Sequence record: NC_047979.1
Length of the DNA stretch: 64,000 nt
Source: Escherichia phage Gostya9
Reading direction: 5' to 3' (one strand)
The notes under the pieces: model-generated
Database searches by the model: none
What the model was told of the DNA's origin: nothing
The model's input: the letters and a program-made list of their open reading frames with translations, nothing else
Position numbers and translations under genes: made by a program
In this document: piece by piece, positions 1 through 64,000 of the stretch
How positions within the stretch are numbered: the first letter of the stretch is position 1
Layout: each line of letters starts with the position of its first letter

Positions 1-30
1 CCCCCGTTACTATTACTCTGCTAACTATTT

Positions 31-59
31 CACCTTGCAACCATTTTAATTGCAAGGTG
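31..59 (-). other. 10-bp-stem inverted repeat downstream of dmp stop
   Basis: caccttgcaa...ttgcaaggtg seen in sequence; no clear U-run on either strand, so not called a terminator. Confidence 0.35.
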
Positions 60-80
60 AAACAATTTCAACTTTAATTA

Positions 81-812
81 TTACGCGACTTTTAATTTCT
101 CAATATATTGTTGTGGGCTGCAACTATATTCTGCGCGTTCTTCTTCGGTCATACCTTCCCAACATAATTGCAAGCGGTCGGCTAGGAACTGATAATCATT
201 ATCATCTTCAAGAGATTCATCAATAAAGGTTTCGCCGATCAATGTGACGCCTATTGATAGAATATCGTTAACGGCTTGCGCGTCCAGCGTTTTAAATCCA
301 TATGCCGCCGCCGCTGATAATACGCCTTTATGATCATCAATCATCGTGAAATCAGCGTTCGGATATAGCTGTTTGAATAGCTCAAAGTAATGGCTTTTAT
401 AAACAGCGTCTTTACTGTGGTATATCTCGCTAACCTTATCAGCCGAAAAATATTTGTGCAGTGTATCGCGGGAAAATACGCGGATATTGCTATTCCCTCG
501 CCCGCGCAGACCTTGCTTGCGTAGAAAATAATAATCTGATTTGCCCATCAGTCGAGCGGTGCAGATAATGTTTTGCGTGTTGCCGTCATTCATACACTGG
601 CGCATATAGGTAACTAGCGGCAAAAGCGTATCCTGCATTATTAACTCATGTTTGCACGCTTCATTTTTATACTTATTTAAATCTAAATCGCCTTCAATAT
701 CAAAGCAAGGCGCTACACGGTGAGCGGAGTTAATGATCGTGCCGTCCAGGTCCCAAATCATTACGCGGGAAATATGCGGGTAATTGCGGGTAATATTCGT
801 TACTTGATTCAT
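81..812 (-). CDS. dmp: 5'-deoxyribonucleotidase, HAD superfamily (Dmp-like)
   Basis: 243-aa ORF; HAD motif I DLDGT near N-terminus; size and terminal position match the T5 pre-early dmp gene (recalled, not searched). Confidence 0.75.
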   Translation of the reverse strand: MNQVTNITRNYPHISRVMIWDLDGTIINSAHRVAPCFDIEGDLDLNKYKNEACKHELIMQDTLLPLVTYMRQCMNDGNTQNIICTARLMGKSDYYFLRKQGLRGRGNSNIRVFSRDTLHKYFSADKVSEIYHSKDAVYKSHYFELFKQLYPNADFTMIDDHKGVLSAAAAYGFKTLDAQAVNDILSIGVTLIGETFIDESLEDDNDYQFLADRLQLCWEGMTEEERAEYSCSPQQYIEKLKVA

Positions 813-886
813 TTTGTTACGTTCTCCATTAAAGGGATAAAATTAATTTAATCCAGCCCACTGGACGGGCTGGAGTATTTCAGTCA

Positions 887-1303
887 TTAAAATGCCAGAC
901 CATAAGCCAAAGCATCAGCAACAAAACTAATATCCTCGCCTGATACGCTGGAACGAATACCGGCGCATGTAAATACTTTTGCAGTCATTAACTGATCATC
1001 AAGACAAGCGGGACAAGGCGCGACAACTGCGAAAGCTAGGCCAGCTTTTACGGCGTCAATGATAGTCGTCTCTTGTTTCATCATATCAATGTAAACGCCT
1101 TTCGCCTTGATACGGCTTGATAGCTTGCCCGTGGTATATGCGAAAGTAGTGACCTGTAGCGCCTCATTAAACTCCAGCAAATCATCAACAACGTGCCCCG
1201 CCTCGACGTGATACCGCTCACCATTAGAATAAACTAGGACGATTGCAGACTGCGCGCGATCGAATGGGATACGGTTGTAAGTAGTCATTTTTATAAACTC
1301 CAA
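887..1303 (-). CDS. hypothetical pre-early protein
   Basis: 138-aa ORF between A1-like gene and dmp; shares the TTAATTGGAG ribosome-binding context with neighbouring pre-early genes. Confidence 0.5.
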   Translation of the reverse strand: MEFIKMTTYNRIPFDRAQSAIVLVYSNGERYHVEAGHVVDDLLEFNEALQVTTFAYTTGKLSSRIKAKGVYIDMMKQETTIIDAVKAGLAFAVVAPCPACLDDQLMTAKVFTCAGIRSSVSGEDISFVADALAYGLAF

Positions 1304-1358
1304 TTAATTTAATAAACTTTTATAGCGGCGGTATATTTCAACCGCTCGCCTGATTTAT

Positions 1359-3023
1359 TTACGCGAAAAATTTGCCGTTTTTAAAGTCGATTAACGTGCG
1401 CTGCCCGTTCGCATATGTAATTACATGCGTTTGCGTCCAGCTTGATGCGCCCACGTTATAGCCCATGTCGAGGCTGCCCGATACGCCAGCAGTATATACG
1501 CCGCCGTAAATGCTGGCGGTATGGGTATGCCCCGTGTTTAATTTGCCCAACTTTTTAAACTGTTTCGGATTGCCACGACTCCCGTTAATGCCGTTGTGAC
1601 CGTGTACACCACACTCAATGCCTGCAATTTTAAATGATTGATCAGTGGTCAGGAAAATGGCGTTAAATTCACAACCTGCAACCTTACGTAGCGCATAATC
1701 AAGCACGTTGAAAGTATCGTCATTTTCTGCAATAGCTCCATAGATCGCGGCATTCAGGCGGTGATATAGTTCCGCGTTTGCTGGATCGTCTTTAATGTTA
1801 GCATTACGATCATCCAGCCAGCGAGATAGCGCCAGATCGTGGTTTGATTCAACGATGATTGTTTGCGAGAAATCGCGCTCCATTGATTCCAATACGCGGC
1901 CAGTATCAATGAGATCGTCCAGAACTTTATCACGTCCGGCGGCGTATTGTTTCGCTAGGAATACGCCCGATGCGCGGTTATGGTGGTTGCGTGATGTAAA
2001 GTCATGCACATCATGCACAAACTGATATTTTGGCTTGAGAATATCAAGCAAACTATTTTCGCCCGCCCATGACGCTGCGGCGCACGCCTTATCTAATTTT
2101 TCAGCGTGCACGTCGCCATACTGTAAACCTAAAACATGCCCCGATGTTTCATAGCATCCGGCGGGAGTGGCGCAAATATTCAAATCATAAAAAACGCCGG
2201 TTTCATCCATCGTCTCAAGCTGGCGAACAAAAAATGCCCCGTCCTCGTCGAACTCGACAATCAGCGCGCCAAAGTTATGTAACGCTTCGGCTTTTTGTCC
2301 TGCTTTCTGCTGAATGTAGTTTTTTAGCGTTGCCGCTCCCGTTGAGTACATACGGCGCACTACTTCACCTTTGAGCGCTGGGACACTTTCGGCGGTGATT
2401 TTTGCCGCTCCAATTGCCAGACCTTCAAGATCAAGCGCTGTTGCAGTCTCAGCGAATCCAGAAAGCGGATAGTCTGCCGTTGGCAAAACATTAATTTCAG
2501 CCATGAAAGCAAAGCGGCGATTATTTAAAAACACGTTTTTGCTGCAAATATATTTATCAAATACGGAGTCATATTTGATCCCGTCCGCGCCTTCTCCATT
2601 CTGGAATCCTTTTTTGTTATAAATGAACTTGCTAACCAGCAAATCAGCGCCGATAAATTGGGCGTAATGTTCAAGTGAGGCTAAAAAGTTTTTATGCGGG
2701 AACGTGTTGTTCTGGATTGATGTTATAATAAAGCGTTTACCCTGCTTTACTTCCCACTGTTCAACCGTGCTAGAAACAATACCCGCCGCCTCTGGGCGCT
2801 CGTCGTTTTTAATGGCTTTTTCTACTTTCGCCGCCTTTGGTTTCGCTGGTTTATTTGCTTCTAACCAATCACAGATCGCGGTGGAATGTTTTGTTGTATC
2901 GTACACCGCTTTTGATATATCGTCGCAGACTTCCAATCTAGTAGCGCGCAGACGTTTACCGTAAAAATTAAAATCAGCGGCCAGCTTCAGGATAACGGTT
3001 TGTTTTTCTGCGGAAATAACCAT
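1359..3023 (-). CDS. A1: A1-like pre-early protein with C-terminal metallophosphoesterase motifs
   Basis: 554-aa ORF; GVHGHNG and GHTHT phosphoesterase-type motifs near C-terminus; size close to T5 A1 as recalled (~556 aa). Confidence 0.75.
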   Translation of the reverse strand: MVISAEKQTVILKLAADFNFYGKRLRATRLEVCDDISKAVYDTTKHSTAICDWLEANKPAKPKAAKVEKAIKNDERPEAAGIVSSTVEQWEVKQGKRFIITSIQNNTFPHKNFLASLEHYAQFIGADLLVSKFIYNKKGFQNGEGADGIKYDSVFDKYICSKNVFLNNRRFAFMAEINVLPTADYPLSGFAETATALDLEGLAIGAAKITAESVPALKGEVVRRMYSTGAATLKNYIQQKAGQKAEALHNFGALIVEFDEDGAFFVRQLETMDETGVFYDLNICATPAGCYETSGHVLGLQYGDVHAEKLDKACAAASWAGENSLLDILKPKYQFVHDVHDFTSRNHHNRASGVFLAKQYAAGRDKVLDDLIDTGRVLESMERDFSQTIIVESNHDLALSRWLDDRNANIKDDPANAELYHRLNAAIYGAIAENDDTFNVLDYALRKVAGCEFNAIFLTTDQSFKIAGIECGVHGHNGINGSRGNPKQFKKLGKLNTGHTHTASIYGGVYTAGVSGSLDMGYNVGASSWTQTHVITYANGQRTLIDFKNGKFFA

Positions 3024-3120
3024 AATATTAAAACTCCATTAAAGGGATTAAGAACGTTTGTTATTGGCAAATATTGCCAAATATAACGCTGCTTATTAAC
3101 AGCGTTATAATTTGCAATAC

Positions 3121-3366
3121 TTAATTAAGCGGCATCAGGCTAGAACTAACACCACAAACAACGGCGGCAATAAAACAAAATAAGCCTAAACGCTTTGCCA
3201 GCTTTGACTTGCGTTTAAAATAATACGAATCCAGATCATTTTGGAAATATGCAAACAATAATGAGGCCGCCACAATAAATAAGCCTAGAATTAACGATTC
3301 AGTGGGATAAAAGATCATTTTAATAATTCCAGTTAAAGGGAAATTATAGTGGGGAGTATTCCCCAC
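3121..3366 (-). CDS. small membrane protein
   Basis: 81-aa ORF with two hydrophobic segments. Confidence 0.45.
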   Translation of the reverse strand: MGNTPHYNFPLTGIIKMIFYPTESLILGLFIVAASLLFAYFQNDLDSYYFKRKSKLAKRLGLFCFIAAVVCGVSSSLMPLN

Positions 3367-3375
3367 TAATTAAGT

Positions 3376-3792
3376 TTATTCACCTGCTGACTGTTTTACT
3401 TCATCTGCTACGCCTAGTAATTGCGCTACGGCGTCCAGCGTTTCTAATTTTGCGCTTTCCAGGCTTGCCAGATCGTCAGCGTCTTTGATAATGCCGGAAT
3501 CAATGGCGTGTTTTGCAATTACACGCACATAATGCGCCTTGCGGATTGAACTACCGCCGCCAACTTTGCGCGGTTTATCGCTTTTCTGATACGCTTTTGC
3601 GCTGGTCAATTTTGAGCGAACAGACACAGGGGAAGTAGCGCCCACTGTTTTGGCGATCTCTTTCAGGCCGTCGCTGTTGGCGAACTCAAGGCCGTTTTCA
3701 TTGATTAACTGCTGATACATAGAAACGGCTTTTTGGGTATTTTCTTCATTCCATGCAAATTTTGCGGATTTTTCGGTTTTAACGTTAGTCAT
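3376..3792 (-). CDS. putative HTH DNA-binding pre-early protein (possible A2-like)
   Basis: 138-aa ORF; helix-turn-helix-like segment LKEIAKTVGATSPVSVRSKL; conserved RBS context; A2 assignment is a guess. Confidence 0.45.
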   Translation of the reverse strand: MTNVKTEKSAKFAWNEENTQKAVSMYQQLINENGLEFANSDGLKEIAKTVGATSPVSVRSKLTSAKAYQKSDKPRKVGGGSSIRKAHYVRVIAKHAIDSGIIKDADDLASLESAKLETLDAVAQLLGVADEVKQSAGE

Positions 3793-3893
3793 GGTATAAA
3801 CTCCAATTAATTTAATTTAAGGGATAAGATTAACATAATGTTAATCGTTATATTTCCCCGAACTATTGGGGAAATATAAAGTTAACACTAAAC

Positions 3894-4145
3894 TTATGCT
3901 ACAGCTTCCCATTTTTCGTTACGCTGGGCAACCTTTACAACGTCGCCAGATTTAACGCGAACGCTAAAAACGGTTTTTCCGTTGTTGCTACGTTCCGTTT
4001 CTGCATATACTGCATCAATTACATCAAAAGGCATAAGCGCCGCGCCTTTGATGCGTTCGGCTTTTCCGGTTGCCTCGTCCGTTTTAGTAACGAAAGGGAT
4101 GAAAACGGATTGACCAATTTTTGGCGCGGTGATAGCGTTTTTCAT
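3894..4145 (-). CDS. hypothetical protein
   Basis: 83-aa ORF with GGAG RBS context upstream. Confidence 0.45.
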   Translation of the reverse strand: MKNAITAPKIGQSVFIPFVTKTDEATGKAERIKGAALMPFDVIDAVYAETERSNNGKTVFSVRVKSGDVVKVAQRNEKWEAVA

Positions 4146-5200
4146 GGTATAAACTCCAGTTATTTGATGGATTGTTCCGCATTACCTGCTAGAAAAGGGA
4201 TAACAGGTAATGGGTAACGATCCGTTCGCCGTTAAAATCAATTTAAGGAACTCCACACAGGCCGCTATATCCCGTTAGGGGGCGGGACACCTTATGGCAA
4301 GTGCCGGCCGTCAAATTGTACCAAGTTATTGCTCTTGTTGAATCGGGTACATCTTAAAGCCCATCGGCTAGGGTGTCAAATTATTTTTCGTTTTCTTTTA
4401 AATTAGAATTCTCCCAACTGAATTGCATCTCGCAAAATATTTTCCCATCTTTATGATGGTAAGATATTTCGCTCCCGTGGTTAGCACAAAAAGCGATCAC
4501 TGCCTCAGCTTGTTCCACCGTGATATTGTTAGCCGTTTCTTTGATTTTCATATCGTCGATTCCTTATAAGGTTAATAAGTTTGCCGCCGATAGGCTTTAA
4601 GGTGTACCTGATTTTTAAAGAGCGCGCGGCGGTAAACTCCCCGCCGTGTAGTCCGTTGCCGTCCTACGAGATAAATAATAGGGAATACCCAAAAATGGTG
4701 CAACCTTAATTTTGTAAAGAAATGTAAAGAAAGCAAATACTCGCACCGCGTCCGGTGATCGCCCAAGTTTAAAGGAAACGAGCGCGTGGATACCATAAAA
4801 CCGAGCTGATTGGCAAGTAATTTTTTCATTTTTATTTGCCTTGCCCTACTTGACAAATTCTAAAAAGCTCGTGGTGACGATAAACGGGCTGCCCCTTTAT
4901 GATGGGATACCTGAAAAAATTATCGCGTTAGAAAGCGTTTTTGGCCGCTTATTTTCGATTTAACAAATATTTAACAAAAGCAAAAATGAAAAATAGTTTG
5001 AAAAGGCATTGACTTTTAAAAATCAAGACTAAATGAGTTATTTTATAAAATTAATTAATTGACTTTTATTTGTTGTTGTGTAGTAGAAAGATAGCAGACT
5101 AATAATTACTAGAATGATAATCATGCTGGTGGGTTGTAACAGCCTGAACTATTAGCAGACTACTGATCCCGGAAAATATCATTAGCCAACTAACTATTCC

Positions 5201-5340
5201 ATAAGTTATAATAATTATAGAAATAATAACTATAGAAATAATAACTATAGAAATAATAACTATAGAAATAATAACTATAGAAATAATAACTATAGAAATA
5301 ATAACTATAGAAATAATAACTATAGAAATAATCACCGTTA
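5201..5340. repeat. 15-bp tandem repeat (TATAGAAATAATAAC), about 8-9 copies
   Basis: period-15 repetition read directly; produces the artefactual pentapeptide-repeat ORFs 5099..5350 and 5190..5414. Confidence 0.9.
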
Positions 5341-5394
5341 TAATAATCACTATAAGAAACTAATCGGCCTAAGTGAGAACCACTATCATTTAAG

Positions 5395-5486
5395 TTATCC
5401 ACAATGTTATCCACAGCACAAAATGATTTGACACGATAGGCGGCGATATAAGGACTTATCCACAGACTTATCCACAGGTTATCCTA
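5395..5486 (+). promoter_or_regulatory. cluster of four perfect DnaA boxes (TTATCCACA) plus one imperfect
   Basis: TTATCCACA at about 5395, 5407, 5456 and 5468, all same orientation; matches E. coli DnaA box consensus. Confidence 0.7.
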
Positions 5487-5504
5487 CTGTATATTTATAC
5501 AGGG
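5485..5504. promoter_or_regulatory. LexA (SOS) box-like palindrome
   Basis: TACTGTATATTTATACAGGG versus consensus TACTGTATATATATACAGTA; CTGT-N8-ACAG core intact. Confidence 0.6.
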
Positions 5505-5871
5505 TAAAAAGATAGTGTTTACAACTGCAATCAATTTTACGCGGCCTAAATCGCTTTCTAACGGGCTGATCGCTGTAGGGTAATATTAAAGTAAAGCCTC
5601 CAGCCGTTGCCCTGGAGGCTTCGCCGTGGTTTGCTCTTTACTGCACCGCTGCGCGGTTAGCATAAAACTAGGTGTTAGGCAAGAAAATAAAAAGTAAAGT
5701 AAACGTTGCCCCTAGAAAGAAAATAATTTTACCGGTAACATCGAAAGCGGGTAATAATTAACCTAGTGTAAAGTTTTGTAAGGCCAGCCATAATCGGCGG
5801 CCTTTATTGTTATAATGCCCTTACACCGTTTAAGGACGGTTAAAAATTTCCCACTAACTAGGAGAAGAAAA

Positions 5872-6051
5872 ATGGTTATTTTTCGATCTGTTCTGGCCGG
5901 TATCTTGGGCGCTATTCTGACTCTTTTTGCTACCGCTTACGGTATCCAGGATTCTTATTGTGGTTTAGTAAATACTAAACCGATGGTTATTATTGGCGCG
6001 GGTATCGCTGTTTTTTCTTATCTGCTGGGCTGCATGAATAAAGGGGAATAA
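5872..6051 (+). CDS. small membrane protein
   Basis: ATG preceded by AGGAGAAG RBS; 59 aa, two hydrophobic segments; first gene of a 4-gene plus-strand mini-operon. Confidence 0.45.
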   Translation: MVIFRSVLAGILGAILTLFATAYGIQDSYCGLVNTKPMVIIGAGIAVFSYLLGCMNKGE

Positions 6052-6052
6052 A

Positions 6053-6265
6053 ATGATCCGTAACGTTTCCCTTGCTCGTTCCAAAGGTTTTAAGCTGGTG
6101 GATGTAAACACGTTCGAGCGTCCTGATTGTAAAATCGAATATGTAGCGCGGAATAAAAACGCCTTTCGCGTTACAGAAAAGAGATTCGATAAGCGCGGCA
6201 ACATGATAATTGAAACGGTTAAATATTTTGCCACCTTTTACGCGGCCTTTCGTGGGGTACTATGA
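6053..6265 (+). CDS. hypothetical protein
   Basis: 70-aa ORF; start overlaps upstream stop (TAAAATG). Confidence 0.4.
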   Translation: MIRNVSLARSKGFKLVDVNTFERPDCKIEYVARNKNAFRVTEKRFDKRGNMIIETVKYFATFYAAFRGVL

Positions 6266-6369
6266 AGAGCGTTGTTATTGTTATCCTTGCAATGGTTGGC
6301 GGTTTTACTGCCACCTTATTAAAAAATGATCCTCTTTTATTGGGGGTTTTTATGCTTTTATCTGGTTAT
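6262..6369 (+). CDS. small hydrophobic protein (35 aa)
   Basis: ATG overlapping upstream stop; hydrophobic sequence; below the ORF-track size cutoff. Confidence 0.3.
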
Positions 6370-6388
6370 CTGATCGGGAGGTTATAAA

Positions 6389-6733
6389 ATGGTGATTTAT
6401 GAAGGTGATCGCTTTATTGCTGATTGCCGTCCGGCATTGTTAGCAAACTATTTAAATCAGCTTTCGCCAGTATATAAAGGCGTCCTAAATATTTATGAAG
6501 GTGAGGCGCATTATAAGGTCAATGCGGTCGTCGCCCGTGAACTAGCGTTTCAATTTTTGACCTTTGCATCTTGCGGTATTCAGGTCATGGGTGAAGCGTT
6601 AATAGCAGAAAATGAAGATGATTTTATTAATATCTTCCGCAAAATATGCACCGAGCGCCTGATAATGAAAGGGGCGTATATTCAATCAACTGCGGATAGT
6701 ATTGAAACGGCTTTTAGAAAGGGGGCACAATGA
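6389..6733 (+). CDS. hypothetical protein
   Basis: 114-aa ORF preceded by GGGAGG RBS. Confidence 0.45.
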   Translation: MVIYEGDRFIADCRPALLANYLNQLSPVYKGVLNIYEGEAHYKVNAVVARELAFQFLTFASCGIQVMGEALIAENEDDFINIFRKICTERLIMKGAYIQSTADSIETAFRKGAQ

Positions 6734-6859
6734 AGCTATATATTTTCGCGGGTAATGTTGAGGCTGCAAATGATTCCGCTGGTGGCGATAACGTTCGCCA
6801 TTATTGGCAAAATTATATTTACTAGGCGTAATAATCACGGGGCACAACTATCAGGGAGT

Positions 6860-6892
6860 GCCCCTGATTCTCAAATGAGAATGATTCTCATT
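6860..6892. repeat. palindrome AAATGAGAATGATTCTCATTT
   Basis: perfect inverted repeat; related palindromes recur at 7355-7380, 7553-7575 and 7588-7615. Confidence 0.7.
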
Positions 6893-7095
6893 TGACCGCG
6901 CCCGCTATGGTTAGCCTGCTAATGATTAGGGTGTTACGTGTCACCTTGCGTGATCGTTAGCCTGCAAATGATTAGCCTGCAAATGATTTGACCGCGCCCG
7001 CGATGGTTAGCCTGCAAATGATTAGCCTGCAAATGATTAGCCTGCAAATGATTAGGGTGTTATTTGTCGCCTTGTGTGATGGTTAGCGGGCTAAC
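6889..7095. repeat. two copies of a ~75-100-bp direct repeat containing 15-bp subrepeats (GATTAGCCTGCAAAT)
   Basis: TTTGACCGCGCCCGC..GGTTAGCCTGC..AGGGTGTTA unit seen twice with 2-3 tandem 15-mers inside. Confidence 0.8.
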
Positions 7096-7213
7096 TAATT
7101 TTCAAGCCTTCTTCAATTTTGCCCTTGTTTTAGTATCCCCACCAAAATAAAACGCGTTAGAAAGCGATTCAGGGCGTTTTAGGCCTATATTAGAATTATT
7201 CACTGCGTAGGAA

Positions 7214-7233
7214 TACTGTATAAATATACAGTA
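7214..7233. promoter_or_regulatory. LexA (SOS) box-like palindrome
   Basis: TACTGTATAAATATACAGTA, one mismatch to the LexA consensus; exact reverse complement of the 19-bp segment at 5484-5502. Confidence 0.65.
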
Positions 7234-7242
7234 GAATAACCT

Positions 7243-7323
7243 GGGGATAAGTCGGTGGATAACGCTTCAAAATGGCTAGAATTTTGTCAAGGCAAATCGT
7301 GCTGTTGATAAGTCTGTGGATAA
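7243..7323 (-). promoter_or_regulatory. DnaA-box cluster, opposite orientation to the 5395 cluster
   Basis: TGTGGATAA perfect at about 7315; GGTGGATAA and weaker GGGGATAAG / TTGATAAG nearby. Confidence 0.55.
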
Positions 7324-7340
7324 CTTAAATAACAGTGTTT

Positions 7341-7620
7341 CTCACTTCCGTTTTTAAATGCGAATCATTATCATTTGCACTCCACTTCTTGAATAGTTCT
7401 CATTCCACTTCTTGAATAGTTCTCATTCCACTTCTTGAATAGTTCTCATTCCACTTCTTGAATAGTTCTCATTCCACTTCTTGAATAGTTATCATTCCAC
7501 TTTTTAAATGATAATCATTCCACTTCTTAAATGATAATCATTTCACTTTTTAAATGAGAATGATTATCATTCGCATTCCACTTCTTAAATGCGAATCATT
7601 CTCATTCGCATTTAGGCGAG
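7341..7620. repeat. 23-bp tandem repeat array (CCACTTCTTGAATAGTTCTCATT, about 9 units with variants) containing palindromic sub-sites
   Basis: five near-identical units followed by diverged units; embedded palindromes AAATGCGAAT..ATTCGCATTT. Confidence 0.85.
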
Positions 7621-7636
7621 CAGGGCAATTGCCCTG
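7621..7636. repeat. perfect 16-bp palindrome CAGGGCAATTGCCCTG
   Basis: read directly. Confidence 0.7.
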
Positions 7637-7643
7637 CGCTTAT

Positions 7644-8443
7644 GTGCAAATCCGACAATTGCTCCAAGGGTTACGCGTGGGCATGTATGTGCAAATCCGA
7701 CCCATTTTTTGGTAGTGTGCAAATCCGACCCTAAAAATTTATAAATTCGTGAGAGTGACGAATCTGTCTCCCAAAAACTCCAGCAATCACGAACTGCGTT
7801 CGAATCCTGTGGGGTATGTGCAAATCCGACACGGTTTTTCTAGGATTAAGATGTGCGAATCCGATGAAATTTTTGTGACTTCGATGAGAGGGTGTGTGAT
7901 TGTATAGGTTTGAGGAGAAGGTGAGAGAGCGGGAGAAATTTTGGGACTAGAAGGATGTGGGCGCAGGATTGGTGCGGAGCACCTGATTTGCGGGGGTTTT
8001 GGGGGATAGTTGAGGTAATTTGGGGAAATTTGAGATAGGTGCAGAAAAAGTAAAATTTTATTAGCTAAATGGGGCAAAATAGCTTGACGAGTGAAAATTC
8101 TTGTGGCTCTAAAAACTCAGGCAATCACGGGCCTTCGGCCCGAAATAATGCTGCCATTTTCAGGAGATTATATGTTCCTAAAAACTTAGGCGTTTGTGCA
8201 AATCCGACCATAAGTTTCTAGAAACACAATGTACAAAACCGACAGTAATTTCTGGGAATGTGTTTTCAAAAAATGTCTTCTAGAAATAACCGCCCTCCCT
8301 ATAACCGCCCTATATTAACCGCCTATGCTAGAGTTTCTAGGAACAATGAAAACTGCCCTAGAATTTGTGCAAATCCGATGAATATTTCTGTGTGATCTCT
8401 AGAATTTATACTTATCAATTTCCTAGAATATGTGCAAATCCGA
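7644..8443 (+). repeat. dispersed direct repeat family TGTGCAAATCCGA(C/T), at least 8 copies, same orientation
   Basis: copies near 7644, 7688, 7716, 7817, 7853 (variant), 8194, 8365 and 8430; frequently followed by a T-run; one extra copy inside CDS at about 10107. Confidence 0.8.
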
Positions 8444-8495
8444 TGAATATTTTTGTGTGATCTCTAGAATTTATGCTTATCAATTTCCTAGAAAC
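8358..8495. repeat. ~70-bp tandem duplication
   Basis: TGTGCAAATCCGATGAATATTT..TCTCTAGAATTTAT..CAATTTCCTAGAA present twice in tandem with 3 substitutions. Confidence 0.8.
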
Positions 8496-8891
8496 TTAGG
8501 AGTCTGCTAGAAAGTGTTGAGCCATCCTAGCAGATGAGCGGCAACCGGTGTATCATCTTGAACACAGATATTGCCTTTAAATTTTTTATCAGTTATTTTT
8601 AAATATAAGATCCCCCAAGGTTCTCATATAGAGCTTTGCCCCCGCCAGAAGGTCTCGTGATGTTTCTAGTAATCTTTATTAAATTACCTATTGACTTGTC
8701 CTGTCGCTCCGTAACCTACGCTACAAGTCAGTAATTTAAGATTCCTGAACCACCACACCTTCTGTGTGGCAACTCTAAATGGTTAATTCTATTAACTCAT
8801 AGAGTTATGATAACATACATTTAGCTATCTGTCAACGAGAGTTTGTATTATTGTCTCGGTACAGGTATTGTGCACCGAGACTTGCAGAGTA

Positions 8892-9776
8892 TTATAATAA
8901 TTCTTGGTATGCTTTTTGATACGCCTCAGTATCTGTAGGTGTACCTTTTGCTAACGCAATTAGTTCATCCGTTATCTGAATATTCGTATTATAACGTGTG
9001 TGGAACTCGTCAGGGATTTCTAGATATCTATTTATGAACGCTGCAGCAAGCGGTGAAGCTACACCCATTTCTAGAACCCATCCAACATGGTTTTCAAACT
9101 TCAGATAAGGGGAATCAGATGGGGTTGGTGGGGTTACATCAATTTTCTCTGGTTCTTTTTCTGGAAGCAATGGATTACTATATAATGCTTCATCTGGAAG
9201 CACAGATTTACGCTCTTTAAATATATAAGTTTCTAGATCAGATGCCTTAGATCCTGAGTACACAGCAAAAACGCTAGCTTTACCTTGTGATGCCCTAACT
9301 GGTAGATAACTAGTAGGATAGCTTCTTAATGCATCATGGAATGGACTTCCTGAATATTTGTACGTATCTCCATAGAGATCATCAATATTCATTCGTTCAT
9401 CTTCAAAAATGTGAAATGACTTAAATGGTGGAATGGTGAAGTACTCCATCTGTAATCCATAAACTAAGAAACGATGTGCATATGCACTGATTTTTAAGAC
9501 TGTGAATGCTTTTTCACCTTCTTTATGGGCATTGCCCTTTGAAGTAACTGGGTAACGTTTACAAAACATCTCTACTAGACGTTTCTCATTAATATTGAGT
9601 GAGGAATATAAACGTCCATTTAGCCCTATAAGTGCATCGAACATAAATGCTAGTTTATCTTTTTCTTCTTGGGTTAGTCCAGGAAACGGAAGTACTTTAG
9701 CATTAGGAACACTATTATTCTCTTTAGGTTTTGTTTTACCAGCATTTTGTCTTAGTTTATCTTTAAAGTTATACAT
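8892..9776 (-). CDS. hypothetical protein
   Basis: 294-aa ORF; GGGAG RBS upstream; no motif recognised. Confidence 0.55.
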   Translation of the reverse strand: MYNFKDKLRQNAGKTKPKENNSVPNAKVLPFPGLTQEEKDKLAFMFDALIGLNGRLYSSLNINEKRLVEMFCKRYPVTSKGNAHKEGEKAFTVLKISAYAHRFLVYGLQMEYFTIPPFKSFHIFEDERMNIDDLYGDTYKYSGSPFHDALRSYPTSYLPVRASQGKASVFAVYSGSKASDLETYIFKERKSVLPDEALYSNPLLPEKEPEKIDVTPPTPSDSPYLKFENHVGWVLEMGVASPLAAAFINRYLEIPDEFHTRYNTNIQITDELIALAKGTPTDTEAYQKAYQELL

Positions 9777-9793
9777 TATTATCTCCCATTTTT

Positions 9794-9828
9794 AAGGTCT
9801 GGATGACCTTCTTTTTATTTTAGAGCCT
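9794..9828 (+). terminator. rho-independent terminator-like hairpin oriented on plus strand
   Basis: AAGGTC-TGGAT-GACCTT followed by CTTTTTATTTT; a second hairpin GAGCCTC-CGTA-GAGGCTC lies at 9831-9849. Confidence 0.45.
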
Positions 9829-9853
9829 CCGTAGAGGCTCATGTATTAGAGGG

Positions 9854-10450
9854 TTAACTACCTCTCTTATCTTCATTAATAACAGCTCCTAGTGCCCCCA
9901 TAATTGCATCTTCTATACTTCCATGCTTACTAGGATTGCTTAAGTGAATAGTATATGAGTTCCTAGAAACTCCAGAGTCCACAGGCGCTACGCTTTTCAT
10001 ATCAGACTCAAAAGCTTCTTGAGTATGTTTCAATTGTGCAGAAGGTCCATAATCTTCCCCAAACTTATATGACTGTGTACTACTTACCGCACCCCCACAT
10101 GGAACATTGTGCAAATCCGATGGATTATTTAACAGTGCAATGCCACTTCTCGGCCACAGGTCACTAACATGGGTACTAGGACGGTTAACCTCAGTCTTCA
10201 CAAGTTTATAACCAGCATCGATCAGTGCATTAATAAGGTTATCAGCTGGAATGCGAGCCTTGCCGAAAATCTCACGAGCGTTGTTGAGCCTACCTTCAAA
10301 ACCTTTACATGCTCTAATATTAGTGTGTGCAAAGGTTAGCTTCATAGATTTGAATTGTACAGTAGCAGTTAAATCTTTAAAGCTATAATCCCACGTATTC
10401 AGTTCATGATCTGGTACTACTTGAATAGATTGTTGTGCATATAAAGTCAT
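9854..10450 (-). CDS. hypothetical protein
   Basis: 198-aa ORF; contains an internal copy of the TGTGCAAATCCGA motif. Confidence 0.55.
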   Translation of the reverse strand: MTLYAQQSIQVVPDHELNTWDYSFKDLTATVQFKSMKLTFAHTNIRACKGFEGRLNNAREIFGKARIPADNLINALIDAGYKLVKTEVNRPSTHVSDLWPRSGIALLNNPSDLHNVPCGGAVSSTQSYKFGEDYGPSAQLKHTQEAFESDMKSVAPVDSGVSRNSYTIHLSNPSKHGSIEDAIMGALGAVINEDKRGS

Positions 10451-10635
10451 TATTTATTCTCCAGTTTGTCTAACAGCTTATGAGCTGCTAGATTATATTG
10501 TTTAAGCTCACGGTTAAGGCTTTGGTTCTCACATTTTAACTCTAGATTCTCTTTATTAAGAAGATTGCAAATAAATAGAAGTGCTAGTATAACTAGCAGG
10601 GAACCTACAAGCATTAAAAGAAAAAGACTTTCCAT
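10450..10635 (-). CDS. small membrane-anchored coiled-coil protein
   Basis: 61-aa ORF; N-terminal hydrophobic segment then charged helix. Confidence 0.4.
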   Translation of the reverse strand: MESLFLLMLVGSLLVILALLFICNLLNKENLELKCENQSLNRELKQYNLAAHKLLDKLENK

Positions 10636-11075
10636 TATTTTATCCCCAGTCTTAGCTTTGAAAACTTATTATACCAAACTATATGATTATCGTCAATTAC
10701 AAATTTATGATAACATGCTGGTACGGTATAGGTTCCATAATCCGTGACACGCTGCACAACCTTGTGTGCGCACAGTCGACATCCATGCCCTTCTAAATGA
10801 GATCTAGCAGTTTGCCAGTAATAGCCCTCATGGTCTGGACAATAGATCTCGACTTGCTGTTGCATTGTTTTATAATTTACACGCTCATACCCAAAGAAAG
10901 CCCCATGAGCTGCAATGGCTTTCTTGATAAATATAAGGTTTAGTGCTTCTTGCTGGAAGTCGGGATGTAGCTGCTTAATCTTAGTTCTATTAATAGATCC
11001 ATCCGATTTGATGAACCTATTTATTGGAAAGTTGTTAGCTTCCTCGATTAATAATTCATTTACTTTCTCTCTCAT
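10635..11075 (-). CDS. Cys/His-rich hypothetical protein
   Basis: start reassigned to internal Met (MREKVNELL) 2 nt after upstream stop; CPDH..H..CRLCAHK cluster. Confidence 0.45.
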   Translation of the reverse strand: MREKVNELLIEEANNFPINRFIKSDGSINRTKIKQLHPDFQQEALNLIFIKKAIAAHGAFFGYERVNYKTMQQQVEIYCPDHEGYYWQTARSHLEGHGCRLCAHKVVQRVTDYGTYTVPACYHKFVIDDNHIVWYNKFSKLRLGIK

Positions 11076-11076
11076 A

Positions 11077-11280
11077 TTATATACTCTCACAACTAAGGTG
11101 GAAACATTCGTAAGCATCCCCAGTAAACTCTTTACCCTGTAATAAACACTTAGCCTGGTCTTCTGGTACTCCAACATCTAATAATTGTTGTTTACTTGGC
11201 TTTTCAGCAAATACCTTTACAAAATACTCGCCATCCTGATTATACTCATTTATATCTCTAGTAAGGACATATACTTGCAT
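11077..11280 (-). CDS. hypothetical acidic protein
   Basis: 67-aa ORF. Confidence 0.4.
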   Translation of the reverse strand: MQVYVLTRDINEYNQDGEYFVKVFAEKPSKQQLLDVGVPEDQAKCLLQGKEFTGDAYECFHLSCESI

Positions 11281-11300
11281 TTGAAGTTCCTTGAAAACAT

Positions 11301-11330
11301 AAAAGGCCAGAACAATTAAGTCCTGGCCTC
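11301..11330 (-). terminator. rho-independent terminator
   Basis: GGCCAG..CTGGCC stem followed on minus strand by TTTTATGTTTTC. Confidence 0.5.
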
Positions 11331-11336
11331 CTAAAA

Positions 11337-11708
11337 TTAATGAAGTTGTTTACCACTTCTTAACATAGTGGCCGTTTCCATAAGACCTAGCGTAGTATCA
11401 CGCTTATTGATCTGTTTACCAAGTTCATCAGTACGTTTACTGATGTAAGCATTAATAGCCATATTCATAGCTGTAGCGAGATCTTCTTTGGTTATCTCTT
11501 CATCGTCTAAAGCTAGGTTAGCCAAAGAATCAAATGTGCTAGAGAGTCCTATAAGATCTGAGGTTTCTCCAGCCAAAATAGGATTAATATTATCTACTGT
11601 TACTTCTAGCATGGAGTTAACAATATCTTCACCGTCTATTAGACCAAATTCAATATTACTCTCCCACTCCTTCATCTGTTCCAGCAATGGATTTTTCTTT
11701 TCTGTCAT
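11337..11708 (-). CDS. hypothetical acidic protein
   Basis: start moved to Met preceded by AGGAAA RBS (MTEKKNPLL). Confidence 0.45.
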   Translation of the reverse strand: MTEKKNPLLEQMKEWESNIEFGLIDGEDIVNSMLEVTVDNINPILAGETSDLIGLSSTFDSLANLALDDEEITKEDLATAMNMAINAYISKRTDELGKQINKRDTTLGLMETATMLRSGKQLH

Positions 11709-12117
11709 GATAGAGGTTTCCTGTGTCAGTCGGTAAGAAGGATGATTGTGTCTTAGGTGGATGTTGCTTAGCAATCCAGTTAAGAATCAGCACGCGACTA
11801 GGAACAATATCGGTGTTATACCAAAAATCGTGAACCCATTGACGAGCATCTTCAAACTTACCAAATTTATACGCTTTCTTAAACAATTCAAATCCAAAAC
11901 AATCTGGTGTAAAGTCTACTTCGCGATATTGAACTACTTTAGAACCAGTTAGGTCTTGGATCGCTGCATTAATTTCTGTATGTGAGAATTTTGTTTCATG
12001 AAACTTATTAAAGAATCGGTAGTTGAAGCGTCCGTTCGTTTCGACAAACAACTGGATGAAAAGATCGTTAAATTGGTTATCAAACCAGTAATTCTGTAGT
12101 TGTTGTAGTGCTGTCAT
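11656..12117 (-). CDS. hypothetical protein
   Basis: 153-aa ORF; 3' end overlaps next gene by about 50 nt. Confidence 0.45.
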   Translation of the reverse strand: MTALQQLQNYWFDNQFNDLFIQLFVETNGRFNYRFFNKFHETKFSHTEINAAIQDLTGSKVVQYREVDFTPDCFGFELFKKAYKFGKFEDARQWVHDFWYNTDIVPSRVLILNWIAKQHPPKTQSSFLPTDTGNLYHDRKEKSIAGTDEGVGE

Positions 12118-12314
12118 TTACGAACTCCGTTAATTGCCGTGATAATGCCTTCGTACATAAAAGGAAGTAACCCAGAAGTGTAGAATATATTTTCCGTTAT
12201 TCCTAGATGTCGAAAAAGTATATTAAATAATGCTGTTAGAAATACAATCTGAGGAAGTAATACAAAATACTCAGTTACAATCTTTGGTGCTTGGTAAACA
12301 AGACGTTTTATCAT
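12114..12314 (-). CDS. small membrane protein
   Basis: 66-aa hydrophobic ORF. Confidence 0.4.
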   Translation of the reverse strand: MIKRLVYQAPKIVTEYFVLLPQIVFLTALFNILFRHLGITENIFYTSGLLPFMYEGIITAINGVRK

Positions 12315-12413
12315 TGTTTTTAAGTCTCCTTATTACTTTGGCCTGCTCCACAATAATGAAAACTGCAAGCACTAATAGTGCTATTAGCCCCGCAGTAATT
12401 GGTACTAAATCAA

Positions 12414-12758
12414 TCATGGGAGACGCCATACGTAATTAGCTGTCTGTAGAACTTCGGAAACATCATCATGTTGCATCACTACAGACGTTGGAGAGTAACT
12501 ATCCGCCAGTTCTGTACGAACCATCTCACGTTCTTCTCCAGTATCAATATTTTTAACAATCACTTTCATACTAAGAGGTGTTAATGCAGAAAGTGGTTTC
12601 CAAGAATCCTCAAGTTCAATCCCTACCTTTTTCTCGATTAACATGAGAACTTCTAGTGTATCATCTGGAATACTAATATTATTATTTACAAACTGCAACA
12701 GCTCATGCAAAGTATTTAATTCGTTAAAATTAAGTTTCATCTTTAATAATATCCTCAA
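12414..12758 (-). CDS. hypothetical protein
   Basis: 114-aa ORF. Confidence 0.45.
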   Translation of the reverse strand: MRILLKMKLNFNELNTLHELLQFVNNNISIPDDTLEVLMLIEKKVGIELEDSWKPLSALTPLSMKVIVKNIDTGEEREMVRTELADSYSPTSVVMQHDDVSEVLQTANYVWRLP

Positions 12759-12975
12759 TCATATCACAGGACTGTTGCAATTCGTCAGCAATGCGCTTAA
12801 CATCGGTCTTCGTCACTTTACCAATTAACATCACCAGTAACATAGAAAGTATAATAAGTGGTACTGGAATAACAAATAATGCTACCTTAGCTATATTCTT
12901 TGGTGTCCATGTGCGGTACTTGGTAACTAGAACTCCCACCACGACTAGATAAAATGCTAGAATAAACATTATCAT
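12730..12975 (-). CDS. small membrane protein
   Basis: 81-aa ORF with two hydrophobic segments. Confidence 0.4.
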   Translation of the reverse strand: MIMFILAFYLVVVGVLVTKYRTWTPKNIAKVALFVIPVPLIILSMLLVMLIGKVTKTDVKRIADELQQSCDMIEDIIKDET

Positions 12976-13253
12976 TTTTTAATCTCCGTGATTATCTGTG
13001 TACGCATTACTTTAGCAGGTAATTTATTATTCCCAACTATTGCTTCTATACTATTTAATTTTTCTTTAAGAATATCCGAGCGTCTTTGGGCTATTTCAAT
13101 ATCTTGTTCTTGCTCTATTAACCGGTGGTGTAGTCCATCATTAGTAATAAGCATACTTTCCATGTTTTTTCGTGCGTTTACAATCCCAATAACTCCGCCA
13201 ATCGCTACTAGCGTAGTAAGGACCAGTAACCCAATAAGGATTTCTATAATCAT
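12972..13253 (-). CDS. membrane-anchored coiled-coil protein
   Basis: 93-aa ORF; N-terminal TM segment. Confidence 0.4.
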   Translation of the reverse strand: MIIEILIGLLVLTTLVAIGGVIGIVNARKNMESMLITNDGLHHRLIEQEQDIEIAQRRSDILKEKLNSIEAIVGNNKLPAKVMRTQIITEIKK

Positions 13254-13786
13254 TTATTTAATTCCTCTAGAGTAGGTAAGGGTTTTGTAGGATCAAAAGT
13301 TTCTATAATAGCATTAGCTCCATGTAACTCTAACCGAAGCTCATTAGCTCTTTTAATCGCTAATCCTAAATCTAAGTAGTCAAAGAGTCCACCATACACA
13401 GGTTTTTTATTAATATCTTTATTTTGTACTTGCCATTTTTGGGCAGCTTTATGCCAAGAGATCCCTAAATACCCTGAATTACTGTAGCTAGTTCTATTCT
13501 TGTTATTTTCACTAGAAGTGACGTCTCTCAGGTTATCCCATCTATTATCCCATGTAACCCTATTTTTATGGTCAACTTCTTCGGGAATTTTACCCTCCAT
13601 GTACAAAAAGGCCAGTCGGTGAGCTTTATACCTTTCCCTATCGATACCTATGATAATATACCCATCTTTATCTGATGTTCCAGCTACAGAGCCTGCTTTA
13701 GCTCGGCCCCTGCTCACTTTTCTAATAAATTCGCCCGTTTCCGGGCGGTATTCAAATAGCTCTTTTAATCTTTCTTGTGTTAGCAT
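13250..13786 (-). CDS. HNH homing endonuclease (paralog 1 of 3)
   Basis: 178 aa; MLTQERLKEL..GYIIIGIDRERYKAHRLAF..VDHKNR..NRWDNLRDVT..ENN.NRT motif set; paralogous to 22939..23448 and 60885..61418. Confidence 0.75.
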   Translation of the reverse strand: MLTQERLKELFEYRPETGEFIRKVSRGRAKAGSVAGTSDKDGYIIIGIDRERYKAHRLAFLYMEGKIPEEVDHKNRVTWDNRWDNLRDVTSSENNKNRTSYSNSGYLGISWHKAAQKWQVQNKDINKKPVYGGLFDYLDLGLAIKRANELRLELHGANAIIETFDPTKPLPTLEELNK

Positions 13787-14076
13787 CTTTTCTTTAATTG
13801 CTTAACTTCACGCTCAAAGCTAGCTGCTCGGCGTTCTGCCACTGCCTGATGCTCTTTAGCAAAACGTGCTTCTTGTTTTGCGAGGTTGAATGCCATAGCG
13901 TTCTTGTTAAGAGAATCGTACATCTTTTTCATTGCTGGGATGGACATTTTCATCAGTTGCCCCTCAAATCCTTGCATGTCGAGGAGAATTGCTAATACGT
14001 TGGCCATCTCAGTCTTAGTAAGGTTAGAGGCGTCGAAGTCTTTAGTCATGTTTTCCATTAGAATTTCCTCTCTCAT
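13780..14076 (-). CDS. hypothetical protein
   Basis: 98-aa ORF directly downstream of promoter 14091-14119. Confidence 0.5.
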   Translation of the reverse strand: MREEILMENMTKDFDASNLTKTEMANVLAILLDMQGFEGQLMKMSIPAMKKMYDSLNKNAMAFNLAKQEARFAKEHQAVAERRAASFEREVKQLKKRC

Positions 14077-14090
14077 TAATTTATGAACTT

Positions 14091-14119
14091 ATTATACAGA
14101 ATTTTAAGGCTTAAAGCAA
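14091..14119 (-). promoter_or_regulatory. sigma70-type early promoter
   Basis: minus-strand TTGCTT-17-TATAAT (plus-strand attata-17-aagcaa) with conserved AATTTATGAA leader. Confidence 0.65.
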
Positions 14120-14136
14120 CTGAATTTTTTAATTAC

Positions 14137-14565
14137 TTACCAATCGTTAACGAAACCTGAGAACTCAGAAGTTAATACTTGTTCAAATTTCTCTGCAATT
14201 TCAGGATGATCTTTGCAGATCAGCTCAATACAGGCTTCTGGAGTCATTCCTTCATCTTCAGGATCACCATAATACTTGTCCCAAAGATCATCAGGGATGA
14301 TGTGCTCTGCCAAATCTTGGAAATAAACTGCCTGGTAACGTGGGGCTTCTTCAGCAAAGAGTTCTTCGATCTCTTCATCTGCCTCACCTTTGTAATCTGC
14401 CATTAATAAGGCATCAGTTGCGTAACACTCCCAGACCATCAAGCGTTCAGAAATAGGATTAGACTTATCCTGAACGTAAGACTGAAACAGGGTTCGGAAA
14501 GTTGCCTTAACTTGTTCAAACTTATCTGCTGCTGCGAAAACTAGAGCTTTATCAACTTTGTTCAT
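14137..14565 (-). CDS. hypothetical acidic protein
   Basis: 142-aa ORF. Confidence 0.5.
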   Translation of the reverse strand: MNKVDKALVFAAADKFEQVKATFRTLFQSYVQDKSNPISERLMVWECYATDALLMADYKGEADEEIEELFAEEAPRYQAVYFQDLAEHIIPDDLWDKYYGDPEDEGMTPEACIELICKDHPEIAEKFEQVLTSEFSGFVNDW

Positions 14566-14595
14566 TTTTATTCCTTCTCATCAATTTATAAAGTA

Positions 14596-14625
14596 ATTAT
14601 ACAGAAACTTAGGCATTTTAGCAAA
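14596..14625 (-). promoter_or_regulatory. sigma70-type early promoter
   Basis: TTTGCT-18-TATAAT on minus strand. Confidence 0.55.
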
Positions 14626-14732
14626 TAAAACTTTTAATTAAAATGCCTAGTCCTGTACCAACAGCAATACAAATGATTATAAGTATTGCTACTGCTTGTA
14701 TGATTCGTTTAATAATGGCCCCAGCTATACAC

Positions 14733-15254
14733 TTAGACATTTAACATCCAGCTAGTTTTATCATGAGAAGTATACTTACCACTCATGATGTCTTCCAGTC
14801 GTACCGGTGATTTTGCATACTCTACACAAACGTTAATATAGCGAGGGTCTCCCATTAACTCAAAGTGAGTATGCCCATGTAAGTTCTTCTTGCCCCTTAG
14901 CTCTCCCGGATGCACTGGAGCATGGGAAAGCCAGAAGTTTTTATATTTAACTAGTGATTGTATGTTATCTACAATTCCCACTAAGTCTTTGAAAGATAAC
15001 CCTTCTCGTTCTAAGTCGTGGTTCCCCAAAACTAATGTAGTTCTAACATTGCTAAAGAGTTTTTCGAACTTCTCCAAACCATTTCTAGATACAAATGCAT
15101 CTCCTAAAGTATAAAATACTGTACGCTTATCCTTCATGGATGTAATAGTATCCATGATAAATTCATCATGCTCTTCCATAGTAGAGAAGATTGGTCTGAA
15201 TTTAGTAATATTTGCATGTCCTAAATGGAGATCGCTCCAAAAGCAGACTTTCAT
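14733..15254 (-). CDS. calcineurin-like metallophosphoesterase
   Basis: 173 aa; DLHLGH, GDAF, LGNHD and GHTH motifs. Confidence 0.7.
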   Translation of the reverse strand: MKVCFWSDLHLGHANITKFRPIFSTMEEHDEFIMDTITSMKDKRTVFYTLGDAFVSRNGLEKFEKLFSNVRTTLVLGNHDLEREGLSFKDLVGIVDNIQSLVKYKNFWLSHAPVHPGELRGKKNLHGHTHFELMGDPRYINVCVEYAKSPVRLEDIMSGKYTSHDKTSWMLNV

Positions 15255-16129
15255 TAAAGAATCCTCTGTATGCCACAGCTATTATTTTTGTCAGTGGTAA
15301 ATGTTGTGATTTTGCCAGTTTCATCATTAACTTGCGCAACCGTCAACTGCCCGTTGAAGACACCGCCAGTATCTAGGTAAACACGATTCTGGTATAAAAT
15401 AGGGTAAGGTACTCCAGTATGCCCATGAAACACAAAGTCTACCTCATTAACTGGAGGTACTTCTACCATGTATTTTTCTTTAAATCCTGCATAACGCTGG
15501 AAATACGGGTGTTCCTCACTATTTTTGGACAAATGGAAGCCTATTTCTTGTATTACATCTCGATCCCATAAGTATGGTTCAACATGGTATTCAGGATGGT
15601 CATGTGGGTCTTCCTTAGCTGCTTCTACTTGTGCAATAAGGCTATCCCATACTGGGGTTTCTACTTCGTTACCGCATTCTTTGTACGTAAAAGGTACACC
15701 ACCATGAACAACACCATATTTCTTGCCACGATGCAGCACAGTCAGAAATACTGGAAGTTTTTCAGCCATGTCTTCGGCAATATTTTTAATGGTATCTGTA
15801 TCTAGTTCATTCATAGCCCACATACCACCGTTATACATCCAGTTAGTCCAATCTCCTCCAATCATAAACTGGTCGTGGTTTCCACGAACGCTACAGAAAC
15901 GTGGATTATACAAGAATTTGGCTAAAACTTGTAGGTTCTGCGTGCCTCGGTCAATTAAGTCCCCTACACATACAACGCAATCTTTCTTGCCGTTATACCC
16001 AGCTAATTGTAGTGCATCTTCTAGTAAATCGTTGCAACCATGAATATCACCAACAAAGAATAAGTTAACATCATCAGGTACTACTAGTGTTTTATGTACA
16101 TTAAATTCTTTTTTCATAATTATTCCCAA
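15254..16129 (-). CDS. Ser/Thr protein phosphatase (PPP family)
   Basis: 291 aa; GDIHGC, GDLIDRG and GNHD signature motifs. Confidence 0.8.
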   Translation of the reverse strand: MGIIMKKEFNVHKTLVVPDDVNLFFVGDIHGCNDLLEDALQLAGYNGKKDCVVCVGDLIDRGTQNLQVLAKFLYNPRFCSVRGNHDQFMIGGDWTNWMYNGGMWAMNELDTDTIKNIAEDMAEKLPVFLTVLHRGKKYGVVHGGVPFTYKECGNEVETPVWDSLIAQVEAAKEDPHDHPEYHVEPYLWDRDVIQEIGFHLSKNSEEHPYFQRYAGFKEKYMVEVPPVNEVDFVFHGHTGVPYPILYQNRVYLDTGGVFNGQLTVAQVNDETGKITTFTTDKNNSCGIQRIL

Positions 16130-16365
16130 ATAACATTTAAAATAGTTGTACCATAGTTATTAGATAGTTTGAGAGTATAACCCTCTTTATAAATGGCTTT
16201 TATGGCCTCATAACTAATTTCATCACGGTTAAACTGCACATAAGAACCACCAATCTCCACAGAAGAAACTATTCTCTTTTTAACATACTTATATGGTTTC
16301 TTTCTGTTCTTGAGAAGAGCAGCTCTATTAACCCTAGCTAAATGTTTTGCTTGCTCTGCTAACAT
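16120..16365 (-). CDS. hypothetical protein
   Basis: 81-aa ORF. Confidence 0.45.
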   Translation of the reverse strand: MLAEQAKHLARVNRAALLKNRKKPYKYVKKRIVSSVEIGGSYVQFNRDEISYEAIKAIYKEGYTLKLSNNYGTTILNVIWE

Positions 16366-16392
16366 TTAATCCTCCTATCAATCTATACAAAT

Positions 16393-16421
16393 ATTATACC
16401 AAAATTTTTAGCTGAAAGCAA
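16393..16421 (-). promoter_or_regulatory. sigma70-type early promoter
   Basis: TTGCTT-17-TATAAT on minus strand. Confidence 0.65.
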
Positions 16422-16424
16422 GTA

Positions 16425-16456
16425 AAATAAAAGCCTGATCCGCTAAGATCAGGCTT
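16425..16456 (-). terminator. rho-independent terminator
   Basis: AAGCCTGATC..GATCAGGCTT hairpin followed on minus strand by TTTTATTTT. Confidence 0.6.
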
Positions 16457-16462
16457 GCTTTA

Positions 16463-16753
16463 TTAATCTTCTGGATTATCATCCAGGAAATTTTTAATGG
16501 CTTCGTGCATGGTTTCTTTACGAAGCTGACGTCCAATCAAAATATGATTAGCTTCTATTCGACCATTAGGTAAGCGATCCGCCAGAACTACTACAGGTAC
16601 TTGGCGCACACCAAATTTCTGCATTAATTCTGCATTATCAGTCTCTTTATGGACTTCCAAATTATAGTCATTGACTACTTTATCAAATACTGGTTCGAAA
16701 AGTTTACATGGGTTACAGGTGGAACCTTTCAATAGATATACTAATTTACTCAT
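16463..16753 (-). CDS. thioredoxin/glutaredoxin-like redox protein
   Basis: 96 aa; CNPC (CxxC) motif near N-terminus in thioredoxin-fold context. Confidence 0.55.
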   Translation of the reverse strand: MSKLVYLLKGSTCNPCKLFEPVFDKVVNDYNLEVHKETDNAELMQKFGVRQVPVVVLADRLPNGRIEANHILIGRQLRKETMHEAIKNFLDDNPED

Positions 16754-17177
16754 AGTTATTAATGGCCTCTAAGAAGTTTTTCATAGTTTTTACTGTTGCG
16801 GTGCTCAGATCAAGATTTACACCCAAACATTCTGTTAATGCTGCCTGGTAAGGCGCTTTTAATCTGCCTTCTGGGACTTCTACCTTTTTATATTCTTTAT
16901 TTTTGACCTTTTTAATCATAGTCTCTAGTACAAGAAGTGGTAATTTAGCACCTTCAATATCAGTACCCAAAAGTTCAGTTAAAATTTTATTAAGATCAAG
17001 ACGAGTTAACTTTTTGCCCTTAGACATAGATGCACCTACCTTTGTACCAATAGATTTTTCCGCTTTCTTTTCGAGCTTTTTGTACTCAGGAGAGTCATGA
17101 TCACGGAGTGCAATGTTTAGCTCGTAATGTGGTATACGAAAATGTTCCGCCATTTGAGTGTAGAAACGATCAGACAT
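16746..17177 (-). CDS. hypothetical protein
   Basis: 143-aa ORF. Confidence 0.5.
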   Translation of the reverse strand: MSDRFYTQMAEHFRIPHYELNIALRDHDSPEYKKLEKKAEKSIGTKVGASMSKGKKLTRLDLNKILTELLGTDIEGAKLPLLVLETMIKKVKNKEYKKVEVPEGRLKAPYQAALTECLGVNLDLSTATVKTMKNFLEAINNYE

Positions 17178-17210
17178 AATATATACCTCTCTTAACTAAT
17201 TTATGTATAT

Positions 17211-17239
17211 ATTATATAATAACTAGGGCTAAAAGTCAA
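17211..17239 (-). promoter_or_regulatory. sigma70-type early promoter
   Basis: TTGACT-17-TATAAT on minus strand. Confidence 0.6.
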
Positions 17240-17252
17240 CTACTTTTTTATC

Positions 17253-17669
17253 TTAATCTACTGTATGTATACATCTTTTCCTAACTAGATACATAGTTAT
17301 TGGGTAAATTGAGTACATAAGTATCGGGGAGAAAAGAGTGAAATATGCTGTAACTCCCCCAGCTAACATCAAAGGTATTAATGCTAGAGTAAGGGCCATA
17401 AGAATCATACCGAATGAAACAGCCAAAGCTATGGATATAGGATTCTCTAGTTCCACCCATAACCAACAATATTTCGAATCTCTATGGCAATTGCATTTAC
17501 AAACGCCGAATGAACCCATAATTATATACTCTAGTCCGTGAATAACCTTTATTAATAAGCTATTTCGGGTAGTTAATGCAATGATAGTAAAGACTATCAT
17601 TAAAACGAATACTACTAGACTTATTTTCCAGATACCTAGCAGTATCATAATGAATAGTTCTGCAAACAT
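17253..17669 (-). CDS. multi-pass membrane protein
   Basis: 138 aa, several hydrophobic segments. Confidence 0.45.
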   Translation of the reverse strand: MFAELFIMILLGIWKISLVVFVLMIVFTIIALTTRNSLLIKVIHGLEYIIMGSFGVCKCNCHRDSKYCWLWVELENPISIALAVSFGMILMALTLALIPLMLAGGVTAYFTLFSPILMYSIYPITMYLVRKRCIHTVD

Positions 17670-17746
17670 GTCTTTCTCCTATCTTTAAGAAAAATTATTA
17701 AAGCCCCCTTGACTAAAAGCGGGAATATTCCCGCCTAAGTTATTAC

Positions 17747-18160
17747 TTAAACTAGTTCGACATGACCGCCATCATAGGTACCACGTTTTATTTCATCGTG
17801 ATAGTCTCCCGAAGCATTCCAATCAGCACCAAAACGAAGTTTAATGCCTAGTTCTTTACCAGCTTGTTCAAAAGCCTTTTTAATTGCCCAAAATGCTTCT
17901 AAATCATTCCAATCAATTTTGCCATTAATATATGGAGCAAAATCGATAGCATCCCCAGTAATATGTTTGCTTTTACTAGGATCTTTTAGAAATGAAGTAC
18001 CATTAGCAATGTTCTGGGCACTTTGTGCTACTGTACGAATACCTTGCACGATTGTGAAATCGTACGGAGATAATTCTAAAGCCCTACGAGCTACTTTTTG
18101 TAGTTCAGGCTTAACGGTTGCTAATTGTTTTTCGCTATTTTTACCAAATTTAAAACTCAT
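17747..18160 (-). CDS. endolysin, L-alanyl-D-glutamate peptidase type
   Basis: 137 aa; H..D..H zinc-peptidase pattern (KHITGDAIDF ... GGHVEL); same length as T5 endolysin as recalled. Confidence 0.7.
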   Translation of the reverse strand: MSFKFGKNSEKQLATVKPELQKVARRALELSPYDFTIVQGIRTVAQSAQNIANGTSFLKDPSKSKHITGDAIDFAPYINGKIDWNDLEAFWAIKKAFEQAGKELGIKLRFGADWNASGDYHDEIKRGTYDGGHVELV

Positions 18161-18813
18161 ATTGACCTACCTAAAGATCTCTGTTGTGGGGAACAGAGCT
18201 TTGCTAAATATTCCTTGAACTGTTCAGAATCGGCTGTATCTACCGGATTATCTTTCCAAGCAATACCAATGTACCCAGCATAGATATTTTTTAGATTGAA
18301 GTATGGGCAAGTGTATATGTACTTAAAAGTAACGTTTTTAAACGCAGGTATATTTAACCCCATATATTTATTTACTCTTACCCTTAAATCCGATACGTAG
18401 TTAAAGCCCTCTAAATGACGTCTGTATAATTCAGACGTTTTATTTACCGCTTTATCGGCCAAGTCAGCCCTATCTAATTGCGCATTACTTTCCCATGCAA
18501 TAATATTGGAATAATCATTGATAGCATCTGGTTTATACTTGACTACAAAAACAGCATCTGCACCCGTCTGAGAGAAGAGAACCATGCTCTTTTCCCTCGC
18601 CACATTAGGGAAGTTATCTATCCTCTGGGTTTGTAAATCTTGTAAAACTGCAGACGTGGAAAAAGTCTTTAAGAATGACATCACCTCACTAGTATGACTA
18701 ACAAATAAGAAAATAATGACAGCAACTAAGATAGTTAGCAGACGTTTAAGAAGCGATGCTGGGTCTTTCGCTTCTTGGAGCAGTACTGTTAATAATTGTA
18801 AGAACTTTTCCAA
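18157..18813 (-). CDS. putative holin
   Basis: immediately upstream of endolysin; TM segment LTILVAVIIFLFV; TTG start 7 nt after AGAGGAGG RBS gives 218 aa. Confidence 0.55.
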   Translation of the reverse strand: MEKFLQLLTVLLQEAKDPASLLKRLLTILVAVIIFLFVSHTSEVMSFLKTFSTSAVLQDLQTQRIDNFPNVAREKSMVLFSQTGADAVFVVKYKPDAINDYSNIIAWESNAQLDRADLADKAVNKTSELYRRHLEGFNYVSDLRVRVNKYMGLNIPAFKNVTFKYIYTCPYFNLKNIYAGYIGIAWKDNPVDTADSEQFKEYLAKLCSPQQRSLGRSI

Positions 18814-18838
18814 TTTGTAACCTCCTCTAACCAATACC

Positions 18839-18867
18839 ATTATACTAATTTTGGAGGAAAATTACAA
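18839..18867 (-). promoter_or_regulatory. sigma70-type promoter (weaker -35)
   Basis: TTGTAA-17-TATAAT on minus strand. Confidence 0.45.
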
Positions 18868-18927
18868 TGTGTTTTTAAAGATTTTCTTTGGAGCACAAAA
18901 TTATGTCGTTGTCAAGAAGAATTTTAG

Positions 18928-18958
18928 ATAAAAGAAAAGCCAGAGTCGTTAAACCCTG
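18928..18958 (-). terminator. rho-independent terminator
   Basis: AAGCCAG..CTGGCTT stem followed on minus strand by TTCTTTTATC. Confidence 0.5.
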
Positions 18959-18970
18959 GCTTAAAATTAC

Positions 18971-19570
18971 TTACTCTTCGTTGTGTTCCTCGGATTGAGG
19001 TAACTGAGCTTTATTACATTGCTCAGATCGATATTTTGCCAAGATTTCAATACGCTTATGGATTTCCTCGCTATCTAGATAGATGTTTTTGTTGTCTTTT
19101 ACCATCTCGTCGATTTCATCTATTGAGAAGAACGGATAGTAGACATCTAGCATCATATCTTCTACGAACTTGTTATAAGATTCATAGGCTTTCTTGATTT
19201 CTTGACCTTTCTCACAGAACCCGCCAGAGAACGTGTGTCCCATTAGTGTAGCATGTGGATGTACTACCCATCCATGACAAGATAAGAAAATTGTGCAGTA
19301 AGCAGAAGCACTAGGACCAATTAGGTGTCCTATAACTGTTCCACGGCAATTAGCAATTAAGTTAGATAACTGTGCAGCGGTATCAACATAGCCACCAGGG
19401 CCGTTAATCATCAGATTAATTTCGTCGTCCTCATTTGCCTGCATAAGTACCATTGATAAATCACGGTATTCATCCGGCGGACCTAGTTCTTCATCAAAGA
19501 AAAAGGTATACTCGTTAGATTGGCGAATGGAGTGAAACAGGTTAGTCTTTTCTTCTTTTTTATTAGTCAT
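18971..19570 (-). CDS. ClpP-like serine protease
   Basis: 199 aa; INGPGG, GPSAS and VVHPH segments parallel ClpP INSPGG / catalytic Ser / His regions. Confidence 0.55.
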   Translation of the reverse strand: MTNKKEEKTNLFHSIRQSNEYTFFFDEELGPPDEYRDLSMVLMQANEDDEINLMINGPGGYVDTAAQLSNLIANCRGTVIGHLIGPSASAYCTIFLSCHGWVVHPHATLMGHTFSGGFCEKGQEIKKAYESYNKFVEDMMLDVYYPFFSIDEIDEMVKDNKNIYLDSEEIHKRIEILAKYRSEQCNKAQLPQSEEHNEE

Positions 19571-19582
19571 AGCGATCCTTGA

Positions 19583-20335
19583 TTATCCAACTAGTGGTTC
19601 TAGCTCTAAGTCACAGAAGTTATATACTTCTAGTTTAAGGTTATTGATGCCATTGAATTTATTAACTAATTCGTGAGTAATATATTTTGCAGGAATACCA
19701 CTTTCAGATGGATGATCTGATTTAATAGTGAACTTCTGCTCAGCGGGCACTATATTTACTAGTAAAGAATCCATATCTAAATGGTTCGTTTCTCTGAGTA
19801 ACTCTCCCTCATTGGGGAATCTCACATCTGTTATTACGGCGACATCTGGGTCGTCTTTAGCGATGGATTGCTCCAGAATTATGAGCCAAATGCGTTCATG
19901 TACCAGCTGTCTTCCTAGCTCTGTTCCTACGAGCTGTAACATTTTTCTCGGAGAAATAAATAAACTATAAAGTCCGTCTTCTTTATTCTCTGAGATAAGT
20001 TGTTGAGGATTAAGATATTTTTTCTCAAAAATCGGCCAAACGTACGAGAAGTCTTCAAACTTATTGATACCGTACTTAGACCATACGTCTCTAGCTCGCT
20101 CCAATTGAGATTGTGTGATCGTAAACCATTGGTCAATCTCTTTTCCCCTGCGCTCTCCTAGAATCTCTGGAGTTACACCGAGGATTACGGATGCAAGTTC
20201 ATAAACGGGCTTAGCAAAACTATAACGACGGGGTAAACGCGTTGGATACATATCATTACACCAATCGATAATTAATTTTGCAACAGTGTCTTTTCCAGAA
20301 CCAGCCCCGCCATGTAAACCTACTAATACTGACAT
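19583..20335 (-). CDS. dnk: deoxynucleoside monophosphate kinase
   Basis: 250 aa; P-loop GGAGSGKDT at N-terminus; size matches T5 dNMP kinase as recalled. Confidence 0.7.
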   Translation of the reverse strand: MSVLVGLHGGAGSGKDTVAKLIIDWCNDMYPTRLPRRYSFAKPVYELASVILGVTPEILGERRGKEIDQWFTITQSQLERARDVWSKYGINKFEDFSYVWPIFEKKYLNPQQLISENKEDGLYSLFISPRKMLQLVGTELGRQLVHERIWLIILEQSIAKDDPDVAVITDVRFPNEGELLRETNHLDMDSLLVNIVPAEQKFTIKSDHPSESGIPAKYITHELVNKFNGINNLKLEVYNFCDLELEPLVG

Positions 20336-20688
20336 TAATCTTTCCTATTGTTAATTGGTGGATAGTAAACTAAGCAACGTTTTTCTTGTAAATCTTGGCG
20401 GTAGAAGCAAACCATACTAGTCAATCGTGAGATATATGAATATTCTGCCTCCCGGCATTTTGCTAACATATTCCAATCTTTATAAGGTACAACAACTACT
20501 ACGCCATCTTCGCCATTTGTAGCTAATTTCTTTTCAAATTTGAAATCAAAGCTACAAGGTTGAAGCCCTTTAGGCCAGTCCACATGAGCTGTTGGTAGCT
20601 CATGTGATAGCTCTGGTACTACCGTTTCTGCACAGCCTGTGATTGTGATTGCGGCTGCGAGCAGTATTCCACGCTTCCAGAAAGACAT
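20335..20688 (-). CDS. lipoprotein (possible outer-membrane spanin)
   Basis: 117 aa; signal peptide with lipobox ITGC. Confidence 0.5.
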   Translation of the reverse strand: MSFWKRGILLAAAITITGCAETVVPELSHELPTAHVDWPKGLQPCSFDFKFEKKLATNGEDGVVVVVPYKDWNMLAKCREAEYSYISRLTSMVCFYRQDLQEKRCLVYYPPINNRKD

Positions 20689-21062
20689 GCTAATCTCTCC
20701 TCAAATTCTTTACTCTGCTTTTTAGCAATTAATGTAACCAATCCAGGCTTTGCAGCTATAATATCTTGACGACTAAGTGCTTTATCAAGCTGACTAATTT
20801 TCTTGTCTAGATCTGCTTGCGAAACATTATTCATTGTGAAATACTGATTCATTCTAGTCTCACGAAGTTCACTCTCAGCCCTCACATTATTAAGGGAGGT
20901 TTCTAGAGAAGAGATCTTTTTAGTAGCTACTGCAAGATCACCTGATAGAGTCTCAACCTTATTAAGTAAGTGATAAGCACCGAATCCGATGCCTATCGCT
21001 AGACCTGCTCCCAGGATAAACCATTTACCTTGCCATAGAGAACTAATAAAGTTTTTTATCAT
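20619..21062 (-). CDS. membrane-anchored coiled-coil protein (possible inner-membrane spanin)
   Basis: 147 aa; N-terminal TM then long helical region; overlaps downstream lipoprotein gene. Confidence 0.45.
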   Translation of the reverse strand: MIKNFISSLWQGKWFILGAGLAIGIGFGAYHLLNKVETLSGDLAVATKKISSLETSLNNVRAESELRETRMNQYFTMNNVSQADLDKKISQLDKALSRQDIIAAKPGLVTLIAKKQSKEFEERLACLSGSVEYCSQPQSQSQAVQKR

Positions 21063-21739
21063 CTTTTCATATTCCTAAAAGAAGTAACAGTATCAAATCC
21101 ATGTGCTGCTAGGCGGTCTTTATCAGATGTGGTGATAATATCAGGCTCACCAGTACCTAGTACTCCCCAAATATACTGTTCTATAACCTGATGTAAACGG
21201 TATAGGTTAGGTTCCACACTCTGCCACGGTATTCCTGATAGGTGTAGGCGTGGATTAGTTATAACCTTGAAGTATTTATTGTTATCTTTATCATTTGGAA
21301 CTAATGAATCTAGAATCGCTAACGGTACTCTTATCTCAGATAATGCCTCTTTAGCTTTCGGGGTAACTTCCTCTTGCCATGCTAGGATAGACTCTTTTGG
21401 CTTCTCCCTATTTATGTCTAGTAAAGAAAATCCTGCTGACCATCCATTCTCTTCCAGAATTTCTAATGCTTCATCCAGACTGAAGGTTTTTACTTGGGTA
21501 TCCAGTACATCAATGTGGTATAACCAGTAAATCTCTCCAGCTAGGAAGAAAGGCAAAATTTTAAAGTAGCCAATCTTTCCCTCAATACGAGCAATCATAC
21601 GTTCTTGCATGATCATATAGTTGCCATCATCTGGGGCTTTTATTGTTAGCTCTTCAGTTTTACGCTCCCAAACACGATCTGAGTCAAATAAACTGTTCTG
21701 CAAATCATACACATCTGCAAATTTAGAAATGATTCTCAT
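21059..21739 (-). CDS. hypothetical protein
   Basis: 226-aa ORF downstream of promoter 21771-21799. Confidence 0.5.
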   Translation of the reverse strand: MRIISKFADVYDLQNSLFDSDRVWERKTEELTIKAPDDGNYMIMQERMIARIEGKIGYFKILPFFLAGEIYWLYHIDVLDTQVKTFSLDEALEILEENGWSAGFSLLDINREKPKESILAWQEEVTPKAKEALSEIRVPLAILDSLVPNDKDNNKYFKVITNPRLHLSGIPWQSVEPNLYRLHQVIEQYIWGVLGTGEPDIITTSDKDRLAAHGFDTVTSFRNMKR

Positions 21740-21770
21740 ATTTAATCCTCTTGCCTCAATCTATGAATAT

Positions 21771-21799
21771 ATTATACAAAAGTTTAGGCATCTATGCAA
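21771..21799 (-). promoter_or_regulatory. sigma70-type early promoter
   Basis: TTGCAT-17-TATAAT on minus strand. Confidence 0.65.
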
Positions 21800-21817
21800 C
21801 TAAAATTTATCACAAAA

Positions 21818-21850
21818 ATAGCCCAGTCGCAAAAGTGCAAGCTGGGCTTT
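21818..21850 (-). terminator. rho-independent terminator
   Basis: AGCCCAG..CTGGGCT hairpin followed on minus strand by ATTTTTGTG. Confidence 0.55.
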
Positions 21851-21892
21851 GTCATTATTTGCTTTTGCTAGTAAGTTGACTTAGAGTCAATC

Positions 21893-22273
21893 TTATGTAA
21901 TATTAGTTTCTCTAGCTTTGCGTAGTACCCCTGCATTTCTCCATAATTTGATGTTAGTAACTGTTTCTTTATACGGAGCAATAGTAGAACCAATTGGGCC
22001 AGCAATTAATAACCCCAAGAACCCTATAATACGTAGGTAGAATAAACATTCTTTGGCTGTCAGTTTCTCTATTGCCTTTTTCTGTTTTTCATCCTTAAAT
22101 TCACGTTCCTGATCGTCAATACGAAGGTGTTTAATGAACCATTCAGCAGAATATTCATCTAAGTGTCTAAGTATGGCTACTGCATACCCAGCACCAATTA
22201 AAAACCAGGTGGTAATAAGAATTAATACTATAGTCATATCATCTCCAGTTAGGGCTAGCAGCCACCTCACCAC
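21893..22273 (-). CDS. membrane protein
   Basis: 126 aa with hydrophobic segments. Confidence 0.4.
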   Translation of the reverse strand: MVRWLLALTGDDMTIVLILITTWFLIGAGYAVAILRHLDEYSAEWFIKHLRIDDQEREFKDEKQKKAIEKLTAKECLFYLRIIGFLGLLIAGPIGSTIAPYKETVTNIKLWRNAGVLRKARETNIT

Positions 22274-22347
22274 TCACCGCACTAAGGGGCACGACTCCCT
22301 TATCCGTAACAGTTGCAGGTGACGCAACTCGGTCCTACGCGAGTTCT

Positions 22348-22632
22348 TTACTTCCCAAAGTATTTAGCTTTGAGTTGTTTCATCTTGCGGGTTTTACGAT
22401 AGAATCCGTAGAGAGCTACTGGACCTAATAATGTGTCAACTATAATAAACATCACTAGGGCGATCTTGTATCCCTTTTCCGCACCAAAGAAGATTAAGGT
22501 ATCTGGGGAAGTTCGCCACAGATGCTCTAATAATACAGCCTTGTTTTTCGAGAAGAACACATCGTCAACACAGCTGTAAATCGCAACGACTGCACCAATG
22601 ACGAACCAAAGAGCAAATGGAGAGATAATCAT
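22348..22632 (-). CDS. membrane protein
   Basis: 94 aa hydrophobic. Confidence 0.4.
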   Translation of the reverse strand: MIISPFALWFVIGAVVAIYSCVDDVFFSKNKAVLLEHLWRTSPDTLIFFGAEKGYKIALVMFIIVDTLLGPVALYGFYRKTRKMKQLKAKYFGK

Positions 22633-22958
22633 TTCAGATCCTTTTCGTTAATTAGAATATCAGTAAACAGTGGAGTAAATCCTAGAATCATAGGAGGTCC
22701 AAAGGTTTGCATAGCTACCCACAGTTGCATAGTGATCATCCCATCTTTAATCTCTGGATCTTTATACTCTTCGATACGTTTTTTGGCAAAGGCAACTACA
22801 TCTGGAGTGCTACCATTCTTTATAACATGATCATGCCAAAATTGTGTATTCTCACTACGCAGGAATGTTAAGACGTCCTTAGTTGCTGGAATCTGCACTG
22901 TGCTATTGATGTTTAACTTTTTCACGTTCTTCTCTCTGTTATTCTTTAGGAAACCCAT
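22629..22958 (-). CDS. hypothetical protein
   Basis: 109-aa ORF. Confidence 0.45.
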   Translation of the reverse strand: MGFLKNNREKNVKKLNINSTVQIPATKDVLTFLRSENTQFWHDHVIKNGSTPDVVAFAKKRIEEYKDPEIKDGMITMQLWVAMQTFGPPMILGFTPLFTDILINEKDLK

Positions 22959-23448
22959 TAAACTCTTCGATGACTGCTAGAGTTCCGTGCAACTCTAATC
23001 GTAATCCATTAGCTTTGTATACTGCAGATTCTAAGTCTTCATAATCGAATAGACCACCGTAAACTCTAATACCTTCGTTATTATTAGTATAAACTCTCCA
23101 TTTCTGGAGATGAGTATCCCAAGATACTCCTAAGTATCCCGAATTGCTAGTAGCAGTCCTATTTCTATTATTTTCCTGCCTAGAACTATCTCTGAGATTA
23201 CTCCACCTATTATCATCCCTAATTCTATTGATATGATCAACAAATTCAGGAATATACCCTTCCATAAACAAGAAGGCTAATCTATGCGCTAGTTCCCTGT
23301 GTCCATCTCCAACTCTAATCTGAATATATCCATAGTTATTAGGCTTATTATTTATAGGTTTTATTCTACCACTTTTTAGACGTCTAGAAAATAATCCTGT
23401 TTCTGGATCATATATCAGCAGTTCTTTTAACCTTTCTTGTGTAATCAT
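22939..23448 (-). CDS. HNH homing endonuclease (paralog 2 of 3)
   Basis: 169 aa; MITQERLKEL..HRLAF..VDH.NR..NRW.NLRD..ENN.NRT, same architecture as 13250..13786. Confidence 0.75.
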   Translation of the reverse strand: MITQERLKELLIYDPETGLFSRRLKSGRIKPINNKPNNYGYIQIRVGDGHRELAHRLAFLFMEGYIPEFVDHINRIRDDNRWSNLRDSSRQENNRNRTATSNSGYLGVSWDTHLQKWRVYTNNNEGIRVYGGLFDYEDLESAVYKANGLRLELHGTLAVIEEFNGFPKE

Positions 23449-23741
23449 TCTTCCATCTCAATATCACAGTCGTAACGGCAAGTGAAGGAATCTGAATTGT
23501 TCGAACGCTGGGTAGTAATATTACCATTACGGTGAATAGTTACTGCTGGTGTAGAGAAATTTTTGTTAGTGTATACCTCTACTTTACCATTACGTTCTCT
23601 AACATCACGAACTTTACCATATTCGGTAATAATGCCGTTCTGTTGTATCCTAACACTACCATTTTTCATAAAAACTTTGGTAGATGCTAGAGAACCGAAA
23701 CTAACTGCCGAAACCATCAGTGCAATAATAAACTTATTCAT
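23445..23741 (-). CDS. small secreted protein
   Basis: start at Met after GAGGAAG RBS; N-terminal signal-peptide-like segment. Confidence 0.4.
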   Translation of the reverse strand: MNKFIIALMVSAVSFGSLASTKVFMKNGSVRIQQNGIITEYGKVRDVRERNGKVEVYTNKNFSTPAVTIHRNGNITTQRSNNSDSFTCRYDCDIEMEE

Positions 23742-24015
23742 CAGTATCTTCCTCATTACAGTCACGGCATACATCATAATCGTTGAAGGAATGTTCGTGA
23801 GCTTCACACCACCAAGAACAAGAATCACAGAGGAATATTTCGGTTTTCTCAAGTGCTTGGCCTAAAAGATCGTCAGCTTCATCAGCAGTAATCTTCAATC
23901 CACATACATCTGCCACACGTTCTTTAATTAAGCGACCTGCTTCATGGTAAGACATACAGGTTCCAACAACACTATGCTCGACAACGTGAATAGCACAGTC
24001 TAGGCGATTTTTCAT
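23734..24015 (-). CDS. Cys-rich small protein
   Basis: 93 aa with CDSCSWWC..C..CRDC cluster. Confidence 0.45.
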   Translation of the reverse strand: MKNRLDCAIHVVEHSVVGTCMSYHEAGRLIKERVADVCGLKITADEADDLLGQALEKTEIFLCDSCSWWCEAHEHSFNDYDVCRDCNEEDTDE

Positions 24016-24045
24016 TTCAAACCTCTCTCATCAATTTATAAATAT

Positions 24046-24074
24046 ATTATAACAAGAAAAGAGAGGTTTAGCAA
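24046..24074 (-). promoter_or_regulatory. sigma70-type early promoter
   Basis: TTGCTA-17-TATAAT on minus strand. Confidence 0.65.
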
Positions 24075-24091
24075 ATGAATTATTTCAGAAG

Positions 24092-24439
24092 TTAATCATA
24101 TGCCCACCATAACCCACGCTTACGCATGTCATGATCACGATTATAGTCGTAATTTTCTGGATCTTTCATTACGCGGTGGAGTTCTTGACGATTCCCTTGA
24201 CGAACCATTTTATTAGAGTGCCACTTAACATTCTTACTAACAGAATTCCAGCTAAAACCATCCTTTTTCTCATTACGAATGGTTGCTTCTTCCATTTCCT
24301 GTTCTACCTCATCCCAGGATTTAGCATAAGTAACACGAATCCAATAGCCACTTGCTCTGAGGAAAGTATATCCCTGGGTGTAATTAGCTTTAGACTTCCA
24401 CCACTGATCACCAGATTGTTTACGATAAGTACGGCTCAT
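24092..24439 (-). CDS. hypothetical protein
   Basis: 115-aa ORF. Confidence 0.45.
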   Translation of the reverse strand: MSRTYRKQSGDQWWKSKANYTQGYTFLRASGYWIRVTYAKSWDEVEQEMEEATIRNEKKDGFSWNSVSKNVKWHSNKMVRQGNRQELHRVMKDPENYDYNRDHDMRKRGLWWAYD

Positions 24440-24516
24440 ATTACCTCCATTAAGTCTTTTGAATTAACCTAATGTGGATGAATTTTATTATACATAAATT
24501 ATCTACCTGTATACAG

Positions 24517-24552
24517 AAAAACCCCAGACTACTTATTCAATAGCTGGGGTTT
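24517..24552 (-). terminator. rho-independent terminator
   Basis: ACCCCAG..CTGGGGT hairpin followed on minus strand by TTTTTCTG. Confidence 0.55.
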
Positions 24553-24560
24553 GTTATTAA

Positions 24561-24875
24561 TCACAGATCGGGGTACTTATCTTCTAAACAGTCCGAGCTA
24601 ACATATTCTTCGAATCCTACAAAGCCATCAAATTCATCATTTGAAATATCCGTAATCAGTGCTTCCATTTTCCTAATTTCCGAGGTTTTCATGCCTGCTT
24701 TACTATTCTTAAAGTATTTGCGAGGATTCCCACACATCCAACAAGAACAGATACAAGGAGTAGTAGTGATAAGACCTAACCGTTTAGGGCTTTCTTCATG
24801 AGGGAAGACTGTCCAATACTTTTTGCGGTTGTTCTTTACACGTTGCCGGTGATGACGTCTTAATGCTCGATCCAC
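24561..24875 (-). CDS. hypothetical protein
   Basis: 104-aa ORF. Confidence 0.45.
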   Translation of the reverse strand: MDRALRRHHRQRVKNNRKKYWTVFPHEESPKRLGLITTTPCICSCWMCGNPRKYFKNSKAGMKTSEIRKMEALITDISNDEFDGFVGFEEYVSSDCLEDKYPDL

Positions 24876-24956
24876 ACATTTCTCCTAAAACTTGGGAGAT
24901 AAATGGAGTTTGCTCGACTACCTTACGTAGTTCGTAGAAACCGTATCCAAACCCCA

Positions 24957-25325
24957 TTACATCGCCTGAGTAAATGTACGACTAATAACGTCGTTCTGCT
25001 GTTCACGCGTCAGTGCGTTAAAACGTACAGCGTACCCTGAAACACGGATAGTTAATTGAGGGTATTTTTCAGGATGTTTCTGTGCATCCAAAAGCTGATC
25101 ACGACTTAACACATTGACATTTAGGTGCTGACCACCTTCAATTTGAGGGGCGACCTCCACCTTGACTTCACGAAAGGATTCAGAGTCAAAGTGAGGTGTG
25201 ATACCTTCAAGATCTTCAACTAGAACTTTTTGTTTAAGTTCACCATCTTTAGAGTACAGTTGAATAATCTGATTATCATGAACAATATTAATTACTCCAG
25301 ACTTAAGATTTTGATATGCTTTCAT
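24957..25325 (-). CDS. autonomous glycyl-radical cofactor (GrcA/YfiD-like)
   Basis: C-terminal [44 protein letters not shown] closely parallels E. coli GrcA from memory; start set at Met after AGGAGA RBS (about 122 aa). Confidence 0.7.
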
Positions 25326-25510
25326 TAGCTCTCCTGTTTGGTAGTTAGTAGGGGGTTTTGAACCACTGTAGTCGCTCCGTATGAAGGAGGTGCATAACCA
25401 CTCTGCCAACTAACTAGTATGTTTTACTAGACTAAGTAAGTATTCTTTATACTCTTTAGACCAGCTAGCTTTTTAAACTTTCCTGGACGCATAGTCTTAA
25501 TTCCTAGATT

Positions 25511-25587
25511 TGGTACTCCGGGAGGGATTTAAGCCCCCGATCTCTCGGTTATCAGCCGAGTGCTTTAGATCGCTAAGCTACCGAAGT
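25511..25587 (-). tRNA. tRNA, tentative Ile (anticodon GAU); atypical T-loop
   Basis: 7-bp acceptor complementarity, anticodon stem CTCGG/CCGAG with loop CTGATAA, encoded CCA; hand-folded. Confidence 0.4.
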
Positions 25588-25602
25588 ATTAAAATATTTA
25601 CA

Positions 25603-25893
25603 TCACACACTGTCTAAGTAAGAAGTATAATGGAATTTAGTTTCTCCAGTCTTATCTACTTCTACCTCAGTTCGTGGTACTTGATGAACCACACCATGAA
25701 TCATCTTATAGCGAATGCCTTTAGCTGGTTCATGATCTTTTGGAAATACTTGTTTAACCGTTACTACTTTATATCCTTCACGCGGTGTTAACACTACTAC
25801 TTGATCCCCCTCTTTGATTTTCCAAGAGGGTGGGAATTCATAGGTGTATCTTTGGCCACCGGTTTGGAACATAACAGAAAGATAACGTTTCAT
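25603..25893 (-). CDS. hypothetical protein
   Basis: 96-aa ORF downstream of promoter 25924-25952. Confidence 0.45.
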   Translation of the reverse strand: MKRYLSVMFQTGGQRYTYEFPPSWKIKEGDQVVVLTPREGYKVVTVKQVFPKDHEPAKGIRYKMIHGVVHQVPRTEVEVDKTGETKFHYTSYLDSV

Positions 25894-25923
25894 TTGGTTT
25901 CCCTCTCATTAATTTATATAAAT

Positions 25924-25952
25924 ATTATAGCAATAAATAAGAGAGAAAGCAA
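25924..25952 (-). promoter_or_regulatory. sigma70-type early promoter
   Basis: TTGCTT-17-TATAAT on minus strand. Confidence 0.65.
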
Positions 25953-25967
25953 ATGAATTTTTAAACT

Positions 25968-26043
25968 TGGTGCGGGATACGAGAGTCGAACTCGTGTCTA
26001 CTGGTTGGAAGCCGGTTATTCTAGCCGCTGAACTAATCACGCA
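25968..26043 (-). tRNA. tRNA, tentative Gly (UCC)
   Basis: CCA + acceptor + T-arm GTTCGACTC; anticodon loop CTTCCAA; hand-folded. Confidence 0.5.
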
Positions 26044-26053
26044 TTAATTTGGC

Positions 26054-26131
26054 TGGCAGGGGATATTGGATTTGAACCAATGATCTCGACTTCAAATGCC
26101 GTAGCTTTAGGCCAAGCTAAGCTAATCCCCA
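26054..26131 (-). tRNA. tRNA, tentative Gln (UUG)
   Basis: T-arm ATTGG-TTCAAAT-CCAAT; anticodon loop ATTTGAA; unpaired 1-72 as in tRNA-Gln. Confidence 0.5.
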
Positions 26132-26137
26132 ATTGTT

Positions 26138-26231
26138 TGGCAGAAGGTAGTGGATTTGAACCACTGATCAGGATTTCAGAGACCTCGGCCTTAACCGACT
26201 TGGCTCAGGTTCTTCAAGGCGCTTACCTTCA
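26138..26231 (-). tRNA. tRNA-like element with canonical 3' half; 5' boundary and anticodon unresolved
   Basis: CCA, acceptor 3' strand and T-arm GGTTCAAATCC are clear; D-arm GCC-AAGTCGGTTAA-GGC present but acceptor closure is ambiguous; overlaps 3' end of ORF 26168..26377. Confidence 0.3.
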
Positions 26232-26377
26232 TGATCTACTCGAATGACTCCGCATCCTTCGCAAACCACAACTGCACCATAACCTTCTTTGACTTCGGCT
26301 TCTGTAATCAGACCAGATAAGTCACCAGTATCTCTGCCCCACATATCAATGGAGCATTGTTTGCAGAAATCAGCCAT
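26168..26377 (-). CDS. small zinc-ribbon protein (uncertain)
   Basis: 69 aa with CKQC..CEGCG; C-terminal tail overlaps a tRNA-like element. Confidence 0.35.
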   Translation of the reverse strand: MADFCKQCSIDMWGRDTGDLSGLITEAEVKEGYGAVVVCEGCGVIRVDHEGKRLEEPEPSRLRPRSLKS

Positions 26378-26379
26378 AA

Positions 26380-26607
26380 TTAATCCTTATTACAAGTGGT
26401 AGAGAGGATGGTACGATCGGAGATCCAACCGCCAGTGTAAGCACCATTGACTTTATATTCAGTCAAAGTACCGTGACCACGAATAGCGAAAACTGTTAGG
26501 GTTTTCGTGCCCCCATAACCATCTTTAACAGTTACGGTACAATCTAATGATGTGCCGATAGTGCAGCCAGCTAAAGTCAGAGCAGCAATCAATACTAAGT
26601 ATTTCAT
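26380..26607 (-). CDS. small lipoprotein
   Basis: 75 aa; signal peptide with lipobox LAGC. Confidence 0.5.
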   Translation of the reverse strand: MKYLVLIAALTLAGCTIGTSLDCTVTVKDGYGGTKTLTVFAIRGHGTLTEYKVNGAYTGGWISDRTILSTTCNKD

Positions 26608-26630
26608 GTTGTTATCCTTGTTAAGTTAAT

Positions 26631-26703
26631 TGGTGCATCCTCAGGGAATCGAACCCCAATCGTAAAGTTCGTGGCTTTACATTCTTTCCATTGAAATAAG
26701 GAC
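26631..26703 (-). tRNA. tRNA, tentative Arg (ACG)
   Basis: CCA + acceptor GCGTCCT/AGGATGC; anticodon loop CCACGAA; hand-folded. Confidence 0.4.
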
Positions 26704-26711
26704 GCAATATT

Positions 26712-26788
26712 TGGGGTGGCTAGTGGAATTCGAATCCACATAGGCCTGATTCACAATCAGGATCATTAACCAATTATGATATAGCCAC
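26712..26788 (-). tRNA. tRNA-His (GUG)
   Basis: perfect 7-bp acceptor, T-arm GTGGA-TTCGAAT-TCCAC, anticodon stem CCTGA/TCAGG with loop TTGTGAA. Confidence 0.6.
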
Positions 26789-27011
26789 AATTGAAAACTC
26801 GCAGGGTTAGCGAAACCATCCTCAATTAGCATGTCTAGAATACTAATCAAGTTATCTCCTATTGCATGCAGCTCAAGACGAGTACGAATTTTCAATTGTG
26901 GCGGCTCTCCGAAACTCTTCTATTCTAGTCCCAGAAGCTTACTCCCGAACGCATGTCGGGGAAGTCTTTCCAAGCGCACCAAATAGCACCGTTACACTTT
27001 GAGCCATTATT

Positions 27012-27106
27012 TGGAGGTAGGTAAGGGGATCGAACCCTTACACCGTATCACTACGATCAACCGATTTCAAGTCGGAGTCCAGCGCCAGCCGTTGGATTGA
27101 CCTACC
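27012..27106 (-). tRNA. tRNA-Ser (UGA), type II
   Basis: 95 nt; perfect acceptor GGTAGGT; anticodon loop CTTGAAA; long variable arm. Confidence 0.5.
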
Positions 27107-27118
27107 ATATAAATTGTT

Positions 27119-27209
27119 TGGCGGAAGAGGAGAGATTTGAACTCTCAAGCCGTTTTACCAGTCAGCCACTTTCCAAGCGGTTTTCGTCGCCAATTCGATT
27201 TGCTCTTCC
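27119..27209 (-). tRNA. tRNA-Ser (GGA), type II
   Basis: 91 nt; perfect acceptor GGAAGAG; anticodon loop TTGGAAA; long variable arm. Confidence 0.5.
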
Positions 27210-27321
27210 AATCATAAGATGATGCCTCTATCACGCCAGGCAGTTACGCCTCGCTGGGATTCGAACCCATTAAAACAGCTCAACCGAGATAGTAGGTTTA
27301 ATTTACTCTGACCATCAAATT

Positions 27322-27398
27322 TGGTGCGTGACAAGGGATTCGAACCCTCAAAACCCGACTTCTAGGGACGGTATGTATGCCAATTCCATCAATCACGC
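27322..27398 (-). tRNA. tRNA, anticodon unresolved (loop CCUAGAA)
   Basis: CCA + acceptor GCGTGAT/GTCACGC + T-arm AAGGG-TTCGAAT; anticodon stem has one mismatch. Confidence 0.45.
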
Positions 27399-27406
27399 GT
27401 ATTTTG

Positions 27407-27477
27407 TGGAGAAAGAGGGAGTTGAACCCTCGTCTTCTGCGTGCAAAGCAGATGTTCTACCATTAAACTATATCCCC
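27407..27477 (-). tRNA. tRNA-Ala (UGC)
   Basis: anticodon stem TCTGC/GCAGA with loop TTTGCAC; G3-U70 wobble pair present; CCA not encoded. Confidence 0.55.
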
Positions 27478-27714
27478 AAATTCTTTAGTTTACTAAGGCT
27501 ATTAGCTCGGCGTAACTACAGCACCTTCGCTTCGAGCGGAAGGAACCGCGTCATCTCGCAAACCCGATACACTATTCAGTTGCCGCTGAATCTAGTGGAC
27601 TAATCTAGAACTTCTCCCGAGTCGTAGGATCGTGCTTTTTGGCAGCCAGTCCTAGGTCGAGCTAATACCTTAGTGAACTATGATGAGGATTTCTCCCCAT
27701 CAATTTATATAAAT

Positions 27715-27743
27715 ATTATAACAAGAAATTAAGCATCAAGCAA
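27715..27743 (-). promoter_or_regulatory. sigma70-type promoter heading the tRNA / small-RNA unit
   Basis: TTGCTT-17-TATAAT on minus strand; no protein gene downstream before tRNAs. Confidence 0.6.
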
Positions 27744-27761
27744 ATGAGTTTTTCTTGAAAT

Positions 27762-27837
27762 TGGTAGCGGGTTCCAGTACTGCCCTGGACTTACTTAGCT
27801 TATGAGACTAAGAAGAACTCTATGCCTTCCACCCGCA
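27762..27837 (-). tRNA. tRNA, tentative Met/Ile2 (CAU); atypical T-loop
   Basis: CCA + acceptor; anticodon stem CTTAGT/GCTAAG with loop CTCATAA; T-loop GGCAGTA non-canonical. Confidence 0.4.
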
Positions 27838-27843
27838 ATTATT

Positions 27844-27907
27844 TGGTCAGTGCGGCAGGACTCGAACCTGCGACCCGAATCATCCAGGGATCCCACGCTA
27901 CGCACTG
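27844..27907 (-). tRNA. truncated tRNA-like element (64 nt)
   Basis: perfect 7-bp acceptor CAGTGCG/CGCACTG, CCA and canonical T-arm GCAGG-TTCGAGT-CCTGC, but only 29 nt between them. Confidence 0.3.
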
Positions 27908-27915
27908 AAATTTTA

Positions 27916-28263
27916 TTAGTTTAACCGTAAAGTATTATCTACTTCACCATTAATTGTTCGGCATTCCTCTGGGATTGTCGGAGTGGCCTTGTATTCCCAC
28001 CACTCAGCACCATCATATTCCCCACGTTCTAGCCAAGTTCCATCGGCAAACCATACATTACCATAAAGTAATTGTCCACCGTATCCAGAATCATATTCAA
28101 AGTCTAGGTTATTAAGAAAATCCCCAATATCTTCTTCTGTATAACCTAAAGGTAATACCCAAACTTTTTTGTCCCCATAATACCCGAATTCTATTTTAAT
28201 ACACTTAACTTTAGAATTGGTATTTTTTAAGGCGAGTAGCAGCTCTTCTTTAGCATTACGCAT
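27916..28263 (-). CDS. hypothetical protein
   Basis: 115-aa ORF. Confidence 0.45.
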   Translation of the reverse strand: MRNAKEELLLALKNTNSKVKCIKIEFGYYGDKKVWVLPLGYTEEDIGDFLNNLDFEYDSGYGGQLLYGNVWFADGTWLERGEYDGAEWWEYKATPTIPEECRTINGEVDNTLRLN

Positions 28264-28288
28264 AGTATATTCTCATACTGAGTTAATT

Positions 28289-28362
28289 TGGCGCGACCGA
28301 TGGGATTTGAACCCACATTCCCCGTGACAGGGGAGTACCATTACCAAGCCAGCCCCTGTCGC
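28289..28362 (-). tRNA. tRNA-Asp (GUC)
   Basis: anticodon loop CTGTCAC flanked by CTCCC/GGGGA stem; T-arm GGGTTCAAATCCC; CCA encoded. Confidence 0.55.
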
Positions 28363-28371
28363 ATAATTCAT

Positions 28372-28557
28372 TTACTCATATTTGAGTTTTTCAATAGCTG
28401 CATTAAGTTCTTTTAGAGCTTCACGACGTTCTACCTGACCTTGAAGTTCTTCAAGAAGTTCCGCTTTCAGAGTCTCAATAATTTTACCACGAACCTTGAT
28501 ATTATTAATCAGATTATCACGATCAGCTTCTAGTCGAGCAATTGCATGAGTTGTCAT
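28372..28557 (-). CDS. small coiled-coil protein
   Basis: 61-aa ORF. Confidence 0.4.
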   Translation of the reverse strand: MTTHAIARLEADRDNLINNIKVRGKIIETLKAELLEELQGQVERREALKELNAAIEKLKYE

Positions 28558-28584
28558 ATCTATTTCCTCAGTTATTAATGAAAA

Positions 28585-28658
28585 TGGTATCTGTGGCTGA
28601 ATTTGATGTCAGCAATGATAGCTGGTTGGCTACCGGTTTACTTAACTCTACACAGAAT
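28585..28658 (-). tRNA. tRNA, anticodon unresolved
   Basis: CCA + acceptor + T-arm GCTGA..TCAGC; candidate anticodon loop TATCATT. Confidence 0.4.
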
Positions 28659-28659
28659 T

Positions 28660-28740
28660 TGGCGGGCCGTGTAGGATTCGAACCACCAACCCCGAAGGGC
28701 ACGGATTTACAGACCGCTGCAATAGCCATTCTGCCAACGA
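28660..28740 (-). tRNA. tRNA-Tyr (GUA)-like, type II; acceptor closure not confirmed
   Basis: anticodon loop CTGTAAA, variable arm CCC-TTCG-GGG, T-loop TTCGAAT and CCA; no complementary 5' acceptor strand found. Confidence 0.4.
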
Positions 28741-28939
28741 TGTACATTTAAAAGTATTCAAATACTTGTTTAAACACTTTTAAATATGTTTCCAACTTAG
28801 ATAACTATTATATCTAGTTTTAAGGCACTGAGCAAGTCAGATTTTGAAGAATTTGCTCAGTGCTATATTAGTTAGTCGAACTTAGGAGTAACAATTAAAG
28901 AGAATGGGAGTTCGAAAACTTCATCAATTTATACAACTA

Positions 28940-28969
28940 TTATACCAGAAATTTAAAGCAAAAGGCAAG
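28940..28969 (-). promoter_or_regulatory. sigma70-type promoter (weaker -35 TTGCCT)
   Basis: TTGCCT-18-TATAAT on minus strand, upstream of a tRNA pair. Confidence 0.5.
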
Positions 28970-28998
28970 TACATTTTTAAAAATTCTGTTCGGAGGAG

Positions 28999-29205
28999 CT
29001 AAACTCCAGATTCTTCAGCCAAGTCTAGACTAATAAGAGTTATAGCCATAATTGCTGCACCGTGTTCTTTTTCTCCGGTGTTTTTAGCAGAGTCTATAAT
29101 ACCCTTAATCTGTTCGTAATAACTTTTTACTTCTTGTTCAATGCCCGCCTCGGCTATCATGCCTTTAGTCATGAGTCGTTGCATGGTAATTTCACGGTTA
29201 GCCAT
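28999..29205 (-). CDS. hypothetical protein
   Basis: 68-aa ORF; start overlaps stop of an upstream unlisted small ORF. Confidence 0.4.
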   Translation of the reverse strand: MANREITMQRLMTKGMIAEAGIEQEVKSYYEQIKGIIDSAKNTGEKEHGAAIMAITLISLDLAEESGV

Positions 29206-29365
29206 GATGTTTCTCCAGCTTCATTTTTAATAGTTTACAGATGAAATCAACGTCTTCATCCGTGCCTAAGTCTCTATCCCCAAGGGTCGCCTTGAAGTTT
29301 TTCGTTAGTTCCATAAGAATAACTTCCCTAGAACGACGTGTTGGCGGAGGTGGATGTCTATACAT
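29199..29365 (-). CDS. small Pro-rich protein (about 55 aa)
   Basis: ATG after AAGGA RBS; stop overlaps next start (ATGGCTAA); below ORF-track cutoff. Confidence 0.3.
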
Positions 29366-29380
29366 CTTATTTCCTTAATT

Positions 29381-29455
29381 TGGTGGGTCGGAGGAGAATC
29401 TAACTCCTACTCGTTAGCTTATGAGGCCACCGCTTTAACTTTAAGCTACCGACCC
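29381..29455 (-). tRNA. tRNA-Met (CAU) family
   Basis: perfect acceptor GGGTCGG/CCGACCC, T-arm AGGAG-TTAGATT-CTCCT, anticodon loop CTCATAA. Confidence 0.5.
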
Positions 29456-29461
29456 TATGTT

Positions 29462-29550
29462 TGGTGGAAGAAGTGGGAATCGAACCCACAAGGCTATATT
29501 TCAAACCGACAGATTAGCAATCTGCTGCAATACCGTTATGCTATTCTTCC
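29462..29550 (-). tRNA. tRNA-Ser (GCU), type II
   Basis: 89 nt; perfect acceptor GGAAGAA/TTCTTCC; anticodon stem GCAGA/TCTGT with loop TTGCTAA; T-arm GTGGG-TTCGATT-CCCAC. Confidence 0.55.
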
Positions 29551-29565
29551 GAATTTATAAGATAT

Positions 29566-29594
29566 ATTATATTAGAAATTTAGCTTCATAGCAA
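29566..29594 (-). promoter_or_regulatory. sigma70-type promoter driving tRNA-Ser/tRNA-Met
   Basis: TTGCTA-17-TATAAT on minus strand. Confidence 0.6.
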
Positions 29595-30090
29595 GAAAAT
29601 TTTTCAAGTTTTCGGTAGACATCTCATCCACATCTACAGGAGAAACAAACCCATTTAATTGTCTAGCAAATTTTTCACCGGCAGGATCATTATCCCCAAC
29701 AGCTACCAATTTAAAAGGTAGTAATTTCAATTGCTTTAACAACGCTTTTCCGGGGGAAGAACCCAACATTGCTAGGGCAGGATAACCAGCATTATGTAAT
29801 GCTACAGCCTTAAATACAGATTCAGCAATCAATACTACTTTTTCATCCCCACTGAGAGTTTCTAGCCCCCATACACACTGTGCGGTAGAATAAGTAAAAT
29901 ATCTAGCTTCAGAGGGGCACTTACCATGACCTTTTGGAGCAGAAGGATTATAAGTCTGATAGCCTCTCAACATTCCAGAGAAGTCATACAACGGGACTGT
30001 TAGCCATCCTTCCGGACTTAACCAGCAATGATATTTATCTGTATCAAACCCTCTGGATAAGAGATGTTCTGTTAGTTCATCAACAGTCAT
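29572..30090 (-). CDS. hypothetical protein
   Basis: 172-aa ORF. Confidence 0.5.
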   Translation of the reverse strand: MTVDELTEHLLSRGFDTDKYHCWLSPEGWLTVPLYDFSGMLRGYQTYNPSAPKGHGKCPSEARYFTYSTAQCVWGLETLSGDEKVVLIAESVFKAVALHNAGYPALAMLGSSPGKALLKQLKLLPFKLVAVGDNDPAGEKFARQLNGFVSPVDVDEMSTENLKNFLAMKLNF

Positions 30091-30124
30091 ATTAGATTCC
30101 TCTCTCTCTCAAATTTATAAATAT

Positions 30125-30153
30125 ATTATACAGAGAATTTAGCATTCAAGCAA
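30125..30153 (-). promoter_or_regulatory. sigma70-type early promoter
   Basis: TTGCTT-17-TATAAT on minus strand. Confidence 0.65.
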
Positions 30154-30249
30154 TTGAATTTTTAAACTTTTTAGTGGAAAAATCTCAAGGCATTTAATGG
30201 CAGCACGTTGTTGCTGTAATAAGAGTATATGGTTCTAAAGAACCAAATA

Positions 30250-30284
30250 ATAAAGCCCTGCGCTCTCCAGGGAACGCAGGGCTT
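30250..30284 (-). terminator. rho-independent terminator
   Basis: AGCCCTGCG..CGCAGGGCT stem followed on minus strand by TTATTATTTGG; second small hairpin TGGTTC-TAAA-GAACCA adjacent. Confidence 0.55.
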
Positions 30285-30307
30285 ACTTCGAATATTACGT
30301 GTAGGTA

Positions 30308-31258
30308 TTACTTGTTACGCATATCCATAATCATCTGGCCATCGTAACCAGTGCCAACCACAGTCTGAGGTACACCACCTTGATACTTCTGAGCACGAAT
30401 CATTTCAACTTCTAGTTGCTTCCAGCGAATCATCTCAGGAGTAATGGTACGTTGCAGAGCGGCGTTAGCTTCAGCCTCTTTCTTAGCTGCGTACAGTTTA
30501 GCATCTGCATCACGTTCGTTTGCAATAGCTTGGTTGTTACGAGCTTCACGATCTGCTTCTGCTTGTTTAACCTTCTGCTGTGCTTCTTGTTCAACACGAG
30601 CCAACTCAGCTTTCGCAGCATTAACTTGTTCTTCACGAACTTTGGTATTCTGTACCTGTTCCATGATTACAGGCGGCAAAGTAATATCCTGAAGGAACAC
30701 TTGCTTAACTGTGTAACCATAAGGGCGTGCATACTCTTCAACTTCCTGTTGAATTGCAGTTTGTAATTGAGCCTGAATTTTAGCATCAAACAAATCTTGT
30801 GCTTTAGGAACAGACTTGCCGAACTCACGAATAGTGGATAACAGCTTCTCTGTTACGTACTTATCTAGAGCCTGATCCTGAGTACCTGCGTTAATACGGT
30901 TAATCGGTGCCTTAGAACCATCAAACTGCAACATAACAGTCAGATCAACAGTGGATTTAAACTTATCCTGACTAGGAACCTGAAGTTTATCTAATTTTAC
31001 CGCAATGTCTTTTGTACTAAAAGTATCAAAAGATGCAAATGGGTTTACAATATGGAAACCCGGTAATACTGGATTAGGGTCTACTTTACCCAGGAATGTT
31101 TGAGTTTTAACCGTACCATCAGAAACAATAGTATATGAATTAAAAGCTAAAATCAAGCCTGCTAAACCAACTACAGCACCAACTACGATGCGCTTAACAG
31201 CGCGAATGTTCTTTTGTTCGGTGGTCAACGGCTTGTCAGATTTGTTTTTGCTAAACAT
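30308..31258 (-). CDS. SPFH/band-7 (prohibitin-like) membrane protein
   Basis: 316 aa; N-terminal TM, SPFH-like core, Ala/Gln/Glu-rich coiled-coil C-terminus. Confidence 0.6.
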   Translation of the reverse strand: MFSKNKSDKPLTTEQKNIRAVKRIVVGAVVGLAGLILAFNSYTIVSDGTVKTQTFLGKVDPNPVLPGFHIVNPFASFDTFSTKDIAVKLDKLQVPSQDKFKSTVDLTVMLQFDGSKAPINRINAGTQDQALDKYVTEKLLSTIREFGKSVPKAQDLFDAKIQAQLQTAIQQEVEEYARPYGYTVKQVFLQDITLPPVIMEQVQNTKVREEQVNAAKAELARVEQEAQQKVKQAEADREARNNQAIANERDADAKLYAAKKEAEANAALQRTITPEMIRWKQLEVEMIRAQKYQGGVPQTVVGTGYDGQMIMDMRNK

Positions 31259-31294
31259 ATAGTTCCTTTACTTTTGGTTATGATGAATGAAAAT

Positions 31295-31371
31295 TGGTAC
31301 TCCGTAAGGGATTCGAACCCCTAATCAAGAACTTAGAACGATCTTGCCTTATCCAATTTGGCCAACGGAGC
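31295..31371 (-). tRNA. tRNA, anticodon unresolved (possibly Arg UCU)
   Basis: CCA + acceptor GCTCCGT/ACGGAGT + T-arm GGGGTTCGAATCCC + D-arm GCC..GGC; anticodon stem has one mismatch. Confidence 0.5.
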
Positions 31372-31899
31372 ATGAATCTGGGCTTTAATTAGTTCTTCTA
31401 CAAGTGAAGGGTTTAGTTTAAACCATTCTCCTGTGGTGTTGTAGTCTTTAAATGTTCTATGCACTAGGTTCTCTACTGAATAAGCATCTTCACAGAAGAA
31501 CCATCTGAGTATACTGAAGGATTTTTCCGGTGAGAAACAATTTGCTTCTTCTAACCTGCGAGCAGGTTCTATGGACTTACCTACTTTTATAAACTCAGGG
31601 CATTTGGAATCTTGCATTATGTAGACAAAACCTTCCCTAGACCTTAACTTGCTAACCACCGTACAATCACGATATTTTAATAGGTTGATAGCTGCTAGTC
31701 TGAAATATTGTCGCAGTAAACTTTTTTGTTTACTTGGTCTTAGTTTTGAGAATGCTAGTTTATCTTCTATTTTTAGTAAAGCCACTTGATTTACTAAACT
31801 GTAAGTAATTTTGAACCATTCATTACATTTAGGGATCAGCCCTAAATTAATGGCTTTGGTTATTTGTCCTATGTCATAGGAGTTATCTCTCATATACAT
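31333..31899 (-). CDS. T5orf172-domain / GIY-YIG-like protein
   Basis: 188 aa; GFVYIM..FIKVGKS..P..R..E pattern typical of the T5orf172 family as recalled; 3' end overlaps the tRNA, so the exact stop needs checking. Confidence 0.5.
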   Translation of the reverse strand: MYMRDNSYDIGQITKAINLGLIPKCNEWFKITYSLVNQVALLKIEDKLAFSKLRPSKQKSLLRQYFRLAAINLLKYRDCTVVSKLRSREGFVYIMQDSKCPEFIKVGKSIEPARRLEEANCFSPEKSFSILRWFFCEDAYSVENLVHRTFKDYNTTGEWFKLNPSLVEELIKAQIHAPLAKLDKARSF

Positions 31900-32408
31900 A
31901 TTCCTGTGTCGATATTTTTAAGAACTCTCGTAAAAACTCTTAAAAATACAGACGATACCGGGAGAGTCATAAGTCTCACTCATTAAGTATTTCAAGACAA
32001 AATACAGTAACGTCTATTATTTTCCAGTTTAAGTCAAGGTGACTTAGTGGTTATGCCCTGCGGTATACTGGGGACTCGGTTAGGTTAGGGTCATGACTTC
32101 CTACCTTTTTGCTGCTACTCAACAGGAGTTATCGCGAATTACCTGTGCTATTGTGCACCATTAGTGGCATCTCTCATGCCAGCATTTCCCACTTTGTGGA
32201 TAGTTTGAAAAACTACTCCGATATGGAGGGAGAACTTCACTATCCTAGAATACCTTCTAAAGTTCTTCTTTAGCCTGGACATAGTTAAATCGTAATAAAA
32301 CTATTCAGCAGACTGGTTGGTTAGCCTGGAACCAACTACCGCGTGGTTTAGGCAGTGCGCAACTAACCTCGGAAGCTTTTACGTTAAAAGCACCAGTTAT
32401 CCAGTTCT

Positions 32409-32480
32409 TACCGATCGTAGGATTCGAACCTACATCTTCCACCAGTTACGGCTTGATAATACCGTTTATACTAGATCGGC
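32409..32480 (-). tRNA. tRNA, anticodon unresolved
   Basis: acceptor GCCGATC/GATCGGT, T-arm GTAGG-TTCGAAT-CCTAC; CCA not encoded. Confidence 0.45.
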
Positions 32481-32556
32481 AGTGTTACTACATAAGTGAT
32501 TTCCACACCCCACTATTTATAACTTAGAGAAGAATTACTCTCTAATTTATGAATAT

Positions 32557-32585
32557 ATTATACAGAATTTATAAGCATTTAGCAA
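32557..32585 (-). promoter_or_regulatory. sigma70-type promoter upstream of isolated tRNA
   Basis: TTGCTA-17-TATAAT on minus strand. Confidence 0.6.
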
Positions 32586-33036
32586 ATGAATTTTTAGAAA
32601 ACTCGCTAGCAATCAAGGCGGCTGTTTTACCATCATAACGCCCTGGAAATTCTGCCTTAATAGTTTTCATTAAGAGAGCTTTGGTAATGCCTGGGTTTAG
32701 TTTAACTAATTCTGCAAAGTATTTACGAATTTCAGTATCAGATAACTGAGGAGGCAGATACTCCTGCAACCACTTATTTAGAATGTATTCATACTGAGCG
32801 GACTGCAAGCTATAACTATCAAGATCTTGACCATGAAGTTTAGCTTTCATTTGGTTAATGCTTTTTAGTTGAGCTTTGAGATAAGACACAAATTGTTCAG
32901 AAGTGATGAAATCTTTATCAATACGCTGAAGATCCCCGATTATGGTCTGGTAGCTTTTAGCGACTTCTTTATCAGAACCATTAAACTTAGAATCCTGCAA
33001 AGCTCTACGCAAAACAGCTAAAATATTCTCTTCCAT
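32569..33036 (-). CDS. hypothetical protein
   Basis: 155-aa ORF. Confidence 0.45.
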   Translation of the reverse strand: MEENILAVLRRALQDSKFNGSDKEVAKSYQTIIGDLQRIDKDFITSEQFVSYLKAQLKSINQMKAKLHGQDLDSYSLQSAQYEYILNKWLQEYLPPQLSDTEIRKYFAELVKLNPGITKALLMKTIKAEFPGRYDGKTAALIASEFSKNSFAKCL

Positions 33037-33206
33037 TATTTCATCCCCAATGCTTGGTTGAAAGATTGTTCTGTCATAACTGCTGAGACTTTGGCGAAAT
33101 CAAACTTTTTAGGGTTCGTAGTGATCTCAGCAACGTTGGAAGTTTTAACAGTTTTCGTAGTACGAATACCGCGAGTGTTAACACCAATGACGACCAAGTT
33201 TTTCAT
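33036..33206 (-). CDS. small protein (56 aa)
   Basis: ATG after GAGG RBS; stop overlaps next start (TAATG); below ORF-track cutoff. Confidence 0.35.
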   Translation of the reverse strand: MKNLVVIGVNTRGIRTTKTVKTSNVAEITTNPKKFDFAKVSAVMTEQSFNQALGMK

Positions 33207-33237
33207 ATTTCGCTTCCTCTCATTAATTTATGAAAGT

Positions 33238-33266
33238 ATTATACAGAAGTTTAAGTATTTAAGCAA
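33238..33266 (-). promoter_or_regulatory. sigma70-type early promoter
   Basis: TTGCTT-17-TATAAT on minus strand. Confidence 0.65.
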
Positions 33267-33281
33267 ATAAATTTTTAAGTT

Positions 33282-33749
33282 TTAAGTTTTAGTGACAGCA
33301 GGCTTATAAAATGTATGCCCCTTAATCTTAGTTGTTTTCTTAAACTTCTTTGTCCAGTACGGTTTATCTTTACCACTATGGAAGTATAAGGCTCCATGTG
33401 TAGGATCTTGTGGTAAATCAACGTAGTATATCACTCTAGCTAAATTCTTGGCGGTTTGCCAAGCCTCATCGGTTTTATCAACTTTTGGTCTCTTAGATAC
33501 CCAAGAGAACTGGTTAGACTGATATACTACTTTACAGTAGGAATCTGGGAATTTACCGGAGTTTACACGGTTTTTAGTAACATGTGCAATCGCCGTCATT
33601 CCCTTTATGCCCTCACCACGACTTTCGAAATAGATATTTTTAGCAATGCAATCTATTTCTTTTGCATCGTGCGATGCCTGACTACTAAAGCTGAAGGTAA
33701 GGGCAGCTACTAAAAGCAAAGCTGCCTTCATTCTTTTTACTCCTGCCAA
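33282..33749 (-). CDS. secreted cell-wall hydrolase (SleB-like Hydrolase_2 family)
   Basis: 155 aa; signal peptide; AKNIYFESRGE..AIAHVTKNRV..YCKVVYQSNQFSW pattern. Confidence 0.6.
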   Translation of the reverse strand: MAGVKRMKAALLLVAALTFSFSSQASHDAKEIDCIAKNIYFESRGEGIKGMTAIAHVTKNRVNSGKFPDSYCKVVYQSNQFSWVSKRPKVDKTDEAWQTAKNLARVIYYVDLPQDPTHGALYFHSGKDKPYWTKKFKKTTKIKGHTFYKPAVTKT

Positions 33750-34054
33750 TCGTATTCAATACGATTGGGGTTTTCTTTGTATCCCAAGTCAAGCAAATCA
33801 TTACGCATAGTTTGCTTAGCTACGGGATTCGAGGTTACTAGTACCACTTTCTTTGGTCTCTGCCCAAATTCTAAGAGTAAACGAAGAATTTGATAACCTT
33901 CCATACCATCTACAGCCAAATCGTTGTCGAAATAAACAAAATGGCCAGTGGTATCAGTCTTATTCAGAAACTCAACAGCGGCTTCTGGGGTTCGAATGAT
34001 AATGTCCATTCCGTGAAGATTACGCACATCATCAATCAAAATATGAAAAGTCAT
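33737..34054 (-). CDS. hypothetical protein
   Basis: 105-aa ORF. Confidence 0.45.
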   Translation of the reverse strand: MTFHILIDDVRNLHGMDIIIRTPEAAVEFLNKTDTTGHFVYFDNDLAVDGMEGYQILRLLLEFGQRPKKVVLVTSNPVAKQTMRNDLLDLGYKENPNRIEYDWQE

Positions 34055-34083
34055 AATAGCCTCGTTTCACCAATTTAAAATAT

Positions 34084-34112
34084 ATTATACAGAAAACTTA
34101 ATAAATTAGCAA
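34084..34112 (-). promoter_or_regulatory. sigma70-type early promoter
   Basis: TTGCTA-17-TATAAT on minus strand. Confidence 0.65.
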
Positions 34113-34495
34113 ATACATTTTTAAATTGTGAAACTAGTAAACCGATAAACAGCCTAGGGGCGCCACAGGCCATATCTTATGAGCCATGTACCTTTGATCT
34201 AGGGTTTGAATCATCAACGAATACTTTGCATCTTTTAGCTTTAGAAGTTTAGAAGTTTGAGTTCTTTAAACTTTTCAGCTTTCATACTTAAATGTTGATC
34301 TTTGAAGTTGTGTCGGTAATATCAACGACGCTTTGTTTTTACGTGTCAGATTAAATGTCTGATGTAATAAACATAATCTCCAATAGATTATACTTTATAG
34401 TATGGTCAGCGGTCTTATTTAACCTCGTATTTCAACCGCTGCTGCGAGGTAAGATGCTTGGGCTTTCGTCTACCGATTTACTAGCTTTTAAATTA

Positions 34496-35134
34496 TTACT
34501 CTACTTCAATGAAAGTAGAGGCATTGGACTCAGACAGAACAAAGTCAACATTAGTTGCAAAGTCCTGGTATTCTTCGTCGTGCTGCTTGATCAGCTTTTC
34601 CAGCTCCAGCGGATCAATCAAGAATGGGGTATTCTTGAGTTCCAACAGGTTGAGCTGCATTTTAACTTCATCTTCGGAAGTTTTCTTATCGCGGGTAGCC
34701 ATGCTATCCTGCAAACGCTCATATTTAGCATCAAACTGTGCTTTCTGCGTATTAAACTTAACCGTAGCGGCATGGAACTGCTTACGCATATTAGCCAGCA
34801 ACTGAGCTTTAAGTTCCATAGAACGTTTAGCTTCAATTGCTTCTGCAACAGTCATTTTACGAGAACCAATCTCAACGATTGTTTCCGCATTGCTCTTAAT
34901 CAATGCTGCTTTGATACGATCACGTTGGGACAGCATATCTAGTAGGGATTGGAAATCTGTCTTAATACGATTAGACAGATCTTCTACTTCGATTGCGGCA
35001 CCAACTACAACCTGGTTTTTATCCTTACCTTCACCAACAGCGATCAGAAGCTGTTGTTCAGTAGCTTTACGGATTTTAGCTTCCAGAGATTTGATGGTTG
35101 CCAGAGCACGAGTTTTAGAGATACGAGTGGTCAC
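34496..35134 (-). CDS. coiled-coil protein
   Basis: 212-aa ORF; preferred over overlapping plus-strand ORF 34355..34942 because of strand context. Confidence 0.45.
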   Translation of the reverse strand: MTTRISKTRALATIKSLEAKIRKATEQQLLIAVGEGKDKNQVVVGAAIEVEDLSNRIKTDFQSLLDMLSQRDRIKAALIKSNAETIVEIGSRKMTVAEAIEAKRSMELKAQLLANMRKQFHAATVKFNTQKAQFDAKYERLQDSMATRDKKTSEDEVKMQLNLLELKNTPFLIDPLELEKLIKQHDEEYQDFATNVDFVLSESNASTFIEVE

Positions 35135-35186
35135 TGTTTCTTCCTTACATGAAGTTTAAGGTTTGAATTTGTTTAAAGTTGGTCTA

Positions 35187-35369
35187 TTACAGACCCATTG
35201 CCAGTAAGGTACGCAGAACAGTATCTTTACTATTATCAATTTTAGGATTAGCACGATTTAGCAGATCAAAGATTTTCTGGACACCTGATTGACGTTCAGC
35301 CATACGACGGATACCCAGATTACGAGTAGCTTTCTTACCATTTTTACGAACATTTTTAGATACTGGCAT
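35187..35369 (-). CDS. small basic protein
   Basis: 60-aa ORF downstream of promoter 35411-35439. Confidence 0.4.
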   Translation of the reverse strand: MPVSKNVRKNGKKATRNLGIRRMAERQSGVQKIFDLLNRANPKIDNSKDTVLRTLLAMGL

Positions 35370-35410
35370 ATTTGTTTTCCTTTTATTGTTTTCTCAAATT
35401 TATGAAATAT

Positions 35411-35439
35411 ATTATACAGAATTTTGGAGCCGGAAGCAA
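35411..35439 (-). promoter_or_regulatory. sigma70-type early promoter
   Basis: TTGCTT-17-TATAAT on minus strand. Confidence 0.65.
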
Positions 35440-35440
35440 A

Positions 35441-36142
35441 TCAAATTTTCATTTTTTCGATCATAGCTGCAACACAATAGCTCTCAACTAAGGCATCGAA
35501 TGCTGGGTCGTGCTTAACCGGATATATCCCGTAACGAATGGTGTCCATCTTCTCCATTTTAGCTATTGCCCAGCTAATACCTTCGGTCTCTAGAGCCTTA
35601 TAACTGTATCCAGCTTGCATCCAGAGATTACGAAGGGATCGAACATTACCCAAATTCCAGAATTTCCACGGAACTATTTCTTCATTGGTTCCAGCATGGA
35701 AAGTGTTTGCAGAGTAGATAGTCATATCAAACTCTGGGCCATTGCCATAATACAAAGCATTTTCGCCTAGAGCCAATTCCATAATGTTTTTAGCCATAGA
35801 ATAAGCTGCATAGTTAGAGCCGAGCTTATTAGTACAGTGATGTTTACCATCTTGAAAAGCAATCAGCTTTGGATTACGCTCGTTCATAGCTTCCATAATG
35901 TGGAAAGCAGACGGACTATTTTTAGCTTGATCCATCCAGAATGCTAGAGTAGATGCTGTAACTTTGGCACCAGAATTAAGCTGATCCTGCACATCCAAAG
36001 TAACAAACACTAGATCAGGGTCTTTATCAATTCCGTGCATAGCCACAAAAGCGAAAGAAGGCATTACGATATGAGTAGTACCACAATCTCCCGGAGTTCC
36101 TAGAGATTCAATATCTAACATACCAAATGGTTTTACTTTCAT
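35441..36142 (-). CDS. DEDDh-type 3'-5' exonuclease-like protein
   Basis: 233 aa; MLDIESLG (Exo I-like D-x-E) and HDPAFDA (Exo III-like) motifs. Confidence 0.5.
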   Translation of the reverse strand: MKVKPFGMLDIESLGTPGDCGTTHIVMPSFAFVAMHGIDKDPDLVFVTLDVQDQLNSGAKVTASTLAFWMDQAKNSPSAFHIMEAMNERNPKLIAFQDGKHHCTNKLGSNYAAYSMAKNIMELALGENALYYGNGPEFDMTIYSANTFHAGTNEEIVPWKFWNLGNVRSLRNLWMQAGYSYKALETEGISWAIAKMEKMDTIRYGIYPVKHDPAFDALVESYCVAAMIEKMKI

Positions 36143-36170
36143 AACTTATCCTTTATTGTGTAGAAAACTA

Positions 36171-36407
36171 TTAAAGAGCTGTCTCTTTAATAGACTCCCA
36201 CTTCTTGGGGTCTTTAAAACCAGGAAGCATATCTTCACTAACATCCCAGTTTTCTTCCGTAGAAAAGTCTGGCCATTCATTCCAACTATCTTCCAGCTCT
36301 TCATACCAGGTATCCATTACCTCATGACTAGAAAGTCGTGTATAATCTCTAGCGGATTTATGAGTGCTAGCACGGTTAAAATCATTCTTTGCTACAAAAT
36401 TACGCAT
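36171..36407 (-). CDS. small acidic protein
   Basis: 78-aa ORF. Confidence 0.4.
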   Translation of the reverse strand: MRNFVAKNDFNRASTHKSARDYTRLSSHEVMDTWYEELEDSWNEWPDFSTEENWDVSEDMLPGFKDPKKWESIKETAL

Positions 36408-36420
36408 AGTTTCTCCAAAA

Positions 36421-36442
36421 ATATGAGGGGCTTTCGCCCCTC
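36421..36442 (-). terminator. rho-independent terminator
   Basis: GAGGGGC-TTTC-GCCCCTC hairpin followed on minus strand by ATATTTTTGG. Confidence 0.55.
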
Positions 36443-36449
36443 TTATCTA

Positions 36450-36965
36450 TTACTTCGCTTTACGTTTACGAGCTGGTTTAGCGGATTTACGAGCAGAATC
36501 ACCCGTAAATTTAATACCCACACCATAGCATAGAGCACGAACGTTATCTTTGCTATATTCTACGCCGAAGATATTTGGCTTAACAGAACCAAACTGGCCA
36601 CGAGTATCACGCAGTACATCTGCCGTTGGTTTACGCTTCTGGTTAACTGCTTTCTCATAGTCTTTCATGGCCATGCCATTACGAGGGAACAACTCAGCTC
36701 CAGCATTGAAACTCAGTGTTACTGGAACAGATTTGTGACCGTAACCCTGTACATAGGTTACGAGGCGGACTACAGAACGAGTAGCATTCTTAGCCTTCGG
36801 CTTTTGACGAATCGGAGCCGGACGATTCAGTGCCTGTGCAGCTTGAGCATCAGTAGGATGCTTGCGCAGGTGGCGTTCCAGACGAGCTTTGCGGTTAGCC
36901 TCAGTCTGTGGGAAAGTTTTAACTGCCGGAGCTGCTTGAGTTTTTGCGTTTTTCTGCTTAGCCAT
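36450..36965 (-). CDS. basic hypothetical protein
   Basis: 171-aa ORF, Lys/Arg-rich. Confidence 0.5.
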   Translation of the reverse strand: MAKQKNAKTQAAPAVKTFPQTEANRKARLERHLRKHPTDAQAAQALNRPAPIRQKPKAKNATRSVVRLVTYVQGYGHKSVPVTLSFNAGAELFPRNGMAMKDYEKAVNQKRKPTADVLRDTRGQFGSVKPNIFGVEYSKDNVRALCYGVGIKFTGDSARKSAKPARKRKAK

Positions 36966-37003
36966 TATTTGTTTTCCTTTTTGTTTATCAATTTATGAAG
37001 TAT

Positions 37004-37032
37004 ATTATACGAGAATTTGAAGCGTTTAGCAA
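37004..37032 (-). promoter_or_regulatory. sigma70-type early promoter
   Basis: TTGCTA-17-TATAAT on minus strand. Confidence 0.65.
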
Positions 37033-37048
37033 ATGAATTTTTTAAAAA

Positions 37049-37327
37049 TTATCTGCCAACCATCTTAGCTTGTTCGGCATCTGAGACATATTGATACGCT
37101 CCTTTATTATACGCTGGAGCAGTACACATTTTCTTACGCTCAATCTCTTCTTGAGCTTTTCTTTCGCGTTCAGCTAATTCTTCATCCAGATAAACTAAAC
37201 GTTGTTCTGGAGGAGGTGGAAGACGTGTTTCTGGCTCCCCAATATTAGCCTTTCTTATTTGACGAGGTGATTGTACACGTTTTCTCAACGGTTTAAATCC
37301 TAATGAATTTGAGTTATAAATTCGCAT
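37049..37327 (-). CDS. hypothetical protein
   Basis: 92-aa ORF. Confidence 0.45.
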   Translation of the reverse strand: MRIYNSNSLGFKPLRKRVQSPRQIRKANIGEPETRLPPPPEQRLVYLDEELAERERKAQEEIERKKMCTAPAYNKGAYQYVSDAEQAKMVGR

Positions 37328-37354
37328 AAAGCCCTCCTCACTTTCAATACGAAT

Positions 37355-37383
37355 ATTATACTAAATTAGAGGGCTTTAAGCAA
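37355..37383 (-). promoter_or_regulatory. sigma70-type early promoter flanked by 9-bp inverted repeat
   Basis: TTGCTT-17-TATAAT; AAAGCCCTC / GAGGGCTTT flank the element. Confidence 0.6.
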
Positions 37384-37403
37384 CTGAATTTTTAAATTAT
37401 TTA

Positions 37404-37880
37404 TTACATCTCCGCAAGTTCTTGCTCAGTAATAACTGTGTTACACAGTGCATCTACAGCTTCATTACCACTAATACCAGAATGTCCTTTAACCTTAATA
37501 AAGGTAGGATTAGTATTATGAAAGTTGATATACTGCTGTGTTAATTTAAATGCTTCCTGCCACAGCTCTAGGTTAAGAGGAACTTCACCATCTGCTTTCT
37601 TCCAGCCTTTCCTTTGCCAAGAGAACATCCAGCTTTCCATGCCATTTTTGCAATAAGCAGAGTCAGTATAGATAACACTTGGTCTATTATCCTTTTTAAC
37701 GGACCAACGTAGAGCTTCTACAATAGCCGTGAGTTCCATCTCATTATTTGTAGTTTTAGGATTATAACCAGATTTAGAGCCTAAACGATCGTCATTATCA
37801 TCATAGACAATAAAACCCCAAGCACCCGGGCCAGGGTTGGACTTACAAGCACCATCTGTGTAAATGTGGAAAACCGACAT
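37404..37880 (-). CDS. rnhA: ribonuclease HI
   Basis: 158 aa; YTDGAC..NPGPG..NNEMEL..YTDS..GHSG..NE.VD motifs of RNase H. Confidence 0.8.
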   Translation of the reverse strand: MSVFHIYTDGACKSNPGPGAWGFIVYDDNDDRLGSKSGYNPKTTNNEMELTAIVEALRWSVKKDNRPSVIYTDSAYCKNGMESWMFSWQRKGWKKADGEVPLNLELWQEAFKLTQQYINFHNTNPTFIKVKGHSGISGNEAVDALCNTVITEQELAEM

Positions 37881-37882
37881 TA

Positions 37883-38392
37883 TTATTCCCCTTCGTAGGT
37901 ATCTTCAGGCCAATGTGATGGTTCACTATCTGCTGGTTTATACATTCTAGGTAGTGCTAATAGTGAGAGAAAAGCTGGCTCACTAAAGTAGTGAGTATAT
38001 TCTTTAAACTCTGAGAACCACTCAGTTACCTCTTGAATATCCTCTTCACAAGGTGAGAGAGTTTCTATGGAACAGGTTGCACCCCTCTTAGGTTTGGTTT
38101 TATAATAGTCATCTAGTACTCTTTGAACCTTCTGTGCTGTTTCCTCAGCAGTTAAAGATTCATCACACTCTATACTATCTATCTCCTCTGCTAGATAGTC
38201 CGGCCATTCCTCTCCCTGACCTACTCCATCATAACGAATGACTGGCTGGCAGTCCTCATCACTATTTAGTGCATGTAGTTCCATATAATGGAACGTTTGG
38301 GCTATTACATCTAGCAGCAACTTTAGTTGCTCTTTTGAGGCTGTCCCTTCTTTGTACTTAATATAGGCATTAGCTACTTTTGGATTAATCAT
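37883..38392 (-). CDS. hypothetical acidic protein
   Basis: 169-aa ORF. Confidence 0.45.
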   Translation of the reverse strand: MINPKVANAYIKYKEGTASKEQLKLLLDVIAQTFHYMELHALNSDEDCQPVIRYDGVGQGEEWPDYLAEEIDSIECDESLTAEETAQKVQRVLDDYYKTKPKRGATCSIETLSPCEEDIQEVTEWFSEFKEYTHYFSEPAFLSLLALPRMYKPADSEPSHWPEDTYEGE

Positions 38393-38426
38393 ATTCGTAT
38401 TTATCCTTTGTTTATTAATTGAGTAT

Positions 38427-38455
38427 ATTATATTTAAATTTCACTAAATAAGCAA
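38427..38455 (-). promoter_or_regulatory. sigma70-type early promoter
   Basis: TTGCTT-17-TATAAT on minus strand. Confidence 0.65.
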
Positions 38456-38493
38456 ATGAAATTTAAGTATAATAGCCCCGAAGGCTATTTAAA

Positions 38494-39267
38494 TTATACA
38501 AACTCATACGCCGGGAACTTAGGTGAACGAACTCTATTACCTATAGTCGCTGTGGAACACCCCAATGCTCTAGCTGCTGCACTCATACTAACGTATTCCA
38601 CACCATCCACACGTACTGCCTTAAAGTGAGTAGGAATGGGTGTCTTTCCCTCTCTAATACTTTCTTGGTACTGCTTAGAAGCCTGAGACATCTTGCTCAG
38701 AGCCTCTTCAGTGTGCTTCTTCCCATAAAAGGAGTTATTCTCACCTGTTCGATCCCTACAACTATTACAGTACTCCCCATTAGTGTTATTAAGGGCTAGT
38801 AGGGAACCACAATCAATACATGTTTTTGAGCGAGTAGATACTCCTCCCTTCCAGTTATAGTTTAGCTCGCCTGGTCTACTCCACCGGGCTTTTCTTTCTT
38901 CTTTAGATAAGGACGCTATATGCTTTCTAACACTCTCACTAATTCTCTTAATAATCTCCTCTCTTCGAGGATTATTTGTGAGATTATCCCCGCCACCGTA
39001 GCTACCTATGTTGAACTCTGCTCCCAGCTCCTTAGCCCACTCTTCTTCTAGTAAGAACTGCTGATCTACTTCTTCAGTAGTATCTAAGATGTCAAATACA
39101 AAGTCTTGCTTTCCGGTTTTATCATAAGCTCTCTGTAGAAAAGCGTTATGGTGGTTCCCCTTACTTAGTGAGTAAAAATGTTTACGCTTTCTAGCCTCAA
39201 TATCCTTAGTCGATCCAACGTACTGTCTTCCCGTAGATAGCTGAGTTATACTATAGATGTAAATCAT
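38494..39267 (-). CDS. GIY-YIG homing endonuclease with NUMOD-like repeats and C-terminal HTH
   Basis: 257 aa; N-terminal IYIYSITQLSTGRQYVGST..R..H (GIY-YIG), repeated N..GG..NSFYGKKHTEE modules, C-terminal HTH; start overlaps thyA stop. Confidence 0.7.
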   Translation of the reverse strand: MIYIYSITQLSTGRQYVGSTKDIEARKRKHFYSLSKGNHHNAFLQRAYDKTGKQDFVFDILDTTEEVDQQFLLEEEWAKELGAEFNIGSYGGGDNLTNNPRREEIIKRISESVRKHIASLSKEERKARWSRPGELNYNWKGGVSTRSKTCIDCGSLLALNNTNGEYCNSCRDRTGENNSFYGKKHTEEALSKMSQASKQYQESIREGKTPIPTHFKAVRVDGVEYVSMSAAARALGCSTATIGNRVRSPKFPAYEFV

Positions 39268-40097
39268 GCTGCCATTTTACCAGTTAATTTAGGGTGATGT
39301 TTATATTCTTCCAGGATAAAGTCTTTGGGTGTTAGGGCCAGAAGATCTTCTAAGGAAGAGAAGTTTGGCAGTACTAGTCTAGGTAGCTCCAGGGGTTCTC
39401 TAGTTACTTGCTCCTTTACTTGGTCTAGGTGATTTAAGTAAATATGAGTGTCCACAAGATGTCCTGTTACTGACCCAGGTTTCTTTCCTGTGAGTGCAGC
39501 TAAAATATGACAGAGTAAGGCATAGCTAGCTATATTAAATGGTAATCCTAGAAATACATCACAACTAACCTGGTACCATGTTAAGTGTAGGTGTCCATCT
39601 CTTTGGTTTACAGAGAACATTACGTGGCAGGGAGAAAGCACAACGTCGTCAAGTTTTGCAGGATTCCATGCTGAGACTACCATTTTTCTATTATGAAAAA
39701 TATCGGATTTGATATCCTCGATTAGTTTCATAATCTGGTCTGTACCGAAGAAGTCTCTCCAGTTTTTCCCATAAATATATCCCAGATAACCTTCAGTGTA
39801 GCCTTTTTCGACCCCTTGTTTTTCATAATTAGGATGCCAGATAGTACGCTTCTCTCCTCTAGTCCCATGAGTATACTCTTCTAGATCATACAAGTTAGTA
39901 GATCCTGAGAGGAACCACAACAACTCCCCTACCACGGATTTCCACGCTAGTGCTTTTGTTGTTACTGCTGGAAACCCTTTAGTAAGGTCAAAAGAGACAA
40001 TATTATTTAGGGAAGAGATAGTACCTACACCTGTCCGGTCAGACACGTGGGTTCCCTCAGATAAAACTTTATTAATTAAATCAATATACTGTTTCAT
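39264..40097 (-). CDS. thyA: thymidylate synthase
   Basis: 277 aa; catalytic region SPCHVMFSV..LTWYQVSCD..LGLPFNIASYALL conserved. Confidence 0.9.
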   Translation of the reverse strand: MKQYIDLINKVLSEGTHVSDRTGVGTISSLNNIVSFDLTKGFPAVTTKALAWKSVVGELLWFLSGSTNLYDLEEYTHGTRGEKRTIWHPNYEKQGVEKGYTEGYLGYIYGKNWRDFFGTDQIMKLIEDIKSDIFHNRKMVVSAWNPAKLDDVVLSPCHVMFSVNQRDGHLHLTWYQVSCDVFLGLPFNIASYALLCHILAALTGKKPGSVTGHLVDTHIYLNHLDQVKEQVTREPLELPRLVLPNFSSLEDLLALTPKDFILEEYKHHPKLTGKMAA

Positions 40098-40630
40098 TAA
40101 TAAGTAACCAATTCCTGTACAAATCGCAGGCTGTTATCACTGTTTGCGCCAACTGCATAGACTAATCTAGTGGATTCATAGTTATAATCCAGTATCATAC
40201 TATCTAGGTATGTATCTGCCTCTAGCTTCTGTTCGCTAAAGATTGTAGATACAAAAGCACTTTCTATATGCCCATGTTGGTACATTTCTAGAAGAAGATT
40301 AGCTCCGCCTAGAACTACTGTTTGCTGATCTTTTAGAAAAGTAGGTAATGTATCACCTATCATTGATATGGGAGTGTAAATATCATGTGTAATATCGTCT
40401 GGCAGTGGACGATCAGCACGAATAAATAGGTCAGAAGTTCCAATCATACGTTCCCTAACGGCGTATGGAAGAGCTAAATAAGTACCTGCCCCAATAATAA
40501 TATTATCAGGATTTAGTACATCTAATTGTGAATAAAAAGCATCTAGTTCTTCTTTAAAAGAACCCCAGGGAAGCTTACCTCGGAGGCCGAACTCCCCATT
40601 CGGCCCAACTGCATACATTGCACTAATCAT
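40097..40630 (-). CDS. dihydrofolate reductase
   Basis: 177 aa; N-terminal MISAMYAVGPNGEFG..LPW DHFR signature; start overlaps nrdB stop. Confidence 0.8.
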   Translation of the reverse strand: MISAMYAVGPNGEFGLRGKLPWGSFKEELDAFYSQLDVLNPDNIIIGAGTYLALPYAVRERMIGTSDLFIRADRPLPDDITHDIYTPISMIGDTLPTFLKDQQTVVLGGANLLLEMYQHGHIESAFVSTIFSEQKLEADTYLDSMILDYNYESTRLVYAVGANSDNSLRFVQELVTY

Positions 40631-41772
40631 AGGAAATCTCCAAATTCATTGCCCAGATCTTTTAGAGTATCAGTAGAAGTCTCAGTTACCTGACCTACAC
40701 GATAGGCTGCACCAATCTGGATTTCTTGTGGAGCAGGCTGTAGAGAAGTAGTATCCAACCAGTTCATGATCCACGGAATAGGGTTTTTAGTGATTACTGG
40801 TAAGTGACTAGGCCATTCTACGCCAATGTGCATAAACGCGTTACGTCCCACAAAGTACAGGTACTCTTCTAGCAGTTCTGCATTCAGACCAATCAGACTG
40901 CGACCTTTGAAAATGAAATGACCCCATTCAATTTCAGTTTTCAGAGTTTTCAGGAGCTGTGCTGGTGCTTTAGCCACTGCCTCATCTACCAGATCTTTGT
41001 CAAACTGCTGGAACATAATCTGGATGATTGTTTTAGACATCTGGGTGTGCAGAGCTTCATCTTTAGCGATCAATTGCAGATTTTTAGCGATACCTTGCAG
41101 AATATCGTTCTCTGCTAACGCAAAGGTGCACGCAAAGGATGCGTAGAATTGCATTGCTTCCAGACCGTAGATTGCAAAATAAGCATCTAACAGTTTAGCC
41201 TGAGTTTCACGCTTAACTTCAGGGAACTCAGTTTCTGGGTACGTATTGTCACCACGATGATCACGTACTGCGATGAAATACTGACCTAACTGGTACAGTT
41301 CATCGAACAGCTCAACAGAATCTGCGATACGTGCAAATGCTTCTTGGTTTTTAGTTACAGAATCAATAAATTCTGCCGGATCAGTCAGCACATTACGAAT
41401 AATGTTACTATAAGCACGGCTATGCAGGTCTTCAAAGTAGCTCCACTGCTTGAGCATACCTTCTAGTTCTGGACGGCTTACCAGCGGCATAATAGCTGCT
41501 TCAGGCGCTCGACTGATAAAGGAATCAGTTTGAGTCTGCCATGCTAAGTTCAGGAGTGTGATTTCCTGAATTTCACGTGGGAGATTGGGCCATTGTTTCT
41601 TATCGGCTTCTAAACTGATTTCTGTCTCAGTCCAAAATTGCGAGCGTTGCAGAAGTGCCAGACGCTCTAATTCTGGGTGTGCTACGCGTACATAATCTGC
41701 GATACCTAGAGAATCGCCCAGGAAAAGATCAGCGTTAGTATGATCCCAATTCAGGTTTAGTAAAGTAGTCAT
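40627..41772 (-). CDS. nrdB: ribonucleotide reductase class Ia beta subunit
   Basis: 381 aa; di-iron/tyrosyl-radical family architecture with conserved E..H and FY regions. Confidence 0.85.
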   Translation of the reverse strand: MTTLLNLNWDHTNADLFLGDSLGIADYVRVAHPELERLALLQRSQFWTETEISLEADKKQWPNLPREIQEITLLNLAWQTQTDSFISRAPEAAIMPLVSRPELEGMLKQWSYFEDLHSRAYSNIIRNVLTDPAEFIDSVTKNQEAFARIADSVELFDELYQLGQYFIAVRDHRGDNTYPETEFPEVKRETQAKLLDAYFAIYGLEAMQFYASFACTFALAENDILQGIAKNLQLIAKDEALHTQMSKTIIQIMFQQFDKDLVDEAVAKAPAQLLKTLKTEIEWGHFIFKGRSLIGLNAELLEEYLYFVGRNAFMHIGVEWPSHLPVITKNPIPWIMNWLDTTSLQPAPQEIQIGAAYRVGQVTETSTDTLKDLGNEFGDFL

Positions 41773-41803
41773 TGATTTTCCTCTTTCTCACTATTTCAGG
41801 AAT

Positions 41804-41832
41804 ATTATAGCAAATCAGATAGCGATTAGCAA
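41804..41832 (-). promoter_or_regulatory. sigma70-type promoter for nrdB
   Basis: TTGCTA-17-TATAAT on minus strand. Confidence 0.65.
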
Positions 41833-41848
41833 GTAAAATTTCAAAGAA

Positions 41849-41877
41849 AAAGGAGACCCGAAGATCTCCTTATTTTT
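41849..41877 (-). terminator. rho-independent terminator after nrdA
   Basis: GGAGA..TTCG..TCTCC hairpin followed on minus strand by TTTTT. Confidence 0.5.
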
Positions 41878-41878
41878 A

Positions 41879-44209
41879 TTAGATAGTACAACCACCAGAA
41901 GCACAGCCCGCTGCTTCTTCACCAGCCCCACCACCATTTGCAGTGTTGAAGTTAGCATAATACCAAGTCTTCCAACCATATTTAACAGCAGTCATGAAAT
42001 CACGAACTACTACTGGGCCAGGAATAATTTCATTCTCAAACTTGGTGTAGTCATAGTACATATTCGTACTGATAGACTGACTGAAGAATTTCTGCATAGT
42101 TGCTACCCATTTGATCCATTCAATACGATCCACATCATAAGCCAGTTTATAGCTCATGAGAGTATCCCAATCAGTTGCACCTGGAGCGATTGCAATTACT
42201 TTATTCACTGCACTACCCTTGATAGATACAATCTTACGAGGTGGTTCAATAGAGTTAGTAACCCCCAACAGAACGGAAGAACTTTCTCCAGGCATCTGCG
42301 CAGTCAGAACAGAGTTACGCATACCGTATTTCAGAATATCTGCACGCAGAGATTCCCAATCCATTTCTAGACCTACGGATACCAGCTCATCAACAGTTTT
42401 CTTATACGTGTCGATTACCAGTGTTCCTTTAGATGGTTTAGTACGATTAAACCATTCACACGCACCTTGCTCTTTGGCTAGACGTACAGAGGCTTTATGC
42501 AGGAAGTAAGACAGTTTTTCAGCTTCACGATGAATCCAGTTACGTGCTTCAACGCCTTCATAAGCCAAACCTTCCGCCGCCATTGCACCTGCTGCGTTCA
42601 TCAGACCAATACCAACGTTACGACGTTTCTTAGCTGTATATTCCATAGTTGGGAACGGGTAATCCTGAATTTCAATGATGGTATCAACGAATTTCAGAAG
42701 AATATAGCAAGTTTTTTCCCACTCAGCCAGAGATTCCATGCGTCCAAGTACAACACCACCTAAGTTACACAGAGATACTTCCCCAATATCCTCCGGCTTC
42801 ATTTGATCAAGTTGTTCTTTTGTTTTATACAGCTCTGTAATGTGGTGGAATGGGCGTGTAGGCTGAGTAATTTCAAGGCATAAGTTACTCATACGGATCG
42901 GATCAAGGAAGTTACCGTGACGATTAGATTCCCCGATGTGGTGCGCATACATACGTCCTGTTTCCATTCGGATACGTAGCCAAGTATCTAGGATTTCTTT
43001 TGCAGAGACTTTAGGAGCTGCTGGAACTGTTTTTCCTTCGTGGTCGATCTTTGTAAGAGATGCCACACGTTTCTCCGCTGCCGCATAGATTTCTTCAAAT
43101 TTAGCCTCGTCATCACTATAAAACGCTTCATGAACTTCTGGAGCATAGAAGTATGACATTAGCGTAATATCTTCATTTTTCAGATAACGTTTTAACAAAA
43201 GATTATTAAAGTTCAGAGAATAATCCATCTTATCGATTTTATTCTCGTCTGTAGCACGTTGTTGCTTAACCTGCATCAACTGAATGATTTCAGGGTCAAA
43301 GTAAGGATAGGATACAGTAGCAGAACCACCACGAGTTTGCTGAGTATTAGCCTTTACTGATCGGTCAATGTGTCGATAATATGGCAGTTTTCCGGAATGC
43401 GGGAATGCCCCGTTTCGCACCGGATCAGCAATTGATCGGCTTTCAAGATGATACCCGATTCCCGCTCTGGCTGCAACCATTTTGAAGACGATGTGTTCGG
43501 CTGTGTCGATTGAATCCAATGTGTCAGTGGAATCAACGAGGCAACAACTAGCAAATCCACGGTCACTAGAGCGCAAGCCAACCAATGGCGGCGTAGGAAC
43601 GTTGATCTTGTGGAGTGACATTGCATTGTAGAGATCGATTGCATCTAGAATTGTCCAGTTAGGTTGAGATAGCATCGCCATTGCCATGCCCATATAGGCA
43701 AACTGCGGGGTTTCGTAAATTTCGCCAGTTGCGATATTACGACGGGAATACTTATCAAAGAATTGTTTCAGTCCTCCACTAGTGAAAAGACGGTCGCGAT
43801 CATGGTCGATAACCTGATTCAGAGCCTCAAACTGCTCATCGGTAATCCATGCACTCATGTCTTCCCATGCACCTACACTAACCATATGATCGTGGAAGAA
43901 GCGTAGAGAAGGCGGTTCGAAGGAATCATAAAGGCGTTTACGCATCTGCGCAAGACGTAATTCCTTTGCTGGCACGTCGTATGCTGGGTTATCTTTGATA
44001 AGACTTTCAGCAGCTTTAATTAACGCATCCATCAGAGTATCGGAATCTACAACCCCTTTAGGTAGAGTTTTTTGAGCAGCCATAGTAATGGCTGACCAAC
44101 TTACATCAACTGTTTTGCAACCATACTCTGCCCAACCATTGAGTTTTTCAGGAGCAAAGTCTTCTACAGTACCGTCACGTTTAATTACTTTTTCAATGCG
44201 ATGGCTCAT
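41879..44209 (-). CDS. nrdA: ribonucleotide reductase class Ia alpha subunit
   Basis: start set at Met preceded by AAAGGA RBS (777 aa); N-terminal ATP-cone (MSHRIEKVIKRDG), C-terminal Cys pair. Confidence 0.85.
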   Translation of the reverse strand: MSHRIEKVIKRDGTVEDFAPEKLNGWAEYGCKTVDVSWSAITMAAQKTLPKGVVDSDTLMDALIKAAESLIKDNPAYDVPAKELRLAQMRKRLYDSFEPPSLRFFHDHMVSVGAWEDMSAWITDEQFEALNQVIDHDRDRLFTSGGLKQFFDKYSRRNIATGEIYETPQFAYMGMAMAMLSQPNWTILDAIDLYNAMSLHKINVPTPPLVGLRSSDRGFASCCLVDSTDTLDSIDTAEHIVFKMVAARAGIGYHLESRSIADPVRNGAFPHSGKLPYYRHIDRSVKANTQQTRGGSATVSYPYFDPEIIQLMQVKQQRATDENKIDKMDYSLNFNNLLLKRYLKNEDITLMSYFYAPEVHEAFYSDDEAKFEEIYAAAEKRVASLTKIDHEGKTVPAAPKVSAKEILDTWLRIRMETGRMYAHHIGESNRHGNFLDPIRMSNLCLEITQPTRPFHHITELYKTKEQLDQMKPEDIGEVSLCNLGGVVLGRMESLAEWEKTCYILLKFVDTIIEIQDYPFPTMEYTAKKRRNVGIGLMNAAGAMAAEGLAYEGVEARNWIHREAEKLSYFLHKASVRLAKEQGACEWFNRTKPSKGTLVIDTYKKTVDELVSVGLEMDWESLRADILKYGMRNSVLTAQMPGESSSVLLGVTNSIEPPRKIVSIKGSAVNKVIAIAPGATDWDTLMSYKLAYDVDRIEWIKWVATMQKFFSQSISTNMYYDYTKFENEIIPGPVVVRDFMTAVKYGWKTWYYANFNTANGGGAGEEAAGCASGGCTI

Positions 44210-44289
44210 TTGGTTTTCCTTTTTATGGTTATCAGAATTTAGGAAATAGTTTACTTTATTCTCAGTCATTTGGCAAATAAAATTTTCTG

Positions 44290-44324
44290 ATAGAAAAGGC
44301 CCGGGTATTTTCATACCCAGGCCT
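44290..44324 (-). terminator. rho-independent terminator
   Basis: AGGCCCGGGTAT..ATACCCAGGCCT hairpin followed on minus strand by TTTTCT. Confidence 0.55.
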
Positions 44325-44353
44325 TCTGTGTTGTCAGTCTAGTTTTTGGCCAC

Positions 44354-44551
44354 TTAAGTTCTCAGCAGAATATCTATTGAGGTACTTAGTTCATTATAAT
44401 TGAAGGGCCGATTTGGATTTGAGGTTACAATTTTCCACGCTAGGGTAGTCTTAGGACTATCTTCCCCTTCCTTACGTGTAATCATATTAGCAGCGCTCAA
44501 TGAGGTATGATGAATTTTAGTTTTTCGGCGTAGATGTACAACGTTTCCCAT
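44354..44551 (-). CDS. small hypothetical protein
   Basis: start moved to Met just downstream of phoH stop (65 aa). Confidence 0.4.
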   Translation of the reverse strand: MGNVVHLRRKTKIHHTSLSAANMITRKEGEDSPKTTLAWKIVTSNPNRPFNYNELSTSIDILLRT

Positions 44552-44552
44552 A

Positions 44553-45314
44553 CTACACCTTCCCCATGTCTTTAAAAATATCGTAGAATGCTTTAGACTC
44601 AGCAGAACGAACGTTATCAATCAATTCGATCATTGAGAATGGGGCATTTTCATACTTCTCATAAACTTCCATAAGAAGTGCTAGACCTGAGTCACCTTTA
44701 ATGTCTTTTTGGGCTATATCTCCACAGATAATTAAACGGCAGTCTTGTCCTACACGAGTTAGGAGACAAACCATTGCCTCAACGGAAATATTCTGAGCTT
44801 CATCGACAATTACATAGGAGTTGTTGAAAGTTCTGCCACGAGCATGTTCTATAGCCAAAAATTTAATTTTCTGACGTTCGACATATCCCTTATAGGCGTG
44901 ATCACCGATGGCCCATTTCATACCATCAGCTATTGGCTCCAACCAAGGCTCTAGCTTTTCTGCTAGATCACCAGGAAGCATACCAAGAGACTTACCTAGA
45001 GGTTCATTAGGACGGACGAGAATCACTTGCTCAATATCTGAGTGAGTGTCTACGAGTTCCTGAGCTGCAAGAACGGACGGGATAAAGGTTTTACCAGTAC
45101 CTGGCTCACCGATACCCACAGTCACTGTGTTGTTCTTGATCATATTGATATATGATTTTTGCTCGCGGTTTTTACCTACTAGGGATTTAGCAACTGGGTT
45201 GACGTAATCATTAGAAAAATCAGCCTGAATTACGTTACTCTCATATTTGTTGCCACGCTTTCTTGAACCATTGCGGTTCTCTCTTTTTTGACGTGCTTTT
45301 CCCATAAATAACAC
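44553..45314 (-). CDS. phoH: PhoH-like ATPase
   Basis: 253 aa; Walker A GEPGTGKTF; PhoH-family architecture. Confidence 0.8.
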   Translation of the reverse strand: MLFMGKARQKRENRNGSRKRGNKYESNVIQADFSNDYVNPVAKSLVGKNREQKSYINMIKNNTVTVGIGEPGTGKTFIPSVLAAQELVDTHSDIEQVILVRPNEPLGKSLGMLPGDLAEKLEPWLEPIADGMKWAIGDHAYKGYVERQKIKFLAIEHARGRTFNNSYVIVDEAQNISVEAMVCLLTRVGQDCRLIICGDIAQKDIKGDSGLALLMEVYEKYENAPFSMIELIDNVRSAESKAFYDIFKDMGKV

Positions 45315-45381
45315 TCCTATAGTGTACTTCGCTTCTAACAGAGGATCAACAAAAAGATCTTGTTTATCAACTTACAAATAT

Positions 45382-45410
45382 ATTATACCAGTATATATAG
45401 TAAAAAGCAA
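45382..45410 (-). promoter_or_regulatory. sigma70-type promoter for phoH
   Basis: TTGCTT-17-TATAAT on minus strand. Confidence 0.65.
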
Positions 45411-45547
45411 CTACAATTTTAAATAAGCCTATGATATTGCATTTAAATAAAAAATTTGCTTGCTTATAAAGGTAGAAATATGATACTAGATAATCATTTA
45501 TTTATACGCGAAATATTACAGTATTAGATGGCGAAAGAAAAATTTAA

Positions 45548-45576
45548 TTGACATAGTGGGTAATATTTAGTATAAT
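45548..45576 (+). promoter_or_regulatory. sigma70 promoter for nrdD (divergent from phoH promoter)
   Basis: TTGACA-17-TATAAT on plus strand; a second candidate TTGCTT-17-TATGAT near 45455. Confidence 0.6.
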
Positions 45577-45709
45577 AAGTGTAAAAATTCTGAGGAGAAA
45601 ACTAACCCACAGTAACTACTGTAAAGAGTAGAACTGTCAGTACAGAAGTTTTAACGGGGTATAGAGGTCCTCGGTACTGTAGCTACAAAATTTATAGAGG
45701 AAATAATTA

Positions 45710-47536
45710 ATGACAGAGAATGAATTAATTGAGAATTGCAAAGGTCTGCTCACTCTAACTGCGGATAAAGACTTACAACATAATAATGCTAATAAGCCTA
45801 GTGAGATGTTCCATACTCAAAGAGACTTATTGGCCGGAGAAATCAACAAGTATTTAGTATCGCAGGAATTACCCAAACATCTATTAGACGCCCATAATCT
45901 AGGTAAGATACACATTCATGATATGGATTACAGAGCGCAGGGGTACACTAACTGTTGCTTAGTAGACCTTGGTGGCATGCTGAAGAATGGTACTAAAATT
46001 GGTAATGCAAATATTGAAACTCCTAAATCCATAACTACTGCATGTGCAATCACTGCCCAGATTATTGCACAAGTATCTGGTGCTCAGTATGGTGGCACCT
46101 CTATTGATCGTATCGACGAGGTTCTAGCCCCGTATGTCAGAAAGTCTTACAATAAACATCTGGGTCGTGGTCTACGTTGGCTCAAGGATGAAAGAAAAGC
46201 TGCCGTGTACGCTACTGAGCTTACTGAAAAAGAGTGTTATGATGCATTCCAAGCTCTAGAGTATGAAACTAATTCATTATTTAACTCTAACGGGCAGACT
46301 CCTTTTGTTACGCTTGGCTTTGGGCTAGGACAGGGGTGGGAGGAAAGGATGATTCAGAAAGCCATCCTCCAAAATCGTATTAAAGGTTTAGGTGCTGCTG
46401 AGTCAACCCCTATCTTCCCTAAACTAGTATTCTCAGTTAAAGAAGGATTAAATAAAAATCCAGGGGATCCTAACTACGATATAAAACAGCTAGCACTTGA
46501 GTGTTCTGCTACTCGTATGTATCCAGACTATTTAAGTTACGAGAAAGTTGTAGCTGTTACTGGTGATTTTAAAGCCCCTATGGGTTGTCGTAGTTTTTTA
46601 TCTGCTATCCCCTCTGGAGAAATTGCAGGGCGTAATAATTTAGGTGTAGTGTCTATCAATCTACCTATGGTTGCTGCTGAGGCAGATGGAGTTTTTGAAG
46701 ATTTCTGGGATATTCTAGACAAATATGTGGATGAGGCTTTTGAAGCGCATGACTTCTTCTTAAACAGACTGAAGAAAGTTAAGGCTAAACAAGCCCCTAT
46801 TCTTTATATGCACGGCGGTTTTGGTGTACGTTTAGATGGGGAAGAATATGTATGGCCTATTTTTGAAGGTAGATCTTCTGTATCTCTTGGGTACATTGGG
46901 GTCTATGAGATGTGTCAAATAATGTTTAGTTTACCACAGACTCATAGGGACTGTATTGAGTTTACAGAGGAAGTTCTCACTCACCTAAAAAATCGTTGCG
47001 AAGTTAAAGCTAACGAGACTAATCTTGGGTTTAGCTTGTATGCAACTCCTAGTGAGTCTCTATGTAATCGCTTTAATAAACTACTGGAACGTAGATTCCC
47101 AGAGTATTCTTGGCTAACAGATAAAGGCTATCTCACTAATAGTCACCATTTGGACGTAAGAGAGAAGGTAGCTCCGGATACTAAATTTGAGTATGAAGCT
47201 CATTTCACCAAAATAGCTAATGGTGGTAATATATCGTTTGTGGAACTACCACAAATGAAAAAGTTCCATAAAGCTCTTGAATACGTAGTAGATAAGGGAT
47301 TAGAATGTAGCCATTATATTGGTGTTAATATACCAATTGATGAGTGCTTCAACTGTGGGTATATGGGTGAATCTGTTGCCTCTGAACGTGGGTTTGTATG
47401 TCCGAGTTGTGGATCTGAAGAAATAGAGGTTACACGTAGGGTTTGTGGGTACCTGGGATCCCCGGGCAGTAGGCCTTTCAATTCTGGGAAACAAAAAGAA
47501 GTGCTTGGTAGAGTAAAACACTTAAATCTTAAGTAA
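45710..47536 (+). CDS. nrdD: anaerobic ribonucleoside-triphosphate reductase (class III)
   Basis: 608 aa; C-terminal zinc ribbon CxxC..CxxC and glycyl-radical motif RVCGY. Confidence 0.85.
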   Translation: MTENELIENCKGLLTLTADKDLQHNNANKPSEMFHTQRDLLAGEINKYLVSQELPKHLLDAHNLGKIHIHDMDYRAQGYTNCCLVDLGGMLKNGTKIGNANIETPKSITTACAITAQIIAQVSGAQYGGTSIDRIDEVLAPYVRKSYNKHLGRGLRWLKDERKAAVYATELTEKECYDAFQALEYETNSLFNSNGQTPFVTLGFGLGQGWEERMIQKAILQNRIKGLGAAESTPIFPKLVFSVKEGLNKNPGDPNYDIKQLALECSATRMYPDYLSYEKVVAVTGDFKAPMGCRSFLSAIPSGEIAGRNNLGVVSINLPMVAAEADGVFEDFWDILDKYVDEAFEAHDFFLNRLKKVKAKQAPILYMHGGFGVRLDGEEYVWPIFEGRSSVSLGYIGVYEMCQIMFSLPQTHRDCIEFTEEVLTHLKNRCEVKANETNLGFSLYATPSESLCNRFNKLLERRFPEYSWLTDKGYLTNSHHLDVREKVAPDTKFEYEAHFTKIANGGNISFVELPQMKKFHKALEYVVDKGLECSHYIGVNIPIDECFNCGYMGESVASERGFVCPSCGSEEIEVTRRVCGYLGSPGSRPFNSGKQKEVLGRVKHLNLK

Positions 47537-47543
47537 GCTAATC

Positions 47544-47576
47544 AGCCAGGTTGCTAGTCGACCTGGCTTTTATTTT
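47544..47576 (+). terminator. rho-independent terminator after nrdD
   Basis: GCCAGGT..ACCTGGC hairpin followed by TTTTATTTT. Confidence 0.6.
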
Positions 47577-47578
47577 AT

Positions 47579-47607
47579 TTGCTTTCAGCTAAAAATATAT
47601 GTATAAT
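47579..47607 (+). promoter_or_regulatory. sigma70 promoter
   Basis: TTGCTT-17-TATAAT followed by conserved leader and GAGGAGG RBS. Confidence 0.65.
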
Positions 47608-47636
47608 AGATTTATAAATTTGAGGAGGTAGGAATT

Positions 47637-48017
47637 ATGGCTTTAAAACCGTATATAGTGGAGTCTACGTGTGGTGGTTTCCACCTGGGTGTGGATGATA
47701 TTGCTGAGGCTGTCTTTGCTGCCACAGGTGATTACTCTCATATAGAGGGTGCTGGATACCCCACCGTTATTGGTGATTGGGTGGAAACAAATCTAGATGT
47801 ATCGCCTTATAACCCGTATTGCTTGTTTGATGAAGACAGAGATGAAGTAAAATGTAATCTTGAATTTGTGTATAATAGAGTGTTAAAAGTATACCAACGT
47901 AGTCCCGAGGGATACGAAGATATTACTTGGAGTATTAAACAGTATCTTAAAGATGTATACTCTAGTTTTTCTGACGAAGGCCTAGAAACAGTTGCAGTGG
48001 AGTTTAATAATGACTAA
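47637..48017 (+). CDS. hypothetical protein
   Basis: 126-aa ORF with strong RBS. Confidence 0.5.
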   Translation: MALKPYIVESTCGGFHLGVDDIAEAVFAATGDYSHIEGAGYPTVIGDWVETNLDVSPYNPYCLFDEDRDEVKCNLEFVYNRVLKVYQRSPEGYEDITWSIKQYLKDVYSSFSDEGLETVAVEFNND

Positions 48018-48243
48018 GAATGTGAAACACCTTAAATATCGTTTAATCTATAACGGACGTATGGAAACTGAAGAGCTAGCTCAATTAGCTATTAACTCTA
48101 ATGAGGTTATGGTGCGTGCGCTAGCAATTGAAAAGTTGCGGGCTTCTTATGAAAGTCGTATTATGGAACTAGAGGAGAAACTTTATGGACTTCTCGAAGC
48201 CGAAGCTAGAAGCAATTCAGAGGACAGGCCTACTAAGCAATAG
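48010..48243 (+). CDS. hypothetical protein
   Basis: internal ATG after GTGGAG RBS; overlaps upstream stop. Confidence 0.4.
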   Translation: MTKNVKHLKYRLIYNGRMETEELAQLAINSNEVMVRALAIEKLRASYESRIMELEEKLYGLLEAEARSNSEDRPTKQ

Positions 48244-48311
48244 AAGGTATGTATATAGGGAGTAATTTTACCTCAAAACATTATTGAAGGATTTAAGAGA
48301 GGGATTGTACA

Positions 48312-49139
48312 GTGCGTAGATTAATTATTATTAGCGGTGCAGGTTTGAGTGTTGAAAGTGGTGTACGAGCCTTCCGTACTGATACTGCTAGTGGTAAAGC
48401 ATTGTGGGATGATTATGATCTAGAAGAAGTATGTAATATTCATGCCTTTCGTGGTAATTTTTATCATAAAACTCATATGTTTTACAACAAGCGTCGTGAA
48501 GAGTTAGAAACTGTTGAACCCAATCTTGCACACTTGCGTATTGGTGAATGGCATAAGAAATACCAGGGTCAAGTAGTAAACTTGACTACCAACGTTGATG
48601 ACCTTATTGAGCGTGCTGGCGTTCCACATAGTGACATTCTGCACATTCATGGGTATTTAAAAGAGGTTGTTGTAGCTGATAGCTACAATAGTAGCAATAA
48701 ACGAGTTATTGATGTTGGGTATAGCTCTATTGACCCAGAGGATTATAAATGGGTTAAACCTAATGTAGTCTTCTTTGGTGAGCATGCTCCAGCGTACGCA
48801 GAAATGTACAATATTTTTGATGGTATTACCAGTCAAGATATGATTATTGTGGTTGGTTGCTCTAACCAAGTAATTAACTTCTACTGGGAATTATTCCCTG
48901 TTCTTAACCGTACTGCTGCGAAACTTATGGTGGTTAACTACTACGATATTACCCTCGCGGCAGAACCAGGCTATCAAGGTATGACTCGTAGTGAGATGTA
49001 CCAACTGGAAGAACGGGGTATTCCTTACTGGGGTAAAGGTGCGGTAGATGCTTTCAGTGACCCTGATTTTATTGCTCGTGTGGAAGCCCATTTAGAGGGT
49101 AGACCTTATATGCCGGGGAACAAATATGTCCATAGTTAA
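48312..49139 (+). CDS. Sir2-family NAD-dependent deacetylase / ADP-ribosyltransferase-like protein
   Basis: 275 aa; N-terminal GAGLSVESGVRAFR matches the sirtuin GAGIS.ESGIP.FR NAD-binding motif. Confidence 0.65.
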   Translation: MRRLIIISGAGLSVESGVRAFRTDTASGKALWDDYDLEEVCNIHAFRGNFYHKTHMFYNKRREELETVEPNLAHLRIGEWHKKYQGQVVNLTTNVDDLIERAGVPHSDILHIHGYLKEVVVADSYNSSNKRVIDVGYSSIDPEDYKWVKPNVVFFGEHAPAYAEMYNIFDGITSQDMIIVVGCSNQVINFYWELFPVLNRTAAKLMVVNYYDITLAAEPGYQGMTRSEMYQLEERGIPYWGKGAVDAFSDPDFIARVEAHLEGRPYMPGNKYVHS

Positions 49140-49308
49140 ATCTGTATGTACACATCCCGATGATATATTTGTATGGGCGGATGGTAGTTGGTGTTATCGA
49201 TGTGAGCTATGGGAAATGGACTATAAATCCGATGACTATGGTGTCATATATGTTGATACGGTTGAGTATGATACGTTCTTAGAAAGGAACAAAAATGGAA
49301 ATAAGTAA
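49126..49308 (+). CDS. small Cys-rich protein
   Basis: 60 aa with C..C..CYRC pattern. Confidence 0.4.
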   Translation: MSIVKSVCTHPDDIFVWADGSWCYRCELWEMDYKSDDYGVIYVDTVEYDTFLERNKNGNK

Positions 49309-49681
49309 TACTCCAATTATTTTTCTAGACATTGATGGGGTGCTTAATTCGAGCATCTCCCATCACCATGCACCTGATGATGAAAAGGTTTTCTTTGGAA
49401 GTGACTGGGTTTTTAAACCGCTTCTCAAGGTTTTTCAGGACTTTATTCGTCCTTCTCCAATAATGATTGTTGGGGTATCCTCATGGTTCTCTGTCAGGAA
49501 TGAGATGGAGAACGTTCAGATTATGACCGGATTAGGTCTTATCGATCGTTTTCTTGGTATAACGGGTTTTACTGGTGGTGGGCTATCTAGAGGTAATTCT
49601 GTTCTTCACTTCGTTGAAAAGCATAAGCTCAAACATTGGTGCTATGATGTATCAGTATCCAACGGTTATAGTCAACGGTAG
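49295..49681 (+). CDS. HAD-like phosphatase
   Basis: 128 aa; HAD motif I FLDIDGVLN at N-terminus. Confidence 0.5.
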   Translation: MEISNTPIIFLDIDGVLNSSISHHHAPDDEKVFFGSDWVFKPLLKVFQDFIRPSPIMIVGVSSWFSVRNEMENVQIMTGLGLIDRFLGITGFTGGGLSRGNSVLHFVEKHKLKHWCYDVSVSNGYSQR

Positions 49682-49783
49682 AACTGGAATAAATCTTCAA
49701 GATTTAAGAGCTGTTAGCTATATGCTAGAATTTAGTCCAGATCTTGAAATGTGTAAAGCTCTACAACAATTTAAGGTGTAAAT

Positions 49784-50212
49784 ATGTTCAATAATGTATT
49801 CTCTAAAGAAGCTAACCCAATATTGGTTAATTTTTGGCGTACTCTTCCAGCCAACCTGTACAATGAGGCTATTAATGCTCTGAAAATATGGTGTGAGAAT
49901 AATGAAATCTCCTTTGCTTTTAAGGATGAGATTGAAGAAGCTCCCTGTATTGGTTTAATTGTGCAGGTAGAGGATGGCTTTGAAGAGATTGTCGGCTGGA
50001 AAGAGTTGGATGAAATGGGATTGGTTTTTGCATTAAACTATAAGCTGTTTATGCCTAATAAACACCGTATTGTTGTTAATTATAAAACCAGTGAATCTCC
50101 TGGTTTTCAAGTTAATGAACATTACGGTTGGTCTTACTCACCGGAAGAAGTAAATGATGGTATCCAAAGACTTCGTCGTTTTGGTTATCAAATTCCGGGT
50201 TTAACTGCCTAA
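49784..50212 (+). CDS. hypothetical protein, tandem paralog A
   Basis: 142 aa; shares EE.PC.G..L..MGL..AL...LF.P and C-terminal GY.IPGL with 50222..50614. Confidence 0.5.
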   Translation: MFNNVFSKEANPILVNFWRTLPANLYNEAINALKIWCENNEISFAFKDEIEEAPCIGLIVQVEDGFEEIVGWKELDEMGLVFALNYKLFMPNKHRIVVNYKTSESPGFQVNEHYGWSYSPEEVNDGIQRLRRFGYQIPGLTA

Positions 50213-50221
50213 GGGGGCACA

Positions 50222-50614
50222 ATGGAACAAGTATATTGGCGTCAGATTGATCCTAGTTTGGTGAAGAGTGCGGAGAAGCTGCTACAACGTTGGTTGGGGG
50301 TAAGACAAGCCTCCTTCACTTTTCCGGAGCAGCAAATAGACGATCCCTGTGTTGGTGTTTTCCTATCAGGCTACGCTAGGGAAGTGGAATTGGATTGGAA
50401 TGAATTGTCTGCTATGGGTTTAATTGTTGCACTAGATTTCTCTTTGTTCCATCCAAGTGGTTTGGCAATATGTCGTGTGCCTGATGACGGTTGTTCGCCC
50501 CATCTTTTACAGGTGGAAGATAATATTTGGGAGTACCCTCCAGATATTCTCAAAGAAGCTAAAGAACAATTAAATCGTGTTGGGATTTATGTTCCAGGCC
50601 TGAATGATGAATGA
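50222..50614 (+). CDS. hypothetical protein, tandem paralog B
   Basis: 130 aa; paralog of 49784..50212. Confidence 0.5.
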   Translation: MEQVYWRQIDPSLVKSAEKLLQRWLGVRQASFTFPEQQIDDPCVGVFLSGYAREVELDWNELSAMGLIVALDFSLFHPSGLAICRVPDDGCSPHLLQVEDNIWEYPPDILKEAKEQLNRVGIYVPGLNDE

Positions 50615-50635
50615 TTTTTATTAGCTGAACTCTGA

Positions 50636-50663
50636 TTACCGAGTCATTTTGGCTCGGTTTTCT
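50636..50663 (+). terminator. rho-independent terminator
   Basis: ACCGAG..CTCGGT hairpin followed by TTTTCTC. Confidence 0.55.
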
Positions 50664-50705
50664 CTATGCTCAAAGACACTGGTAGCAGCATCCGGAAAAT
50701 TTTAC

Positions 50706-50734
50706 TTGCATGATGCCCAAAATCTTGATATAAT
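50706..50734 (+). promoter_or_regulatory. sigma70 promoter
   Basis: TTGCAT-17-TATAAT; followed by about 600 nt without a convincing ORF. Confidence 0.65.
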
Positions 50735-51331
50735 ATTTATATTGAATTGAGAGACATTAGTAAAAATTGATTTTGCTAATTTTTCTTAGTGAAGCTGACA
50801 AGGGATTTACGGCGAGAGGAATCGATGACCCGTAAATAGCTGCATAAGGTACGTTGCTAGAGCTTTACGAAAAAGTTTTTTCTTGTTTACAATCCGCGAT
50901 ACGGAACAGTTAGGCTGCCCCATTAAGGGTTGTTTTAACTGTTACGTGTTAGTTTTTAAACAACTAATTAATAGAATACTTAGCGATCTGCGTCCCATAG
51001 GAACCCTGGTAAGGCCTCGAAGCAACCTAGTATGAGGTGGTTGTGAAGTGAGATGGGAGGAGTGAAAAACTACCGAGACGTGATTCTGTAAGTTATATTG
51101 CATCTAGTATGAGCTAGTATATGAAGCATTAGGTGAGCAAATCTGGCTTAGCGGCCATCCTCAAGGATTTGTGCGGTATAATGAGGCAGCAGCGCAGCGT
51201 GAAAGTGGAAGTTGCCACCCCACTTCAGTATTTGCAATTAATTTGTTGAGAAATTGACAGTAACAGTTGTTCTATTCTTTCTGAATAGTCCTAAAGAAAA
51301 CTTATTTCATTTCCAACACAGGAGTATTGTT
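50735..51331 (+). ncRNA. candidate structured non-coding RNA / long leader (function unknown)
   Basis: promoter-proximal; only tiny ORFs; multiple hairpins (ATTTACGG..CCGTAAAT, ACAGTTA..TAACTGT, CCC-ATTAA-GGG); higher GC than flanks. Confidence 0.35.
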
Positions 51332-54121
51332 GTGTTTTCAATCCTACAAGGTCATGCAGGATTTCATCGCGATTTAGCCACGGGCAATTGGCGAGAAGTT
51401 AAAGCAGAAGATTATCTTTTTGCTAAAAGATTTTCCTCAAAGCATCCTGAAGGTAAACCAGCTTCAATGCCCTTCAAGTTTGATGTAATTGACGAAGTTG
51501 ATCCTCAAACCCTAGTAGAAATGCTCCCTCTTATGAGACGTTTAACGTCTGACCCTCATATCGTTGCGGTACGAGGTCGATGTCTTGCACCTAAAAATAA
51601 TGTGCGGCGTAAGAAGGGCAACTTTAATGTATCTAATCCTAGTAATATTATTGCTATGGACGTGGATGGTATTGTAGATACAGGTGGTTGTAACAAGTTT
51701 GATCTTGTTGGCATGGCTCGACATATTATTAGGATGTTAAATAGTATTAGTGAGGATATGTTTCCTCTTGATGCAGGGTTTATTGCTCATGCATCGTCTT
51801 CGGCTGGGCTAAAACCAGGTATCCGAATGCACTTAATACTAGAATCTAATGTTAAAGTAACTCAGGGTCAAATCAAGTTCTTATTTACATCTATCAACGA
51901 AAGTAGTAGACAAAAGTATGGCTTTGATATTGCCGACTTAGCTTATTACTCTTCCGTACAGCTCCATTATTTTGCAGATCCTCTATTTATTGATGGTATA
52001 GTTGATCCGTTTAAAGCGGAGGGTGCTTCACGTCTGGTATTTGTTAAGGGTTCTAAAGTAAATTTACCTAATAATCTAGTTGACTATGAAACAACTAGAG
52101 GAGAGTTTAAAGAGGAATTCTACTCTTTACTCGATCAAATTAAAGGTAAAAAAGCTGCCTCTGATAAAGTAGAGGAAACTATCAGTGAGCTAGAAGAGGC
52201 TGATGATGGGGTATACTTACGTATTATTCCAAAGCTATATCACCGAGCGTTAGAGGATGGGGTAGATTTTGGTTGGCTAGAAAAAGAAATCCGCCCAGCT
52301 TTATCAGAATATATTGCAACTAAAGATAATAGCCGTAATATTCAAGACTACTTTAACAACGGTCGAAAACAGGCTCTGAAAGCATTTGTTAATAATTCTA
52401 AACGTGATATACCCGATGTTTTAAAAGGTATTCCGCTTAAAAAGCTAGAAACTAATTCACTAGAGACCGACAACTTCTTGAAATTAAATACTGTACCACC
52501 AGAAGGCTATATGACTTTTGTAAAAGCAAGTCTAGGTACAGGTAAAACCACGGCGGTTGTGCGTTGGCTGGATTCAGGAGTTATTAAAGGTAATTTCTTA
52601 GCAGTTACCAACACTAGAGCACTGGTATCTTCAAATGCTAAGAAATTTAGTGCAGGACAATACGATAAGTCTGTAGATATGCTTAATTTTAAGCGTGGTG
52701 CTATTGACCGTATGTCCACAACCATTCACTCTTTGCATAAGTTTAAGAGTTTTATTGGTCAAATTGATGCAATCTTTATAGATGAATGTGATGCAGTAAT
52801 GAATGACCTATTATTCGCCCCGGTTGTTAAGCAACGTCGTGAGTGTATTCAGGTTCTTCGTGATATTCTTGCAACTGCAAAAATCATTATACTATCCGAT
52901 GGTGATATTAGTGCCGAGACGATTGAAGCATATGGTTCTTTGATTGAGTTCGATAAACCAGTTGCATTCTATAATCATCACCGTAAGATGCTGTCAAAAG
53001 CTCATGCTTATGAGTTCCCTGATGAGTCCAGTATTTGGGTTGCACTTCAGACTTCTCTAGAGATGGGTGAGAAATCTATTCTAGTATCTGATTGTGGCCC
53101 TGATGAGCTGAATGAGAAGGGTATGGCACTACGTCGTAATACTGGTGCATTAGTTAAAGAAATCCATTCAAACTCCACTTCAGATGTGGATATTCGACGT
53201 ATTCTGGATTATACAACTAATGAGCTAATTGATCAACAAATTGATTGCTTATTATGTAGTCCATCCGTAACGAGTGGTGTTGACTTTAACTATTTCGATA
53301 ATGTATTTGTTATTACTAGAACCAGTAATCAGGCGCCAAACATGCGTTTTCAAGCAATCAGGCGCGACCGTGGTGCTCAGAATATCTATTATTTTATTGA
53401 TAAATCCACTAGTGGATTCTCTGCGGGTTCTGAACAATATAATATCGATGAAGGTTGGCTGGAGTTAGCACAGCAATTATATGCACGTCGCAGGGAGCTG
53501 GAGTCTAGGAACTATACTAGTACTTTACGTTATTACTTGCTTGATCAGGGTGCAACTATTGATATTTTCAGTGAAAGCTGGGGAACTATTGAAGGTGCTG
53601 GTAAAGAATACACAGAAGAGCGAATCAAAGCTATTCTACATTCAACTCCTGATTATTGTGCTCCACGTCATGCGGATGCGTATGAGGCTAAACTACTTAT
53701 TGTTCGCTATTATCATCTTGAGTCTATTAAAGATGTAACAGTTGAGCATGTTGAACAATATATCAAAGATAAGCCGAATGATCGAGCTGCATTCTTCCAT
53801 AAGATGCACGAGATGTTCTGGGAAGATATTAAGAAGTGTTCAAATGTGACCATTAAACCATTCATAGAAGCTCTGAAAGGTAAGAAGAAAGATTTCTTCC
53901 TTAAAACAGGTCAGAGTGCTAACCCAAAATATGCTAGAATGTATCTTGGTATGATGGGTATTGGTAAAGATATGAACACGGAGAATATCGTAGACTGGTA
54001 TAGAACCTACTGCAAAATCGAATGTATGCCAATTCCTTTCAAATTCATGACAGAAGAAGAGAAAGCTATGGCAGAAGAAGCAATGTCAGAGCTAGGTGCT
54101 AGAAATGACAGTGAAGAATAA
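51332..54121 (+). CDS. superfamily helicase-like protein (putative replication-origin-binding protein)
   Basis: GTG start 8 nt after AGGAG RBS (929 aa); Walker A GTGKTT and Walker B IFIDECD. Confidence 0.6.
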   Translation: MFSILQGHAGFHRDLATGNWREVKAEDYLFAKRFSSKHPEGKPASMPFKFDVIDEVDPQTLVEMLPLMRRLTSDPHIVAVRGRCLAPKNNVRRKKGNFNVSNPSNIIAMDVDGIVDTGGCNKFDLVGMARHIIRMLNSISEDMFPLDAGFIAHASSSAGLKPGIRMHLILESNVKVTQGQIKFLFTSINESSRQKYGFDIADLAYYSSVQLHYFADPLFIDGIVDPFKAEGASRLVFVKGSKVNLPNNLVDYETTRGEFKEEFYSLLDQIKGKKAASDKVEETISELEEADDGVYLRIIPKLYHRALEDGVDFGWLEKEIRPALSEYIATKDNSRNIQDYFNNGRKQALKAFVNNSKRDIPDVLKGIPLKKLETNSLETDNFLKLNTVPPEGYMTFVKASLGTGKTTAVVRWLDSGVIKGNFLAVTNTRALVSSNAKKFSAGQYDKSVDMLNFKRGAIDRMSTTIHSLHKFKSFIGQIDAIFIDECDAVMNDLLFAPVVKQRRECIQVLRDILATAKIIILSDGDISAETIEAYGSLIEFDKPVAFYNHHRKMLSKAHAYEFPDESSIWVALQTSLEMGEKSILVSDCGPDELNEKGMALRRNTGALVKEIHSNSTSDVDIRRILDYTTNELIDQQIDCLLCSPSVTSGVDFNYFDNVFVITRTSNQAPNMRFQAIRRDRGAQNIYYFIDKSTSGFSAGSEQYNIDEGWLELAQQLYARRRELESRNYTSTLRYYLLDQGATIDIFSESWGTIEGAGKEYTEERIKAILHSTPDYCAPRHADAYEAKLLIVRYYHLESIKDVTVEHVEQYIKDKPNDRAAFFHKMHEMFWEDIKKCSNVTIKPFIEALKGKKKDFFLKTGQSANPKYARMYLGMMGIGKDMNTENIVDWYRTYCKIECMPIPFKFMTEEEKAMAEEAMSELGARNDSEE

Positions 54122-54338
54122 AAAATGGGAAACAAGGAAGTTTCCAGTAAAAGAACGTAAAGTTCCCATTTATGATACTTCGGAGAAGCTATGTAGGGTG
54201 GTACCGCACAGATTAGCTGGCATCCCTAACATATCCGAGTGGCTACTTAAACAACGGAGGACTAGCGTATCCCTTCGCATAGGGTTTGAGTTAGATAAAG
54301 TATATGCTGAACTTTCTTCTTTGCTCAAAGAATCATAA
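54096..54338 (+). CDS. small hypothetical protein
   Basis: 80-aa ORF overlapping upstream gene end. Confidence 0.35.
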   Translation: MLEMTVKNKKWETRKFPVKERKVPIYDTSEKLCRVVPHRLAGIPNISEWLLKQRRTSVSLRIGFELDKVYAELSSLLKES

Positions 54339-54348
54339 AAAATTTATT

Positions 54349-54377
54349 TGCATAGTTCAAAAAATTTCTGTATAATA
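54349..54377 (+). promoter_or_regulatory. sigma70 promoter
   Basis: TTGCAT-17-TATAAT with AT-rich upstream element and conserved leader. Confidence 0.7.
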
Positions 54378-54407
54378 GATTCATAAATTTGAGAGAGGAG
54401 TTTAAAT

Positions 54408-55112
54408 ATGGCTGGTTCTCGCAGAAAGAAACATATCCATGAAATCCCGGATGAAGTCTTTAAAAAGGTTATAGAGCATCTGGAGAACGGCGGTACTAAG
54501 AAAGCAGCATGTGAAATGCTCGGCGTATCATCCAACCCAACTATGGAAAGGATGATAGAAGAGTGGCAAGATCGCCAAATTCAAGTTGCCGAGATGAAGA
54601 AAAAGAAACGTGGTACACTCATTGAAGGCATCGAGTTAGCTAACGTTATTGAACAGTATTTATCTGGTGATTCTTTTGAAGAGATTGCCGATCGTAATTA
54701 CCGCTCTGTAGCAATGGTTAAATCTGTTCTGGAACGATATGGTGCTCTACTTCGTTTGAACGATATTGTAGATCCATTGAATCCACCAATTATTCCTGAC
54801 GATGCTGTAGCAGAAGAATTTGAGGTAGGTGAGCTTGTTTGGGTTCCTGGATACCAGTGTATCGGTGAAATCAAAAAAGCAATGGATAATCCTGTTGGTT
54901 GTTACCGTGTATGGCTTCTATCAGAAGGCAAACAACAGAACGTTCATTATATGAATTACGAGCTGGCTTCTGTTAAACATCTGGAAAAGCTAGGGGTTGA
55001 CGTAAAATCTCTGGGGTATAAATGGTCTCGGGAAGAAGTTATCACACTGATTAACGAAGCTGTTAAGGCCGCCCTGAAACTTGATAAAGAAAAAGGAAAA
55101 CGCCGTGAGTAA
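54408..55112 (+). CDS. putative DNA-binding protein
   Basis: 234-aa ORF with strong RBS; N-terminal HTH-like segment. Confidence 0.45.
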   Translation: MAGSRRKKHIHEIPDEVFKKVIEHLENGGTKKAACEMLGVSSNPTMERMIEEWQDRQIQVAEMKKKKRGTLIEGIELANVIEQYLSGDSFEEIADRNYRSVAMVKSVLERYGALLRLNDIVDPLNPPIIPDDAVAEEFEVGELVWVPGYQCIGEIKKAMDNPVGCYRVWLLSEGKQQNVHYMNYELASVKHLEKLGVDVKSLGYKWSREEVITLINEAVKAALKLDKEKGKRRE

Positions 55113-55356
55113 ACTAACTGATTTACTTAAAGATGGGGAAGTAAAAACACTATATCGTAGAAGCTGGGGTAACGATAATAACGGCTTAGTGTTACTAACT
55201 TTAGATGCTGACTCGGATGTAGCTACTCAACATACCTGGGTAGCGGGCAACTATCCATATAGCGAGGTTGTTTCATTAACAGTATGCGAAGCTGTTGCAG
55301 ACGATTGGGAGATTGCCAGCATTGATGATATGCTCGCTGTTGGCCTAGTGGAGTAA
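55081..55356 (+). CDS. hypothetical protein
   Basis: 91-aa ORF. Confidence 0.4.
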   Translation: MIKKKENAVSKLTDLLKDGEVKTLYRRSWGNDNNGLVLLTLDADSDVATQHTWVAGNYPYSEVVSLTVCEAVADDWEIASIDDMLAVGLVE

Positions 55357-55373
55357 CTACTTAAAAATTTCAG

Positions 55374-55402
55374 TTGCTTAATCCTACAATTCTTGATATA
55401 AT
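55374..55402 (+). promoter_or_regulatory. sigma70 promoter
   Basis: TTGCTT-17-TATAAT. Confidence 0.65.
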
Positions 55403-55459
55403 ATTCTCATAGTTTGAAAGAACTATTCTGTTTAATTCTTAATTAAGGAAATATAAAAT

Positions 55460-55870
55460 ATGACTACTCCAACTCAGTGGACTGATGAACTGTTTGAAAA
55501 AATGTCTTCCGAATACGTTGCTCGTATGGAGCAATTCCCAGAGGATGAACGTCCGAGTGTTAGCATGGAAATTGTTAGTGAAATTGCCCAGGAAAATGGT
55601 GTAACTCCGAACGGTTTTCGTATGAAGCTGACTAAAGCAGGTTTGTATATCAAGAAAGCTGCTGGCTCCGCTTCTAAATCTAGTGCATCTACTGGAGAAA
55701 AAGCTTCCGGTGGTTCTCGTACCTCCAAAGCCCAGGCCCATGCGGATCTTCGTTCAGCATTCTCTGATGCTGGCTTAGCACCAGATTTTCTGGATGATGC
55801 AATTATCGACAAACTGACTGGTAAAGCGGCTGCTCATCTGGCTGAAGCAATCCGAGCTATCACTAAGTAA
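55460..55870 (+). CDS. hypothetical protein
   Basis: 136-aa ORF with Ser/Ala-rich linker. Confidence 0.45.
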   Translation: MTTPTQWTDELFEKMSSEYVARMEQFPEDERPSVSMEIVSEIAQENGVTPNGFRMKLTKAGLYIKKAAGSASKSSASTGEKASGGSRTSKAQAHADLRSAFSDAGLAPDFLDDAIIDKLTGKAAAHLAEAIRAITK

Positions 55871-55884
55871 TAGGGAGATTATAC

Positions 55885-56172
55885 ATGAATAAACAAGAAA
55901 TTATCTCCGCATGTGAAGCCCATAATGAGTTCTACCTTCATTATGAGAAACTACGCCAAAAGGGTACTACATACCTTCAGGGTACTATGGATTTTTCTGA
56001 TAAGTACCTAAGTAAACGTTTTGCTCAGGAGCGTATCCGTCAACCAAAAGATGACGAAATTCTAGTGTTTAGTCGCACTAATGACAGCTTCCGTTTCATT
56101 CCTGTTGCGAAAGTTCGTCGCATTACGAGCCTTCAGTCAGAGTTAGATCGTGCTTCTCCAGTAGGCCGATAA
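55885..56172 (+). CDS. hypothetical protein
   Basis: 95-aa ORF with RBS. Confidence 0.45.
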   Translation: MNKQEIISACEAHNEFYLHYEKLRQKGTTYLQGTMDFSDKYLSKRFAQERIRQPKDDEILVFSRTNDSFRFIPVAKVRRITSLQSELDRASPVGR

Positions 56173-56223
56173 GATAGCAATTAAGCCCCTATATGGGGCT
56201 TTTTGTGTATTTGAGAAACGTAA

Positions 56224-56532
56224 ATGAGCGATCAGGTAAACCAAAACTATGAAGGACACGTTGATGATCAGTCAATCCTTCTATGGGAAAAAGAAGGGGA
56301 ACAAATAAGATTGACAGTATCTGAATTTCGTGGGAATCTATACATGGGAATTAGGTATTGGCTCCAGGATATTACTGGAGAATGGTTTCCAACGAAATCC
56401 GGCTTCTCTTTTCCGTACACTCTAGAAACTACTTCGCAGCTATTCTATGCTTTTACGCAAATCCTTAGTGAATCTGAGGTTCTTGCCGAAGTACAGAAAC
56501 GAGCTGAAGAACTCAAAGCCAAGAATGCCTAG
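56224..56532 (+). CDS. hypothetical protein
   Basis: 102-aa ORF. Confidence 0.45.
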   Translation: MSDQVNQNYEGHVDDQSILLWEKEGEQIRLTVSEFRGNLYMGIRYWLQDITGEWFPTKSGFSFPYTLETTSQLFYAFTQILSESEVLAEVQKRAEELKAKNA

Positions 56533-56548
56533 TTCTTGGCTTTTTCTT
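56519..56548 (+). terminator. rho-independent terminator
   Basis: GCCAAGAA..TTCTTGGC hairpin followed by TTTTTC. Confidence 0.6.
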
Positions 56549-56559
56549 TATAAATGTAT

Positions 56560-56588
56560 TTGCTTTCAACTCAGTTTTGTTATATAAT
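56560..56588 (+). promoter_or_regulatory. sigma70 promoter for ligase A
   Basis: TTGCTT-17-TATAAT. Confidence 0.65.
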
Positions 56589-56619
56589 ATTTATATAAAT
56601 TAATGAGAGATATAAATAA

Positions 56620-57591
56620 ATGACTAATGTAAAAGAATTTATTAAACGCTGTCAAGAAGCATATTATCAGGGCATGTCTTTAATCTCTGATGAGGAGTAT
56701 GATCGCCTGGTAAAACGCTTCCCGTTAGAGGAAGAGATCGGGCCTAAGGGTGATATTCCACACCTATATCGTATGTATTCTTTACAGAAAGTTTATTATA
56801 ATCGTGGAGATAAACCCCCATTTGACCCGTTAGGTCAAGTAGAAACTGATAAGTTAGATGGTTGTGCGATTTCCCTGCTATATATTAACGGTGAATTTGT
56901 TCAAGCACTAACTCGTGGTAATGGTATTCTGGGAAATGATGTCACAAGCAACGTAAGATTGCTGAACATCCCTAAAAAGATTTCCCAAAAAGTACCTACT
57001 CAAATCACTGGTGAAGTTCTAATTACAAAAGAAGTAGAAAATAAACGTAACTTTGCCTCTGGTGCTATTAACCTCAAAGATAGTGATGATTTCATGCAAC
57101 GTATCGGGGAAGGTGGTTTAATCTTCGTTGCATACGGTATCCAGTGTTCTGCTGAATCTGTAGGTATTACAGAAGCGTATTTAAAAGATATGCTTTGGCT
57201 AGAGAATGAGAACTTCTTAACAGTTGTTAATGTGCGTTCCTTCTTTAAATGGATTCCGACGGACGGTAAAGTTGTTCGTATTAATGACAATAACAAATTC
57301 TTCCGTGAAGGTTGGACTAATAAATTTCCTCGTGGGGCATTCGCTATTAAAGAGGATGAAGAAGGCGAGATTACAACTCTTACTAAAGTTGAATGGCAGG
57401 TAGGGGCTTCTGGTAAAGTAACTCCAGTCGGTTATTTTGAACCAGTAATTATTGATGATGCTACAATTGTTAAAGCGACTCTTAATAATGTTGATTATAT
57501 TAACTCTCTCGATCTAGAGATCGGTTGCCAGATTCGAGTGATTCGTGCTGGTGGTGTAATCCCGTGCATAGTAGAGCGAGTTTATGATTAA
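56620..57591 (+). CDS. NAD-dependent DNA ligase, N-terminal (adenylation/OB) part
   Basis: 323 aa; adenylation motif KLDG (ETDKLDGCAIS) with flanking LigA-type sequence; ends before the Zn-finger/HhH/BRCT region. Confidence 0.75.
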   Translation: MTNVKEFIKRCQEAYYQGMSLISDEEYDRLVKRFPLEEEIGPKGDIPHLYRMYSLQKVYYNRGDKPPFDPLGQVETDKLDGCAISLLYINGEFVQALTRGNGILGNDVTSNVRLLNIPKKISQKVPTQITGEVLITKEVENKRNFASGAINLKDSDDFMQRIGEGGLIFVAYGIQCSAESVGITEAYLKDMLWLENENFLTVVNVRSFFKWIPTDGKVVRINDNNKFFREGWTNKFPRGAFAIKEDEEGEITTLTKVEWQVGASGKVTPVGYFEPVIIDDATIVKATLNNVDYINSLDLEIGCQIRVIRAGGVIPCIVERVYD

Positions 57592-57639
57592 TACATAACC
57601 CTTTGCTACCCCTCTACCATATCGGAATTATAAAGTGGT

Positions 57640-57668
57640 TATTGACATTTTCGCCGCTTAGGTATATA
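57640..57668 (+). promoter_or_regulatory. sigma70 promoter in the ligA-ligB spacer
   Basis: TTGACA-17-TATACT. Confidence 0.5.
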
Positions 57669-57734
57669 CTATTATCATTCAGTTGAGGGATAGAAAGTTA
57701 TGGCGAGGGTAAGCAAAGTTAGTTAAAATTGTAG

Positions 57735-57763
57735 TTGCTAAATGCTTAAATACTTGCTATAAT
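57735..57763 (+). promoter_or_regulatory. sigma70 promoter for ligase B
   Basis: TTGCTA-17-TATAAT. Confidence 0.65.
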
Positions 57764-57790
57764 ATTTATATAAATTGATAAGGAAGAAAT

Positions 57791-58573
57791 TTGATGAAAA
57801 TCGAAATTCCAACACAATGTCCCTCTTGTGGTTCTAAGCTAGATCTTGTCAACGGACAATTATTCTGTCGTAATAAGTCCAACTGTCCAGCGCAATCAAG
57901 TAAGTTAATTGAGAACTTCTGTACAAAAATGAAGTTAAAGGGCTTTGGCCCGAAAACTATTGAGAAGCTGGAGCTGACGAAGATTTCAGAACTATTTTAC
58001 CTAACCGAAGAAGATTTGGTTAGAGCCGTGGGTAGCAAGGTTGCCGCTAAGTTAATTAGCGAATTAAATACTAAAGTTCGCGGAGACATTGACTTTGGTT
58101 CAGTTCTCGGTTCTTTAGGAATCCCTCTAATTGGAGAGGTTGCAGCAAAGAAATTATCCCAAAATTGCACTAGCTTCCACGATGTGAAGGCTGACGGCAG
58201 GGCTGGAGAAAACTATAAAGCCTGGCTAAATTCCCCACAAGGCAAGGATGTTATCGAATTACCGTGGAAATTCACAACCGGTATTAAAGGTGCTAAAGCT
58301 GAGGTCAGCATTACTGATGGTCTAGTAGCCCAACCAAATGGAATCACGGTGTGTATTACCGGATCTTTGCAAGATTTTGCAAATAGAACGGATGCAACAA
58401 ACTATCTAGAAGGTCTAGGGTATACTGTTAAAAAATCAGTTACCAAAGACGTTAAATACCTCATCTGTGAGGATGAATCTAAGCGTTCTTCCTCATCTTA
58501 TAAGAAAGCCGAAACGAATGGGATAGAAATCCTGTCGATTAAAGAACTATTGGAGAAAAATAATAATGTCTAA
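57791..58573 (+). CDS. NAD-dependent DNA ligase, C-terminal (Zn-finger/HhH/BRCT) part
   Basis: 260 aa; N-terminal CPSCGS..C..C zinc finger then helix-hairpin-helix-like and BRCT-like regions. Confidence 0.7.
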   Translation: MMKIEIPTQCPSCGSKLDLVNGQLFCRNKSNCPAQSSKLIENFCTKMKLKGFGPKTIEKLELTKISELFYLTEEDLVRAVGSKVAAKLISELNTKVRGDIDFGSVLGSLGIPLIGEVAAKKLSQNCTSFHDVKADGRAGENYKAWLNSPQGKDVIELPWKFTTGIKGAKAEVSITDGLVAQPNGITVCITGSLQDFANRTDATNYLEGLGYTVKKSVTKDVKYLICEDESKRSSSSYKKAETNGIEILSIKELLEKNNNV

Positions 58574-59333
58574 ACTGAACTGGAACGTAGAAGGTGTAAC
58601 CGAGTCTCTGAAAGCAAAAGCCACTGCTCTGGGTGTTGCTGTAATCTCTCAAGAACAAGTAGCTGCTATCGCTGCTGAACTGGCTGCTGAAACTGGCAAA
58701 GACGTTACCGCTCGCTCTGTTGGCTCTAAGCTGCGTAAAGAAGGTTTCGAAGTACAGAAAGCTAACGAAGTACAGAAATCCCCGTGGACTCCTGAGCAGG
58801 AAGCTGAACTGGTTGATTTCCTGAACTCTCATGCTGGTCAGTATACTTATGCTGAAATCGCTGCTGCTGTAGCTGGTGGTCAATTTGGTGCTAAGCAGGT
58901 ACAGGGTAAGATCCTGAGTCTGGAAATGACCGCTTCTGTTAAACCAACTGAAAAAGCTGCTGCTGTTCGTTCCTTCACTCCTGATGAAGAAACTGATTTT
59001 GTTAATCAGGTTGTTGCTGGTGCTACTATTGAAGCTATTGCTGCTCACTTCGGTCGTAATATCAAGCAGATCCGTGGTAAAGCTCTGAGTCTGCTTCGTG
59101 AAGGTCGTATCGCTGCTATGCCGGTACAGGAAACTTCAAGTGCTAAAACTCGTGAAGATCTGCTAGAAGGTCTGGATCTGGCTAACATGACTGTTGCTGA
59201 GATCGCTGAGAAAACTGGTAAGTCTGAGCGCGGTGTTAAATCTATGCTGTCTCGTCGTGGTCTGGTTGCTAAGGACTATGATGGTGCCGCTAAGCGTGCT
59301 AAACTGGATGCAAAAGCTGCGGCTGCTGAATAA
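58566..59333 (+). CDS. protein with three tandem HTH-like repeats, GC-rich codon usage
   Basis: 255 aa; repeated T..E.A...G...R.V..KL...G modules; strong CTG/GCT codon bias unlike neighbours. Confidence 0.5.
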   Translation: MSKLNWNVEGVTESLKAKATALGVAVISQEQVAAIAAELAAETGKDVTARSVGSKLRKEGFEVQKANEVQKSPWTPEQEAELVDFLNSHAGQYTYAEIAAAVAGGQFGAKQVQGKILSLEMTASVKPTEKAAAVRSFTPDEETDFVNQVVAGATIEAIAAHFGRNIKQIRGKALSLLREGRIAAMPVQETSSAKTREDLLEGLDLANMTVAEIAEKTGKSERGVKSMLSRRGLVAKDYDGAAKRAKLDAKAAAAE

Positions 59334-59351
59334 TCTGGTAAATTAAACCTA

Positions 59352-59386
59352 AGGGGTGGGGGCTATGCCTCTACCCCTTTTTGCAT
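59352..59386 (+). terminator. terminator-like hairpin
   Basis: AGGGGTG..CACCCCT-like stem followed by TTTTT; lies inside the ORF-track N-terminus of the next gene. Confidence 0.45.
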
Positions 59387-59415
59387 TTAGAAGGCACGAA
59401 AGCGTGCAAAGGAGA

Positions 59416-60888
59416 ATGACCTTGTTTAACGTGCAAGCTGTAGTGTTGAAGATGCTTCTAGCTTCCGAACAGAAGCAAATAGCATTGGAAACATTCTCAA
59501 AACTGCATAAAGATCATTTTAATGACGCTTTCTCCTCAATTTACCAAGCCGTCCAGAATTATTATAAAAAATATAACACAATGCCGTCCATTGACGCACT
59601 GATGCTTGAGGCTAATAGGAACGCCCGCCTTTCTCAAGCTCTAGTCGTTTTAGCTAACACTCAAATTCCAGAAGTTAGCATGGAACAGGCACTTGAAGTC
59701 CTAGAGGCCGAGTATACACAGGATTTATTCCTGAAGCTTCTAGAAACAGACGTGCTTCAAGATTTAACAATGCTGGATCAGGGAGAAATTCTTAACCGAG
59801 TTGCCTCCCTTCACTTAAAATTAGAAGAGAAAGTAACGAATACTGGAAAAGTATTCAACGCAGATAACATGCGTATTTTCCAGAGAGAAGAAGATACCAA
59901 ACTGAACTTAATCGCTCTTGGTATTTGTAATGAGTTCGACGCTCAAATTGGTTTAGCTCGCACAGAAACGTTACTGCTTGGTGGTTGGCGTGGTACTGGT
60001 AAATCCATTATCTGTTCAAACATACAGGTTCAGCAATATTTGAATGGAGATATTGCTCCATACTTCTCAATTGAGATGAAAGAACATGAAGTATTTAGAC
60101 GTAATCTAGCTATGTTAGCTGGTGTATCAGCACTAGCAATGCGTAATAATACTCTAGAAGGTGCAGCTCTGTTGAGATTAGCCAGAACTAGAGCTAGGAT
60201 GTTTAACGGTGGTGAAGAGCTTTTCGATAACTTCGTTAAACAGTACACAATGGCTAAGATGAGTGATTTCTACGATATGGAAAGTAAGCTAATAGAAGGA
60301 TATGAGCTACATACTCCTATGATTATTGTTTATGATCCTGAGCTGTCTATTACAACAGTTGACGTAGAATTAAATAAATTAGTTGCTAGATATGGGGATA
60401 AAGTTACAGTAGCTTTACTAGACTATATTAACCAAACCCGACTTCCAGACTCTAAAACCATTGATATGTATGACTGGAAAGAACAGATGGTTGTTAGCTC
60501 GTCTTTCAAATCTATCTGCCAGAAACATAACGTGGCTGGTGTAGCTCCTTACCAGATCGATCAAGATGGTAGAACACGTATGTCGAAGGGGATTCTTGAT
60601 TCCGCAGACATGGCTGCTAATCTTAATGCTGCAAAAGCTGATAATGGTCAAGGTGCTATTATGTTTGACTTCGTTAAGACTCGGTCTTCTGATAGCGTGA
60701 AGTTTATGCCTAAAATGAACTGGGAAACCCTGCGGATGGATAACACTACCAACCTAGCAATGGAAGATATATCTCAAATGGAAGCTGAGTTCGTTATCCC
60801 TATTGAGAAGGATAAGCCGACTCAATCTAAACGTGCTAAGAAAGACAAAGCTGAAAATTCAACAGGTGAACAGGCCAGCGATATATGA
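59416..60888 (+). CDS. DnaB-like replicative helicase
   Basis: ATG after AAGGAG RBS (490 aa); RecA-fold Walker A GWRGTGKS. Confidence 0.65.
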   Translation: MTLFNVQAVVLKMLLASEQKQIALETFSKLHKDHFNDAFSSIYQAVQNYYKKYNTMPSIDALMLEANRNARLSQALVVLANTQIPEVSMEQALEVLEAEYTQDLFLKLLETDVLQDLTMLDQGEILNRVASLHLKLEEKVTNTGKVFNADNMRIFQREEDTKLNLIALGICNEFDAQIGLARTETLLLGGWRGTGKSIICSNIQVQQYLNGDIAPYFSIEMKEHEVFRRNLAMLAGVSALAMRNNTLEGAALLRLARTRARMFNGGEELFDNFVKQYTMAKMSDFYDMESKLIEGYELHTPMIIVYDPELSITTVDVELNKLVARYGDKVTVALLDYINQTRLPDSKTIDMYDWKEQMVVSSSFKSICQKHNVAGVAPYQIDQDGRTRMSKGILDSADMAANLNAAKADNGQGAIMFDFVKTRSSDSVKFMPKMNWETLRMDNTTNLAMEDISQMEAEFVIPIEKDKPTQSKRAKKDKAENSTGEQASDI

Positions 60889-61418
60889 TAACACAGGAAA
60901 GGCTAAAAGAGTTATTTGATTACTCCCCAGTTTCTGGGGAGTTTACTAGAAAAGTATCTAGAGGTAATCAGAAAGCTGGTAGTATAATAACCAGAAAAGA
61001 CTCTAACGGTTATATAATTATTGGTATAGATGGCAAGGATTACAAAGCCCATCGGATGGCTTTTCTATTTATGGAAAATACATTGCCGGAAAAAGTAGAC
61101 CATGTAAACAGAATACCTTTTGATAATAGGTGGTGTAATCTAAGAGACGCCACAGCTCAGGAAAATAGTAGAAATAAAACCGCATGTAGTAAGTCTGGAT
61201 ATTTGGGAGTTGCTTGGGATATCGAAAAACAAAGATGGAGAGTTCAAGTAAGAGACTCTAATAGCACTCTTAAAAATGGTGGCAGATTTAAGTATGAAGA
61301 GCTAGAGCTAGCTGTAAATTCAGCAAATATATTAAGGACTAAGTTACATGGAGAACGTGCTGTTATAGAAATTTTTGATACATCTAATTATCCTTCACTG
61401 GAGGAGTTAAATTCATGA
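60885..61418 (+). CDS. HNH homing endonuclease (paralog 3 of 3)
   Basis: 177 aa; MITQERLKELFDY..GYIIIGIDGKDYKAHRMAF..VDHVNR..NRWCNLRDAT..ENSRNKT; overlaps both neighbours. Confidence 0.75.
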   Translation: MITQERLKELFDYSPVSGEFTRKVSRGNQKAGSIITRKDSNGYIIIGIDGKDYKAHRMAFLFMENTLPEKVDHVNRIPFDNRWCNLRDATAQENSRNKTACSKSGYLGVAWDIEKQRWRVQVRDSNSTLKNGGRFKYEELELAVNSANILRTKLHGERAVIEIFDTSNYPSLEELNS

Positions 61419-62305
61419 GTCGAATAACAGAATTACTTGATCTTAAGGGAATTGAGTATAAAGATACTGGTGGAGATATTTTAATCTGTTGTCTAAATCC
61501 AGATCATGATGATAAACACCCAAGTTTGCGTATTGACCCTGAAACAGGTATTATGCACTGCTTGAGTTGTGGCTTCGGTAAAGGTATACCGAGCATTTAC
61601 CATTATTTTAATGAGACTCAGTACCGACAGTCCCCAAGACTATCCCAAGTACGTAAAAAGATTTCAGAGATTAGAAATGGATCTACAAATCTTGCAATCC
61701 CAGAATCTGCTTTTCTTTTTGAAGGTGATTTCCGAGGTATCAGTTCTAAGACCTTAAAGAAATATTTTGCTTTCCAACACCAAGAGGACTGGGAGGGCAG
61801 AATTGTATTCCCAATCACAGATGCTGTTGGACGCAATATCCTATTTTTGGGTCGTTCTATAAACAGTTCTGCCCCTCCTAAATACTTAGTAAAACCAAAA
61901 CAAGTTTCACCACCAATTTTCCCTGTACGATATAATACTCCAGTTCTTATTCTAGTTGAAGGCATCTTTGATATGCTGAAGCTAGAGGATAATGGTATAG
62001 ACTATGCTTCCTGCTGTTTTGGTACACATCAGTTTACTTCCGATAACATTGCAGATAAGTTCAGTCCTTATATTATTGCCGGTGTAAAAGTTGTTGTTAT
62101 CTTACTAGATAATGATGCTTCTGGTAATAAAGCTGCCCAGTCTCTAGCGAAGTTAATTCGTACAAAAACGCGTTTAACACCTGTAGTTGCTAACTTTCTT
62201 CTGCCTGAAGGTAAAGACCCTGGTGACTTAAATAAAGAAGAAGTCGATACGTTAGCAAAACGTATTGAAATTTTAGTTGCTGAATCGCTTAAAGATTTGG
62301 TATAA
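61415..62305 (+). CDS. DNA primase (zinc-binding + TOPRIM)
   Basis: 296 aa; zinc motif CCLNPDHDDKHPS..CLSCGFGKG; TOPRIM-like acidic patch EGIFD..LLDNDASG. Confidence 0.7.
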   Translation: MSRITELLDLKGIEYKDTGGDILICCLNPDHDDKHPSLRIDPETGIMHCLSCGFGKGIPSIYHYFNETQYRQSPRLSQVRKKISEIRNGSTNLAIPESAFLFEGDFRGISSKTLKKYFAFQHQEDWEGRIVFPITDAVGRNILFLGRSINSSAPPKYLVKPKQVSPPIFPVRYNTPVLILVEGIFDMLKLEDNGIDYASCCFGTHQFTSDNIADKFSPYIIAGVKVVVILLDNDASGNKAAQSLAKLIRTKTRLTPVVANFLLPEGKDPGDLNKEEVDTLAKRIEILVAESLKDLV

Positions 62306-62367
62306 TATATTGGTAAGTTAGAGAAGAAACACTGAAGTTATACTTACTTACCAAGAGGAGATTAAAT

Positions 62368-64000
62368 TTGAAAATTGCAGTAGTTGATAAAGCTCTAAAC
62401 AACACTCGTTATGATAAACATTTCCAGCTATACGGCGAGGAAGTTGATGTATTCCATATGTGTAACGAGAAGTTATCCGGTCGTTTGCTCAAAAAGCATA
62501 TTACTATCGGGACCCCGGAAAACCCATTTGACCCGAATGATTATGATTTTGTTATACTGGTAGGTGCCGAACCTTTCCTGTACTTTGCGGGTAAGAAAGG
62601 TATTGGTGATTATACTGGTAAACGTGTAGAGTATAATGGATATGCTAACTGGATTGCTAGTATCAGCCCAGCCCAGTTACACTTTAAACCTGAAATGAAA
62701 CCAGTTTTTGATGCAACAGTAGAGAGTATCCACGATATTATCAATGGTCGTGAGAAGATTGCAAAAGCTGGTGATTACCGTCCTATTACTGACCCTGATG
62801 AGGCAGAAGAATATATCAAGATGGTGTATAATATGGTTATCGGACCTGTCGCATTCGACTCCGAAACCTCAGCACTATACTGTCGAGATGGTTATCTGCT
62901 TGGTGTTTCTATTTCTCACCAAGAGTATCAGGGTGTATATATCGATTCTGATTGTCTCACAGAGGTTGCAGTATATTATCTCCAGAAAATTCTGGATAGT
63001 GAAAACCACATTATTGTTTTTCACAACTTGAAGTTTGATATGCACTTTTATAAGTACCATCTGGGACTTACTTTTGATAAAGCACATAAAGAACGCAGGC
63101 TCCATGATACCATGTTGCAGCACTATGTTCTAGATGAACGTCGTGGTACTCATGGCTTGAAATCTCTAGCAATGAAGTATACCGATATGGGTGACTATGA
63201 CTTCGAACTAGATAAGTTCAAAGATGATTACTGCAAAGCACATAAAATCAAGAAAGAAGATTTCACCTATGATCTGATTCCGTTTGATATTATGTGGCCA
63301 TATGCATGTCTTACTCACGATTCCCAAGTTCGGATGGCTTCAGGGAATTGGAAGACTATTGGGGAACTTGTTCGCACCAAATCTACAGAAGCTGTAGTAT
63401 CATTCAACGAGTCAACTGGGCAATTTGAGAACAAACCGATTACTGGATGGTATAAAAATGAACATAAATCCAAGCAATGGAAGAAGTTAATAGTTAAATC
63501 TCAGCAAAGAAACTCTAAGGGTACTATTAATGGGCCAGTATTTACACCAGATCATAGGGTATTAACTCAGAATGGATACATAGAAGTCCAAGATATTATT
63601 CCAGGACAGGATAAAATCCTAACTGAAGAACTTGCTTTACCATCTGATAGTAAGCAAGTATTAATGGCATCCCTATTTGGGGATGGTGCTCTGGTATCTA
63701 GAAATAATTGGGGCGCGGGTCTACAACTGACACAGTCAGAAGCGCATAAAGAGTATCTAGATTTTAAGGCAGCCTCTCAAGTAGAAACACCAACTCTTAG
63801 TTCCTCTACAAAAGGAGATAAAAAAGCATATACGTATAGTTTCCCCTATACCTCGGAGTATTCTGACTTATTCTCTACCTTAGAGGTACGAGATAATACT
63901 ACAAAATATAAGTTAAAAATTACTAAGAAAAATCTAGAAGGGTTAGATGAAAAAGCACTAGCTATTTGGTATCAAGATGATGGTAACCTGCCACAAGGAA
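62368..64000 (+). CDS. DNA polymerase (family A), N-terminal part, interrupted by an intein; partial
   Basis: TTG start after AAGAGGAG RBS; Exo I FDSETSALY and Exo II HNLKFDMHFY present; reading frame continues into the intein at 63307. Confidence 0.8.
   Translation, partial: MKIAVVDKALNNTRYDKHFQLYGEEVDVFHMCNEKLSGRLLKKHITIGTPENPFDPNDYDFVILVGAEPFLYFAGKKGIGDYTGKRVEYNGYANWIASISPAQLHFKPEMKPVFDATVESIHDIINGREKIAKAGDYRPITDPDEAEEYIKMVYNMVIGPVAFDSETSALYCRDGYLLGVSISHQEYQGVYIDSDCLTEVAVYYLQKILDSENHIIVFHNLKFDMHFYKYHLGLTFDKAHKERRLHDTMLQHYVLDERRGTHGLKSLAMKYTDMGDYDFELDKFKDDYCKAHKIKKEDFTYDLIPFDIMWPYACLTHDSQVRMASGNWKTIGELVRTKSTEAVVSFNESTGQFENKPITGWYKNEHKSKQWKKLIVKSQQRNSKGTINGPVFTPDHRVLTQNGYIEVQDIIPGQDKILTEELALPSDSKQVLMASLFGDGALVSRNNWGAGLQLTQSEAHKEYLDFKAASQVETPTLSSSTKGDKKAYTYSFPYTSEYSDLFSTLEVRDNTTKYKLKITKKNLEGLDEKALAIWYQDDGNLPQG
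63307..64000 (+). mobile_element. intein with LAGLIDADG homing-endonuclease domain inside DNA polymerase (partial, N-terminal part)
   Basis: begins with Cys after extein ..IMWPYA; Block A CLTHDSQV, Block B TPDHRVLT; endonuclease motifs LMASLFGDGAL and LAIWYQDDGNL. Confidence 0.7.

Follow-up and report, generated by a model that had tools for sequence, protein, structure and literature searches.

The repeat array of the injection stop signal region in the T5-like phage Gostya9 carries palindromes that match Fur operators

The DNA analysed here, a 64,000-nucleotide window of Escherichia phage Gostya9 (NC_047979.1), opens with the pre-early genes dmp (81-812), A1 (1359-3023) and, on the minus strand, A2 (3376-3792). 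The rightward pre-early operon ends at a GC-rich hairpin (6839-6864), and directly after it stands a solitary palindrome, AAATGAGAATGATTCTCATTT (6873-6893), of 10-1-10 design, in which every position but the centre base is self-complementary (20 of 21); an earlier note made from the sequence had placed this palindrome near 6860-6892, and it is real. Farther to the right lie palindrome D (7214-7233), which resembles a LexA box, and two pairs of DnaA or DnaA-like boxes (7242-7250 with 7254-7262, and 7303-7311 with 7315-7323), the boxes of each pair being 3 bp apart. The features at 7214-7323 make up the right-hand arm of an inverted repeat of 132 nt, its other arm being at 5371-5502, and DnaA boxes, eight in all, have been described for this region (Davison, 2020). 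Next comes the tandem repeat array that is our subject (7343-7619), followed by palindrome J (GCAGGGCAATTGCCCTGC; 7620-7637), a GCGC (7636-7639) and eight plus-strand copies of TGTGCAAATCCGA (7643-8443), which are the 'direct repeat D' of T5. No ORF of 100 aa or more was found in 6733-8892, and the array was rejected as coding sequence on that ground; a 53-aa ORF (7554-7715) overlies part of the repeats. An RNA element was rejected as well, as Rfam gave no match in 4300-9200 at E ≤ 1 and a single chance match elsewhere.

Tandem Repeats Finder reports a period of 23 nt at 7381-7555 (7.6 copies, 94% matches, score 238-248) and one of 35 nt at 7539-7612, and a second repeat search returned the same 23-nt register. 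By exact parsing, 7343-7619 consists of ten head-to-tail units, all on the plus strand, of 35 nt, seven times 23 nt, 35 nt and 41 nt. The first, 35-nt unit (about 7343-7382), which was assigned by alignment to T5 (AY587007), contains the imperfect palindrome AAATGCGAATCATTATCATTT at 7356-7376. It is followed by five 23-nt units of the form CACTTCTTGAATAGTT[C/A]TCATTC (7383-7497), four of them identical and one with a single change, and by two 23-nt units CACTTYTTAAATGATAATCATTY (7498-7543), which contain AAATGATAAT. The second 35-nt unit (7544-7578) carries the palindrome AAATGAGAATGATTATCATTC at 7552-7572, and the 41-nt unit (7579-7619) carries AAATGCGAATCATTCTCATTC at 7587-7607 together with extra ATTCGC hexamers. 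The count of about nine tandem units given in the earlier note is right, and the repeats do end in palindromes on the 3' side; the gradual decay that the note described is not what is found, however, because full palindromic units stand at both ends and the array is built of three discrete unit types. A search for the half-site AAATGAGAAT with at most one mismatch gave 19 matches in the 64 kb, ten of which fall at 6873-6893 and 7356-7613; the other nine are close to the chance expectation of 10.2, so that what exceeds chance in this pattern is the clustering of the ten.

The earlier note had not recognised what these repeats are, and homology supplies the identity. The surrounding 2.2 kb has matches in 442 phage records, all of them T5-like, and aligns with T5 over 86-98% of its length at 89% identity, across the annotated injection stop signal (iss) and its palindrome and direct repeat features. 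One T5 record annotates the matching segment of the left terminal repeat as 'injection stop signal (iss)' (AY543070, 9140-10149); a finer annotation (AY587007, 9468-9637) divides it into 'direct repeat C copies 1-4' and 'palindromes E-I', and at base level it aligns unit by unit, in the same order, with 7343-7619, the 41-nt unit being the homologue of direct repeat C copy 4 and palindrome I. The position agrees too: the array is found where the terminal repeat ends in non-coding DNA, downstream of dmp, A1 and A2, with the paired DnaA boxes on its left and palindrome J, GCGC and the TGTGCAAATCCGA repeats on its right. By homology, then, the array is the 'direct repeat C / DRE, palindromes E-I' block of the T5 iss in the left terminal repeat, and it sits where the first-entering DNA meets the DNA that follows in the second step. 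T5 itself carries the block in both terminal repeats. The calculated shear point of the first-transferred DNA is about 9618 in AY587007, at the right end of the block (Davison, 2020), which falls inside direct repeat C copy 4 (9607-9637), and the adjoining palindrome J with GCGC (7620-7639) corresponds by homology to the major single-strand interruption that T5 has at 7.9%. The element has a long history: its sequence dates from 1987 and its annotation from 2005, a comparison of 25 phages followed in 2015/2020, and Repeat Region 3 of T5, with its direct repeats C/E and palindromes E-I, is described in those works (Heusterspreute et al., 1987; Wang et al., 2005, AY587007; Davison, 2020). The block is kept in all 25 T5-like phages compared, and its role has been called 'impossible to guess' (Davison, 2020). 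The stop site of T5 has been placed from position, without mutants (Davison, 2020; PNAS 2026), and the stop signal is given only as repeats, palindromes and DnaA boxes, with the mechanism unexplained (PNAS 2026).

From IMG/VR and GenBank we gathered 31-33 distinct versions of the array, and in every one of these relatives it is flanked by the DnaA-box inverted repeat on one side and by the TGTGCAAATCCGA repeats on the other. Since homologous arrays recur so widely, this class of array is not an assembly artefact, a concern that the earlier note had raised, while the copy number given here is that of this window alone. The array, its grammar and its neighbours persist where A1 is only 65-73% identical; more distant A1-bearing contigs (35-49% identity) have no comparable array and no cluster of Fur-type hits. 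No phage in the databases has an identical array, the best match being DT57C at 91.6%, and, taken as a whole, the window shares about 94% identity with several Salmonella T5-like phages. The number of units varies among relatives from about 3 to 10, and between 150 and 329 bp separate the left anchor of the array from the first TGTGCAAATCCGA repeat, which indicates that unit number varies freely. The layout of the units is strictly modular. Each consists of an 11-nt spacer, ACTTYTTAAAT, and two to six hexamers of the GAKAAT, ATTMTC or ATTCGC type; the distance from spacer to spacer is 23 nt (73 times), 29 nt (8) or 35 nt (23), always 23+6n, and terminal units measure 41-47 nt. It is this modularity in hexamers that lets the full units form 7-1-7 and 10-1-10 palindromes. 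Around the array, the LexA-type site holds the same position in nearly all relatives, its CTGT/ACAG nearly always kept and its centre mostly A/T, and in most relatives the solitary palindrome stands at a fixed distance of -336 from the array's left anchor. That palindrome is absent from T5 itself; among the relatives the sole change in it is a G/C flip of the centre base, and such a freely flipping centre is expected of a site at which a dimer reads two half-sites.

What the palindromes resemble is the operator of the iron regulator Fur. Full units read TGAGAAT-N-ATTATCA, against TGATAAT-N-ATTATCA for the 7-1-7 Fur box. The closest agreement is found at 7555-7574, where TGAGAATGATTATCA matches the 7-1-7 sequence TGATAATNATTATCA at 13 of 14 positions; the longer GAGAATGATTATCATTCGC there matches the 19-bp consensus GATAATGATAATCATTATC at 16 of 19, a score that was reached by 6 of 5000 composition-matched shuffles. 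Agreement with TGATAATNATTATCA is 12/14 both in the solitary palindrome (6876-6890) and at 7359-7373 in the first array unit, whose 7-1-7 core, TGCGAATCATTATCA, has two mismatches to TGATAATNATTATCA; this unit agrees with the Fur consensus at 14/19. The two units at 7498-7543 (13/19; 13-14 bits with the matrix described below) each hold AATGATAATCATT, the central 13 nt of the 19-bp consensus. At least three adjacent hexamers of the NATWAT type follow one another in 6-bp steps, the unit lengths being 23, 29, 35, 41 and 47 nt (11 + 6n), and many of the array's hexamers (GAGAAT, GCGAAT, ATTCGC) are off by one or two positions. We scored 24 consensus strings for E. coli DNA-binding proteins against shuffled sequence: Fur alone beat the shuffles in the array, and LexA and DnaA alone did so in the flank, where the LexA-type site agrees with TACTGTATATATATACAGTA at 19 of 20 positions and is of SOS-box grade. 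Array scores for CRP, FNR, ArgR, IHF, Fis, PurR, TyrR, TrpR, Zur and MntR, and likewise for LacI/GalR, ArcA, PhoB, NagC, CytR, MetJ, OxyR, NikR, H-NS and Lrp, were at shuffle level, and these were rejected.

A matrix gives the same picture. It was built from Gram-negative iron boxes (PMC10665472), leaving out one site that contains the phage 15-mer, and in a positive control, a 27-kb stretch of E. coli, it scored highest in the intergenic regions fepB-entC, fepD-entS and fepA-fes. Known E. coli sites lie in the range of 11-23 bits, and those of the phage in that of 13-19 bits, against a background elsewhere in AT-rich phage DNA that reaches 15-18 bits. The palindrome at 7552-7572 scores 19.2 bits and is, by sequence, the best Fur-type site of the array. 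Within 280 nt there are seven hits of at least 10 bits, whereas 200 shuffles of the window gave three at most. The comparison also works in the other direction. The half-site profile of 83 distinct phage 21-mers, AAATG[A/c][G/t]AAT, has 8 of its 10 majority bases in common with the Fur set (column-permutation fraction 0.00025), and a matrix made from 60 phage palindromes alone finds its top four hits in the E. coli stretch in fepD-entS, in fepB-entC (twice) and in fepA-fes, three regions that make up 2.7% of the 27 kb (chance about 5e-7).

Bacterial genomes use the same sequence. The 19-nt core of the solitary palindrome is exactly the pattern that precedes iron-uptake genes, and we take 6873-6893 to be a site of the Fur-operator type. 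At least 120 bacterial loci contain the sequence AATGAGAATNATTCTCATT, and of the 120 sites listed, 85 (71%) are intergenic by a strict criterion. Among the loci listed, 137 genes start within 300 nt downstream of AATGAGAATNATTCTCATT on either strand, and their Pfam assignments include the TonB-receptor Plug (12 genes), Fe-type solute-binding proteins (9), ZnuA/TroA, FUR and ECF sigma factors (6 each), FeoB (4), FTR1 (3), and PepSY_TM and ZIP (2 each). Such families account for 50 of the 137 genes, as opposed to 6 of 137 control genes lying at a distance of 2.5 kb in those loci (Fisher p = 1e-11). This census, together with the hits before the E. coli ent/fep genes, places the phage sequence in front of iron-regulated bacterial genes. 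There are no enterobacteria among the 120 loci listed, so that the link to the actual hosts is made by the E. coli ent/fep controls. Judged by sequence, we regard it as firm that the palindromes are sequences that bacteria use as Fur-family operators.

The most conspicuous part of the array stands outside this signal. The five GAATAGTTCTCATT units (7383-7497), which make up half of the array and first draw the eye, are neither palindromic nor Fur-like: each has the right-hand half-site TTCTCATT only, and the Fur matrix gives no hit of at least 10 bits that begins in 7378-7500, the array's sites being at 7354-7372 or from 7504 onward. The GAATAGTTCTCATT type nevertheless shares first place among the 23-nt types of the relatives (19 instances each), which makes it a conserved unit and not a degenerate copy, and its run of five in Gostya9 is best read as a recent, lineage-specific expansion by slippage or unequal exchange. 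The 11-nt spacer, too, is conserved across divergent phages. Together, the conserved spacer and the GAATAGTTCTCATT type hint at a second binding partner or at a longer footprint.

On balance, we lean towards the reading that this is a Fur-type operator array that is bound by the Fur of the host. As the stretch enters the cytoplasm, several dimers of Fur, an abundant and metal-sensing regulator, would with Fe2+ bind the palindromic units and the site at 6873-6893, and with the LexA-type and DnaA boxes close by, Fur could become part of a complex of host proteins on the last of the first-transferred DNA. The role of such a complex would be to hold or to mark the pause point, and A1 and A2 would act on it afterwards. 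It is known that the pause sets in without any synthesis of phage proteins; the host factor responsible is unnamed (Davison, 2020; PNAS 2026). According to the literature, restart of transfer needs A1 and A2. Fur requires no phage gene expression and therefore fits a pause of this kind. Because the factors at the pause would be pre-existing host proteins, and because high-grade sites for three abundant ones cluster here, we infer binding of Fur at more than one site. A Fur encoded by the phage was rejected, as E. coli Fur and five Fur-family proteins gave no tblastn match in the window or in 80 T5-like loci. The proposal of the earlier note, that a dimeric protein recognises multiple sites, holds at the level of sequence, where the Fur-operator match and the centre flip both speak for it, and gives way as to a phage regulator, the best match being host Fur. 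Some considerations weigh against a role for Fur, among them the absence of the solitary palindrome from T5, the matrix background in AT-rich phage DNA and the lack of a convincing promoter under the sites. GAGAAT and GCGAAT depart from the ideal GATAAT by one or two positions, so that affinity could be modest, and a protein sitting on DNA that is already inside does not obviously stop entry. What screens for T5 resistance recover is, to our knowledge, fhuA rather than fur, and fur mutants that are T5-resistant are not known; Fur, then, is not essential for infection.

It is tempting to go further and to regard the stop signal as a composite landing pad for host Fur, LexA and DnaA, which are abundant and present at infection, and whose joint binding to the final few hundred bp of the first-transferred DNA would cause the pause. 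We think this extension rather unlikely; if it were true, how long or how strong the pause is would track the host's iron and SOS state, up to the moment when the complex is cleared or cut by A1 and A2. Davison (2020) mentions neither Fur nor LexA nor SOS, and in the literature searched, which excludes most subscription journals, we found no paper that connects Fur with first-step transfer or the stop signal of T5, and none that ties Fur or LexA to this region.

A possible but doubtful alternative is that the palindromes are read by a dimer of the phage protein A2, alone or by displacing host proteins, and that A2 then recruits A1 to restart entry or to cut. A2 is encoded only 3.5 kb away, is a 'DNA binding protein' by PHROG, and is described in the literature as a pre-early, double-strand-DNA-binding dimer that associates with membrane-bound A1 and is indispensable to second-step transfer; conservation across T5-like phages holds for the array and for A2 alike, and an AlphaFold model of the protein (pLDDT 82) is made up entirely of helices, three of them forming an N-terminal domain, with a basic linker. 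Yet A2 has no known sequence specificity, and a search of its fold against the PDB returned nothing significant (best E = 0.8, HTH/Myb-like only). Nor can it account for the pause itself, which takes place in the absence of phage protein synthesis, and if A2 were the reader, the match to the Fur operator would have to be coincidence or mimicry.

Fur boxes usually overlap promoters, and the sites could in principle be ordinary operators that serve an iron-regulated promoter, control a transcript running rightward into the ORF-free 1.2 kb or block read-through from the pre-early genes. The solitary palindrome does follow the hairpin at the operon end, and weak promoter-like hexamers do overlap the array palindromes (for example TTCACT-17-TATCAT at 7542-7570, 9/12). 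No match in the array exceeds 9/12, however, and promoter-like matches number 17 against 14.5 expected in shuffles, which is not above the shuffle rate; a promoter in the array was rejected on these grounds, and a terminator likewise, none being found. With no ORF for 1.2 kb downstream of the array and no RNA family detected in the region by Rfam, we consider regulation of this ordinary sort quite unlikely.

The arrangement of 7-10 tandem 23-nt units directly after two DnaA-box pairs (7242-7323) is also what an iteron-type element would look like, and such an element, acting in replication initiation, in anchoring or in the pairing of terminal repeats ('handcuffing') for circle formation, would suit a block that T5 has at both ends. 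Against it, neither a Rep initiator nor a ParB-like protein was found among the ten terminal-repeat proteins (Pfam, PHROGs), unit number changes among relatives without a matching change in nearby genes, and the origins of T5 are near mid-genome, with replication genes that are not expressed from the first-transferred DNA (Davison, 2020). We judge this explanation to be very unlikely. Least probable of all is that the DNA itself, without any protein, is the signal, its hairpins, cruciforms or stiff or bent segments jamming the tail or the membrane channel: secondary structure is listed among the proposed bases of the stop (PNAS 2026) and, as a single strand, the array forms a much more stable fold than shuffled sequence does (-35.8 kcal/mol, z = -5.6), but any set of palindromes yields such a score, the arms are short (10 nt) and AT-rich in a DNA that is linear and nicked and so has no supercoiling for extrusion, in vitro, ejection of the genome into FhuA proteoliposomes goes to completion (Davison, 2020), which indicates that DNA alone does not block the channel, and a purely structural role leaves unexplained a Fur sequence match that goes beyond symmetry.

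Why T5 stops after 8% of its DNA has been a question for more than 50 years, and the Fur match provides a testable lead. The agreement in sequence between the palindromes and Fur operators and the SOS-grade LexA site turn what was a descriptive tangle of repeats into a set of experiments. T5 and several of its relatives enter through iron receptors that are themselves regulated by Fur, such as FhuA and FepA. Should Fur bind the array, Fur boxes would here be put to an unusual use, apart from the control of promoters; should Fur not bind, our finding would be a re-description of a known conserved element.

Three known systems invite comparison. Iteron arrays, such as those of plasmid and P1-type origins and sopC of F, are alike in their direct repeats of about 20 nt, their embedded inverted repeats and their DnaA boxes; they differ in that no cognate Rep or ParB was found in the Gostya9 terminal repeat and in that origin activity in T5 has been mapped elsewhere. 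Chromosomal Fur operators share with the phage sites the 7-1-7 geometry, a near-identical sequence and extension by hexamers, (GATAAT)n, in 6-nt steps. In contrast to them, the phage sites have no recognisable promoter and no gene to regulate, and they come as about five full or half sites phased at 23 or 35 nt with a conserved 11-nt spacer, an arrangement not seen in chromosomal Fur operators. The closest counterpart is Repeat Region 3 of T5, which has homologous sequence, the same unit types and the same place between the DnaA-box inverted repeat and palindrome J. The GAATAGTTCTCATT unit occurs there once and in Gostya9 five times, the left anchor is 225-226 bp from the first copy of direct repeat D in T5 and 312 bp from it here, and where Gostya9 has the solitary palindrome and a block of 15/50-nt repeats (6873-7055), T5 has two small ORFs. 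The element itself is thus already known, and Gostya9 presents one more allele of it, with an expanded unit.

The rightward pre-early operon (5815-6733) is flanked on both sides by the arms of a 132-nt inverted repeat, 5371-5502 and 7216-7347, which are 78% complementary to each other. The left arm carries four copies of the DnaA box TTATCCACA, all of them perfect and arranged as two pairs, and the right arm carries four variant boxes; together these are the eight DnaA boxes described by Davison. The symmetry extends to the repeats that lie beyond the arms. Immediately outside the left arm is a 15-nt tandem array (5208-5332; ATAATAACTATAGAA, 8.3 copies, 99% identical), mirror-symmetric to the 23-nt array of repeats and palindromes outside the right arm, and the motif ATAGTT.T.ATT is common to the GAATAGTTCTCATT unit of the 23-nt array and the reverse complement of the 15-nt array. 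Within the left arm, close to its outer (left) edge, the palindromic unit recurs in degenerate form at 5374-5393, the mirror counterpart of 7356-7376. The two repeat-peptide ORFs that overlie the 15-nt array on the minus strand, 5099-5350 and 5190-5414, are almost certainly spurious.

Each arm is also associated with a LexA-type sequence, and on their match to the consensus the two are near-perfect candidate SOS boxes: TACTGTATAAATATACAGTA at 7214-7233 (19/20 positions), which corresponds to 'palindrome D' of T5, and TACTGTATATTTATACAGGG at 5485-5504 in the mirror arm (17/20). In nearly all relatives the right-hand box is found at a constant offset of -121 nt from the conserved left reference point of the 23-nt array, a spacing that is kept even where identity in the pre-early protein A1 is 72-73%; CTGT/ACAG is almost always retained, and the changes at the centre are mostly A/T. 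No mention of LexA or SOS was found in the searchable literature on the T5 stop signal.

A perfect match to a 7-1-7 Fur box, TGATAATCATTATCA, is present at 190-204 within dmp, the 5'-deoxyribonucleotidase gene (81-812, minus strand). It is identical in ~35 of 38 aligned related loci, and synonymous positions nearby do vary; its conservation could stem either from a function of the site or from codon bias in the stretch encoding DDNDYQ.

The pre-early protein A2 (3376-3792, minus strand; listed under PF26822 in the protein database) is modelled by AlphaFold (pLDDT 82) as two helical domains connected by a linker, KSDKPRKVGGGSS, that is basic, glycine-rich and of low confidence in the model, and is the best-conserved segment of the family. 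Comparison of the model with solved structures gave no significant match.

No Fur-like array was found in two distant A1-bearing metagenomic contigs, L076 and L078 (A1 identity 43-49%). They possess a different 15-nt tandem array, TGGTGCAGACCTTCG, in 9-13 copies (7177-7371 and 7245-7371, respectively, on the reverse complement), a few kb away from A1.

Two further repeat families surround the 23-nt array. Eight copies of TGTGCAAATCCGA, the 'direct repeat D' of T5, are dispersed at 7643-8443 across 800 nt without ORFs, a stretch in which the terminal repeat is expected to end; a 65-nt tandem duplication (8357-8493) contains two of the eight. The other family, at 6890-7055 between the solitary Fur-operator-type palindrome and the arm with the variant DnaA boxes, is made up of about three 50-nt units, which start with TTTGACCGCGCCCGC and within which TTAGCCTGCAAATGA occurs six times in all; where Gostya9 has these repeats, T5 instead has the small ORFs T5.016 and T5.017.

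What the first reader, a model, noticed from the sequence alone, without database searches (positions are those of the whole stretch)
7644..8443. Direct-repeat family TGTGCAAATCCGA(C/T), at least 8 copies in one orientation
A 13-14-bp motif recurs 8 or more times over 800 bp, always on the same strand and usually followed within 2-8 bp by a T-run. It is interleaved with CTAGAA-containing elements and a 70-bp tandem duplication, and one further copy lies inside CDS 9854..10450. This looks like an array of binding sites or pause/stop signals rather than coding sequence; it matches no promoter consensus I know.
Basis: seen in the sequence. Interest (0 to 1): 0.65.

Follow-up and report, generated by a model that had tools for sequence, protein, structure and literature searches.

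The report
T5 "direct repeat D" binding-site array
The repeated 14-base motif is real, but it is the already catalogued "direct repeat D" family in the non-coding injection-stop / terminal-repeat-junction region of T5-like phages: a conserved one-way array of probable protein-binding sites whose binder and exact job are still unknown.

Summary
The window holds nine copies of TGTGCAAATCCGAY (at most 2 mismatches) at 7643-8444, all on the + strand, and a tenth at 10108 inside a minus-strand gene. Chance would give about 0.7 in the whole window.

The window is the left end of a DT57C/T5-like phage. The motif is the annotated "direct repeat D" (DRD) of T5 Repeat Region 3, the "injection stop signal" region (GenBank AY587007 and AY543070; Davison 2020). 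No function has been assigned to it.

- The array is non-coding and is no promoter, hairpin terminator or known RNA.
- Motif columns are more conserved than their surroundings.
- The core GTGC-AAAT-CCGA recurs, on one strand only, in Klebsiella, Erwinia, Pectobacterium and Vibrio phages, and as variants in an Aeromonas phage.
- In the lineages where the site was read, the first copy sits just after a GCGC site; in T5 this is the major nick at 7.9%.
- In all five genomes with annotated termini, the array spans the right end of the terminal repeat.
- Variants differ between phage lineages, including two Vibrio phages.

Best reading (inferred, not shown): a polar array of sites for a phage-encoded DNA-binding protein. 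It would act where first-step DNA transfer pauses and restarts; A2 is the leading candidate. Terminal-repeat processing, an iteron-type origin and a polar barrier remain open.

It is a known element with modest novelty.

The parts
7643..7656 (+). DRD copy 1, TGTGCAAATCCGAC (exact). It starts 4 bp after the nick-type site CCCTGCGC.
   Evidence: homologous to T5 'direct repeat D copy 1'
7688..7701 (+). DRD copy 2 (exact), followed by a T6 run
7716..7729 (+). DRD copy 3 (exact)
7817..7830 (+). DRD copy 4 (exact), followed by a T5 run
7852..7865 (+). DRD copy 5, TGTGCGAATCCGAT (1 mismatch). It is the last copy inside the predicted terminal repeat.
8195..8208 (+). DRD copy 6 (exact), the first copy to the right of the predicted terminal-repeat end
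8230..8243 (+). DRD copy 7, TGTACAAAACCGAC (2 mismatches; the T5 copy at this position is exact)
8366..8379 (+). DRD copy 8 (exact, ...GAT), in the first unit of the 65-bp duplication
8431..8444 (+). DRD copy 9 (exact, ...GAT), in the second unit of the 65-bp duplication
10108..10121 (+). Stray DRD copy inside the minus-strand gene 9854..10450 (T5.019 homologue; phrog_5271, function unknown), antisense to that gene. T5, DT57C and EscoHU1 have a copy at the same place.
7620..7639 (+). Palindrome GCAGGGCAATTGCCCTGC (T5 'palindrome J') overlapping CCCTGCGC, the consensus of the T5 major nick sites. It is homologous to the T5 7.9% nick.
8040..8165 (+). Most conserved block of the region. By alignment to T5 position 10139, the predicted right end of the left terminal repeat falls after 8109 (...CTTGTGGCTC|TAAAAACTCAGG). 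A GGGCCTTCGGCCC hairpin follows.
8357..8486 (+). 65-bp tandem duplication (two units, 95% identical). Each unit carries one DRD copy and CTAGAA elements. T5 has a single unit, and DT57C has one DRD copy at this position.
7838..8493 (.). Cluster of about 9 CTAG(A/G)A elements interleaved with the DRD copies, mostly to the right of the terminal-repeat end
7241..7324 (+). Two 23-bp repeats (CTGGGGATAAGTCGGTGGATAAC and CTGTTGATAAGTCTGTGGATAAC), each holding a pair of DnaA-box-type sequences. They are homologous to T5 IRD'/IRC' and form the left flank of the same non-coding control region.
7355..7614 (+). 23-bp tandem repeats and AT-rich palindromes (the T5 DRC/DRE and palE-I region) lying between the DnaA-box pairs and the DRD array. 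This stretch is expanded relative to T5.

Best explanation
The motif is the 'direct repeat D' (DRD) family of the T5-type non-coding region at the junction of the left terminal repeat and the unique genome (Repeat Region 3, the 'injection stop signal' region).

Most likely each 12-14-bp unit (GTGC-AAAT-CCGA, usually with a T-run 4-9 bp downstream) is the asymmetric binding site of one small sequence-specific DNA-binding protein encoded by the phage. The one-way array would then load a polar protein coat on the roughly 0.8 kb of DNA that begins just to the right of the 7.9% nick, where first-step DNA transfer halts.

The role I favour is control of the pause and restart of DNA entry. In that reading the array is a landing pad for the essential pre-early DNA-binding protein A2 (with A1), which is needed for second-step transfer.

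Shown: identity with DRD, non-coding status, one-strand polarity, purifying selection, conservation across the family, and position relative to the nick and the terminal-repeat end.

Inferred: that the units are protein-binding sites, that the binder is phage-encoded, that it is A2, and that the process is transfer restart.
For: Identity and position:
- The same motif sits at the coordinates annotated 'direct repeat D copy 1-10' in T5 AY587007. The left part lies in the interval annotated 'injection stop signal' in AY543070.
- Davison 2020 lists nine DRD copies in Repeat Region 3 and assigns them no function.

Selection:
- Among 22 distinct arrays, motif columns are more conserved than the rest (0.966 against 0.854, p = 2.6e-9). 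The spacing pattern is also kept.

Conservation across the family, one strand only:
- Klebsiella Roth39 and GZ8, although only about 115 bp of the region still aligns by blastn.
- Erwinia KEY, the Pectobacterium My1-size contig, and Vibrio phi 3 and VF16, whose A1 proteins are only 32-34% identical.
- Variant GTACTAAACCGA in an Aeromonas phage.

Other points:
- The first copy follows a GCGC site in the lineages where this was read.
- Motif variants differ between the two Vibrio phages (CCGA against TCTA). That favours a co-evolving phage protein over a shared host factor.
- Copies can sit 13-17 bp apart, which implies a small monomer-sized footprint.
- A2 is, with A1, the only essential pre-early gene. 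It is a DNA-binding protein required for second-step transfer and has no known target.
- A2 homologues are present in all lineages examined. Its model is an all-helical protein with a helix-turn-helix-like N-domain.
Against: - No binding data exist, and nothing here links A2 specifically to the motif.
- The Proteus phage (Novosibvirus) keeps an A2 closer to T5's (41%) than the Vibrio A2s are (32-39%), with the same SVRxKL helix. Yet it has only one degenerate DRD copy beside the GCGC site, plus a different repeat family.
- The pause happens without protein synthesis, so a pre-early protein can explain the restart but not the stop.
- In T5 the array lies to the right of the estimated shear point. 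It may therefore not yet be in the cytoplasm during the pause.
- Stray copies in T5.019 and D13 have no obvious role in transfer.
- The fold matches for A2 are not significant (E > 0.7).
Confidence: 0.35

Rival explanations
1. Terminal-repeat end processing. The DRD array is the recognition or orientation platform (pac/cosB-like) for the packaging machinery. That machinery cuts or duplicates the right end of the long direct terminal repeat, with sub-arrays on both sides of the cut.
For: - In all five genomes with annotated termini (T5, EscoHU1, Klebsiella GZ8, Vibrio phi 3, Vibrio VF16) the terminal-repeat end lies inside the array, with copies on both sides. In the window the split is 5 left and 4 right of position 8109.
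- The block between the sub-arrays is the most conserved of the region and carries the conserved end ...CTGTGGMTC|TAAAAA.
- Known pac and cos sites use repeated small-subunit binding motifs near the cut (background knowledge).
Against: - No DRD copy lies at or near the left boundary of the repeat, which must also be cut.
- The five genomes represent perhaps two independent observations. The array fills about 40% of the non-coding gap in which the end must fall, so the overlap is weak statistically.
- The phi 3 end lies in a 107-bp duplication and is ambiguous.
- The left sub-array begins about 470 bp from the end, next to the nick site rather than the cut.
Confidence: 0.2
2. Iteron-type replication origin or nick-primed initiation site. 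DRD copies are iterons for a phage initiator, for example the UL9-like origin-binding helicase D2 (window 51254..54121). They sit next to DnaA boxes, AT-rich repeats and a strand-specific nick.
For: - The architecture resembles plasmid oriV: paired DnaA-box sequences at 7241-7324, AT-rich tandem repeats at 7355-7614, then clusters of same-orientation short repeats.
- D2 is proposed as an origin-binding initiator with an unknown site and is conserved across the family.
- DRD copy 1 abuts the 7.9% nick, and DRD copies 11-12 lie 368 bp from the 64.7% nick.
- T5 polymerase does strand displacement from nicks (annotation).
Against: - Spacing is irregular, not the roughly 22-bp iteron spacing.
- Cumulative GC skew has its minimum (origin-like) at about 45 kb and a local maximum at the array. 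This agrees with the electron-microscopy origins near the genome centre cited by Davison.
- Nicks 2 and 3 have no DRD nearby.
Confidence: 0.1
3. Polar barrier or termination zone. DRD-bound protein, or DRD plus T-run as a signal, stops RNA polymerase and/or replication forks. It would act at the point where rightward pre-early and leftward early transcription converge, insulating the terminal repeat.
For: - All copies share one orientation, and each is usually followed by a T-run.
- The array sits at the convergence of the two gene blocks and at a local maximum of cumulative GC skew.
- No intrinsic terminator is predicted on either strand in 6800-9000.
- A strong promoter-like site at 8835..8807 (-) points into the array.
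Against: - No hairpin precedes the T-runs, and the folds are not better than shuffles in 5 of 6 copies.
- The T-run is on the far side of the motif for a rightward polymerase, and too close to it for a leftward one stalled by a roadblock (geometric inference).
- In T5 the rightward pre-early operon already has annotated terminators upstream.
Confidence: 0.1
4. Host-factor sites. The copies are weak DnaA boxes (reverse complement ATTTGCACA against TTWTNCACA) or sites for another host protein. They would extend the DnaA-based injection-stop model.
For: - The match to the DnaA consensus is 8 of 9 in T5-type copies.
- True DnaA-box pairs lie 300-400 bp to the left, and Davison proposes that membrane DnaA binding causes the stop.
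- The stop needs no phage protein synthesis.
Against: - The information profile does not fit DnaA. The most conserved block, CCGA, lies outside the box. The 5' T is lost in the Pectobacterium and Vibrio phages. An A/G change at a critical box position is tolerated.
- Variants differ between the two Vibrio phages and again in the Aeromonas phage.
- Davison did not count DRD among the DnaA or DnaA* boxes.
Confidence: 0.06

Closest known systems
Direct repeat D (DR-D / DRD) of bacteriophage T5 Repeat Region 3 (GenBank AY587007 annotation; Davison 2020 bioRxiv 10.1101/866236)
   Same: Same consensus (TGTGCAAATCCGAC/T), same strand, and same order of flanking elements: DnaA-box pairs, DRC/DRE repeats, palindrome J plus nick site, DRD copies, terminal-repeat end, more DRD copies. 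The stray copy in the T5.019 homologue is also shared.
   Different: This phage has 9 array copies with one deleted position relative to T5 (T5 copy 4). It has an extra copy from a 65-bp duplication and one degenerate copy at 8230. Its terminal repeat is shorter, about 8.1 kb against 10.1 kb.
T5 injection stop signal (iss), the cis-acting region where first-step transfer halts (AY543070 feature 9140-10149; Heusterspreute et al. 1987 as cited)
   Same: The five left copies lie in the interval homologous to the annotated iss. The region is non-coding and rich in repeats and palindromes.
   Different: The iss is defined functionally and has never been mapped to a motif. Davison places the likely stop element (IRD'-spacer-IRC' and DRE) to the left of the DRD array. 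Four copies lie beyond the annotated iss and beyond the terminal repeat.
Iteron clusters of plasmid or phage replication origins (e.g. RK2 oriV); background knowledge
   Same: Clusters of short same-orientation repeats lie next to DnaA boxes and AT-rich repeats.
   Different: The spacing is irregular, no initiator is known to bind, and GC skew and published origin mapping point elsewhere.
Repeat arrays at packaging sites (P1 pac hexamers flanking the cut, lambda cosB R sites, T7 SRL/SRR repeats beside the terminal repeat); background knowledge
   Same: Short repeats flank a genome-end cleavage position.
   Different: The repeats are at only one of the two repeat boundaries. No terminase binding is known.

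Membership tests
T5 direct repeat D (DRD) | Consensus TGTGCAAATCCGAC, 14-15 bp | tested here: met
   Seven exact and two near copies in the window. The same pattern hits exactly the ten annotated DRD coordinates in T5.
T5 direct repeat D (DRD) | Nine or more copies, all direct (one strand), in the untranslated region after palindrome J and the 7.9% nick, running past the end of the left terminal repeat | tested here: met
   Base-by-base alignment to T5 9150-10900. The terminal-repeat end maps to window 8109, with 5 copies to its left and 4 to its right.
T5 direct repeat D (DRD) | Extra copy inside the T5.019 homologue | tested here: met
   Window 10108-10121 in ORF 9854..10450. This corresponds to T5 copy 10 in ORF019.
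Injection stop signal (iss) | Cis-acting site at which first-step DNA transfer halts in vivo | not testable with these tools
   This is a functional definition. Only positional homology to the annotated interval was shown.
DnaA box | Match to TTWTNCACA, with conservation concentrated on the 9-mer | tested here: not met
   The match is 8 of 9 at best. The information peaks at GTGC and at CCGA (outside the box), and the flanking T is not conserved across the family.
Intrinsic (rho-independent) terminator | G+C-rich hairpin immediately followed by a U-run | tested here: not met
   No terminator-like sites in 6800-9000. Five of six units fold no better than shuffles. T-runs are present.
Sigma-70 promoter | -35 and -10 hexamers with 16-18 bp spacing overlapping the motif | tested here: not met
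   None of the 10 promoter-like hits overlaps a DRD copy.
Iteron-type origin | Regularly spaced same-orientation repeats beside DnaA boxes and an AT-rich unwinding element, bound by an initiator | tested here: inconclusive
   Orientation and neighbouring DnaA-box pairs fit. Regular spacing does not. The GC-skew minimum lies elsewhere. Initiator binding cannot be tested here.
pac/cos terminase recognition array | Repeats adjacent to the terminase cut and bound by the small subunit | tested here: inconclusive
   The terminal-repeat end lies inside the array in 5 of 5 annotated genomes. No copies lie at the left boundary. Binding cannot be tested here.
T5 major nick site | CCCTGCGC-type consensus, shared by all major nicks | tested here: not met
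   DRD lies beside nick 1 (+4 bp) and 368 bp from nick 4, but is absent near nicks 2 and 3. DRD is therefore not part of the nick consensus.
Genome-wide polar motif (Chi/KOPS-like) | Many copies spread over the genome with strand skew | tested here: not met
   Outside the array, T5 has only 3 copies with at most 1 mismatch. Sub-motifs in the window show at most a weak + strand excess on small counts (e.g. 5:2, 6:3), not a genome-wide skewed distribution.
Known RNA family / tRNA | Rfam or ARAGORN match | tested here: not met
   Only two sub-threshold Rfam hits (E 0.5-0.9), neither coinciding with the motif family, and no tRNA.

The most novel reading that the evidence does not exclude
The conserved unit is a module of a GC-rich palindrome, a GCGC nick site and a one-way DRD array. 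It is kept from Vibrio and Aeromonas phages to coliphages. It would be the landing pad of a phage protein (A2, possibly with A1) that grips the DNA emerging at the pause point and restarts second-step transfer. That would give the first sequence-level handle on the T5 two-step injection problem. The same complex might also mark the right end of the terminal repeat for end processing.
Probability: 0.25. Interest if true: 0.7.

Novelty: already known. Interest (0 to 1): 0.33.

Why it matters
How T5 stops after injecting 8% of its genome, and how A1 and A2 restart transfer, is still described as poorly understood in 2026 papers. The DRD array is the most repeated asymmetric motif at that spot and one of the region's most conserved elements.

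This work adds three points:
- The core motif and its one-way layout persist across distant genera of the family.
- Variants track phage lineage, not host.
- The array begins at the nick site and spans the terminal-repeat end.

Together these turn a catalogued repeat into a concrete target for binding and mutagenesis experiments. As a sequence feature it is not new.

Tried and rejected
- **Coding repeat.** Rejected: copies fall in all frames, stops are frequent, and indels are not multiples of three.
- **Promoter, hairpin terminator, Rfam RNA or tRNA.** Rejected.
- **Part of the nick-site consensus.** Rejected: nicks 2 and 3 lack DRD.
- **Genome-wide skewed motif.** Rejected.
- **DnaA box.** Judged unlikely from the information profile.
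- **Selection on the copy inside the T5.019 homologue, from synonymous sites.** Too few sites to be informative. Many alignments break exactly at the motif.
- **Covariation of A2 with the motif.** Not informative. The Proteus phage keeps a T5-like A2 but almost no DRD copies.
- **A2 structure and fold search.** The model is confident and helical, but there is no significant PDB match.
- **Phages outside the family that carry A1.** The A1-like gene of Dinoroseobacter phage R5C sits among structural genes, and no motif array was found in the 50 kb read.
- **Literature search for the motif string.** No hits.
- **Davison 2015.** Could not be read.
- **TAACCGCC as a motif shared by both ends.** Suggestive, but the 7-mer is too short to be significant.

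Full report
**1. The observation**

Reading 7300-8900 and searching TGTGCAAATCCGAY with up to two mismatches gives 12 matches in the window. Chance would give 0.71, and the largest of 100 shuffles gave 3.

- Nine matches lie between 7643 and 8444, all on the + strand: seven exact, 7852 with one mismatch and 8230 with two.
- An exact tenth copy lies at 10108-10121, inside the minus-strand ORF 9854..10450.
- Eight of the nine array copies are followed, 4-9 nt after the 14-mer, by a run of three to six T. Only 29% of positions in the same non-coding stretch have such a run (p = 3e-4).
- The 'tandem duplication' is 65 bp, at 8357-8421 and 8422-8486.
- About nine CTAG(A/G)A elements are packed into 7838-8493.

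The region is not coding. Copies fall in all three frames, and each of the six frames has 8-22 stop codons. Ninety per cent of indels among 22 related arrays are not multiples of three.

**2. What the window is**

Window position 1 aligns to T5 position 44, and the first 12 kb match T5-like phages throughout. The closest relative over the array is phage DT57C, at 94%. The window is therefore the left end of a Tequintavirus.

It holds the pre-early genes dmp, A1 (1359..3023) and A2 (3376..3792), followed by the long untranslated region and then the leftward early genes.

**3. What the motif is**

In the richly annotated T5 record AY587007, the homologous bases are labelled 'direct repeat D copy 1' to 'copy 10', and the motif search hits exactly those coordinates. 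Two more copies (11 and 12) are annotated inside gene D13.

The second T5 record labels 9140-10149 'injection stop signal (iss)'.

Davison's 2020 preprint names the family DRD. It counts nine copies in 'Repeat Region 3' and says this region is conserved among T5-like phages. It also states that the functions of these repeats cannot be guessed. His candidate stop element is the DnaA-box-bearing IRD'-spacer-IRC' plus DRE repeats, which lie to the left of the DRD array.

Papers from 2023-2026 still describe the stop signal only as a repeat-rich non-coding region with an unknown mechanism. The motif string itself occurs in no searchable paper. The feature is therefore known and named, but its function is not known.

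**4. Anatomy in this phage**

A base-by-base alignment with T5 gives this order:

- paired DnaA-box-type repeats (7241-7324);
- 23-bp tandem repeats and AT-rich palindromes (7355-7614), expanded relative to T5;
- palindrome J overlapping CCCTGCGC (7620-7639), the counterpart of the T5 7.9% major nick;
- DRD copies 1-5 (7643-7865);
- a highly conserved block holding the predicted end of the terminal repeat (after 8109, ...CTTGTGGCTC|TAAAAACTCAGG);
- DRD copies 6-9 (8195-8444), interleaved with CTAGAA elements;
- the early genes.

**5. Conservation**

An exact-match scan of viral contigs finds arrays of three or more copies only in contigs of about 96-122 kb, the size of T5-like genomes. Most other hits are single.

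Thirty-four distinct arrays show a nearly fixed spacing pattern of 46, 26, 31, 81, 25, ~343, 35, ~137. In an alignment of 22 of them, motif columns are more conserved than the rest (0.966 against 0.854 major-allele frequency, p = 2.6e-9).

The motif outlives the surrounding sequence:

- **Klebsiella phages.** Only the ~115-bp terminal-repeat-end block still aligns by blastn. Yet 8-12 copies are present on the same strand, including a run with a 27-bp period.
- **Erwinia phage KEY.** Eight copies, plus three strays on the same strand.
- **The 122,024-bp contig of Pectobacterium My1 size.** Ten copies (AGTGCAAATCCGAY) at 17/27-bp spacing.
- **Vibrio phages phi 3 and VF16.** Their A1 proteins are only 32-34% identical. 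They carry 10-12 copies of GTGCAAAACCGA and GGTGCAAATTCTA respectively.
- **An Aeromonas phage.** Four copies of GTACTAAACCGA-type variants.
- **A Proteus phage (Novosibvirus).** This is the exception: one degenerate copy beside the GCGC site, and an array of a different repeat.

A logo over 78 distinct copies shows two strong blocks, GTGC and CCGA, joined by an A-rich spacer. In the lineages where the site was read, the first copy follows a GCGC site within a few bases.

**6. Polarity and position**

In T5, all 12 copies with at most one mismatch are on the + strand. The minus-strand near-hits are mostly tRNA T-arms.

In the five genomes with annotated termini, the right end of the terminal repeat falls inside the array. 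The five amount to perhaps two independent observations, and the phi 3 end is ambiguous.

DRD is not part of the nick consensus, because T5 nicks 2 and 3 have none nearby. It is not a genome-wide skewed motif either.

**7. What it is not**

- No promoter-like hit overlaps a copy, and no terminator-like hairpin exists in 6800-9000.
- There is no Rfam family and no tRNA.
- Five of six units fold no better than shuffles.
- The resemblance to a DnaA box (8 of 9) does not survive the logo. The best-conserved block lies outside the box, and the flanking T is lost outside the enterobacterial phages.

**8. How it most likely works**

An asymmetric 12-14-bp unit can be packed as closely as 13-17 bp. 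It is always in one orientation, is under purifying selection, and varies with phage lineage even between two Vibrio phages. This is best explained as the binding site of a small phage-encoded protein that coats this stretch head-to-tail. That much is inference from sequence.

Which protein and which process is less certain. I favour the pause and restart of DNA transfer, for four reasons:

- The array begins 4 bp from the nick that marks the 7.9% boundary.
- Its left part is in the annotated iss.
- In T5 it lies immediately to the right of the estimated first-step endpoint (about 9618), so it would be among the first DNA drawn in when transfer resumes.
- A2 is, with A1, the only essential pre-early gene. 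It is a DNA-binding protein required for the second step and has no known target.

A2 has homologues in every lineage examined. Its predicted fold is helical with a helix-turn-helix-like N-domain, though the fold matches are not significant. The Proteus phage is evidence against A2 as the binder: its A2 is conserved but its DRD copies are almost all lost.

**9. Rivals**

- **Processing of the terminal-repeat end.** The end lies inside the array, but there are no copies at the left boundary.
- **An iteron-like origin or nick-primed site for the UL9-like helicase D2**. The architecture fits. The spacing, the GC skew and published origin mapping do not.
- **A polar barrier at the convergence of pre-early and early transcription**. 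The orientation and T-runs fit. The geometry and the lack of hairpins do not.
- **Host DnaA.** The conservation profile does not fit.

None of these can be excluded without binding or mutational data.

**10. Verdict**

The element is already known as DRD of the T5 injection-stop / terminal-repeat-junction region. The added value here is threefold:

- the breadth of its conservation;
- the lineage-specific variants;
- the constant pairing with the GCGC site and the terminal-repeat end.

Interest is modest for the finding as such. It would be higher only if the motif proves to be the handle by which A2 or another phage protein controls two-step injection.

Noticed in passing
window 7355-7614: A 23-bp tandem repeat (CATTCCACTTCTTGAATAGTTCT, about 5 near-identical units) is followed by variants holding palindromes such as AATGATAATCATT and GAGAATGATTATCATTC. 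By my own comparison these resemble the Fur-box consensus GATAATGATAATCATTATC (about 15 of 19). The block is about 57 bp longer than in T5. T5 uses the Fur-regulated receptor FhuA, so a Fur link might be worth testing.
   Followed up: partly
window 8287-8325; T5 L003 35-48; left ends of L137, L138, L139: (T/A)AACCGCC(C) occurs three times about 180-215 bp to the right of the predicted terminal-repeat end. A similar CTAACCGCC / ATTACCGCC lies 35-50 bp inside the left genome end of T5 and the Vibrio phages, and a looser AAACGCCCC in Klebsiella GZ8. It could be a motif shared by the two end-cutting sites, but the 7-mer is too short to be significant on its own.
   Followed up: partly
window 7838-8493; L138 8302-8459; L143 5170-5357: A second motif family shared across genera is built on CTAGAA/TAGAAT. 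There are about 9 sites in the window, six or more AAAATGCTAGAAGTGA units in Vibrio phage phi 3, and about ten GAATAATAGAATGGTGGG units in the Proteus phage.
   Followed up: partly
window 8040-8165: This is the most conserved block of the whole untranslated region and the only part still found by blastn in Klebsiella phages. It holds TTGACR, then the predicted repeat end ...GTGGCTC|TAAAAACTCAGG, then a GGGCCTTCGGCCC hairpin. It is likely the end-cleavage site itself.
   Followed up: partly
window 7632, 20146, 30256 (+ strand): CCCTGCGC recurs at the positions homologous to T5 major nicks 1, 2 and 3. Each is followed about 25-45 nt later by a TTAC(G/A) element, so the nick signal may be bipartite.
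   Followed up: partly
window 8807-8835 (- strand): A strong sigma-70-like promoter (TTGACA, 17 bp, TATCAT with an upstream TG; 11 of 12 matches) lies downstream of the last early gene and points leftward into the DRD array. The stretch is identical in T5, where no promoter is annotated at the corresponding place.
   Followed up: no
window 7773-7791 and 8111-8129: A 19-bp repeat, AAAAACTC(C/A)(A/G)GCAATCACG, is each time followed by a short hairpin. The second copy starts right at the predicted terminal-repeat end.
   Followed up: no
window 10108-10121 and homologues (L003, L135, L136, L124-L133): In many related phages, sequence similarity within the T5.019 homologue breaks off exactly at the stray DRD copy, as if it marked a mosaic boundary. 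Several phages carry TGTGCATATCCGA there, the same variant that Klebsiella arrays tolerate.
   Followed up: partly
T5 L142 1220-1249 (AY587007 79019-79048): A tandem pair of DRD copies spaced 15 bp apart lies inside the D13 (SbcC-like) gene of T5, 368 bp to the right of the 64.7% major nick. This is outside the window, and its conservation in other genera was not checked.
   Followed up: no
window 26066, 28301 (- strand): The DRD core GTGCAAATCC differs by one base from the tRNA T-arm sequence GTTCAAATCC of the phage's own tRNA genes. This is probably coincidence.
   Followed up: no

Follow-up and report, generated by a model that had tools for sequence, protein, structure and literature searches.

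Several well-described viruses carry a recognition region next to the site at which their DNA is cut for packaging. In lambda (cosB), T3 and T7 (pacB) and P1 (pac), a non-coding region of about 100-250 bp lies beside the sequence-specific terminase cut, on the side that is packaged first. These sites contain repeated short motifs and bend-prone, phased A/T tracts, and the P1 pac cut is flanked by oriented repeats. T7 also has short repeat arrays, SRL and SRR, beside its terminal repeat. The terminases of herpesviruses and tailed phages are related, and the herpesvirus pac1 element lies a few tens of bp from its cut. pac1 is described as a T-rich element with G-rich flanks near the genome end that directs cleavage at a fixed distance and is reportedly G-quadruplex (G4)-capable (PMC13595911).

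For T5, the injection stop signal (iss), also called "Repeat Region 3", has been described in several papers (Heusterspreute 1987; Wang 2005; Davison 2015, 2020). The published accounts consulted cover repeats, palindromes and DnaA boxes; a G-rich block poor in C is not singled out in them, nor is the way such a block relates to the terminus. Our literature search on a G-rich block, quadruplex, Rho and terminase binding in T5 found no specific prior description. Within this known region, the island analyzed here is a genuine sub-element that is conserved and had gone unremarked.

Composition and setting of the G-rich island

The window (64,000 nucleotides of Escherichia phage Gostya9, NC_047979.1) is the left part of the genome of a T5-like phage (Tequintavirus). 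Its first base lies about 45 bp into the left terminal repeat, and it carries dmp, A1 and A2 on the minus strand. GC skew indicates minus-strand coding from 9 to 45 kb of the window, and the last minus-strand gene right of the island ends at 8892. A megablast search with positions 7600-8300 matched 363 phage records. The top match was Escherichia phage DT57C at 96.3% identity, and T5 itself matched at 88.5%. In the T5 record (AY543070), the matching stretch is covered by three annotations: "left terminal repeat", "injection stop signal (iss)" at 9140..10149 and "major DNA single-chain interruption". The T5 homologue of the island lies at about 9989-10160 of that record and overlaps the end of the iss, which upholds the tie to T5 biology suggested from the letters alone. 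The island occupies the non-coding right part of the left terminal repeat, within the T5 iss annotation. DnaA boxes (TGTGGATAA) are found at about 7250-7325, 550 bp to its left.

The island (171 nt) is composed of A44 C11 G72 T44, with a GC content of 0.485 and a GC skew of +0.735; purines and G+T each make up 67.8%. For comparison, the whole window has a GC content of 0.393 and a skew of -0.01. Among all 171-nt windows of the 64 kb, GC skew peaks highest at the island; the second-ranking independent peak reaches +0.52. A skew at the level of the island is reached by just 0.025% of these windows, every one of which overlaps the island. The G-rich, skewed segment of about 170 bp proposed in the sequence-only reading is thus borne out, and the G-run strings quoted there (GAGGGTGTGTG, GGGGGTTTTGGGGG and TTTGGGGAAATTTGAG) are all found in the sequence. 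GGG runs start at 7890, 7931, 7943 and 7959, GGGGG at 7992 and 8001, and GGGG at 8022. The surroundings had been called AT-rich, which fits the right flank (8050-8300, GC 0.39) but not the left flank (7600-7880, GC 0.45). The island is distinguished by having almost no C rather than by a high G+C content. The plus-strand skew persists more weakly as far as 8109 and then ends. C-to-T deamination of an exposed strand was rejected as a source of this bias: A and T are equal (44 each), hence T is not in excess.

Table 1. Features of the island and its surroundings, in window coordinates.
Feature	Coordinates	Strand	Remarks
CCTGCGC, homologue of the T5 major single-strand interruption	7633..7639	-	AY543070 9748/9749, minus strand
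Left array, five GTGC(A/G)AATCCGA repeats	7644..7864	+	Starts at 7644, 7689, 7717, 7818 and 7853
G-rich, C-poor island, G72:C11, non-coding	7880..8050	+	Left part (7880-7919) highly conserved; middle (7920-7960) variable yet C-poor
Central two-stem hairpin (dyad)	7962..7992	+	Holds most of the C of the island
Outer stem of hairpin, CGCAGG / TTTGCG	7962-7967 / 7987-7992	+	
Inner stem of hairpin, GGTGC / GCACC, loop GGA	7971-7975 / 7979-7983	+	
A/T tracts alternating with G clusters every ~10 bp	7984..8050	+	TTTG.GGGG, TTTTGGGGG, GTTGAGG, TTTGGGG, TTTGAGA
GGGGG-TTTT-GGGGG, core TTTTGGGG	7992..8005	+	G4Hunter maximum; 104-117 nt from terminus
A/T-rich spacer	8051..8083	+	One GGGG at 8071-8074; nearly invariant
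TTGAC(G/A)...AAAATTCTTGTGGCTC block	8084..8109	+	Ends at cut 8109|8110
First unique-region element, TAAAAACTCAGGCAATCAC then hairpin GGGCC-TTC-GGCCC (8129-8141)	8110..8160	+	Begins exactly at cut
Right array, four GTGC(A/G)AATCCGA copies	8196..8443	+	Starts at 8196, 8231, 8367 and 8432; past terminus

Repeat arrays near the island had also been reported from the sequence. As shown in Table 1, copies of the 12-base repeat are present on both sides. All nine copies around the island are on the plus strand, and the sole other copy in the 64 kb is at 10109. Degenerate copies of this repeat inside the island were rejected, since the best PWM score there was -9 bits, under the 99.9th percentile. An element at 7772-7806 (AAAAACTC.AGCAATCAC and then a hairpin) recurs at the opening of the unique region. 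In the left copy, the stem sequence varies between relatives and the hairpin is kept.

Reading the island as a gene was rejected. The 96-aa minus-strand ORF at 7787-8077 is broken in frame by 1-bp indels in T5 and other close relatives, and its open run of 97 codons is not above that of shuffles (P=0.075). All three minus-strand frames are almost stop-free because this strand is short of G. The small plus-strand ORFs, which appear as "hypothetical proteins" in some records, were rejected alongside it on indels, composition and PHROG, where the island ORFs had no match. The covariance models of Rfam 15 gave no match to the island; two hits outside it were at chance level (E 0.47 and 0.88).

Other short signals were also discarded. 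There is no Chi site in the island, where the closest sequences match 5-7 of 8 bases. The nick heptamer CCTGCGC appears in inverse form, GCGCAGG, at 7961, and this was rejected as a nick site: many relatives have GCGCATG or GCAGCGG instead, and the heptamer occurs three times per strand, near chance. A promoter using the conserved TTGACA (8084-8089) was also rejected. T5 has no acceptable -10 at 16-18 nt, and the spacing and the downstream sequence differ in VF16 and Proteus phage 1.

Conservation, folding and the right genome terminus

A blastn search with 7850-8115 returned 507 records. The sequence-only reading had proposed a comparison with related genomes, with lack of conservation as the outcome that would speak against it; the island was found to be strongly conserved. 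Mean column identity in 14 Markadamsvirinae is highest at 8051-8116 (0.96) and 7880-7919 (0.92), lower at 7996-8050 (0.84) and in the hairpin (0.77), and lowest at 7920-7960 (0.70). The 175 nt before the terminus spacer contain 65-77 G and 8-24 C in 35 of 35 distinct sequences, even where the sequence varies. In variable columns of the island outside the hairpin, C accounts for 0-12% of states, compared with 17-22% in the flanks, so the composition is conserved beyond the sequence.

The core TTTTGGGG is almost invariant over 32 relatives: 7 of its 8 columns never vary, and the third G is conserved at 90% or above. Relatives keep it at a constant distance from the cut. Instead of GGGGG-TTTT-GGGGG, the sequence GGGG-ATTTT-GGGG is found in T5 and most relatives, and Epseptimavirus has GCTGCG in place of the left G run.

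The order of parts is shared by Erwinia phage KEY, Sugarlandvirus (GZ8 and IME260) and Vibrio phage VF16, whose A1 protein is only 32% identical. In each, a nick-like CTGCGC is followed by a repeat array, a G-rich C-poor block, TTGACA, the cut and further repeats. Phage KEY has G53:C5 across the 150 bp directly preceding TGTGGCTC, and Klebsiella phage GZ8 has G47:C4 per 100 nt before the cut. The skew of VF16 extends from -210 to -15 of its PhageTerm end, and composition is normal straight after the cut. One copy of the flanking repeat lies inside the island in Epseptimavirus and Sugarlandvirus. In Vibrio phage phi3, tandem copies of the flanking repeat replace the island, and of two G-rich C-free blocks in Proteus phage 1, one is a 14-bp tandem array. 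The phi3 repeats and the Proteus phage 1 array suggest that such blocks may be protein-binding iterons.

The records of T5, BF23 and HASG4 finish at ...CTTGTGG(C/A)TC, which corresponds to window position 8109, and the GZ8 record finishes at the same GTGG(C/A)TC motif as T5. The repeat ends of Sepoy, SIY1lw and MM-2, either annotated or from PhageTerm, coincide with the homologue of 8109. These seven phages, four through the ends of their records and three through repeat ends that are annotated or from PhageTerm, place the right physical terminus at 8109|8110. The BF23 terminal repeat was determined by PhageTerm (PMC10644984). Discordant repeat ends are annotated for saus132 (at -210), Kenya-K15 (at -20) and IME260 (at +20), and the T5 repeat is 10,139 bp according to Davison (bioRxiv 10.1101/866236), compared with 10,219 bp. 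The end of the island is 59 bp from the cut. Measured from the right physical end, the right-repeat copy of the island covers -230 to -60; the left-repeat copy sits just inside the junction between repeat and unique sequence. A mirror G-rich block at the left genome end was given no weight: the excess of G is modest in T5, BF23 and VF16 (last 100 nt: G 25-33, C 15-16) and absent in GZ8.

On the plus strand, the fold predicted for the entire island does not improve on shuffles (z -0.30). The minus-strand RNA has a predicted fold of -11 kcal/mol (z -2.55), in which one hairpin forms and the rest is unstructured. Of 28 sequence variants, 27 are predicted to form this hairpin (7962-7992). Pairing in the inner helix reaches 98.9%, and compensatory changes are seen at two of the five pairs there (UA to CG and CG to UA). 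The outer pair 3:47 is CG in 12, AU in 5 and UG in 2 sequences. The covariation score is 0.198 against 0.102 in shuffles, of which 0 of 500 reach 0.198, and slid controls score at most 0.08. These values come from a covariance-model alignment of 19 distinct sequences. We regard the covariation as moderate evidence for the predicted hairpin, given that the structure itself was used in fitting the alignment and that there are few independent events. The core hairpin pairs include seven non-Watson-Crick cells, each of which is G.U on the plus strand; the biased composition confounds this observation.

For the A/T indicator, the strongest period is 10.0 (P=0.007 in this phage versus dinucleotide shuffles). 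In relatives, the periodicity of about 10 bp gave P values of 0.043 in T5 and 0.000 in two Epseptimavirus sequences, and it was not significant in IME260 (Sugarlandvirus).

Candidate functions of the island

The island is probably a packaging or transcription-stop signal. We rank packaging above Rho utilization, and the two readings are not exclusive. Our best explanation, held tentatively and short of an even chance, is that the island may be a protein-bound, cosB/pac-like end-recognition region for terminase. Starting from what is directly seen (position, conservation, composition, phasing and dyad), we infer protein binding, protein identity and packaging direction as follows. The island would form the inner portion of an end module, conserved and non-coding, in the terminal repeat of the T5 family. 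Such a module would run from the nick site through five oriented GTGCAAATCCGA repeats to the G-tract/A.T-tract island with its central dyad, and then through the A/T-rich spacer to TTGACA; the terminase cut (8109|8110) would come about 20 nt further on, with another four repeats beyond it. The island may be bound as double-stranded DNA, and probably bent or wrapped, by packaging proteins (the small terminase or a partner). Its oriented units, each a W-tract plus GGGG and about one helical turn apart, would position the nuclease about 60 bp to the right and would also mark the side that enters the capsid first. Packaging would start from the right end, because the left end is injected first.

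The packaging reading is favored because the island ends 59 bp from a terminus fixed at one homologous base in seven phages. It is also favored because the domain in which G exceeds C runs to the cut and stops there in the T5 group, KEY, GZ8 and VF16, and because the same oriented repeat stands on both sides of the cut in T5-like phages and VF16. The alternation of G with A/T every ~10 bp, the near-invariant TTTTGGGG, the non-coding nature of the region and the possible iterons in phi3 and Proteus phage 1 argue in the same direction. The reading is weakened by the island in this phage having no detectable copy of the flanking repeat, by the lack of significant periodicity in Sugarlandvirus and by the repeat ends annotated elsewhere (saus132, Kenya-K15, IME260 and the 10,139 bp of Davison). 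Closeness to the cut could also be inherited synteny of a crowded regulatory region. The searchable literature contained nothing on where the T5 terminase binds. The avoidance of C on one strand in variable columns is unexplained by a duplex site alone and points to a constraint at the level of single strands or RNA.

Such avoidance, which is avoidance of G in leftward RNA, persists where the sequence varies and fits a compositional signal. A possible but rather doubtful alternative is that the island acts as a Rho-utilization (rut) site, or transcription insulator, for leftward early transcripts. About 35 kb of early genes to the right, on the minus strand, would be transcribed leftward toward the terminal repeat. 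Rho would load on the C-rich, G-poor, unstructured RNA and stop transcription before the repeat, so that the pre-early genes A2, A1 and dmp, on the same strand, would stay off once early transcription starts. The minus-strand RNA of 7883-7960 (78 nt) has C35 and G2 (45% and 3%; C/G 17.5) and is by a wide margin the most extreme 78-nt window of the 64 kb on either strand. It has 23-25 YC dimers per 78 nt, versus 2-8 in most RNA upstream of the island (at most 11 just before it), and apart from the single hairpin this RNA is predicted to be unstructured. Clusters of C recur every ~10 nt in the leftward RNA. This spacing matches the 5 nt per subunit and the 4-5-nt linkers seen by cryo-EM of Rho on lambda tR1 RNA (review PMC12360218). 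By its coordinates the island would fall in untranslated RNA downstream of the last minus-strand ORF. A scan of both strands over 6700-9000 revealed no intrinsic terminator, and hence none between the gene end at 8892 and the island. The genes right of the block are leftward in VF16 too. Nevertheless, a rut site gives no reason why the upstream edge should be the genome terminus in four diverged lineages, and it leaves the near-invariance of TTTTGGGG unexplained. Known rut sites require neither such a length nor so extreme a composition. The G.U cells of the hairpin would become C.A mismatches in the leftward RNA, a weak point given the confounding composition. A literature search found nothing on Rho in T5 infection.

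Two readings tied to DNA transfer and replication fare less well. An unlikely one is that the island is part of the injection stop/restart signal. The left-repeat island sits just right of the point at which first-step transfer halts, with the 7.9% nick and shear point about 250-410 bp to its left, and it might bind a host or phage factor (e.g. the A1/A2 proteins) or adopt a structure, so that DNA would be held in the tail or envelope until second-step transfer. The overlap of the T5 homologue with the annotated iss agrees with this, as does the same module being kept in phages with A1 homologues, and this non-coding region is conserved above many repeat ORFs (Davison, bioRxiv 10.1101/866236). 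However, the iss was never finely mapped. The elements that Davison proposed for the stop (DnaA-box pairs and IRD'-spacer-IRC') are further left, at about 7230-7330 of the window, and not in the island, and the G-rich block is unmentioned there. Moreover, the island is beyond the DNA recovered as first-step DNA, and it tracks the terminus rather than the DnaA boxes. Still less probable, indeed very improbable in our estimate, is the idea of the sequence-only reading that the G-rich strand forms a G-quadruplex or stabilizes an R-loop acting in replication priming or pausing. Of the predictors, only G4Hunter is positive, and only locally: with a threshold of at least 1.5 in a 25-nt window it gives 1.84 at 7983-8026, one of three regions of at least 1.5 in the 64 kb, with a range of 1.16-2.60 in relatives. 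Canonical motifs (four runs of G>=3 with loops of 1-7 nt, relaxed to 1-12) are present in three Sugarlandvirus sequences, and herpesvirus pac1, a T-rich element between G-rich sequences, is reportedly G4-capable (PMC13595911). However, the canonical four-tract motif is absent from the island and from all 32 Markadamsvirinae sequences, and the sole match in the 64 kb is outside the island, at 47439. When ViennaRNA was run with G-quadruplex energies, the MFE of the island was the same with and without G4. On short local pieces it predicted at most a two-tetrad G4, formed by splitting both G5 runs. Even this form is impossible in T5 and most relatives because they have GGGG-ATTTT-GGGG there. An R-loop would require rightward transcription giving G-rich RNA. 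Upstream on the plus strand, only weak 9/12 promoter matches inside the repeats at 7466-7570 were found, none of them convincing as a rightward promoter, and the T5 annotation has a plus-strand terminator upstream of the island. T5 replication origins lie near the genome center (Davison, bioRxiv 10.1101/866236), and the suggested replication function is without support. The quadruplex reading is thus weak, and G-quadruplex calls from G runs alone would mislead for this island.

Comparison with known systems

Within T5 itself, the island is the orthologue of part of the iss/"Repeat Region 3" and shares with it the flanking DRD and DRA repeats and the palindromes. That region is now split into parts, and for the G-rich block clear properties emerge: a place in the last 230 bp of virion DNA, avoidance of C on one strand across several genera, phasing at about one helical turn and a single central hairpin. 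These properties bear on two T5 questions, namely what stops and restarts DNA transfer and how the exact 8-10 kb repeats are cut and packaged. The properties of the island yield two concrete mechanisms, terminase recognition and Rho loading, with precise coordinates.

The oriented short-repeat arrays at the boundary of an exact direct terminal repeat resemble T7 SRL/SRR; the sequence and size differ. Compared with the rut site of lambda tR1, the minus-strand RNA of the island would likewise be C-rich, G-poor, unstructured, longer than 78 nt and untranslated. However, the island is longer and more extreme than typical rut sites and is tightly tied to the genome terminus.

The GGGGG-TTTT-GGGGG at its fixed distance from the cut resembles herpesvirus pac1. 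In contrast to pac1, the island core is further from the cut, the left G run is GCTGCG in Epseptimavirus, and a pac2 partner was not identified. The resemblance is of a short low-complexity motif and could be chance. We consider it quite unlikely that the G-run/T-run/G-run core and its surroundings are a true packaging signal of the pac1 kind, strand-asymmetric, possibly non-B-DNA and read by terminase at a set distance from the cut. If so, it would be the first phage counterpart of herpesvirus pac1 and would account for the right boundary of the exact 8-10 kb repeats in T5-like phages.

Compared with lambda cosB, T3/T7 pacB and P1 pac, no homology or shared motifs were found, and the strand asymmetry of the island (G72:C11) is foreign to those sites. 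T5 makes exact terminal repeats of 8-10 kb, unlike cohesive ends or headful packaging. As in those sites, the island adjoins the cut on the side inferred to be packaged first. Its A/T tracts show phasing in this phage, T5 and Epseptimavirus but not in IME260, and the oriented repeats on both sides of the cut recall P1 pac. By analogy, and with no membership claimed, cosB, pacB and P1 pac would be its nearest working analogues, and for the opposite strand the nearest would be a rut site.

Genome ends and a candidate cleavage motif

To describe the genome ends, we read the strands that terminate 3′ (a slash marks the end). In T5 these are ...CAGTGGACA/ at the left (locus L042, about 620-645) and ...CTGTGGCTC/ at the right (corresponding to window 8100-8109). 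The VF16 ends (loci L044 and L050) read ...GGGGGTACAC/ and ...GGGGGTCGC/. In T5 and in VF16, the two ends have the appearance of short inverted motifs when the 3′-ending strands are compared, and this motif may be the one that terminase cleaves. The annotated terminal-repeat ends of three records are at odds with GTGGCTC/TAAAAA, being placed at +20 in IME260, -210 in saus132 and -20 in Kenya-K15. The T5 repeat itself is 10,219 bp long in AY543070 versus 10,139 bp according to Davison.

All five Chi octamers (GCTGGTGG) of the 64-kb window are on the plus strand (5125, 6094, 6778, 57547 and 58872); the minus strand has none. Of the five, three fall within a 1.7-kb stretch of the terminal repeat. 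The plus-strand orientation is the one read by RecBCD coming in from the right genome end.

Elements around the G-rich island

Coordinates of the elements around the island, the G-rich, C-poor non-coding block, are collected in the table. The second copy of the AAAAACTC.AGCAATCAC element starts exactly at the terminus. The stem of the left copy varies among relatives (CGAAC/GTTCG, GATGC/GCATC, CGAGC/GCTCG), with the hairpin kept.

Sequence elements in the window
Feature	Position	Strand	Remark
Promoter-like site	8807-8835	minus	near-consensus, TTGACA-17-TATCAT with TG
CCTGCGC heptamer	7633, 20147, 30257	plus	
Inverse heptamer GCGCAGG	7961, 36864, 45935		7961 copy within the island
AAAAACTC.AGCAATCAC then hairpin	7772-7806, 8110-8160		two copies

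The T5 7.9% nick has its homologue at the first CCTGCGC heptamer. The second heptamer is close to the expected place of the T5 18.5% nick.

The last early gene lies upstream of the promoter-like site, which is directed towards the non-coding region and the island. T5 and two further relatives have the identical site; DT57C and others do not have that form.

The GTGCAAATCCGA repeat has a tenth exact copy at window 10109-10120, within a minus-strand gene and 1.7 kb off the array. Window 7360-7600 is a dense tandem array with a unit of roughly 22 bp (CATTCCACTTCTTGAATAGTTCT and variants), and it produces the window's most negative GC-skew peak (-0.56 at 7378-7548).

G-quadruplex signals and a Proteus phage array

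The G4Hunter maximum of the window is 2.08, at 9106-9136 within a 294-aa minus-strand ORF. The 64 kb contain a single canonical G4 motif, at position 47439.

Proteus phage 1 (L047) has a 14-bp tandem array of AATAGAATGGTGGGG-like units at 4157-4306, with a G:C count of 51:4, which is annotated as a small CDS. This array sits beyond a TTGACA...ACGGGGGTGGC motif, and the motif is similar to the VF16 terminus.
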